This document shows positions 1 through 45,008 of a stretch of DNA of 45,008 nt, piece by piece; within the stretch, counting starts at the first letter, position 1, and each line of letters opens with the position of its first letter. The notes under the pieces are model-generated. The model did not search any database and was not told where the DNA came from. It saw only the letters and a program-made list of their open reading frames with translations. The position numbers were made by a program, and so were the translations under genes. The DNA is from Lenisia limosa (Eukaryota; Protista; Breviatea): positions 1-45,008 of the forward strand of contig LPNZ01009396.1 in NCBI GenBank assembly GCA_001655205.1, given 5' to 3'.

Positions 1-3000
1 CCCCTACCCCCGAATCGTCGGTGCTTTCAACGTCGATATTACTGTCCACTGAGCCTTCGGATTTGACACATTCCAAAGCCGAGCCAGACCAGCCACTCTG
101 ATTCATGAAACTTTTGGATATGAAAAAAACTTTCTTCTACACAATGATATGTATCATATCATATAATAGTATATAACAGATTTATTCATTGTTTTTTTAT
201 ATTCAACAAATACGACCAACATTGGAGCATGTGATGATGGCCTCTCCAGCGCTCAGTTCGAAACCCTGGCTGCATTTGAGTTCGCATTTGTCGGATACGT
301 CGAAGGTTGGTCCTGCGCAGGCAACTTCATCCACGTTGCGAGAGGCCAGGTCTGGTTTAGTGCAGGTTCCTAGAGGCAATTAAATAAAAATATTGATAAC
401 TTCCTGGAATCTCGAAATATTTCATCAGAAACTGGCGTTCAAACCTTGTTCACAGGTCGGCAGAGTGGAGAAGGACGTTGATGCCAGGCACGTGATGGTG
501 GCGCTTCCGGCAGTCATGGTGTAGTTGGCCGCACACGACACTGTGCATGTCTGCGATATGAGGCTGGAATAATGTACAACACATGAGATGATAAAAGTCT
601 GCTCACATCGCCTTGGTAGTATGTAGGTGCTGTGCATGAAGAAACATCCACAGTCGTAGACGAAGGAACTGAACACTTGGGTACTGAACAAATTAGATGA
701 GATAATTACGCCCGTTTAGACAAGAACCTCTCATACAAGGAGTGCAAGTTGGCATGCCGGTGAAAGACGACGAAGATTGACACGTCATCACACCCGTGCT
801 CGCAACATAGCCGGGAGCACAGGACACTGAGCAGGTCTGTAGAAGTGAAAACAACGCCATAGAGTCACAATTTGGAAAACTAGTATTTTCCATTTCACAT
901 TCACCACAAACATCTCCTTCATAGTACTTGGGGGCAGTGCATGATGAGAAGTCCATGGAACTGGTTGAGGGCACCGTGCACTCAGTTACTAACCGGTGAA
1001 TATTAGTTGGGACACAATTATTTTGAAATGCAACAATAAAAATTGTAAAGATAAAATATTTGTTAATATTGTTGTTGATATCCCATTGTGTTTTCCCTCT
1101 ATTCGAAGCTGTTTTATCTTCCTCTCAGAACAAAAAAAAAGCAAGCCAGCTTACAAGGAGTGCAAGTTGGCATGCCGGTGAAAGACGACGAAGATTGACA
1201 CGTCATCATAGCCGTGCTCGCAACATAGCCGGGAACACAGGACACTGAGCAGGTCTGCAGAAGTGAAAACTTTGTGTTTGAACTATCCTGCTACAGCTTA
1301 TCATATGTCCTCACGTCGCCTTCGTAGTAAGATGAGGCGATACAGGCAGAGAAGTCCATGGACGATGTTGTTGGAACAGCACATTGAGACTCTGGAAAGA
1401 TCAGGTCCAGAACTTTATCAATGTGAGCCTACTTGGGATACAGGAAGGAACACCCGAGAACTGCCCGCTTGATTCGCATTTAATAGACGCTGACTCTGGC
1501 CGATAGTTGGCAGCACATGTCACGGTACAGGACTATTGCGTGAGATACAACACTGGTCTTACGTCTCCTTCATTGTACTTTGGCTTGGTGCATGCTGACG
1601 TCACGAACTTGGGATCCGTCGGCAGGGCACATGACGTAGCTGCCCATTAGTCGGCTCAACAAACACACTCGGATACAAAACAGTCCCACCTGGAGAGCAA
1701 GTGGGCAGGTTAATGAAAGTTCCGCTGCTGCATCGAGGTGTCAAAGAACCGGCAGTCAGAGTAAAGCTATCTTTACAGTACATGCGGCACTTCTACACGA
1801 GTTAGCATGGCGCTGCTAGCAAACCTCATTTTCAGCGTATTCAGTCTGGGTACAGAGGTTGTCGACATTGGCGGCTGTTGGCGGCGAGCATGGTGTTGCT
1901 GAGGAATGAGAAAGCCATTTAGCAAGTTTGTTATTCGACAATACCCCCAGTAACACTCCAGCAACAACATCCCACAATACCCCACAATACCCCAGTATTC
2001 CTCAGCAACATCCCAGCATCCCGACGCACTCGCGACGCACTGGAGGTTGCCGTCAAAAGTGCCGTCGGCCTGGCATCGGATACGCCGGCTTCCTTTGAAG
2101 TATCTAAAACCTGGCTTGCACTTGAGTTCGCAGGTCTAAGGTCATGATGCATTGAAGAACCCACTTGGTCGGTTGTATACGGCCCAGAGGTACAGAGCGA
2201 TTCAACACTGCTGTCGATCGTGGGAAGAGGGCATGTGACAGCTGCAACATCAGACTTTCAGGTACACTAACCTGATACGCACTCCAGGGCAGGCGTAAAG
2301 ACTCCATAGTTGCAGAAAATGGTCTCCAATCCCTTTGAACGGACAAAGCCAGGTTTACAGGAGACAGTACAGGACTATGAAGGAAGTGAGAATTCCAAGA
2401 CAGTCAGGCTACCTCATTAGGGTTGTAGTTGGGCCTGGTGCAGGTGTGGACAACATTGGCTGTAAACGCAGGTGGGGGGCAGAGCTCTGAACAAATGAAT
2501 ACATTACACATTGTCAGTAGTTGATATCATATGCTTTAAAGGCTCAGAAAAGCCCTTGCCCACTTGTTGCGTCAGACTCCACACAACCGGTTATAGAAGT
2601 CCACGTGTTGCTTGTTTGGCAGTATGTGATCTGAAAGATCAATATGCTGACACCAAAATTCGTGCTTACAGCGTTTTCCTTGGTTTTGTGGAAGCTGCTG
2701 TACGTGTAGCCCGGAATACACTCATAGTGACATTTCTATGAGTAAAGGTAAATGAAGGTTCAATGAATTATCTACTCACTTCATTGACTTCAAAAGTGGA
2801 CTTGGAGCACCCAACAAGCACCGAGTTGGCTGGCATTGTGGGGACTGTGCACGTTTCAGCTGCGGGGGAGGGGTAAGGCATCTACTCCATTACTATATAC
2901 TATATGATATTATATGGATACCATAAAGGTTCAGTAAATATTCGATATTCTACTTAATTTACCGAAGTCGCCACCCGTGACATACAAGTTGGAGTGCAAG

Positions 3001-6000
3001 AGGGGAGGCTAGTCAGTGAGCCTGATGAGCGACAGATCACCGACTGTTTTTGTCAAAAAGACCAAATTTGCTCTTTCGTACCTGTGAGTAGGGTCCACTG
3101 TACCCTGGTTCACACCACGCGGTGCAGCTCTAAAGCGTCAGGTAACGGACACGACTCTGGGTATCATGATACATATCGTAATCTCGTTCACTAAACAATG
3201 ATCCCCAATTTTACCTTGGAGGAAGTGATGGGAGTTGGGCAGTTATGGGCAACACCAGTAGGCCACACAGGGGTGGGGCATGTGGCTAAAACTTAAGCCC
3301 ACACCATTGAAACCAAAGACCCCCACCACCCCAAAAAAGACCAAATTTCTCAATCTCAATAAATCCTCGATTTCTTTGTCTGTACCACAGATAATAAAGC
3401 ATGAGTAAAGCAGAAACAACGCACCTGGTGGGGTCAAAGCTGAGCACGAGAATGTCGACATGGTTCCGTCATCCTTGCATACCGATGCAGCACTGCCTCC
3501 TGTCAAAGGACAACGTGCCCAGCATTTCTGGAGTAGTCAACATGATGAACGTTGAATAAACAGTGAGGTACTCATGAATACATAGAGTGACAATGAGATT
3601 TCCCAAGGAAAAATCGGTCAAGAGTTATCCCGGTCAGTGTACATGACCAATAGAAACAAAGGGAGGTGGACATGATAAAAAAATAGGAGGGTCTTTTCGA
3701 CACGCCTCAGCAAGATTAAAGCTACCTGACATGATTATTATTAACGTCAACACCCTCGTACTGTTCCCGGAGTCACAATCGGTGGACAGATCCATTCATA
3801 AGCAGGGTAGGCCGAGGGGTCACAGGTGACTACATGTAAGCAAATGAGAGCACTGCTTACCAGCTGGAGTGGGCTGACAAGTTGCCGACAAACTGGTTCC
3901 GTCACAGAGTCCAACCTCCATAAGTTAGAGTGGCTATCAATTGGGACCCCCCCCCCCAAGCTCACCTGGCCTGAGGGGCATGTTTTGTAGGAGCTGGCCC
4001 CGGCCAAGTTAGCCTCTCGGTTCGGACAAATCGCCGTTCTGAGGTTCAAGGTATGATAACTAAGCATTCCAAACACCGCCCCAGTCATAGGATGGACAAT
4101 AATCAATAACAGAACTTGGATAGGAAACAAGAGGATATGACCTTCCGCTTCAGCCACAGCCACTTTATGGTTGATCTTGTTGGTTTCAAACATGTATCAC
4201 TTACAGCTTAGGACTTCCGTTCTGCTCCTACCCTAAACAAACCTTCCGTTACATACAGCGGCAAACACACAGTCGCCGTTCGACTTACTGCATTCAGTAC
4301 CCTGGGGTGTTAAAAGCATGTTAACATGACAAGCTGCCAACGTAGGGGAGGAGTTTGCAGTCTGAGCCGCAGCAAGAGTGCCCGTCACATTCTTCGCCGT
4401 CTTCGATTTTGTTGTTTCCACAGATGGATTGACCTGAGGGGTCAGGTCACAATACGGAACTTACCACTTGGGGCAACTCTAATGATCCAATCGCCAATTT
4501 GTCCGAAATCACCCTAAACAATAAGGCTTACACTCAACTCACATCTGGCATAGGGGAGTTTACAGCGAGCGCTTGGAGACTAAACACATCGATGGCGATT
4601 CCCTAAAGTTCATAAGACACAGGCTCCAATATTAATGTCGAAAGAGGCAACACACGCATACAGCAGGGNNNNNNNNNNNNNNNNNNNNNNNNNNNNNNNN
4701 NNNNNNNNNNNNNNNNNNNNNNNNNNNGCATTGGACTTTCACGAGGGACACAAGGTTGTAGTTGTTGTGGGCCGGGCCTACTCCCTCCCTCAAAGCAATC
4801 AAACCATTTGAAGTAGTCACTCCCGAGTCTTTCAAGGTGTAGCCCTTCTCTGTGTCAGTTGGAGAATGGATTCAGTTAATACGCCAACTCTTTTGGGCAT
4901 CGGGCATGGTCAGAATTTGGTATGGGCAGTTTGAAACAGGGCTGCCTGTCATATCCTCAACTCGAACACTTGCCTAGGGGTTAGTGCTATGATGCAAGTG
5001 GTGGGCCCACTGAATATGGATCGAAACCCATATGTGTGTTGGCTATGGTTGGGCTGGCTAGATCAAGAACACTGAGGTCATAATAAAAATAATAATAATT
5101 ATTGTCATCATGCAGCTCAATCATTCCATCATACGTGCTCATGATTTTCACTGACATTGGGCAGAATTCAGCTTGGTAGGGGGTGTCAGCACCTGTAGCG
5201 TGAAATCCATCGTAAATCTTGGTTTAGGGCTTATCTTCAATCCAAAAAAAAAAAAAAGACAAAATATGTGTGAATTTCCAAATTTCAGTTTGGCTACCCC
5301 GCCCAAGGCCACACCTTTCATAGGGTCGCGACCGTTCACAAAGTGGGCCCTCTAAAAAGTCAGCAATTCAGATCCGGACATACGCCATAAACGGGTCCGG
5401 CCTGGTTGTTGCCGTATTGGAGCTCAAGATTGGGGGGAAACACCACGTCAGACGTGTCATAGAGTCCCATCAAGTTATAATACTAAAGGAGTGAGACGGC
5501 GATACTGGACGTACCTCTCCCATTCCAAGTTCGAGAAGATGACCAAACTCGTGGGTAATTGTAGTGATCTGGAAAAGGTAACGGAGAAGGTCAAGGGCAA
5601 ACCTGTCTTGAAATTCCGTCATCAAACGCTGGGTGTTCATGGTCAACTGCTTGGTCCATATCGTGAATCTAACACATAAGAATCAAAGGCTGATAACAAA
5701 ACATTTCACCCTCCTCCCCACAGCAATCCATTTCATGTTGCCGCACCAATTCACATTCTCTGCAAAGTAAACATATGAAAAAAAAGCTGGATGGAGGTCC
5801 ATGTTAAAAGATAAAACAAAAGCGTCTCCATTAAAGCCCATCAAATGGTTTTTAGAGTACCCCATCACCAGGGTAAATGCGGCAATATCCGTTTCCTCCG
5901 TTAGAGAATGTGTATGAGGTCTCATGCTTCAAGAGAATTCCCAGTCCTACTGTGTTAGCCCCCAAAAATTGCTCATATTAACAAACATAAAACACACTTA

Positions 6001-6874
6001 CCAAAACCAGCAGATAGATCGGAGCAACTTCCTCCCTAAAGAGTCAGATAGATATTAGGGGATAGGAGTCTGTCAACAAAATAGCGGAATAATAGCAAAC
6101 GCTCATAATTGAGGGAACTTCAATGACATTATTCGGGTCGTAGGTTAGCTGCAGGTCCATGCCACTGTTCTTGAATGCCATTTCAATGAACGGGATGTAC
6201 TTTGCAAGGCGGATTCGAACCTAAAAGCACAATAAAGGGCGGCTTTTTGACAAAAACCAAATGCTTTTCATACAACGTGTGGTGTTTTGGAATAACAAAA
6301 TGTTATTTCAATGATAGAATAATTTAAAAGAGCACATTGACATGGAAGAAGTCCAATACACAAATAATAAGAATAGTAGAAAAACAGAACAGATAAACGC
6401 AGAACCTCCCCCACTTCAGCAAGACCACCAGTGGCAGCAACAAGACCTGGCTCGATTTTGGCGTGAAATGGGTGGAGCCATGCTGCCTCCTGAGGGGTTA
6501 CGCATCTCTACATGTGGCAGCGTAGAAAGAGGTGTAGGGGGTAAACGAATGGTGGAATAGGTCATGTTGAGCAGTGCTGCGCGATTCAAGACACATCTGT
6601 TTGTTTCCTTTCAGAGTTGTCTGCCAGCATTCCTTTAAATAAAGAACATGAAGCTAAGATGATAAATTAGCGTATTCGAACAATTGAGGTACATATTTAA
6701 GCATTCCATGTTGCCTCTCGTTGTGTGAAAAGGGATAATGACGGAAGTACCATGGCAGGGAAGGCGGGGGGATAAAATCTTTCGGTCCAACCCACTTACA
6801 ATGTGGCTACAGAAGAATGCTAAACTTAAATAGAGGGCGACAGAGAACCAGGAGCCCGACATCGTGCTGAGCAT
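1..6874 (-). CDS. Large multi-exon secreted/surface protein: signal peptide + HExxH zincin-like domain + linker + disintegrin domain + about 11 sushi/CCP-like repeats (ADAM-like; 3' end beyond the window start)
   Basis: Hydrophobic N-terminus MLSTMSGSWFSVALYLSLAFFCSHI at 6874. Exon 5568-5515 reads ITTITHEFGHLLELGMGE and splices across a 32-nt GT-AG intron to YYNLMG. Exons 4433-4342 and 4301-4243 read GQSICGNNKIEDGEECDGHSCCGSDCKLLPY / GTECSKSNGDCVFAAVCNG. Repeated Cys-rich exon pairs follow, e.g. CAVPTTSSMDFSACIASSYYEGD / TCSVSCVPGYVASTAMMTCQSSSSFTGMPTCTP. The exons I checked join in frame; the first 2-3 junctions and the gap at 4669-4727 are unresolved. Confidence 0.7.
734..1270. repeat. Near-identical 119-bp direct repeat (734-852 and 1152-1270) covering one CCP exon plus about 15 nt of intron
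   Basis: Direct alignment shows 4 mismatches in 119 nt; the rest of the flanking introns do not align. Confidence 0.95.
3591..3641. mobile_element. Degraded partial copy of the 78-bp Tc1/mariner-type MITE, inside an intron
   Basis: caatgagatttcccaaggaaaaatcggtcaagagttatcccggtcagtgta aligns to 24666-24715 with about 7 differences in 51 nt. A CAGTGA at 3561 lies where the left end would be expected. Confidence 0.75.
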
Positions 6875-7166
6875 TCACCCGACGGATGATTTGTTAGGCA
6901 ACTTCAACCCGTTTCAGCGGCGTAAAGCGCCTTATTTCTACTACTACCTGCTACTCTGCACAAATAACTTAGTAGTAAGTTATACCATGGGTAGTATAAG
7001 GAAGACCCAGTTTTACAGTTTATCAAGGCTTGACGCATGACGCATTTTTATGAATGCGCGTCACGCAGACGTTGTAGTGTTCTCACCAGCAGCGACAAAC
7101 AAAGTTATGGCGACGGGAGGAGCTGTTAGTCGGTATTGCATGTATTGAGTCTGTCGGAGCAAGGGT

Positions 7167-7410
7167 CACTCCCAAAATGTGTTCACCACCGCCACTATAG
7201 AAAACACGAAAACCGTACACCGCCACTGTTTTTCGGAACCCTTGGATTGTTGCTATTTTGGGTATTATTTTGTTTCTGGGATAGGAAGATATGGACAAAA
7301 TACGCCAAAAATACGCTGCACACCATACACCGCCACTGAAAATACGGTGTACACCGTACACCGCCACTTTTATCAACCACCAGAGTGGTGTTGAACATAT
7401 TTTGGTAGTG
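7167..7410. mobile_element. 244-bp non-autonomous CACTA/En-Spm-like element (intergenic)
   Basis: 24-bp imperfect terminal inverted repeats, CACTCCCAAAATGTGTTCACCACC vs CACTACCAAAATATGTTCAACACC (21/24). Four internal direct repeats CACCGCCACT at 7187, 7218, 7328 and 7359, and three AAAATACG. No matching 3-bp target-site duplication is seen. Confidence 0.6.
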
Positions 7411-7594
7411 ATCCCCCTTTGTATCGGAGTCCATCGCTCCAACCTTGCTCGTAACTCATCTCCACGACATACAAACAAAAAACACAAGACGACACTCTGA
7501 CTCAACTGAGTTGCAACTGAGGGAAACTGTTCCAAAGAATCAATCATACATTCTACCATTGGATTTACTATACAACTACTAACTACAACATTTC

Positions 7595-10500
7595 TTAAAC
7601 CTGATTTTTGTCTTCCTCTTTCTCCTCCTCCATCTTCTCTTCTTCAACCTTCTTCTCTTCAACCTTCTCTTCTTCAACCTTCTCTTCTTCAACTTTCTCG
7701 CCTTCCTCTTCCACCTTCTCCTCTTCCTCTTCCGCCAGCACGGTGACGTCATCACTCCTGTCATCTACCATAGTCGCTATCTCACCCATTTCTTCTGAGT
7801 CGTCATGAGGAACCACCTACGTAGTAAACCTCATAGTCTGCTGAAAATAACGAACTCTTTAAGCAAAACACTAATGCACCCTCCCACAGGAACTTCGGTT
7901 TCTTTCAACTGTCCCTTTCCTTCCTCCAGTCCCTCTTCCTTCTTGGCTGCTGCGTCTTGGTCAAGTTTGGCCTCCACACGCTTCTTGGACACCAGAGCAA
8001 AGTACAGAATGCCTGTATGTGAGAATCTGAAATGGGCTGAAAAACTAACCTAGTGCGTAGGCAGCAAGGAGAAGATACAGGGCAATGAAGTTGTCACTAA
8101 AAAGGTCAGGATAATATCCAGAAAATTATTTTATAATTGTTTTCGCCGGAAAAGATCCATTCGAATTGAGTTAAGAAAACGGAATCTAACTATCCCATTG
8201 TGAATATGATAGCCCTGGTGAGATAACTGCGGCATTACAAGACAAATTACAGCCCTTACCTGTCCCAGAAGACCATGTAGAAGAATGTGATGAACGAAAT
8301 TACGAAGGCAACCACGGCTCCAGCGTTACCAAATGGCGACCTATGTGATAAACAACAGGTCTTTATTTGTATAAACCATAATGAATGAATAAAAATAGCT
8401 TCGTTTGCAGAGGAGCTTCTGCATCCGCCTTCCCACCAATAAGGTCGGTCCATAGTCTTGTGATTCCTTCTAAGCTCAATGAAAGCGACAGTTTCGATCA
8501 TGTAGGCAATGAGCGTCACAAACACTGACAGGGATACCAGTGTATCAACGGACTACAGCGCAAATAAAAAGGGGTTACAATATGATACTTACGTCAGAAA
8601 TGTCACCCATTGTGAATGCTCCGAAGCAAACAACAAATCCAAATCCAGCTCCTGTATTGTGAGTTTTTTCCAAGCCGGTATGACAAACCAAGTAAAAGGG
8701 CCATGTAAGGGGTCTTGTTTTTGGCATGCAGACGACCAAAGAGCTAAAAGATCACTGCAAAAACACAAAGGCAGGCTATCCTTCAATCCTAAAAAAGTTT
8801 GACAAATTCGATCGAATTCCTCTGTCCTGTTTAGCCCCTTCAAATAATTTGATTGTGGGTATTTTGTTTCATAAATTTTTCACCACTCCCCTCTCACTTC
8901 AGGGAAAGCACCAGCCTTAGAGAGAGCATAAAGCTGAGAACCGTAGGCGTACCTAAGGGATAACGTTTGGCCAACATGCTACTCCACACAATACCCCAAT
9001 AACTTACATAATTGCATGGAAACTAGTAGCCATTCCTAAAAGTGTCACCAGATGAAATAACAATGCGAGACCTGAAAGACACGCATTGAGAATAGTAACC
9101 CAAATGACACACCGATGAGAGCGATGATTGGGAAGATGTCGCCGATACCAGAACCCATGATGGTGGTGAAGGCTTCCAGAAGTGGCTCTCCACTGTCCTA
9201 CTTCGTCAACTCACAAATCTTCAGATATCTTACAAAGCCTTTTTGCGTTTTATTTTTTATCCACCCATTCATAAAGGTCCAAGCCCCCCACTCTAAGCCC
9301 AACAGCTCCTGGAGCAATACCAGTATTTGTGAAGGCCGTCAAAAAGGCGCAAACTGGCTAGTTAGAACAACACAAAGCATAAGACATTCCTTTTGCACGA
9401 ACTCGTACCAGTGAGAGTGGCCAAGGAAACGACAATAGCCTTTGGAACGTTGCGCGTGGCGTCGGGACAATCTTCGGCTGCAATCGGCAGCTCGTCAACA
9501 GCAAGGAAGAACCAGGCAGCAAAGGGGATGGCGGCAATAATACCCTCGTATCCCTNNNNNNNNNNNNNNNNNNNNNNNNNNNNNNNNNNNNNNNNNNNNN
9601 NNNNNNNNNNNNNNNNNNNNNNNNNNNNNNNNNNNNNNNNNNNNNNNNNNNNNNNNNNNNNNNNNNNNNNNNNNNNNNNNNNNNNNNNNNNNNNNNNNNN
9701 NNNNNNNNNNNNNNNNNNNNNNNNNNNNNNNNNNNNNNNNNNNNNNNNNNNNNNNNNNNNNNNNNNNNNNNNNNCTATCGAAGACCCCCTCCCCCCATAC
9801 CCGCCATCATGTAGCCGGATCCGAGCCACATGACTGCAAGGACTGAAATGGAGACAACAGTCACGAAGAATGAAAGGCCTGGTTCAGTGAGCTCAGAAGT
9901 TCTCCACCATCCACCATCATGTATAAAGGATATTGCCTATTACATACAGTGTTGAATGGGAAATACAAAGGTTGTATCGCGACGAAGCCGTCAAAATAAT
10001 GATTAAACATGCCACGCCTCATACCAAGACTGGCGCCTGCGCCTCTAATGTTAACTGTGAGGAACACGCAGTAGAAAATGAACCAGTAGAACGGCTGGAC
10101 CCAATTAGGGGTGTCAAGAAGCTGCTCCATGAAGCCTCCCATTCCCGTCACAATCGTGGCAGGTAAGATGACATATCTATTATGTGAGAAGCCAGATGAC
10201 ATATACGAAGCCGAGCCAGGCATACTCGAGAGCAACGGCAAGTCCGATAAGATAGCCGCCCCAGGGTCCAAAGGCTCTCAAAGCGAAGGCGTACACTCTA
10301 GTCGGTTAGACTGAACGGAGAAAGAGGACAAGCGTACCCCTCATCCGAAGGCATAGCTGCAGCCATTTCAGCCTGACAAAAGCACAGACCAATATAGAGC
10401 ATCACGACAATCACCATGGCAGCAATCATTCCTGGTCCATTAGAGTGTAACACGTGGCATCGAACAAGGAAGCCAACCCACCTCCGAAGCCTCCACGATC

Positions 10501-10872
10501 AAGACCAATGTTCCACCTGAGGAGTCAATAACCTGCATAACGGGCTGCATTGGAGACAAATAAAATAGTTCCATCTTCCAATTAACTTCTTCCCTTCAAA
10601 GAATAACCCTCCCTTGCAATTTGGGTGACCCTTACAAGTTCCGCTCACCCAAAGAAGTCTCCTGCGTGTGGTCAGAAAATAACTGGCAGACCGTGGACGC
10701 ATTAACAATAAAAAAAGGTGTACAAAAACGGTGAGGAAGAAGGAGGAGAGGCTTGGGGACACTGGAAACAAAGCCACCACATACCAGAAATAACAGCGCC
10801 AACTCCCAGACCCCAGAGCATCAACACTGGGAACCTGGCAATGCCAGAGGCAGCTGGAGGATTGTCTCCCAT
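7595..10872 (-). CDS. APC-superfamily amino acid/amine permease, ethanolamine permease (EAT)-like, with an acidic KVEEE tail
   Basis: Spliced N-terminus MGDNPPAASGIARFPVLMLWGLGVGAVISG|DFFG|WNIGLDRGGFG|GMIAAMVIVVMLYIGLCFCQAEMAAAMP. Further motifs are VYAFALRAFGPWGGYLIGLAVALE, AIPFAAWFFLAVDELPIAAEDCPDATRNVPKAI and SFHAIMYAYGSQLYALSKAG, which I recognise as typical of prokaryotic ethanolamine permeases. Confidence 0.85.
7608..7735 (-). repeat. Coding 15-bp minisatellite encoding KVEEE pentapeptide repeats
   Basis: The + strand has repeated ttctcttcttcaacc units, translating to EEEEEKVEEEGEKVEEEKVEEEKVEEKKVEEEKMEEEKEED. Confidence 0.9.
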
Positions 10873-11110
10873 TGTTCAAATGTAAAAAAAACTGCTTTAC
10901 TGGTATACTTTCACTTTGCAGCACAAATCCCGGATATATGAATATATAATAATACTATTATAATAATCAGTATCCAATGAATTTGCCAAACAAAAAAATT
11001 CGAAAAACACTGGATGGACAATCAAAAAAATACAATTTTGCGGTCCACATTAGGCAAGTTCACATGTTTTCTTCCCCTGCTTCCCCATCCAAATTGTTTA
11101 CAAATGACCC

Positions 11111-11120
11111 TATATAAATA
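11111..11120 (+). promoter_or_regulatory. Candidate TATA box in the divergent promoter upstream of the DECR2-like gene
   Basis: TATATAAATA about 125 bp upstream of ATG 11244, inside a 370-bp head-to-head intergenic region. Based on position and consensus only. Confidence 0.35.
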
Positions 11121-11243
11121 CTAGGTCTCAACGAGGAGGTATAGAATATATTGGAACAACTCACAATTCACATCTTCGCTTCAACAGCTTAGAACTTAGC
11201 CCCGTGATCCCATGATACTTGAGCCCCGGTTTTCTCATTAACA

Positions 11244-12752
11244 ATGCCAGAGGAGACCATAAAAAGTCAAATATTCTCCCCAAATATCTTGGTAAGATGT
11301 ACACGGTTCTTATCATTTATACTTACATAAATATCTTGGTAAGATGCACACGGTTCTTATCATTTATACTTACATAAATATGGAACTATACACAATTTGC
11401 TGTGTTATGAATGATATAGTGACAGTCAGGACATAGGAAGTTGATAGGAACTGATACCATTTCAGAATGGACAAGTTGCCATAGTGACAGGTGGAGGAAC
11501 TGGTATTTGTAAGGGTATCGCAGGTATGTCACTTGGTAAATGGCCGAATTGCGGTTCAGGGACATGACATTTCAGAGGAGCTCCTAAAACACGGGTGTAG
11601 AGTTGCCATTTTTGGCCGAAGGGAGAATGTGCTCTCCGAGGTGAGGACAACTCTCAAAAAATTACATATTAGACTGCAAAAGAATTATCAAAGAAAACAG
11701 GTATGACTTGTTTGGCTGTAGCTTGCGATGTCAGAAGCACTGATATGGTGAAAAAAGGTGGTTTTCAAAAAGTTGAAATAGAGCACTTACCCCTCCAGGA
11801 GTGACTATAGTGGCCAACGAATTAGGTCCTGTTGATATTCTGTTAAATGGTGCGGCTGGTAACTTCCTGATACAGGCACACAAGATGGTAAGCCTTTATA
11901 AATAAAAAGGAAGCAAATTGATGAGGCATGTTATTCAGACTAATTTCAAGGTCTCTTGCGTTTAACAATGTGCATTATTTACTGCTCATGTTCCGAATTT
12001 CTCAAACCGCTTTTTGCGCCACAGTTACACCAATCCTACAGAGTGTCAACGCTTTCCGCACTGTAGTTGACATTGATTTGACTGGAACTTACCAAATGTC
12101 ACGTGAAGTCTACAATCAGTTTGTTGTCGTTGTATGGTATGTAACTTTTAGATGCATGGCCAATAGAGGAGGTACCATAATCAACATATCCGCAACACTG
12201 CAGTTCACAGTTTGTAAATTCCCTTAGAGTAACCTGCAGGGAACACCACTTCAGGCTCACGCGGGCTCAGCCAAGGCTGGTATCGATGCGTTGACTCTGT
12301 TGGCTCATTACAATTTTAACTCATCCACAAGGCATTTGGCAGTAGAGTGGGGACCAAGCGGCGTGACCGTCAATGCAGTGGCTCCTGGTCCAATAGGTGG
12401 GATTAATACCTTAGATTGAATCTTGTAACACCAAAGAGGGCACTGAAGGAGTACGTCGCCTTGTGGGGACTATCAAGAACCTTGACAAGAAGATTCCCAT
12501 GCAGCGACTTGGTCAGCCCGTTGACATCGCCAATTACGTCATTTACTTGGCCTCTCCTGTAGGCTACGCGATGATGCGTGCCTCTTCACACTTTAGTTTG
12601 AAAATAACCCTCGAAAATACTGATTCAACTATCACCTAACCCCATAGGCCGGAAAGTGGATAACCGGTACTGTGCAACCAGTTGACGGAGGACAACGCCT
12701 GACTGCTTCTAACCCATATCCCTATCCTGCATGTCTCAAGGCTAAACTCTAA
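11244..12752 (+). CDS. DECR2: Peroxisomal 2,4-dienoyl-CoA reductase (SDR family)
   Basis: The model splices completely in frame: [16 protein letters not shown]|[19 protein letters not shown]...[12 protein letters not shown]...[16 protein letters not shown]...[14 protein letters not shown]|[19 protein letters not shown]...VNAVAPGPI...[12 protein letters not shown]. It ends in AKL-stop, a PTS1 peroxisomal signal. Confidence 0.93.
11282..11381. repeat. 47-bp tandem duplication spanning the exon1/intron1 boundary of DECR2
   Basis: aaatatcttggtaagatg(t/c)acacggttcttatcatttatacttacat occurs twice with 1 mismatch, followed by a partial third unit aaatat. Confidence 0.95.
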
Positions 12753-12829
12753 ACCCCACTGCTTTGAATGTTATGTACTACTTAACACAATGAACAATAC
12801 AAGGTTGTTGTTTAGGAGTGCATTCAATC

Positions 12830-15800
12830 TTATATCGGACGAAGGAACCATCTGGACAATAAAAATGGTACTTTTGTAGTGAAAAAGATCAAACCCTCCT
12901 CCTACAGGATTCCGCTTTCTGTCTTATTTTTGCTACAGAAGAACTTCATTGCATCTTGGAAGTCTTTTTGGTTTGTGAAGTACTTCTTATTACGGAACAC
13001 CTTGAGGATCTGAGCGGTCAATACTGTAGTCGAATATATTCACATCAGTAAAGTCAAATAATAAAAAATCATTCTTATCTGAGAGGAAAATAGGCAACAA
13101 ACCTTCTTTGATGGCATGCTTGTGTCGCCAAGAACCTGGGAAATAAAAAGCAAAATGGTGAGCTTTAACTCGCACTGAAAAGAATGAGAACAAACCTCTT
13201 GGAACATCTCACGTGTGGGCCAATTCGGGTTGATATTTTGAATGGTTTTGGCTCGCTTGTCTGCGGTTGGCGGCGGGGTTTCGTTTCGTCTTGCTGACTA
13301 GGGGGTGATGAATTTTAACCAGGCAATAGCGAATAATGGGGAAACCTAGCAGGCAAAGGCAAAAAGAAAAAATTATGAGACTGCTGGTGGACAAAAAAAA
13401 AGGATGGATTGGCTATTCCTGATACTTTGAGGTTCTTCTTCTTTGAAGAGTCTTCGCATGGGACATCGGGAAGGTCTTCGTCCTTGTAGTTGTTCCTGAG
13501 GCGGGTGAAATATGGATTCTCTGACACTAATGAAACTATGAGAAAAGTCAGAGGTAAAGTTGTTCTGAACAACCCAGTTGACAAGAATTTCCCAAAATGC
13601 AGTGGTTTGGATATGACGCCAGAATGATTCGTTACTGTCGTACCTGAGCTGTGCATCAAGGTCTTCAAATTCGTCCATTTCACTCTAAAATATTAAAGCA
13701 GCCATACTGTTACAAAAAGTGAAAAGCAAAAATAAAAATATATATACAGGGTTTTAGGGATGCTGTTAATGACAAGCCCCCTGCCCCCAAAGCTAAGCTC
13801 CATCCTACATCACTGTTGTCAACATCAAATTTGCCATCCTTTTCGAATGACTCTATCCTTTTTGAGTATTTCTAAGAAGTAAAAAGATCAGATGATGTAT
13901 CAAGAAACAAAGGAACAAACCAAGGCATTTCTGTTGAGGTTCGAACTTTCCTCCTTCTACAACTGTGAGAAACAAGATTGTTACGAGAAATAATATGGCT
14001 GGATCAGACCGAAGCTCTCCATATTCACGTTGATAAACAAAATTAATACTTGGTGCGACTGTGTAAAGAATAAATTTGAAGCTCATCCCCAAACAATTTG
14101 TTTATCTTCTTCTTCATTGTCATCGAAGAGAGCGTCAAAATCAGCTTCCGCCTCTTCCGACTCTGAACCACTTGACTGCTCCGCTTTGCTTCAGGGTCAA
14201 GTATCAACAACATGGTTGGTGGATCACATTGCCCATTGCCACCAAGTTACCTAGATTTGGTCTTCTTAAACTTCTTTTCCTTTTTCATTTCGGTCCGGAT
14301 CCTAAAGAGTCACCACTGTTCAATCCCTAGGTTTTATTTGAAACATTTTAGCACTCAAACAAAAAACAAAACAAAAAACAAAACAAAAAGGCTTTCTGGT
14401 AACAAATTTTAAGCACCCATTGCATGTCCAACCCCAAACAAACTTTGAGAATTCGGTGTCACTCGGCTCTGAACTATAGAAATTATGGATGGTCGTGCTG
14501 TATATTATTCAACTCACACAGAAAGAAAATTGTTCCAACTATCATCCTCTCAAAAAGACCCACATACACTGCATCGCTGTCTCCAAAAAGATCTTCATCA
14601 TTTACCTCATCATCACTGAGAATCTGGCTGGTAAGACTGGTTGTGAAGAATGAAGATACCCAGTGTTATCCCTCCAACAGCATCTTCTTCCTTTTGTGAT
14701 TTGACAAGAACGGTCTGGGTGAGCTGGGTGATGGACTGCGCTTTCGGTCGGGCTAAGGGCTGCGAAGTGAGGATTTTAATTTTCTTGTCATGTTATCTTT
14801 GGCGGAATGGAAATGTATATCATATATCATATGATATGATATGTCATATGATGAAATTGCAAATACAGAACCTCTCTTCAACTTACCGTAGTTGAAGCCT
14901 CATTAACTTCGACATGCTGTGATTCATAACCTGCCATCGACTCACGTGACGCTTTAATCTGCCCTGTAGTGTGTGAACGAAGCCACAGGGACAGCATATC
15001 AAAATTATAACATTATACATTCCCACCAGCAAGCCAGTCTTCCATGGCCTTTTTGTTCCGTGATGCAGCCTAAACAGTAACAATCAATAGCATTATGCAA
15101 TACCTTCATAATGGCCTCTGCTTCATCCACTGAGAGAATGTTGTTCTTTTGCACCTTCTTGAAATTATACCATTCATCAACAGGAGTTACACGAACGGTA
15201 CCATCGTTCTAAAGATGAGAATTCTCAAAAAGAGTTCCTACAAGGACTTGGAAAAGACAGTAGTTAGCAGATAGTCCGCCTTCAAAGTTGCCTTCGTACT
15301 CAGTCTGAATAGTCAGAGACGTANNNNNNNNNNNNNNNNNNNNNNNNNNNNNNNNNNNNNNNNNNNNNNNNNNNNNNNNNNNNNNNNNNNNTTGAGCTCC
15401 CACTTTTTACCCAGCTCCCTTCTTCGATTCTGCCAAATTAGGCAGAAATTGACAGCATACATTTCATATAAAAAATGAAGGAGTTTGTAAAGTCTGAAAG
15501 TTGATACTATGTTCACTCCNNNNNNNNNNNNNNNNNNNNNNNAAAAGATGATTCGTAAAGATGTTCTCTTTTATTATAATGAGAGTTTTTATTGAAATCC
15601 AAGTTAACTGTTCGAACTTAGTTGACAATCTCCCCCCCTCCCACGCAGTCAAGACCTCTGGTTCTTTCTCCTCCTCAGCCTCGCGTTGGCATACAATTGG
15701 CTCCGGAAGTTCAAGGTCGCTCCTCTCTTGGGGAAACCTGGGAGGTAGGTGTGGGTGAGCCGCCCGAAGGATTGTTTAAATTAACGTCACGATATCAATC

Positions 15801-16871
15801 ATAATAGCAACAACAACATAACCAACAAAAAAAGCAACAATTAATTGTGATATTTTAACAAAAAGTTTACCCCTCATCTCACCTGCAAATGTAGTTCTTC
15901 AAGTTCTTTGTTGACTGTAGGTTGAGCTGGAAGGTCTACAGTGTAAGTCGGGGGTAAGCTGAGGAGGGGGAGGGTCCTACGCTAAATTGCTGGCTTGGGC
16001 TCTGTCCAATTGCCTCTTCAATAGTCATGAATATGTCCTTAGGGGCCGGTTCAGGGAAGGACAGACCATCTCCATCCTCCCAAACACCAGCAATTGGCTC
16101 TGCACTGCCGGCATCGGTAATAACTCCCTCCATGACTAAAGGGGAAGGATGAAATTCCAACAGTTAATGTTGATGGTGACCATTAAAAGGGTGTATAAAA
16201 TTATACGCCTCCTCGATTAAACAAAGCCTAGTCAAATATTACCAAAATAAATGCTGAATAAGAGTCATTCTATGGTGCTGCTTGCTCACTAGTTCACTCC
16301 AAAGAGGAAGAAAAGGAGCAACCGTGATAGTTTTGGTCAGACTGCCTCCGCTCGTTGTTTTGTGTTGCTGCGTTCTGTGGTGTGTTGTTTTTTGGAAGAG
16401 GAGCGGAAAAAGCCGGAAAAAGTGGGAAGAGCAAAGTTAAGTATAAACTACCCTGTGTTTGGTGGCTGGAACCTGATAGATTGGAATCTAGACAATCCTG
16501 ACAAGAACCAGCAAGAAACTGAACAACATAGAAACAATAAAGAAGGAAGAGCAGAAACCGAGAAGAAGGCACCCACTCCCCCTCCCAATAATCAATCAGC
16601 AACATGTGGAGAACCCTTCTTTTCCTCGCTCTGTGGTTGGTCTTTTGCTTGTCTTTTGGCTTCTATCTTTCCCTCCTGACATCCCACTGATTTCAACGTA
16701 CAATCTCCCCCCCTTTTTTTTCCGCGAATATGTATTTGTTTGTTCCTAATTATGCAGCAACCTGGCTTGGGCCCAGCTGATGCTTGGGACTGTGGGGACT
16801 TTGAAGGGTGCTTTTGAAGTGTCAACTGATCCGGACGCACCCGTTTTGAAGGTTTGTCTTTGCCTTTCCAT
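12830..16871 (-). CDS. GTF2F1: Transcription initiation factor TFIIF large (alpha/RAP74/Tfg1) subunit; 5' end uncertain (well supported from about 16150)
   Basis: Dimerisation-domain segments TFQLNLQSTKNLKNYICRFPQERSDLELPEPIVCQRE and EYEGNFEGGLSANYCLFQV...NDGTVRVTPVDEWYNFKKVQKNNILSVDEAEAIMK. Acidic centre (LSDDEVNDEDLFGDSD, DSEEAEADFDALFDDNEEED). Winged-helix-like C-terminus ...LTAQILKVFRNKKYF...ILWFLRPI-stop. Exons between 16150 and 16871 are low-complexity and tentative. Confidence 0.78.
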
Positions 16872-17509
16872 TGATAGAAACTATCTAGATTTGACAAGTA
16901 GTATATCTTTTGCGCTATGATGTAGCATCGTCTGTTTTGACTCTATCCGTTCTGATTCCTCTAGGGAGAGTATGACAGTGCTGCTATGCAAGCTGGTGCG
17001 GGGGGTCTAGAGTTCCCACTTTATTTGATTTCTTCACCCCCACCTGAAGAAGAAGTGCCTCATATTTTCTTGTTTTAACCCATACATGTTCCATGTGTAA
17101 TTTCTTCGACATCACACGATTGGTTTTTATTTTTTTAGAAAAAAATTATCTATCGGCACTTAAAATTTTCTTAAATAAAAACCAATCGCGCTCTAAGAAA
17201 CTAAAAGGACTACAAAGGGAATGATATTTTTGAGAAAAAGTCTTAAATTCTTTATTAATTCTGATCATGAAAGACAGTGATGCCAAAATTTAGAATCGCT
17301 ACCCAAAATAATGTGTTGTCATTTTCATGATTTCCTATGACATCCCCTTTCAAGTCTTCAATTTTTCCTCAGCCTTTTGGCCCTAAAAAACAGCAGATAC
17401 TCTTACTTGCACTCATCTCACTTGACAGTGATGTCGGTCAGTGTTGTGAGACGCAGTATTTCGCGGCCTGGTATCGTCTTGGATATCACCTCAATGCCAA
17501 GAACGGCTG

Positions 17510-18899
17510 ATGCTTCAATTAAGGTGGGCACATGTGGCGAGAGATACTCTCCTCATAATGTACAGATGGGTTGTTTCTCTTCCATTTGCACACAACATTT
17601 TTACTTACACGAACCAGTTTATCTCAACAAACGTTGATATCTGTACTGTCTCTCTCAATGGCATTGTTGTTAATGAGTTTGAGGCATATTGTCAAACCAC
17701 TGAGCAAACAAACATTCAGGTGAGTGCCGTTCAAAGGTATTTTTATCCTTTCTATTTCATTTTTTTGACAATCAGGCATGCGTTGGTACCATTTGTGGCC
17801 CAACTTTCCTCTTTACGGTACGTTCAACGGAGACTGTGTGGTGTTGCATCTGCTTGCTTATTCTTAAGGTTCCGAAGATTGGCATTGTGTCGGTGAGCAT
17901 CCTGGTTGTAAGTAACGTTTTTGGACTGTATTCTGTATTATGCGGCTGAATACGAGAGCTTTCATTGTCATAGTGATATTTTAATTTCACCTGCAGAGAG
18001 CAGCGACCGCAGGCGGCAACCCAGTTTGCCAGGGTGGTGCGGGTTCTTTCTCCTGGCCCGCGGGAGATTGGACATTTGAGGTTTGTTCTGATTCCAAGTA
18101 TTGACCTCTTTCAGCATTGGGGCAAGCCCAAAGCCGGGGCTACAGGGACTTACTTTTCCATCTTCGGAACAGCGCTCAATTCACCATGCACCACAGTTGA
18201 CGAGTGCTATCATACCCTTTTCCAATGGAAAAAAACATCAGTAGGATCCGTTTTGCTTGGCTTATTCTTCCAGAGCACACAAGCCCTTTTCCACTTATAC
18301 GTCAATGGTGTGAAGTTCTCAACTGACATCGTTACCGCTATACGTAGGTCTTGACTCGTGAATCTTAATAGACAGCCTATGGAAACTGGATACATACAGC
18401 AGTCACCTACGATAGTTCCACCAAGGTTGGCCTACTTCCAGGATTGTTTTCTGAATACATCGCAACCCTATTTCCACTTTAGGAAGCAAAAGTGTATCTT
18501 GATGGTGCTGTGTTCCAAACCATCGCTGATATGGCATCCCCAGTCGTTGGCGAAGTTGTAAGTGTCCACATGCCCTTATTGTCTTAGGAGATCGTTCCAG
18601 TGACGCATTACCAAAGTACTGGCGGCAACGTTTCCTATGAGTCCATGAAAGGGCTTATCGCAGGGGAAGAGTTTTCTTATGTAAGTCCATCATTTATTTC
18701 ATCCGTCAGATTCGATTTTACAACTCCACCTTCCTTGACAGTGATATTTCAAGCCTTATTGCTGCTAAAAAAGTCTATGAGGTTCGTGTTTGAAGGTGTC
18801 TCATTTTCCTAGCCTGCTCACAAAGACAACATGATTTTCGAGTTTATGCCTGGCTCAGGGGAGACCTATACCCAAGATGTTGAGTACTCCACATTCTAG
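17510..18899 (+). CDS. LamG-like (concanavalin A/pentraxin-type jellyroll) domain protein; start codon uncertain
   Basis: Spliced exons give GDWTFE|HWGKP...FHLYVNG...YGNWIHTAVTYDSSTK|EAKVYLDG...MKGLIA...IRFYNSTFLDSDISSL, matching the Laminin_G_3-type pattern (WTxExW, WxHxAVTYD, xVYxDG, xRxYN). Confidence 0.7.
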
Positions 18900-19005
18900 T
18901 GTGTGCTGCGGTTTAATATAGTAGTACATTGTAGATTATCATATGAAAACATAACAAGGGGGAACATAAAATCAGAGAAAACGGTTACCATAAACACGTT
19001 GCACA

Positions 19006-22000
19006 TTAATTATTAATGGCAACGAAAGACGTCCTTGACGAATAGGAAGAACTATACACAGTCGGCGGACGGAAGTTGTCGGTAATGTCCAGTGGCTCGT
19101 CCTCGTCATAATCCTGGTCCACTGTGGAGTAATGCCACCCTTTTGTTCTATACGACAAACCTTTTGGGTCCGGCGGCAGCGTTATTCCAAATCCGCGCGA
19201 CGCAGGAAAGTCCATTTCATCAATGCCCTCAATGTACTCTGACGTGTACGCCGGGTATTCCGTCGGATCATTTGACCGCGGAGAGGGGTCTTGAGCCTCA
19301 TCCCATGCAATATCGGTCTACACAATAAGCCAAGTCTCCACGCGCCTACTTTCGGAGCTTTGGACTTGCGTCGCCTCTCACGAGGACGCAGCACGCCACT
19401 TGTTGCTGATACGCCACCTCCGCCCACTGTGCGCGTGACTGACGTTGGTTTGGGCTTGGCGGGGGTACCGATTCGGAGGGTGTAGATGAACCTGAGAATT
19501 AACACAAATCAAAAGCTGCGAATAGAAAGCAGTACAGAGTAGTAGATACAGTATGGTTCAGTAATTATCGCTCCCATCCATTACAATTCTCGGTCAGGCG
19601 CAGCATTTTATCATCTGCACCCCCCCACAACCAAACACAACATACACCAACATAATACCCTCCCCTCCCCCACCTATAAAATACATATTAATTTAATCCC
19701 CCACCCGGCCAATGTGAGCAGCACTGTGATCACCGATATCCAGAGCGAAACGGGCCAAAACTGATTTGTCCAATAGCCTTCGGGCGGGTCAATATTCATG
19801 CCCCACAGGCTGAATTGTTAGTAATGGAACTTGTTTTATACAATATGAAAAGCAAATGCTATGTCATATGACTAGAGAAGCTGAATGTTTGTGCGAAACT
19901 TTAAGATTGAATGCCACCAGATATATCCTCCTACATACCCTGAGAGATAGGTTCCAAAGTTGACCGTCAATGATACCATTTCCAGGTTAATTTCAACCAA
20001 CAACATTTTGTTTCGAACACTAAACTTATGAAAAACAATTATTTTCGTACTTATCCAAAGACGCCTTGACCAAAGTATCCATTCCCTCCATTTCACCAAT
20101 GAGAATCTTCAAATCATTGAAAACCACCTGGGGATGTGAAGAAATGGCCTTCTCAATTATCTCATCTTTCATACTAATTCTGATACAGCACGATACTCTA
20201 AAACTGCCAACCTCAGTTGCGTTGGAATACGTCTCCAAGAGTTCCTCAAAAGCCTCCTCATCTTCCGCGTTTCTTTCAGGACTATTTTGTGAGGCAAATT
20301 CACATTTAATTACAAGCATCCCCGCAAACACTTCAGGCGTCCGATCCAGCAAATGAGTAATACAAAGATACTGGATATCCTCAGGTTCGTCAAGATAGGA
20401 GTCAATGCTAATATAGTTAGAATTGACCGTTGTTATGTCTGTGTATTATATTTTCGGCCATGAAACAAAGCGAGAAAGTAGTAAAGAAGCTCAACATCCC
20501 TCATACGTGACCATAATTTCTTCAACAGTATTGGTGAAGTCGACAACTCTAAATACTTAACAAAGATGAAAGCTATATTATACCTGGTGTCTACATTATA
20601 GTTACCTGTGTACCCAAAATATACATCACAAGCTGATATGTCAAAAACCCATTTGTGAGCATCCAACAAACTTGGATCTGATCTCATAGAGCTTTTGAAG
20701 GTCCTCTTCTCTGACTCGTCGTTTGAGTGAATGTAACAGTTTACGAGTACCCACGCTCAGCGCCTGCGACTCCTGGACAATCCAGGCCGTCTTCAGTGTC
20801 ATACAATGTTTTACCGTGGTGTGGTGTGGGTACAAGATGACCGATATAAAAGCCACAGCACCAAACGATAGGATAATAGTACATTTGACATAGTTCCCTC
20901 CAAACCAAATAGTCCAGAATTGTGTCGATGACAATGAGTTCGAAAGGGAAACTTTCAAAGTTGGGGTCATTCTAAAGCGTTACGACTGATGGACAAAAAT
21001 TTAAACTAAATTGTTTTAAATAGATTTGGATGCACGCAGCCCTACTTCCAACCATTTTGGACGACACGAGGCTGATGTGGTCGAAAATGACATCATGAAG
21101 ATCCACTCGATGGGGCGGAGTGAAGAAGAACACGTCATTTGGTGAGACCACACATTTGATATGCTGGAATCGTAAGCGATACAAATCCCATCGTTAAACA
21201 AACCGGAACAACAAAGAGAATGACATCGGATCGCGTGATCAACGCGGGTGCCTGGGTACATCAAAAAAGAATCAATTTTATTCGCTCAGTGTGCCAATTT
21301 CCAAGTCTTGAGTTATGTCACGAAGAATGGTGTCCAAACCCCCCTCTCAAAGAAGGTCCTTTTTTGTCTCATGGGTTTGTGCAACCCTCTAGTTTGGCGC
21401 ATATGTATGTTCACGTTGATGTTCTCACCTGTCGTGGTAAGGCCTCTTCGAGCAGCCGGAGATCTCGAGGGTGGATGCCAAAACGAGCACACGCGCCTCT
21501 TTTTGTCAGATCTACGCGATAAAGGGAGATAGAAGATGACACACCCTTCTCATTGTCCATTTTCCATAACACCTATCTCCCCAAAAGCTCGCAGTGACCC
21601 ACAGATTTCTTCTGTTGATCCGTCAAGAGACACGCGTACACACCAAAGCTTCCGCATCTAATGAGGGAATAAGTACACACCAAAGCGCATCTAATGGGGG
21701 TTCACATGTAGATGTGGGAATAAGTATACAAAGATTAGCTCCGTAAACTAATGGAAAATAGACAGTTTTCTCTAACCAAAGCCTCCACATAACATGTTAT
21801 CAAATAATAATAATATGTTTTCATTTGCCCTCAAGAACCAACACATAGCTTACTGCGCATCNNNNNNNNNNNNNNNNNNNNNNNNNNNNNNNNNNNNNNN
21901 NNNNNNNNNNNNNNNNNNNNNNNNNNNNNNNNNNNNNNNNNNNNNNNNNNNNNNNNNNNNNNNNNNNNNNNNNNNNNNNNNATTTCTGAATGGTCACAAC

Positions 22001-22070
22001 TTAAGGGCAGAAACGGAACATACCCTCCTGTTGAGGTGGGTCCGCCCAAAAGGGGCGTTGTTTCAGCCAT
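19006..22070 (-). CDS. Mrs2/CorA-family (2-TM-GxN) Mg2+ channel
   Basis: ARFGIHPRDLRLLE motif. SVRNKMLLVEINLEMVSLTVNFGTYLSG spliced to LWGMNIDPPEG, with the GMN signature at 19794-19802, followed by a second TM helix and an acidic C-terminal tail. N-terminus MAETTPLLGG. The gap at 21862-21980 hides an exon. Confidence 0.88.
21636..21696. repeat. Imperfect tandem duplication that duplicates a 3' splice site in the Mrs2-like gene
   Basis: gtacacaccaaagc(ttcc)gcatctaatg occurs at 21636 and 21673. On the - strand both copies read cattag|ATGCG. Confidence 0.85.
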
Positions 22071-22947
22071 GGTAAGGGCTTGGCGTCAGATTTAGGCCGT
22101 GTTTACACACTGTTGAATAATATCATTGTGGATGACGGGAATTGAATACTCATTCTTGGAGGAATAAATATGCTATTATAAAAAACATCAATGTAGTTCA
22201 ACAGAATGTGCTATAATATTATATCTTGGCCTTTTAAAAGGTTAAAGAAAGAAAAATTTGGAGATTTGACCCGAATACCTGAAACCTGAAGTAAAAATCA
22301 TATGCATGCCTAACAAAAGATTATTTTCTGCTCCCTATGTTATTGTGATACTATTCCACACATACCTCCTCAGAAAAAACTGGGGGAGAGACGACTGAGT
22401 ATATTGTGAATCAAAGTCTCATTGGAGATAGTGGAGCCAAATAGTATACAGTTACACCTTTCTTGTGGTGGTGTCTTTGCTTGCTCGCTTCCTGGTTGCT
22501 GGGTAGCTAACAAATTGTCACAAAAAATACGGGTATAGGTAAAAACAAAAAATAATAATAAAAAAAAGGTTGGAACTGTGGTCCGCTTGCGCTTCTAAGA
22601 ATAAACTTAACCGCTAGTTCTAATCCGATTCCGGCCGTTTTTTTTTGTTCTTTTTCCACCCCCCCCCCTAGGGATGAANNNNNNNNNNNNNNNNNNNNNN
22701 NNNNNNNNNNNNNNNNNNNNNNNNNNNNNNNNNNNNNNNNNNNNNNNNNNNNNGAGGAGTGACAAATACGGATCGAAGAATATCACCGAGGAGGTATATC
22801 ACTCCTTGGGAATATCACGAGAAATAGTGTTGTTATATGTTGCACAAAACACAAATGACCCCTGTCGCAATTAAATTAGAATAAATAGATAATAAAAAGA
22901 GCAAGGTTGTCAATTAGAGCCCGGAGAAACAAATGAAACACTGGCCT

Positions 22948-25843
22948 TCAAGTTAAGTGGCTGAGAAGCTGGAGGGGTCAGTGAAAAGCTGTCAAAATGA
23001 AGCTCACTTGTTTCAAGTTAGTGGCTACGCTTTTACAGGCCTTGGTCCAAGATTCAAGGTTACCATACTTGATGCTAATGCCTCCAACCTAAACCGTAAG
23101 ACCCTGAATTCACATGGTTTCACTCACTTTATCGTCTTCAATTTCGTACTTGAGTTTGAAGTGAGAGTCGACTTGAGTGGCATGATCCGCCACTTCCCTG
23201 CAGTATTGTCAGCAAGGTAGCCAACAGTTGATTTTGGATTTTTGTTTTTGTTTCAGAAAAGTTTCCACTTACCCCCCCCCCCCCNNNNNNNNNNNNNNNN
23301 NNNNNNNNNNNNNNNNNNNNNNNNNNNNNNNNNNNNNNNNNNNNNNNNNNNGCGGCCAGCGCCGTACCTGGGTGTCAGAAATCTGATGGTCCACAAAACA
23401 GGGAACTGATTATTGGCAACCAAGCTTACAGCTGCAGATGTTGCGGAGGGGAGGTTCCAACCCGGATCATTGAAGAGAATGAACCTCGGTAAAATGGCTT
23501 AAACCTAAAGGATAAAAAATGAGGAACGAAGCAAAAAAACTATAATATAAGGCAAGATATTCATATATGATACACTATCTGAATAGCAATGGATTAAAGG
23601 AGGTGATAAACAAGTTAGCTTTTCATCATAACATTAACAGGAGTGAATTTGCAAATAATCCACAACAATACTGCTGTTTTGTTAGTCTTCTTCGAACCAT
23701 CAGGAAGGCCAAGTCTAGAACCCAAACTCACGATCGGAAGCGAATGTTAAACTTTTCCGAGAGACGGAGGAGCAAAAGTGCGCATTGGCCCCAGGCTGAG
23801 TTGATTTCCATCCATTCAATCTGAATTACAGAGTCAGATGAAGAGGGGATGATGTATATATGATGTATATATCATATACTATATGATATCTTATATGCAT
23901 ATAGCTATATATATATATAGATATATAGATATAGATATAGATATATATATTTATATAGATCTCATATGATACTATAGTATATAGTATGTAGTATATGTGA
24001 TAGATGCACGAGCATGCTATCGCCTACGTATTATCAAATACCAGAGTACAGTATAGTGTGATGTATACAAGTATAGTTATATATCTCAGGGAATACTTAC
24101 GGCTCATGTTTGCCCCACTGGATTGCTCTTGAGTCTGCCGAGATGCAGCCCGTTGATTGTTGCAAAGTGCCCGTTGAACCAAATATGGAAGGCGTCGTTA
24201 TACACATTGGCCTTGCCAAGCCGCTCAAGGTGCACGGTCGTTCTGTTGACCTGACGGTGAGACACGCACAACTTCAGGAGATCAAAGCCGTTAACTCACT
24301 CTGTCCTGAAGCGCCTCATCTGTTGCACTAAACGCCTGGGCATCACTGGCGAAAGAGTTTGTTTCAAGAACCAGTCTACTGGGTGAGATAAAATCGTTAC
24401 AGTCTTCCCACTGTGTTTCTTGCTGCTTGACCTCTGCATCCTGCTCCTCAAGGGCGGCCTTTTCCTTTTTCAGAGTTTCTATTCGATTGTCATAGGCCTC
24501 GATTTCAAACAGCATGTTTTGGGCTTCTTGACCCAGCTGAACACAGTTAACTTCAATCGCCATTGACATATTAATATCATATATAAAATATGATATACTA
24601 CACATGTATATGATATTATAGTATATATGTTTATACAGTGACCGGGATAAGTCTTGACCGAATTGCAATGTGATTTACCAAGGAAAATTGGTCAAGACTT
24701 ATCCCAGTCACTGTATAGCTCTAAAAAAAGCGATGTAGTATATCGTAATTTAGGTTCCAAACCTCAGAAGCACTAAGCTCAGCATATTCCTCCAAGGGGT
24801 CTCGGTGGAGCTTCGGGAGGCGTGGCAACTGTCCGCCAAACAAAGGGTCGATATCATCCTCGCCACTAGCCGGGGTGGCCGAGGCTGGCTCTTCTGTTTC
24901 GCTGGTGAGGTCCTCGGCCGTGGAGGCAAGGGTGGATGCGTGGACTGTTAAGTAAACAAAGGACCCAGTCTGCATCACATTTATAAAGGATTCCAATAAT
25001 AGTCAAATAGATGTTTGATTTTCACTTAGCCTAGGTCCAAACCTGGTGGAGGAGAAGAAGGCGAGGTTTGTCGGACATGGTTTGTGACAAGAGAGTCAAG
25101 CATGATAGTTTTCCGCTTTAATGACGGCCCCTGGAAGGTCAGCATCATCAAAGGGAGACGAACCTTGGCTTCGGATTTAGTTGCTTTCAGTGACTTCACA
25201 TTGGCAATGAGAACATTTGAGGGTCGCGGAGTGGTTCTAAAATATGTCATCAGTACAACGTGAATGCCTCACAGTCCGTTCTCCGAAGGCGACATGAGGG
25301 ACGAACAGAGAACCTTCAGCCCTTCTCGTTGCCGTTTGCTGTCTTCTTGGGCTGCCAGAAGCTGTTTCTGTAGCGTGATACAAATGCTCGCAAAATATAG
25401 ATACCAAGACCTTTTACAAAAAGATTCTGATTGGGTGACAAACCTCAACTTCATTGACACATTTGGTACATAAAGGGTGACAGACGGAGCTGATTTCTGA
25501 AGCTACACGAAATACAGAACCAAGGTTCATAGCTAAACAGTTACGTTCGTCCATTAAAGGAAGGCTAGATAATGACATTTTCAATCCCCAAACTGCTCTC
25601 TTGAATAGCTGGGATCTCCATGAAACAGCCGTTATCTTCCCAGTGCTCATCGTCATCAGACTCACTCTTCCAAACAGTGACATCTTCAAAGGGAAGAACA
25701 GAGGAAGGTGCACCCGGAGGCAAGAGAGTCTTCTTTGAGTTGACCCTGGTCGATAGTTTGTTCCATATGTCCCTGCTATCCTCTTCAAAACTAAGATTTA
25801 GTGGTTGGAAGCACTTCTGACACCACCATTCCTCAGAAGCCAT
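22948..25843 (-). CDS. BECN1: Beclin-1/Atg6/Vps30 (PI3K class III complex subunit)
   Basis: N-terminal WWCQKCFQPL, then HPLCTKC, a coiled coil, LERLGKANVYNDAFHIWFNGHFATINGLHLGRL, IEWMEINSAWGQCALLL, LYGAG and GGISIKYGNLESWTKACKSVATNLKQ|LLSHLT-stop. Confidence 0.93.
23845..24065. repeat. Intronic AT-rich self-complementary microsatellite tract (ATAT/ATATC/ATATG/ATAG units)
   Basis: Seen directly. Similar tracts occur at about 145-175, 2890-2915, 14815-14850, 24565-24635, 27495-27580 and 30885-30930. Confidence 0.85.
24636..24713. mobile_element. 78-bp Tc1/mariner-type MITE in a Beclin-1 intron
   Basis: 24-bp terminal inverted repeats CAGTGACCGGGATAAGTCTTGACC / CAGTGACTGGGATAAGTCTTGACC (23/24), CAGTG...CACTG termini, TA on both flanks (24634-35, 24714-15) and a 30-bp spacer. 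Confidence 0.88.
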
Positions 25844-26113
25844 GTCGCTGCCTATTTCACAATTACAGCATCATAACATTCTAACCAATTTCTTTCAATT
25901 TTTTACAAGAATCCTACTCTAAATACGTCTATAAATCTCACTTCGTTAGTTGGTCTTATTCTTCTCAAAAAGAGTTCTCTTTAAAAAAAACAATTTTTGG
26001 TAACTAAACAAGATCCATGATCGCTATGTGGTACTGCAAAAAAAAAGCCAAGATAGAGATAGCCAAAGGCAGGTCCAAGGCAAGCCAAAGGTGCCCTCTC
26101 TTCTCATCTCATT

Positions 26114-28078
26114 ATGATAAGCACAATATTTGTAGTATGTGTTCTGTTCAGCCTTTTTGTGAACGCCCTTGCAGTTTGTGACAGTGGACGAATATCAGAA
26201 TATATTGAGGTTGGTTGGGCTAGGAGGTTAGTATGATTATACTAAAGTAAGAATATATACGCCTCCAAGGGTGGGTGAGTGGGTATCGTATCCAATCTGT
26301 TTCTCACCTTTTAGTTGAATGAAGGGTCAGAAAAGGTACGGGGTTTATTCGGTAATGTCATAAGTATTCAACTTGAGGCAGCAAATAAGGGTTGTTACAT
26401 GGTAGTGTGTGTACACAGACACTGCCGGCAAGAAGACCATTGGAATCGGCTTCAACTTGGACCAGTCTAGTGCCAGGAGTACCATTGAGGGGCTTGGATG
26501 GAATTATGACAATGTAGGCTTGGGCTACTGTTCGTTTTTGAGGATGATGGGAGTTCAGATACACTGAAATAGACTTATTGTATGTCTTTCAATGTCACCT
26601 TTTTTTTTAGTTATATGATGGCTCAGTCTGTTTAACTGATAATCAAATCACGACACTCTTTTTGTAAGTGGTTGTTTAAGCTTTTCCTTGTTGAAACATG
26701 AGCGGGTGAAGCTGTTTATTGTTCATTCAAACGGTGGTAATCGTATCTGGAGAAAGAAGTTGAATACTTAGGGAAATTCTTCCATCCTACGTGACCGGAG
26801 CAGAAGCCAATTTTGAGACAATCAATGATATGTGCTGTGACAGACGAATGGTCATGGTTGGAGGTTTCAATGTATCAGATATGGCCATGTTTCTCCATTT
26901 TCAACTAATTTTTTAGATTGACTTCACATACAACCGTGAGCAGACCTCGAGAGTTTGGTTGTCTGTCTCAAAGAGTCTAACCATGTAGTTGGTCAGAGTG
27001 GCGTTTCTAAATGGGTCAACTTCATTGCTCAAGTCAAAGCTAATCAATGGAATGATGCTGCTCGTAGGCTACTCAATGAGACCTTTATAATGCTGTTAAC
27101 TCTGATTAGAGAATATGAAGGACTCATTATACTGCAGCCAGGTCAAGTCAAGATGTGACAGAAATGTTGAAATCCTGAAAACGTGACCAGTGATATTACT
27201 GTCTTTTCTCATCACTTACTCTATAGTGGTTTTTATGTTAAAACTGGGGAGTCAGCGCCAACAGGTAACTGCGTTTTCAACTCGCATCGTGAGAGGGTTT
27301 ACATATTACCCCACTTCTTTTTGATACGAACTACGTTTTATATGATATATAAGTTTTGGCCCTTGACCCTATACCGCATGGAACCGCCATGTATTATATG
27401 TTTTGTAGTATATATTTGGCTCACCCCCCATACCCCCATATGTATATGATATATATTATCTTAGTGGTCAAAATTTCCAATAAAAACGCTTAAAATATAT
27501 ATCATATACTATATCATATGTATAAAGTATATGATATGATATGATATATCATATATATATATCATATAGCTATATATATCAATTGGTGGCAGGGTATCAA
27601 ATCTTGGATTGCAGCAAAAATTCTAAAAATCAGTTTTACTCATTCAAGGCTAATTTCCCTATCACACATCTATTTACCAACAAAAGGAATAATTTTAATA
27701 AAACTATGGATATTTTACCCCTAAACCCATTTTATCACTTTGAGGGGTCTCTGGTGAAACCCCCCCCCCCCCNNNNNNNNNNNNNNNNNNNNNNNNNNNN
27801 NNNNNNNNNNNNNNNNNNNNNNNNNNNNNNNNNNNNNNNNNNNNNNNCATATTATATTTTTCATCAAAAATGAGGGTACTGGAAACAATTGAATCAACTT
27901 TTGTCACTAATGCATCGACCATGCAAATATCACGTAACTAGAACCCGCAAATGGGACAGACGGTGAGAGCTCCTCTGGTAGTCCTGCTTCCGCCCTTACT
28001 CTGTCGATGGTTATCACCGCCCTGGGCCTTCTTTTTTGTGGGAGTTTTTTTTGGCCTCATTTTATTTTTTGTCTCTAA
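26114..28078 (+). CDS. Phage T4-type (GH24) lysozyme with signal peptide and C-terminal Ser/Gly linker plus hydrophobic GPI-signal-like tail
   Basis: Spliced: MISTIFVVCVLFSLFVNALA-VCDSGRISEYIE|LNEGSEK|CVYTDTAGKKTIGIGFNL..., with E-x8-D-x5-T catalytic spacing. Continues DMCCDRRMVM|IDFTYNLGQSGVSKWVNFIAQVKANQWNDAAQNMKDSLYCSQVKSRCDRNVEILKT|GFYVKTGESAPT|EPANGTDGESSSGSPASALTLSMVITALGLLFCGSFFWPHFIFCL-stop. The lysozyme call is about 0.95; the last two exons (27227-27264, 27942-28078) are about 0.7. Confidence 0.85.
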
Positions 28079-28389
28079 GCTGTACTTAATGTGACACTTT
28101 AGAAGGACAGCGTTGTTTTCTGTATTGGTTATTTGACAAATTTATTGGTAGCTTTGTGTTAAATATATGTATATTTCATTTTTTATGTAGTTCACTATTG
28201 TACTTCCATTTCAACCATAATTGCCTACATTTGAAACAATTGAAAACAATAAATAGATTACCATAATAAATACCATAGGACAAATGCCATCTTATCATTT
28301 CTCTTAATTGATTTGAGAGATTACGCCATTATCTGACAAGCAGGCCCGATCTTTCTAAACCATCACTTGCGTTGTGTGTAGAACAATTA

Positions 28390-31333
28390 TCATGTTGATA
28401 TATTACTACTACTGGTCTTTTTAGAACCAAAGTGAAGCTCAGATAGGCAAACCTTTGAGTATTTGCATTCAACCAAAGACAGTACAAGACTCAGTAAAAC
28501 GCTGAAAAGGCCTACTCCACCTATTGGATGAAAGAGAAAGGCACTGTAACCGCTTACAACCAATCTTGAATGGAAGAGTTTGAGAGTGTTCATATGCCAT
28601 TCTAGATTGTTAACTATTTTTTAAAAGGAGTCTGTACTTACCCGTACAAAAACGGACTGATCACCTGACTGGCTGACATGCTCCCAGCCAATCGGCCAAG
28701 AAGAGTACCCTGGTATTTCTGCTTGGTATACCTGGAAGGTAACGTACTTGAAAGCTTACTTTGATATTATGATTGGACCCATTGGTAAAATGAAACCAAA
28801 TCCGCAGAAGGCAAAAAAGATCACGGAAACCTAAAGCTTAAATACAAACCCTCTATTCACTACACCTGCATCCAAAACTCAGGGTACCAAATTGTCGTTG
28901 GCAGCATTGTGAACATGACCAGACCCAAAATATCTGCACAATGAGCACAAACATGGAATGGGAACAGACATACATGTCAACGAGTCTCCAAGGCCTTTCA
29001 AAATAGATTTGAATACTGTTAACTAAAGTAGTTATTTAACAATTTTAAAAATCCTTATTAAACAAGCCTACTTGAACCAAAGTATAAACGAGTCCAGTTC
29101 CACAGTTTATTAACCCCAGTATAAACGCCGAGTAGCCGAAGTGTTCGCTGCAGGGTCAATCTCAGCTCGCCAAAAGAGGGACTCACATAAAATAAACCGT
29201 GTAAACAGCTCCCATCAGAGCCAGAATACTATACACACAGAAAGCAATTGCCATAACAATTACCACCAAGTAGTCTGGTCTGTTGTCTATAGTTTTGGAC
29301 CGATCCTTTAAGATTTAAAATGATTTGGTGAAAAAATGTCATATGACAACAGTCAGAATATGATAATATCTTGAACAATAAGGTAAAATAGGGTTTCATA
29401 CCACTTGGGAATGAGGAAGCAGCTTTGAAGATTCTGTGGGTTCAACTACTGGCTCATTTGAAACCTGAGCTGTACGGTGAGTGGGTTCATCTGAAGGATG
29501 ATTGGGGGAGTTATCTTGGGAAAGACTATTTGGATCGGTCTGATCAGGAGTAGGCTCTAAAGGCTTCTGATATGTTGCCCTCAAATATCTGAAATGATAA
29601 TGGGCAAGAAAATACAGCTTGATTGTCATAATGAAACTGCTCGGTACCTTGGAGTTAGGAAAGAACGCGGTGCTGTGAAGAGGGACTCTTTCAATTTGAA
29701 TAAAATGACAAGGAAGGATACCATTGACAAAGCACTGAAATTGTAAATTGAGTTTACTGGCTCCCTACCTCGAAAAGAAGAGAGGAAGCCGAGTGAAGAC
29801 CTGGGAAAGAGACCCTCCTGCGAATTAAATGCTAGTAAAACATACCTATCAAAGGACCAATAATGAAGGCTATTCCAAAAGTCATGGCTACTCTTGATTG
29901 TGATACCTTGAGTGCAAACTAAGTGGTAAGGAAACAAACATACAATGATGCAGTTGAATGCACTTATGAAATTTAAACGATCATAGAGACAATATATCAC
30001 ACATATCACATTACTCTACAGAGTAGGATTCCTGGTGCCCACGCCAGTCTTGACATCACTGATATAGGCTTGAGACAAGGCGGCGTTTCCTGAACCATGA
30101 GGAATCTTCATAGATTTGGATCTTTCTTGGCGAAGAGAAGAGGAACCCAAAAAAAACAAGATTATTAGGGCCAAACTATTGATAAAATAATCGTGACGCT
30201 TAATAGCAATAAAAAGGCCAATTCTATTATTTGGACGGGATCTTAAACACAGTTGAACGAACCAGCGAAGAAGCCTCCAGCTGCACGCGCAAGAAGAAAC
30301 GTTCTTAACTCAGTTGCAAAACCTAGAGAATTATATGACACGGCTAGGCAAAGTGATGGCGTCGATAATCAAATCCACAAACCTCCAAGAAGATAACAAG
30401 CAGACGAGCCCAAAATGAAGAACAAAATAACTGGCCGTCTTCCCACCTTGTCGCTAATTCGACCACCTGCTGGTCATTTGGGTATATCTTCCATCAAGCA
30501 AGCCTTACACTTCAAATTGAATTATACCAGAACAAAACGCTCATGAAGAGAAGTTAGAATTGCAAAAAAGCAAACTCGAAAATGACTCGGGGAATACACT
30601 GGTAAAAGAGGAGGGGTACACTGGTAAAATCTCTTTATATTTCGGAAGCGATGCAATTATATTTCTAAGTAATAATTCTGAAATGACTCAAGTAGATACT
30701 GAAACCTTCCTAAACTAGCAGTTCATTATTGGAACACGGGAAATTGTATTATTGGTTTTCAAGGTAGCCATAGGAGGAACACCTGCCAGATGCGTACAAT
30801 GGGATATACTCATACAAATCTATGCATAGTATGCATTTTGTATGTGGTGAAAAAGAAAGATTGGAGCAATTGATATTACATAACTTATTATATGATATAT
30901 AATATCATATACATATATGATCACATATCACAATTACCAGAATCGTCTTTGCCTTTTAAAAGTTCACAGGTTGTTTTTCTGTATTTAAAATACATGCCCA
31001 GGCTTGCAATCACTTGCAAAAGTGACAATAGAGTGAAACAAGATAGGGCCTATCCTACCAAGAAAGTTTGATATCGTTTGGGTTAACGCATAGCTCCCGA
31101 CAAGCGCTCCCAGGACAAACGCCCCACCATCCATTCTATGAAATTAGTATTATATGAAAAGAAGATTCCACAAACTCTTTCACAATGAAGGGCAAGATCG
31201 GAGTTATCATAGCAAAGTCCATCCCATCAATAAGAGCTGCAAGGTACATGAAACATAACCGTGGTTGCATAATGTCTTGAGGGCTCGGATTGGACGGATC
31301 TGATGTTTCACTATTATCATCATTTAGTGTCAT
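28390..31333 (-). CDS. Major facilitator superfamily transporter (DHA1/TetA/MFSD-like)
   Basis: LCFMYLAALIDGMDFAMITPILPFIVK, GALVGSYALTQTISNFL, motif A GGRISDKVGRRPVIL, FLLARAAGGFFAG, GNAALSQAYISDV, motif C MTFGIAFIIGPLIG and QGTLLGRLAGSMSASQVISPFLYG. Confidence 0.9.
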
Positions 31334-31965
31334 TCTGTCACCAAAATAGAGATCTCAAGTGGAGGAGGTGGATCTCAACAGCAGCGTTCACGCAGGTAGC
31401 TACTGCTGTAGGCAGGTCATTGTCTCCTCCTTTCCTCCTTTAAAAAACCCCATCATTTATTCATCGCTGATTCATCATCATGGTCTGTGTGAGACTTGTG
31501 GTGAAGGAAGAAGAAGAGGAAAGTTGAAAGGGGAGAGACAATATCGCAAGATAATTTTGACTGACTTATAGTTATCTCAAAAATAATTAAATTATTTAAT
31601 AATATTGTTATTAATACTATAGTATAAAAAGGCTTTTTGAAATTCTAAGACAATCAGCATTTTTGGCTTTTCCTGATTTTGGTTATTTGCACCAAAATTC
31701 AAAATTATTAGTCGATTTTATAGCAAGAAAAATAGAGAAATATAGAACACAACTTAAATTTAAAACAATTGAGTCAAATCAGCAACTACGCTCTTATAGT
31801 TTTGTCTTTGAAGGTGCCCCCACGCTTCACCTACTTCTAGATTGAAGTTACTATCAAGAAGAGATTTAATTTTGGAGATTTTATTCCCGTCGGCATTTTC
31901 GCCGGTTATATAGGTTCGGGGTCTTCGGTTTGCATTCAAGTTGGTTGTTTCTGACAGTCAAGGGA

Positions 31966-34900
31966 ATGGCCGCTCCGGGCTTCGAAGGAGCCATTGTTGC
32001 CGGAAAGGAGGGAGTTCTTAGGAAGCTGTTCAGGACCCACCCTGACCTGACCACTGTAGGCAGTTGGTGGTTGTTTGCTTCGTTTTTTTTTTTTTTTTTT
32101 TTTNNNNNNNNNNNNNNNNNNNNNNNNNNNNNNNNNNNNNNNNNACATTGTTGAGCAAGTGATGAAACGTTGATGTTGGACTACGTTTGGTTTTACTCAT
32201 GTCACGCTTTTGACCTTGAAGTGGACCAATAGCAACGGCGAAACGCCCATTCACATCGCGTGTATGGCGGGTCAAGCGAAATGCCTAAGGTTTCTTCTCA
32301 AAGAGGTACGCCCTACATTGCAGTCTTGAAGTTTGCTTTTGGACATTAGTCACGTTGTAGATGTGTCTGAACATCAGCAAAATGGCGGAGAAGCCTCGGA
32401 ACACGGTTCTTCACCTGGCTGCTCTTGCTGATAGCAAGGAGTGTGTCCAGGTCTTATTGGACTTTCAGTCCGATAGTCACTCGGAAATCAACATCGATGC
32501 TAAGAATGACAATGGTAGGTTCATCGCAACTGGATTTGAGCACAGGCTTCACTGGTGTTGGTGATTGCATTGACGACCAGGAATGACGGCCCTACACATT
32601 GCGTGTCGCGTCGGAAGCTATGACGTGGCGTCGTGTTTGCTTGCCGAAGGAGCCGACCCACTTTTTACCACCGACCACTCTGCAACTGTCCTGTAGGGCG
32701 AGTGTAATAACTGTCGTGAGTGACCGTTTTAGGCACCTTGCTGCTCGAGAGGGCCACGCCAAGATATGCAGTTTGCTTCTGGAAAATGGCGTTGATCCAA
32801 ATGCAATCTCAAAGCCGTCTTGTAGGGAGGGGATGCTTTTTGGTTGTAAACGATGGGCTTCTTTTGATTTTGCAGTGCGGACAGCTTTGCACATATCAGT
32901 AGCCCTCAACCAGAGGCATTTGGTCACTTTACTGTGTGCCGCCGGCGCCGATTATGAGGCTCAAGATATTAACAATGAGGTTGGTCGTGTGCTTTGTCTG
33001 TCTTTTCCATTGTATATTTTGAAGTATTTTTAGTGCTTTCACATTTTCGTACAACCCACTTTTTTTCATGGTTATCTCGTTGGTGTTATATTGATATCGT
33101 ATCTATTAGACCCAATGTACAGTATTACTTCACTAACCTTTCATAGACTCCCCTTAAAATGGCACCACCTGCTATCAGAACCATAATTGCTGGTATGGGG
33201 TTTGAAAATTTCAGTTTAAACCAAGTATATCCTCATGATATCATATTCTCTGCTGATAATAATTACATTTTACCCCCCCCCCCCAGAACACAGNNNNNNN
33301 NNNNNNNNNNNNNNNNNNNNNNNNNNNNNNNNNNNNNNNNNNNNNNNNNNNNNNNCCATCGAGCTGCTATGTCAGGATGCGAACCATTAGTTGTCAGTTT
33401 ATTGGCAAGGGTGGGGGGGTATCTTGTACTCACTATCAAAATTATGAAAGAGAGGAGAATTTCTTTCCACATGCCTTCATCACCATCAAGGGGGCTCCGA
33501 CGGAATCGGTGGACACCAAAGGCCAAAGTGCCCTTCACCACTCTTGCCAACTCGGCCACACAGCTGTCACCGACGTTTTGCTGCACGCTGGCGCCAACCC
33601 CAACGCACAGGACTCTCTGTGAGCATTCCTCAAATAAACCCTGGGGGGGGAGGGGAAGTTTCCCTTAGAGTGGNNNNNNNNNNNNNNNNNNNNNNNNNNN
33701 NNNNNNNNNNNNNNNNNNNNNNNNNNNNNNNNNNNNNNNNNNNNNNNNNNNNNNNNNNNNNNNNNNNNNNNNNNNNNNNNNNNNNNNNNNNNNNNNNNNN
33801 NNNNNNNNNNNNNNNNNNNNNNNNNNNNNNNNNNNNNNNNNNNNNNNNNNNNNNNNNNNNNNNNNNNNNNNNNNNNNNNNNCCAACAATAATTCTTGCTT
33901 TTGTTTTGTTTTTATTCCATTTGTACGCTGGAGTGATACAGAAGCTACTGTCCTGGGCTTTGTTTGTTTTGTTGTTCTCAACCCTTGCGTGTTGCTAGCC
34001 AACAGAGTTGATTTGGGTTTTTTTTTTATTTTCCAATTTCACCTCTCTCCCCTCATGACATTATAGTGGCACCACCCCCCTGTTTTTCGCCTGCCAAGCT
34101 GAAGACGCCGGCGCTGTCGTGGCTCTCCTCCAAGCTGATGCTGACCCCAATATCTGCAACAACTCCCAGGGCAGCCCTTTGTANNNNNNNNNNNNNNNNN
34201 NNNNNNNNNNNNNNNNNNNNNNNNNNNNNNNNNNNNNNNNNNNNNNNNNNNNNNNNNNNNNNNNNNNNNNNNNNNNNNNNNNNNNNNNNNNNNNNNNNNN
34301 NNNNNNNNNNNNNNNNNNNNNNNNNNNNNNNNNCCGATATCCTGCGTTTGTTGATTAACTTCGGAGCCGCCATATCAGCTCCGGACTCGAAGAATGCCAC
34401 CCCTTTGTAAGCTAAAACTGGCAATAAATAGTAATACTGCCGACGTGTGTTGTTATCCAAAGTACGAAAAACATGCCCATGTTCCTCATATGTGTCACAC
34501 AACAGGCATCTGGCAGCGTATCATGGCAAAGTTGAAGTATGCAAGGTGTTGTTGGATGCTGACGCCAACCTTGACGCTTTGAACCGAAACAACAAGCGCC
34601 CTGTTGACTTGGTAACAAACCAGAAAATCGCGGATATCTTTAAAGGTAGCTTGCGTGCTACTTTATAGGACATCATGTCTGATTGCTTACATTTTAGAAA
34701 AGACGCAAGATTCGCTTTTGAAATCCCCGGAGGTGGATGAAATGTGAGGGGGTATGTTCCTCGTTGTTAATGTCCCATCCGGCCGAAAATGCTTGAATGT
34801 AACAATCTCCTCGATGCATCTCTAGCTGGGTGTTGTGAACAGCATATTAACCCGTCAGTTCGTATGAGGCAGTTGAGCCTACTCCGGCCCAGGAGCCGCC

Positions 34901-37613
34901 GAAGTCCAAACTCCCCGTTGTCGCCGCCGCTACGCCGGCAAAAGAACCGTGAGGGGTGCTGTGCTAAATGGGTATCGTGTCATCTTGTTCATTGTATTAA
35001 TTGTCATGGTTCTGTGATAAATCGTAGCGCCAACATTTATCATCAAAATGTGCCTGAGCAGTGTGATCTCAAGGACCACTTTGTTGTTTCAAAGTCCAAA
35101 CTTCTCATGTAATTTTTTATGCTTCTCAATTTCTTTGGGTGATCGAGCGGTGGTGGGAGGCTGGCTTGGGCTTGTTTTTTGTTTGTGTTTTTGAGTTTGT
35201 GTTTTTGTCATCTGGCTTTCGTCTAGTTTTAGCGTTGGTTGCTCGTGTTTGTTAGTGCTTATTTTTTGTTTTTTGTTTGTTTGGAGTTTCAGATTATTCG
35301 GTTCGTGATTAGCACTTTACGCCAATACATTCATCGTAATTTCCTTCGTTTAACTCCACCCCCCCCCAGAGTCACTGAAGAGAAACCTGCACCGCCAAAG
35401 AAACGAGTTGTCAAGAAGCCGGTCCAACACGAGCGGAAGTGGGGGGTCAACCCAGGTGGGGGGAGGGGGGTGATGGGTTGACAAAGGCATGTTAGTTACG
35501 GAATTAGGAGCGAAGAAGAAGCCAATCAAAGAGCCGTTACCTGCAGTTGCTCGGAGACCCGCGCCACCTAAGCCGGAACAGCCTGCTCAGAGTGGGTTGC
35601 TTATTGGGTTTATTGTCTGCTTTCTATTTAGACAAGTAGTTACAACTTACAAACGTAGATCCGCGCAAGGCTCAATGCAATGCGCGTAATCGCGCCAAGA
35701 AAGACAGTACCATGCAAAAGAACTACCAGGTGAGTACTTCTTTCAGTCTCACGCCTCAGTCTTTGGTATCAGCTGAAGCTGAAGGCGGCAATGCCGACGA
35801 TGATGGTACGTGGTCGGGCTGAATGGTCACTTCCAGTACTGTATGTCACAATCCTAGAAGAAGCATGGGGCGTGAGTGACTTAGACGATGATGATCATTT
35901 CCACTCAACTCAAGCTCTTCCGTCTTCAAACTACGTGGGTCCTTTATTGTTTCGTATTTATTAGTCGAGTTCAAAAGGATTATGATCCATGGTACTAGCA
36001 TTTAATTGCTGAACTTAGTATCACTACTTGTACTGGGTGGTTAGAGGCTATTTTGATTAATTGTCCAGACCCAGTTCAAGCCTGCGTCTAGCCATGGATC
36101 ACTAAGATCAAAACGTGGGGGGTAGGACAGGAGGTGTTCCTAAAACGTCTTTTTGATCTCGTTTTGAATGTTCACAGTTTAGGTATCTCTTTGACGAGTT
36201 TCTTTACCTATCTAGAATCCACAAGCTCCAGACGCAGTAGTAACGCTCCTTCCAAAGCCCATCTCAAGAAGCCATAGTAAGCCCCCCTCCCTCAAGTCGT
36301 AACTTTGTAGCCCTGGTGCCTTCTCCTTGATACCTGATGACGGGAAGCCGCCGGCCGCCCAGCTGGATGAGTATTTCGTGGGCGCTGCTATTTTGATTTC
36401 GGCTCAAAAAGGGGGACTTTTCTCTGGTTCTCTTGCGATACTTATCAGTCTTTTTCTAAATCTAAATCCGTAAACTGGTTTGACTCCCCCTCCACAGGAA
36501 AGTACGCCGCCGGGCCAACAGACAAGCGAACCTTCGTATATGAAACCCACAGCCGCGGCACGTAGGAGATCTCTTGATCATGGTATGCTGTACTCCCCAG
36601 GTGTATGGTGCACCTTAGTGAGTTTTGCTGATCTGGTTAGATTCACCAGAAGCGATTGTTCAAATGAAGCCCCAGGAGGAGAATAAAAAGAACTCAAAGC
36701 AGAGGGTGAGCAATTGATATCGAAATGTGACTCAAATCAACGTTTTCCTTTGCTACCTTACCCTTTAGCCTGTACCCGAGCTTTTCTTACCGCTGTCCAC
36801 GACGCCGATGTCGGAGCACAAAGAGCCGGAGTATAAGTATGAGCCTCAGGGAAACGCCTTATCCCCTGAAGACCTAGAGGTATGTCGGGGGCTTAGTATT
36901 TCCACGTGTCATCTGGGTTAAAGAGTGGGATTCTTACATGTAGTACGTAAATAATGATACCATTATCAGCTTTGGAACTTTGTCACCGTCTTACAGATAC
37001 TGGAGAATGAGGATGCCGAAATCAAGAGACTTGAGGAGCAGTATCGTCTCAGTACCGTGAGTCAAGATTGATAGCCCCCATCATCTGACGAGTTTAGGAG
37101 GTTGAGAAGAAGCCAGCCTATAACGAGCCAGAGTATACCGGGCCTCCTCCGGAACAGGTTTGTGAGTTTGTATTAATTCTGAAGTATTATGATGATTAAT
37201 GTAATTAGTTTCATTTGTCTGTTAATTGGGACAAACATCCTATTTTTATTATTATTATTGAAGCTTTATGCTTTACACTCATCTGAATCAAAAACCTGGG
37301 TGGGGTATTTTTCAATCAGGGTCTTGTCGTTCAGTCTCAAAAAAAGTCTCTCAGTGTAACCGTCGTGCAACACAATTGTGATTATCAGGACAGTTTCTGA
37401 CAGAATGGGAAAGAAAGGGGGACAATAAATACTGAAGGACCCTTTTTTTGAGACTGAAGGACCATTCGCTTATCATTTTTCAATTTTTTTGAGGGTTCTT
37501 CTGATCCAGTCTTTTTGACTCTTTAGATGAGTCGAGGTCGATCATGGAGGCAGCAGACAGGAGGCAGACGGGCAAGGTCCAGGAGCAGGCCGAGGCAATA
37601 CGACCTCGAGTAG
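31966..37613 (+). CDS. Ankyrin-repeat protein (about 10 or more repeats) with a long Pro/Lys/Glu-rich disordered and coiled-coil C-terminus
   Basis: Repeats include NGETPIHIACMAGQAKCLRFLL, NTVLHLAALADSKECVQVLL, GMTALHIACRVGSYDVASCLLAEGADP, TVLHLAAREGHAKICSLLLENGVDPN, GQSALHHSCQLGHTAVTDVLLHAGANPN and HLAAYHGKVEVCKVLLDADANLD. Several exons fall in N-gaps and the C-terminal exon chain is approximate. Confidence 0.85.
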
Positions 37614-37962
37614 TGTGTAGTATGTTTGCTTGTATTAATTATGAAGTATTATTAGGATCATTTCTGAGCGTTATACTGTGGTCCCATTTTGATTGTTTCG
37701 CAAGTGTGTCATATATCATCTGCCTTGGATATCGATATGTATATTATATTATAGCTGGTATTTTTGCATATATTATTCTGTTTTTGAAATATTAGTCATT
37801 AGCTGTTACTTAAGCTGCAAATAAGTATCATATTACTACAATATTACTATTCAATTAGATTATTACCGTATAGCACAAGAACATCTCAGGACAGCATAAC
37901 TTTCACTGATCATTGTGATCTCTCTGAAAACAAATGATGTTTTGAGGGAGAGAGGAGAGAAA

Positions 37963-40900
37963 ATGACTACTGACAGGAAGACAAAACTGTGAGATAGACT
38001 GGAAAAGCACTACTATAAGCACAGAGAGAGGGAAGAATAATGATGAGTCAAGTAATTGAAATGGTTTTATGAGTGTTCCAATCTTCTTCTAAGAGCCGAC
38101 TTCCGCTTAACAAAAGTAACAATTGCTTTTGTAGCTTTGTCCTTCAACGATGTGGCTTATCGTAGGTTTCGCAGCATTTCAGCCTCTGCTACCTCTCTGC
38201 ACCAACCTTTCTCCTTTCAATAATCGGGATATATGAGTGTTTTTTACATTTTAAAGTCATGATAAGAGTAATCATCACAGCTTCATTTTTATCCATCAGA
38301 AACTGTCTCCAAAGAATGGTCTTTCGAAGGCTTCCATCCGCCTGTCGACTGGACATCTGACGCCAATAGCGTGAGATGAGGATTGGAGCTGGATGTGATG
38401 TGATACACTGTCCTATAACAGTTGATCGCCTTGGCAAGAACGGAAGAGTTACTTCTCAGACGGTTCCGGCTAGCGGCCACGAAGGTCATCCAAAACAACC
38501 GGCTTGCAAAGGCGGTCACACTTGGCCAGGTGTGTTGTCTCTCTTGGCACATTTAAAACAGGTGGACATATCATATGATATGGCAAAACAAGAAGAAATA
38601 TACTCACTCACCAGACTGGTGCTCGATTTAGTCCAATCAGAATCGAAAAAGCCGAAAACAAAGGTCTGTCCTCTTGGGTAATTTGTGTGTCATGTTACAT
38701 GAATCAAAAGATTACCAGCGGCAAAACCATTATTTTTTTAGAGCTTTCTCATAAGGCAAAGGAACTCGGCCTGACGATACCTCCAGCACATTTTGAAATC
38801 GGCGTCAGTTTGGGGTAGCTTTTGTTTGATCTGTTGCGTATTCTCTTACTTCGTGTAGAAAGAAGGACTGTTTTGGTTCATTCTCCGCCACCTCAGGGTT
38901 TGTTCGTGTTTTATTCTTCCCATCTCATAATTACAGCTTGACAACTTCAAAAACATCCAAGATGACCCAAAAAGCGTCTACTCAGCTATTGTTTCAGTGA
39001 GACTCGTTTCATGGTTCGAACTTGACTGACTGTTTAGGTCATTCTCCCCTTCACCAACACCATGGGCACAGGACATTTGGACGGAGACTGTGTGGACTAC
39101 ATCAAGGACTCTCTGGGTGCTAAGATGGATTATTACCTTGCCAAGCCAGTGTATGCTATTGCCAGTTTTCTAGAGTCTTCCTCAAAACCTACTGATCCGT
39201 TATAGACGAAAAGCACACCACTCCATCTTCATCCGCGCAACAGAGATTCTCCTTCCGCTTTTACCAAATGGTTTGCCTAAACGGTTACTGACTCACGGTT
39301 TAGAAGCCAACAATGTGTTTTCCGGCATTGACCTTCGTTTTCTGATGGCTGCGTGTTTGGCAGAAGCGTCTGTCTTGGGTGCGTTTTTGCAACTCTGTGT
39401 TAAGTGTTAATGTTAACTTTTTAGTCTTCAAAGAGGGAAAAGAGAAAGCTGCTGACTATTCCTCGGTCGGTGGTGGGATTTTTTACGTTATGATACAGGC
39501 ATCCCTGTTTCCACGAGCGTAATATATGTGTTAGTAAAAACATGTCCACTATGAATTATGTTGCAAGCGACTTCTCTTTGTAGCAAACTGACATACATCT
39601 AGCATGCCGCCCGGGCCTCAGAAGTTATGCTACAAGAAGCCATCAATAGTGCAGGATGTGGGAGCTGTGGGAGCAAACAACATGGCATCATATCGGACAA
39701 AGGTATGTTGTGGTCATAATGGTCATGTCGATGACTCTTCAGAAACAGCGGAGCGGCGATTGCTACAGACCGAAGTGTCCCTCCGTCTGGCCTTTGGAAT
39801 GGTCGAGAACGGCGCAGCCTCTAAGTCTGAGATGCAGTACTGCAACCACACGCTGTTGAGGAACTTACTACTGAGGAAAGTATTTGTCAAGAAACACCCA
39901 ATCTACAAAGAGGAGGTTAGATCGTCTAAGCTGGTTTACCTCTTCAGGAGTTCAGGTCTGACCACGAGTTGGAAGATCTAAAAAACTTGGAGTTTCGCCT
40001 TTGGTGAGCCGGGATGTTGGGTCTCAGCCTCATGTATGGGTTTTTTGCAGACCTTTGAATCTTTTGGGCAAATGACTTGGTTATACTTTCCGTTATCACC
40101 ATTTCTCTTCTTTCTCCACAGTTTGTTATCTTTTGAAACACAACACGTTTTTGACAAAATAGGAGTGCAAGGGAGGAAAACTTTGTGACCTCGTCCATTG
40201 CGGCCTTCAGCCTACCAAATGAGCTGAAACTCCAGGTTAGCCATTGTGTAAGCATACTTGTTCCAGCATACTTGTTCAAGCATACGATATACAATTGCGA
40301 ATTGGGTGGCCCCTCTCACCCCCATACCAGGCCCACTTGATTGTGGACATTCTTGAGGCACGTGCTCTGCTGCCAAAGGGGGATAACAACTCAAGCCGGC
40401 CCTTTGCTTCTGTTGAGAGATGTACGTTTTGTTGTCTATTGACAGTTAAGCTGGAAGTAATGTCATTTGGAGAACACAAGTCGAAGAAAACACCCTCTAC
40501 CCGAAGTGGAACGTTAGGGGGTGGTAGCTGAAGGACGAATAGATTGGTGTAGTATATCGTATCATATGCTATTGATAGCGTTCTTCGAATTTCGAATTTG
40601 AACTCTAATTGGGTTTCAAACTGTCTGACATATAATATGTAGGAGGAAGTCATGCAGGAAATCACAGCAACCAAGCAAACAGTCAACATCAGTGTTTGGT
40701 CGGAAGACCCTGGAAGGGACAAGAGCCAGGTATGGCCAAATACCCTTTATTACCACATTTTATTAAACGTTCATTGTGTTTGGAATGATTTTTGAACACA
40801 TGCCTTTGGAGTTTATTTCTGACATCTTCTAGCCCTTAAGTGGAAAGGACTCCTTCCTGGGTCGCGTGGTCCTGAACTTTGAAGATTTGAGACGGCTTAC

Positions 40901-43900
40901 CGACCAAGATGAAGTATGTCCGTTGAGTTTATCAGAATCCCTTTTGGTTCTCATTAAGCTCTATTGTTGTATTCCCCTAACAGCAAAGGTGTGGCTGCCT
41001 CTTGAGAAGCGCAGTAACCGCTCTCGTGTCGCTGGGGACATTTTGATCAAGGTCAATCTCATATACGACGACGTTGGTTACCCTCTGATCAAAACGTTAC
41101 TGACTTTTTAGTTGGAAAAGGCCGAGCCGCCCCAACCATGCAACTCGCTTAGTATACTGACGTATTCTGTGGCGTCTTCTTGGGACCTGATGGAGCCTAA
41201 TTCTCGTAAGTTTGGTTTCTAAACCATGCTTCACGTTAGTGGGTCCATTCACATCTAACGCGCAGGTAACATGGATGACCTGTTTTGGATGATGTGCCAA
41301 GTCGGATCCCTCTTCGGAATTGGACCGGACTTTATCTATGTGGGCTACGATCTAAGATCTTCTTGCACCTCTGTGGTCAACACTCACAACCCTCCTTTTA
41401 TGTTTGGAAATTTTTTCACCCCCCCCCCAGTCCACACTGCTCACGACCCTTGCGCTGCGAATGATTGAGAAGGCGGTCGCACCGGGTAACGTGGCTACTG
41501 CAGTGCGCTCTTGGCTCTTTGCCCGGACCTACCTACCCTGTTGTGCTGTAGCTGTTGAAAACGGCAATATGGCGTTACAGGCCGTGAGAGCGCTTTGCGA
41601 TCAGCAGATCAGCAGCTTCATCGTAGGTGCCTCCTTTACTGGCCATTTCTCATCTTCAGGATGCGCCTGAGTACTATGACAGCCACGTTGCAGGTTTGTC
41701 ACCATCTTGATAACAAACTTGGCGTCTCCAACTGACCTCAATAGGACTTCTTGATCTCTGGAATTTACTCAATTCCCTTGAGCCAATGAGCCTCGGTAAC
41801 TGTGTCAAGAAGAATGCTCCCAAGCCACCTGGTGAGACTCGTACATCCACTCCATATCTTTCATCACCAAATATCTTCAGATTTGACGATGTAGAACCGT
41901 CTCGAACGCCGAGCCCCCAACCTGCCAATGAAGGCCAAAACAATGAGTTAGCTGGTTTTCTTATGTTACAAGCCTCTTTTGATGCTTCGTTCCTCAATAC
42001 TCGATAAAGAAGATGCCACCATTAGACAGTTCATTGAAAGATGGCACCATCAGATGCTTTGCCTCACTTAACCCAATTGATGCTCACCCCCAGGAACGAG
42101 TATTCCAATGAGGCTGAAGAGGATGTTGTGTTTCCGCACACTCAAGGCATGACGTCATTCAAAGTACGTGTCTTTAAAGCAGGGTGCCAACCCAAAAAAT
42201 GGCTCGGATAAACCACAAATAGAGCCAAAAGCGAGCGTAACCTGCATAATTTTTACTTACTGTAATAAAAGCAGTTGTTTTGGAAGCAAGAGAGCAAATG
42301 TTGTGATTATCATACTGACCAAAATCTTCCTTAAATTCTAGTAAGCAATAGTAAAAAATGACGTAACCGAAATTTTTTATTCGGATATCCGTGACAATTT
42401 TCTGGATTGGCACCATGCTTCAATTGCCTTCATTTCATAACTTCTCCCATTGACCTCACAGGATGCACTGCCGCGCGAGAGGTCCTCTCATTACGAACCC
42501 GGCAAGAAAAGTAGGTTCCAATGGTCAAGGTAACGGTTCAGACTCCCGAGGGCTTGGCGGCCTGTCATGCCTCAATCCGCTGACCAAGGGTAAAATGCAC
42601 TCCAATGGTAGGGTAGGAATATATGAAGCAGTACCTGTACATATTTAGACGACCAAAGATATACACTTCTCACCGAACTGTCTTCCTTCCCCTCGATACC
42701 TCTGACCCCTCAGCGTCAGCCCTCTCCATTCGACTGAGTCGCGTGTTCATGCAGCGATACACCAAGTACAAAGGCCATGCCAAATGCGGCGAAGAACTGG
42801 CGTGTCTGTGCGAAGCCCTTCTTAACGAGGTACTCCACTAAACACCGTTCAACTCAATATTGGATGTTAGCTCTTATCTCACCGTTGCAGCTTAATGAAG
42901 TGGATACACGATTCTCGTCAATTTTCTCTGAGTGGGTGGATAAAACAAGTCTACCATACCCGCTTCCCTAACGCATCTAGTGTGGACATAGACATTACCG
43001 CCATCATGGTTGAGACGTTCCACGACCTTATAGACGATGACGTCACCTTCTTCCTTGACTCTTTCGACAGGTCTGGGGGTCTCAATATGGTCACTTCAAG
43101 GAGGCAAGTTCCTCAGGATTGTGAGGGTATCTCTTCTGCAAAAACCCATATTATTAGTTTTCTTGTGGCGGGGGAGGCGGGAAGCAGAAACTCTTCCGTG
43201 TCTTGACATTTTGTTGATATAATCAGATCGGATATGGCGGGAGGGCTCCAGCTCTTCACTAAACTGCAGCCTTTGCTGAGCCGCTGCTACAGTCTTGTGG
43301 ATGATGTGGGATAAGGTGCTCTTCAATTGATTGTGACTTCAAATTGTCTCTTTTGTATTAATTTTAGTATTTTTGGCAATCCTCACCCCCCCCCCCCCCN
43401 NNNNNNNNNNNNNNNNNNNNNNNNNNNNNNNNNNNNNNNNNNNNNNNNNNNNNNNNNNNNNNNNNNNNNNNNNNNNNNNNNNNNNNNNNNNNNNNNNNNN
43501 NNNNNNNNNNNNNNNNNNNNNNNNNNNNNNNNNNNNCAAAGATTGGACTGAGCGTGCTTTCAAACTGGATGGTTTTGTGGTAGGCCCCATTTCGTGCCCC
43601 AAGATAATCCAAATGATAATGCACTCATCAACTCAAACCATTTCCCTTACATTTCAGCCTATCTCCTCGGAATTCCGCCACTCTCACTCTGTTGTCGACA
43701 TTTTCATTGCTCTCAGCCAAAGTGCGAAGGGTTATTTTGTACCCCGTCATTTGTGCCTTTATGCTATTTTTTTGGTCTCAGCTTGGGTTTCAAAGAGGCT
43801 TGAGTCAAAAATAAACAAAGTTGATATGGTATTAGTGCAGTCCATGGTAGAGCTTGATCCAAGAATGCCCTTTTATTTATTGGTGCAATATTTGTTTTGA

Positions 43901-45008
43901 AGAACCTCATATCACTGGGAATGCAAAAAGGGTCTCAAAGAGCCATTACGGTTCTAACCTTAGACATGATCTTTCTGAGTTCGTAGTATTGTCTAGTATT
44001 GACAGCCTCCACAGACATTAGCGTGTTCAAGACCTTGGACTATCCCTGCCCGCTGGAAAGCTGGAACTTCTTGAGACAGGTTTGCTCCCTCTCTCCCCTC
44101 CCCTTCAAACATTTGTTCATACTATACTATATCTAAACGTTTCGCCAAGAGAGTTGACCTTTTTGGGAGGGGAACGTTTTCATAAAATTCCATCCATGTT
44201 CGTTCTCACCCGACAGATAGCAATGATAGCGAGCCAAAACATGGTAGAGTACGCTGATATGATTGAGGCTGGTGTGTTGGGGCCTTCTTTTGCCTCACTG
44301 GAGCCCTTGTTTTGTTTGCTCTGAGGGGATTAATATTGTGTGCCTTTAACACTTAACTTCAAAAGAATAACAACACAGATTTGTTGCGTCTGGCAGCAAC
44401 TCTGACACACGAGGAGAAAATCAATTTCAAAGTACGCGGCTCTTATTTCCCAATCAAAAGGGGATCTAATCGGCTCAAAAAGGACTAGTCTTTTTTGAAC
44501 CATAGAGAAGCTGAATTGGAAGTTACGTTGTATATTATGAGCATATTTTATGTGTACCTCTTAAGGCAACATTGCGGATTAACGTGACGATATAGAAGAG
44601 GCTGCCTCGGTCCAATAGCTCATCATCCATCGCCTCCACAATGTCCACAATGTCCACTGCCTCCACGTCCTTAAGCCTCACTGTTGATGACCCTCTCCCG
44701 GCAAGCTCCGACCGACAACAGGTGAGTCTCTGCTGAGTCTTAAACCCCAATAGAAATTTATTTCATGTCATACCCAACTGAAGTATCAACACCCCTTATA
44801 TCATAATCAACACCCCTTATATCATAATCCTGCATAAATGGGGTTATCCAACAGTCATGAATCCATCAGGATAATTTGTGATATCAGTATTTTCCAAATC
44901 TCCCCATGACCTCTGTAGTACCTGGTGCGACTCAACTGCTTGATTGTCGCGCAGAACCAGCTGGAGGTGCTCATGGACGAGATGGAATCCTATCTTGAGT
45001 CTCGCCTT
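37963..45008 (+). CDS. Munc13/Unc13-like C2 + MUN (MHD1) domain protein; continues beyond the window
   Basis: C2 domain at about 40330-41075: AHLIVDILEARALLPKGDNNSSRPF...VNISVWSEDPGRDKSQ|PLSGKDSFLGRVVL...KVWLPLEKRSNRSRVAGDILIKVNL, resembling Munc13 C2B. MHD1-like segments DIDITAIMVETFHDLIDDDV and DWTERAFKLDG...FQPISSEFRHSHSVVDIFIAL. The start codon is tentative. Confidence 0.8.
44786..44829. repeat. 21-bp intronic tandem duplication
   Basis: atcaacaccccttatatcata occurs twice, followed by atc. Confidence 0.85.

Follow-up and report, generated by a model that had tools for sequence, protein, structure and literature searches.

One intron-rich gene of Lenisia limosa encodes an HExxH-bearing head, a shortened disintegrin-like module and an array of sushi modules

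Zinc-protease-type heads, disintegrin-like modules and selectin-type rods of sushi (CCP) modules are best known from the biology of the animal cell surface. ADAMs (MEROPS M12B adamalysins) are built from a prodomain, a reprolysin protease, a disintegrin, a cysteine-rich part, an EGF module, a membrane helix and a tail. Pappalysins (MEROPS M43B, PAPP-A) carry a metzincin head and five CCP modules. Selectins consist of a C-type lectin head, an EGF module, 2 to 9 CCP modules, a membrane helix and a short tail; they are pure adhesion receptors, and their CCPs are marked by having six cysteines per module rather than four.

Here, we analyzed a 45,008-nt stretch of Lenisia limosa DNA (the window), a complete contig whose minus strand encodes, between positions 1 and 6874, a protein that recalls each of these designs in part. 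Like ADAMs, it starts with a signal peptide and places an HExxH head directly before a module with the disintegrin N-terminal signature at its start and the pattern C-x6-C...C-x-G...C-P at its end, and type I membrane topology is seen in its paralogue. Unlike ADAMs, however, the window head has no Reprolysin match, no HExxHxxGxxHD motif and neither prodomain nor cysteine switch; the disintegrin, with about 10 cysteines to the usual 15 or so, is missing its middle part, and 11 sushi modules stand where ADAMs have their cysteine-rich and EGF parts. With pappalysins it shares a metzincin-like helix and a CCP array, as well as weak Peptidase_M43 matches at the helix (12-13 bits), but there is no M43 match past the helix, the third His is absent, LamG and Lin-Notch parts were not seen, and the gene has a disintegrin-like module, six-cysteine CCPs and, in the paralogue, a membrane anchor. 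The resemblance to selectins lies in a putative binding head tipping a six-cysteine CCP rod and in the single membrane helix and short tail of the paralogue, whereas the head is zincin-like rather than a lectin, a disintegrin-like module replaces the EGF module, and the organism is a protist rather than a vertebrate. Within the same genome, an ADAM-plus-TSP1 mosaic on contig C9461 has, like the window gene, many tiny introns and a disintegrin beside stacked extracellular repeats; the disintegrin genes of this genome differ in having canonical disintegrins above the Pfam cut-off and no detectable similarity to the window head. The domain design is unusual, yet the genome is rich in such mosaic proteins. 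A literature word search for a zincin-disintegrin-sushi architecture yielded nothing pertinent.

Exon chain, disintegrin-like module and sushi array

The zincin-disintegrin-sushi chain is one intact, very intron-rich gene. Its exon chain and domain order could be read from the sequence, apart from one assembly gap within the head: 42 exons on the minus strand of positions 1-6874, with AG/GT borders throughout, run in frame without a single stop over about 1137 aa and encode, in this order, a signal peptide, an HEFGH head (about 350 aa), a disintegrin-like module spread over three exons, a two-cysteine linker and 11 sushi/CCP modules. Every element listed in a preliminary description, which was made from the sequence alone, was thus found on that strand and in the order given there, beginning with the signal peptide:

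6800-6874, minus strand: exon 1, with the start codon (an ATG right after an in-frame stop) and the signal peptide; 25 codons, hydrophobic core, donor gtaagt

The shortest of the 40 measurable introns has 29 nt and their median length is 52 nt; the two tiny introns at key junctions (31 and 32 nt) are therefore typical of the gene. A paralogue of the gene was found on two contigs. C8559 holds the signal-peptide exon and the counterparts of head exons E2-E14, ordered as in the window, and C10648 holds the disintegrin-like and sushi modules, also in the order of the window, followed by a hydrophobic stretch, a tail with KKKK and the stop codon. Contig C9461 was considered as the other half of the paralogue and ruled out, since it carries a canonical disintegrin-plus-TSP1 gene. 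The window gene itself runs off the contig start (position 1) and its C-terminus is absent, so its 11 repeats are a lower bound. A search for the missing 3′ end with the anchor exon of the paralogue returned only the paralogue itself.

Downstream of the head, the chain continues with two features:

3966-4433, minus strand: shortened disintegrin-like module of three exons (4433-4342, 4301-4243 and 4038-3966) with 10 cysteines; separated from E14 by a phase-1 intron of 31 nt
3861-3915, minus strand: short two-cysteine linker exon, in frame and conserved in the C10648 paralogue

The disintegrin announced in the preliminary description stands in part. The cysteine pattern extends over the three exons, and hhalign linked the first of them to six true disintegrin N-terminal halves of the same genome (78.6%, E 1.7e-5), as did tblastn against the true disintegrins of the genome (E 2.3e-5); this exon is likely homologous to true disintegrins, as judged from the alignments. 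The module is truncated, however, with 10 cysteines vs the approximately 15 required of a disintegrin. Pfam Disintegrin (PF00200) scored 19 bits in the reading frame of the second exon, below the cut-off of 35.1, and did not match the first exon in either the window or the paralogue. The loop tripeptide reads NGD in one copy and LGS in the other, and a conserved integrin-binding motif is therefore unlikely.

The remainder of the chain is made up of 11 CCP-like modules with exactly six cysteines apiece and phase-1 borders between modules throughout:

3425-3829, minus strand: CCP module 1, exons 3829-3762 and 3527-3425, six cysteines; collinear with the paralogue
2986-3285, minus strand: CCP module 2, three exons, six cysteines; placed by the exon chain and collinear with the paralogue
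2564-2859, minus strand: CCP module 3, three exons, six cysteines, classical Trp kept; placed by the exon chain
2272-2486, minus strand: CCP module 4, six cysteines; Pfam Sushi 18.6 bits on the second-half exon
2030-2241, minus strand: CCP module 5, six cysteines; Pfam Sushi 25.3 bits on the second-half exon, above the cut-off of 20.7
1690-1898, minus strand: CCP module 6, six cysteines; placed by the exon chain
1433-1639, minus strand: CCP module 7, six cysteines; Pfam Sushi 17.1 bits, and exon borders
1155-1391, minus strand: CCP module 8, six cysteines; second exon shares 97% DNA identity with its counterpart in module 9
737-988, minus strand: CCP module 9, six cysteines; related to module 8 by recent duplication or conversion
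445-683, minus strand: CCP module 10, six cysteines; placed by the exon chain
1-369, minus strand: CCP module 11, 369-221 and then 97 onward, classical Trp kept, followed by an acidic linker and the contig end at position 1; Pfam Sushi 24.6 bits, above 20.7

These repeats are sushi modules. Two single exons of the window exceed the Pfam Sushi (PF00084) cut-off, exons of the paralogue scored 21.1-27.9 bits against the same cut-off of 20.7, and the PDB matches of module 11 were CCP proteins only (factor XIII B, CD46, beta-2-glycoprotein I and factor H). The expectation of about 11 sushi-like repeats was borne out accordingly.

The HEFGH head and its putative zinc site

The head is encoded by exons E2 to E14:

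5603-6507, minus strand: exons E2-E7 (6507-6406, 6220-6101, 6035-6002, 5949-5869, 5759-5710 and 5668-5603), collinear with the C8559 paralogue at 41-68% amino acid identity; phases close
5515-5568, minus strand: exon E8, a zinc-binding-type helix with HEFGH and Met at the metzincin third-ligand position; 78% identical to the paralogue
5384-5482, minus strand: exon E9, beginning with YYNLMG; preceded by a 32-nt intron, borders ctttag and gtatgt, conserved in the paralogue
4465-5217, minus strand: exons E10-E14 (5217-5135, 4968-4889, 4849-4728, which is cut by an assembly gap, 4602-4543 and 4513-4465), collinear with the paralogue at 41-72% identity

The introns among E2-E7 are not conserved with respect to the paralogue. 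The succession of HEFGH and YYNLMG that had been proposed for the gene holds: exons 5568-5515 and 5482-5384 are joined across the 32-nt intron (gtacgt...ag borders), and the junction is kept in the paralogue, whose intron there is much longer. The 'linker of roughly 200 aa' said to follow is about right in size (approximately 183 aa between HEFGH and the disintegrin-like part) but is domain sequence rather than a linker, because all six of its exons are conserved with the paralogue at 41-72% identity.

The window copy and the paralogue alike retain the two His residues and the catalytic Glu of HExxH, and E8 is the best-conserved exon of the head (78% vs 41-72% for the other head exons). At the third-ligand position of the extended motif HExxHxxGxxH/D, six residues past the second His, the window has Met and the paralogue Thr. 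Neither copy thus has the usual third zinc ligand, which leaves two options: another conserved residue takes its place, or the head binds a partner without catalysis. Candidates for such a residue are a Glu, conserved eight positions beyond the second His, and an Asp or a His farther along. We infer that the head may bind metal and might have some proteolytic activity; an active protease is our prediction for it, held with a little less than even confidence. A non-catalytic head has a smaller though still considerable chance; it would be a dead enzyme, a zincin-derived binding domain that has lost its zinc or its ability to cut, and the whole protein would be purely an adhesion or recognition receptor. 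The exchange of the canonical third ligand is what would be expected of such a domain, and so is the state of the Gly of HExxHxxG, which is Glu in the window copy and Gly in the paralogue; the six-cysteine sushi rod, the membrane anchor and the short tail likewise recall selectins. The retention of both His residues and the catalytic Glu in the two copies and the high conservation of the HEFGH exon, the most conserved of the head, speak against a loss of function, and the conserved Glu could itself be a ligand. As for the Met-turn that metzincins have downstream of the motif, the Met of YYNLMG is Ile in the paralogue, and both copies share an I-M-S/T triplet some 60 residues downstream as a candidate.

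The description of the protein as ADAM-like, taken to mean an M12B protease, found no support in the family searches. These were run on single exons, and head exons comprise 18-41 residues. When every head exon was searched singly against Pfam (E up to 10), matches were confined to the HExxH helix at 12-14 bits (maximum 14.5), with Reprolysin, M43 and others unmatched; the best of these weak helix matches were to the M43, M10 and Reprolysin_3/5 families. Peptidase_M43 (PF05572) scored 12.3-13.4 bits on the helix alone, below its 23-bit cut-off, and gave no hits in a six-frame search of the genome. A six-frame search with Reprolysin (PF01421 and Reprolysin_2-5) found none at the locus and a single 17-bit hit genome-wide; this exon-level negative is weak, because the same search nearly missed the true ADAM genes of the genome. 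The Met/Thr exchange at the third ligand and the absence of a long prodomain from the window gene, which also has no cysteine switch, add to the case against M12B. The head carries a predicted metzincin-like zinc helix, assigned here to neither the M12B nor the M43 type.

An origin of the head from a known metzincin (reprolysin/ADAM, pappalysin M43 or matrixin-like), strongly diverged and missed because its exons were searched singly, would make the protein an ordinary, if elaborated, protist relative of ADAMs or pappalysins. The poor exon-level detection is consistent with this possibility, since one 17-bit Reprolysin match was obtained despite several genes with true disintegrin domains in the genome; so are the weak helix matches to M43, M10 and Reprolysin_3/5 at 12-14 bits and the position of the disintegrin-like module, directly after the head in ADAM fashion. 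When the E8 alignment was used to scan bacterial and archaeal genomes, two metzincins were recovered with 73-81% identity to the helix, which likewise fits a metzincin origin. The likeness is confined to the helix, though, and these prokaryotic helices carry the His at the third-ligand position, where both copies of the Lenisia gene have neither His nor Asp. Moreover, a profile of E12 (window and paralogue) searched against 1.84 billion representative proteins, ADAMs and pappalysins included, found no true relative, head exons showed no detectable similarity to seven loci around the true disintegrin genes of the genome, and the gene is without a prodomain. We regard a strongly diverged known metzincin as rather unlikely.

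Other candidates for the identity of the head were rejected. The sole match of the E12 profile, P0001, has FLYWCH-like tandem repeats and is an artefact of these rather than a relative. A motif of the M64 or M6 type (HEFGH...EYY) found no support, and six-frame searches at C9396 (the window contig) and C8559 were empty both with Peptidase M64 and with DUF7897, the top weak match. For a leishmanolysin-like design, in which the third His is distant, no M8 match was obtained at C9396 or C8559, though the M8 search detected other M8 genes exon-wise. Two metagenome scans returned none and then three SusC-like outer-membrane proteins, with one chance word in common. Nothing in the PDB matched E8, E9 or the E12 profile by sequence, and the ESM Atlas gave no usable match with E3 and E12. 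Because the head matches no protein family in these single-exon searches, its label as a 'zincin' depends on a single conserved exon of 18 residues and on the context of that exon. To be put forward only tentatively is a new zincin family with a non-canonical third ligand and with no detectable relatives outside the lineage, which would have been recruited onto a disintegrin and a selectin-type sushi stalk. A protist surface toolkit of the ADAM/selectin kind would then have evolved separately from that of animals.

Proposed working of the protein

Our preferred reading, which we consider reasonably probable, is that of a surface protein with a metzincin-like HExxH head on a shortened disintegrin-like module on at least 11 six-cysteine sushi modules. 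The membrane anchor at the end of the paralogue makes a location at the cell surface likely. By analogy with the paralogue, the window copy would be anchored in the membrane too, its C-terminus most likely consisting of one membrane helix and a basic tail of about 15 residues. CCP modules are approximately 3.5-4 nm long, so that in an ADAM-like or selectin-like ectoprotein of this design a sushi rod of about 40 nm would hold the head far from its own membrane. The head may bind, and perhaps cut, a partner on prey, substrate or neighboring cells.

If this reading is true, a protist has put together, in an order not known from animals, a head of the zinc-protease type, a disintegrin-like module and a sushi rod of the selectin type and, together with the other ADAM-like mosaics of the genome, this would mean that shuffling of adhesion and shedding modules was active outside Metazoa. 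The gene would further offer a compact natural case for the role of a disintegrin-like module beside a non-ADAM head, and its absent third zinc ligand a simple test case of an alternative metal site vs a dead-enzyme receptor.

Continuity of the chain across the assembly gap

One interruption lies within the exon chain:

4669-4727: assembly gap (run of N); the counterparts of the two flanking exons follow each other in the paralogue, each in phase 0 and separated by an intron of 282 nt

The N run begins directly after the last readable codon of E12. In the paralogue, the counterpart of E12 continues for six further codons, followed by a gtaagc donor in phase 0, the 282-nt intron and a next exon in phase 0. 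The window exon 4602-4543 begins in phase 0, like its counterpart, and splice phases close on either side of the gap, which probably hides the approximately six final codons of E12, the donor and the start of the intron. As the letters under the gap are unreadable, we infer continuity at 4669-4727 from the paralogue.

That the head and the remainder belong to a single gene, as the preliminary description had it, is supported by the 31-nt intron with consensus borders (gtaagt and cctcag) across which the last exon of the head continues in frame into the first disintegrin-like exon, and by the equal order in the paralogue. It is thus very improbable that two genes, one for a small secreted protein with HExxH and one for a disintegrin/sushi receptor, were joined across the gap in reading the chain or by the assembler, as a scaffolding artefact: although the N run does lie inside the chain and the halves of the paralogue are on separate contigs, the gap falls within the head and not at the head/disintegrin border, the exons after it (4602-4543 and 4513-4465) are head exons that also occur on the head contig of the paralogue, the short in-frame passage from head to disintegrin-like exon holds neither a start codon nor a second signal peptide, and each half is present in only two copies in 49 Mb of assembly, those of the window being clearly distinct from those of the paralogue. 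Gap and contig break are complementary, the window being contiguous where the paralogue breaks between its contigs and the paralogue being contiguous where the window has its gap.

Gene model on the contig

Short ORFs and GT-AG intron borders in the window, which is the complete contig LPNZ01009396.1, point to an intron-rich eukaryote; no sign of human DNA, a viral genome, or a toxin gene was seen. The contig was scaffolded from many small fragments, with 13 assembly gaps (N runs) in 45 kb, and gene models spanning gaps need care. The minus strand of positions 1–6900 was read and all stop-free segments were listed before exons were called, as coordinates only, by requiring AG before and GT after, agreement with the reading frame of the conserved segments, and the absence of stops. 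The resulting chain comprises 42 exons and 3412 coding bases (∼1137 residues), with AG/GT at every border; median intron length is 52 nt (40 measurable introns), and 14 of these introns measure 29 to 40 nt. All elements named in the preliminary description, i.e., the signal peptide, HEFGH, YYNLMG, the disintegrin-like cysteine pattern, and the sushi array, were recovered in this chain:

6874–6800, minus strand: signal peptide exon
5568–5515 (HEFGH exon) and 5482–5384 (exon starting with YYNLMG), minus strand: two of the 13 further exons of the zincin-like N-terminal part (head)
4433–3966, minus strand: disintegrin-like cysteine pattern, three exons
3915–3861, minus strand: linker exon with two cysteines
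3′ of the linker exon, minus strand: eleven sushi/CCP modules of two or three exons apiece

An acidic stretch follows the last sushi module and is cut off by the contig end at position 1; the assembly lacks the C-terminus of this copy. Just upstream of the gene (7579–7816), low-complexity reading frames overlap, those of the minus strand being rich in Glu and Lys and those of the plus strand in Ser, and the GC skew across 7001–8000 is −0.28.

A paralogue and the continuity of the gene

Searching the 49-Mb assembly (11,727 contigs) with the HEFGH segment returned one paralogue, on contig C8559. Its head exons E2 to E14 are collinear with those of the window at 41 to 78% amino acid identity in translated comparison, the introns being unrelated, and the signal-peptide exon is also present. 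The intron before the YYNLMG exon measures 32 nt in the window and is much longer in the paralogue; the exon begins with identical residues in both copies, so the short intron is real. Gap 4669–4727 opens directly after the last readable codon of E12. In the paralogue, E12 runs on for six further codons and ends at a phase 0 gtaagc donor, followed by a 282-nt intron and a phase 0 exon, and the window exon at 4602–4543 likewise begins in phase 0. Judging by this exon pair, the sequence lost in the gap most likely comprises a few codons together with a donor site and some of the intron that follows.

Contig C8559 ends within the intron after the last head exon, where ∼5 copies of a 28-nt tandem repeat (positions 1–160) probably account for the assembly break. 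The continuation was located with the first disintegrin-like exon (61% identity) at the start of contig C10648, which carries the disintegrin-like module, linker, and sushi modules in the same order as the window. The window shows the junction between the head and the disintegrin-like module without interruption (31-nt phase 1 intron, gtaagt...cctcag), and the paralogue does the same for the junction that the gap conceals in the window. As the two copies complement each other in this way, a split of the head and the disintegrin/sushi half into two genes is very unlikely, and the earlier proposal of a single gene holds.

The paralogue ends with a ∼23-residue hydrophobic stretch, a ∼15-residue tail with KKKK, and a stop codon. 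Within C10648:9001–18575, at about 689–992, we noted the hydrophobic stretch, a three-cysteine run, KKKK, and a Tyr-x-x-hydrophobic/Leu-Leu pattern at the tail end. This C-terminal region could hold a palmitoylation site and, speculatively, an endocytic sorting signal.

Family identity of the zincin-like head

Exon by exon, the head yielded no Pfam family match except weak ones of 12 to 14 bits on the HExxH helix (M43, M10, M50B, Reprolysin_3/5, and DUF7897), and six-frame genome searches with M64, M43, DUF7897, M8, and Reprolysin retrieved nothing at this locus. Scanning bacterial and archaeal genomes with the exon that encodes the helix identified two metzincins, one archaeal and one from a Pseudobacteriovorax genome, whose helices are 73 to 81% identical to that of the window and continue to the canonical third His; neither shares anything with the head beyond the helix. 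In the window, the third-ligand position is Met (Thr in the paralogue) and the conserved Gly of the motif is Glu. The exon, which is the most conserved one in the head, retains both His and the catalytic Glu, as well as a Glu located eight residues past the second His. By its residues, the helix is thus metzincin-like, without the defining third ligand in either copy.

The ADAM-type head proposed earlier found no backing, with no Reprolysin match in exon-level searches beyond the weak ones on the helix and the third metzincin ligand absent. At exon level, the Reprolysin search is weak in this genome, giving a single 17-bit match genome-wide despite several true-disintegrin genes; by contrast, the M8 search did recover M8 genes of the same genome exon by exon. 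Given such weak exon-level searches, the head may still belong to a known family from which it has diverged; the chance that it represents a truly new zincin family is less than even.

Outside this genome, no head relatives were found with queries of ∼40 residues, whose reach is short. PDB and ESM Atlas look-ups with head exons gave no matches, and scans of metagenomes with two exon profiles brought up nothing beyond chance similarities to SusC-like proteins. The single match of the E12 profile among 1.84 billion representative proteins, P0001 (1229 aa), was rejected as a relative: it consists of tandem repeats of ∼50 residues that are weakly FLYWCH-like, and its score was summed over many of these weak repeats. 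It is a false positive to watch for with short profiles.

Disintegrin-like neck and sushi rod

The disintegrin of the preliminary description stood in part. Its cysteine pattern is present, and a profile built on the first-exon pair aligned with six canonical disintegrins from this genome over their N-terminal halves (78.6% probability, E = 1.7e-5; tblastn to the best of them, E = 2.3e-5). On the frame of the second exon, Pfam Disintegrin scored 19 bits (cut-off, 35.1); it did not match the first exon in either copy. The middle part of the domain is absent, and the disintegrin-like module is a shortened version. The inter-cysteine loop carries NGD in the window and LGS in the paralogue, with no integrin-binding tripeptide conserved between them; the same position carries RGD in ADAM15. 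A different gene (C9461, 200–4330, minus strand) encodes a canonical disintegrin followed by several thrombospondin type 1 repeats (W-S-x-C-S).

Six cysteines per CCP module are the selectin type, and phase 1 introns between modules are classical for CCPs. Each of the 11 modules has exactly six cysteines, and the module-separating introns are in phase 1 throughout. Single window exons exceeded the Pfam Sushi cut-off of 20.7 bits (25.3 and 24.6 bits), paralogue exons scored 21.1 to 27.9 bits, and PDB sequence matches were of CCP type (factor XIII B, CD46, beta-2-glycoprotein I, factor H, and similar), making the sushi/CCP assignment of the previously noted repeats firm. Two 119-nt stretches, 734–852 and 1152–1270, which lie 418 nt apart and correspond to the second exons of modules 9 and 8 with their splice borders, are 97% identical. 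Such similarity indicates that this part of the array was recently duplicated or underwent gene conversion.

The component parts are of known kinds; their order, in which a non-ADAM head is followed by a mini-disintegrin and then by a sushi rod with six cysteines per module, could not be matched to any described family. The conserved HExxH speaks for a working metal site in the head, and the lost third ligand speaks against one of the standard kind. We consider the product a probable type I surface protein, whose membrane anchor we infer from the paralogue. Its zincin-like head would be carried on the disintegrin-like neck at the tip of a sushi rod of ∼40 nm, as estimated from eleven modules of usual CCP size. 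The general layout would resemble that of ADAMs, with a head on a disintegrin-like module, and the stalk, a six-cysteine sushi rod, would be like that of selectins.
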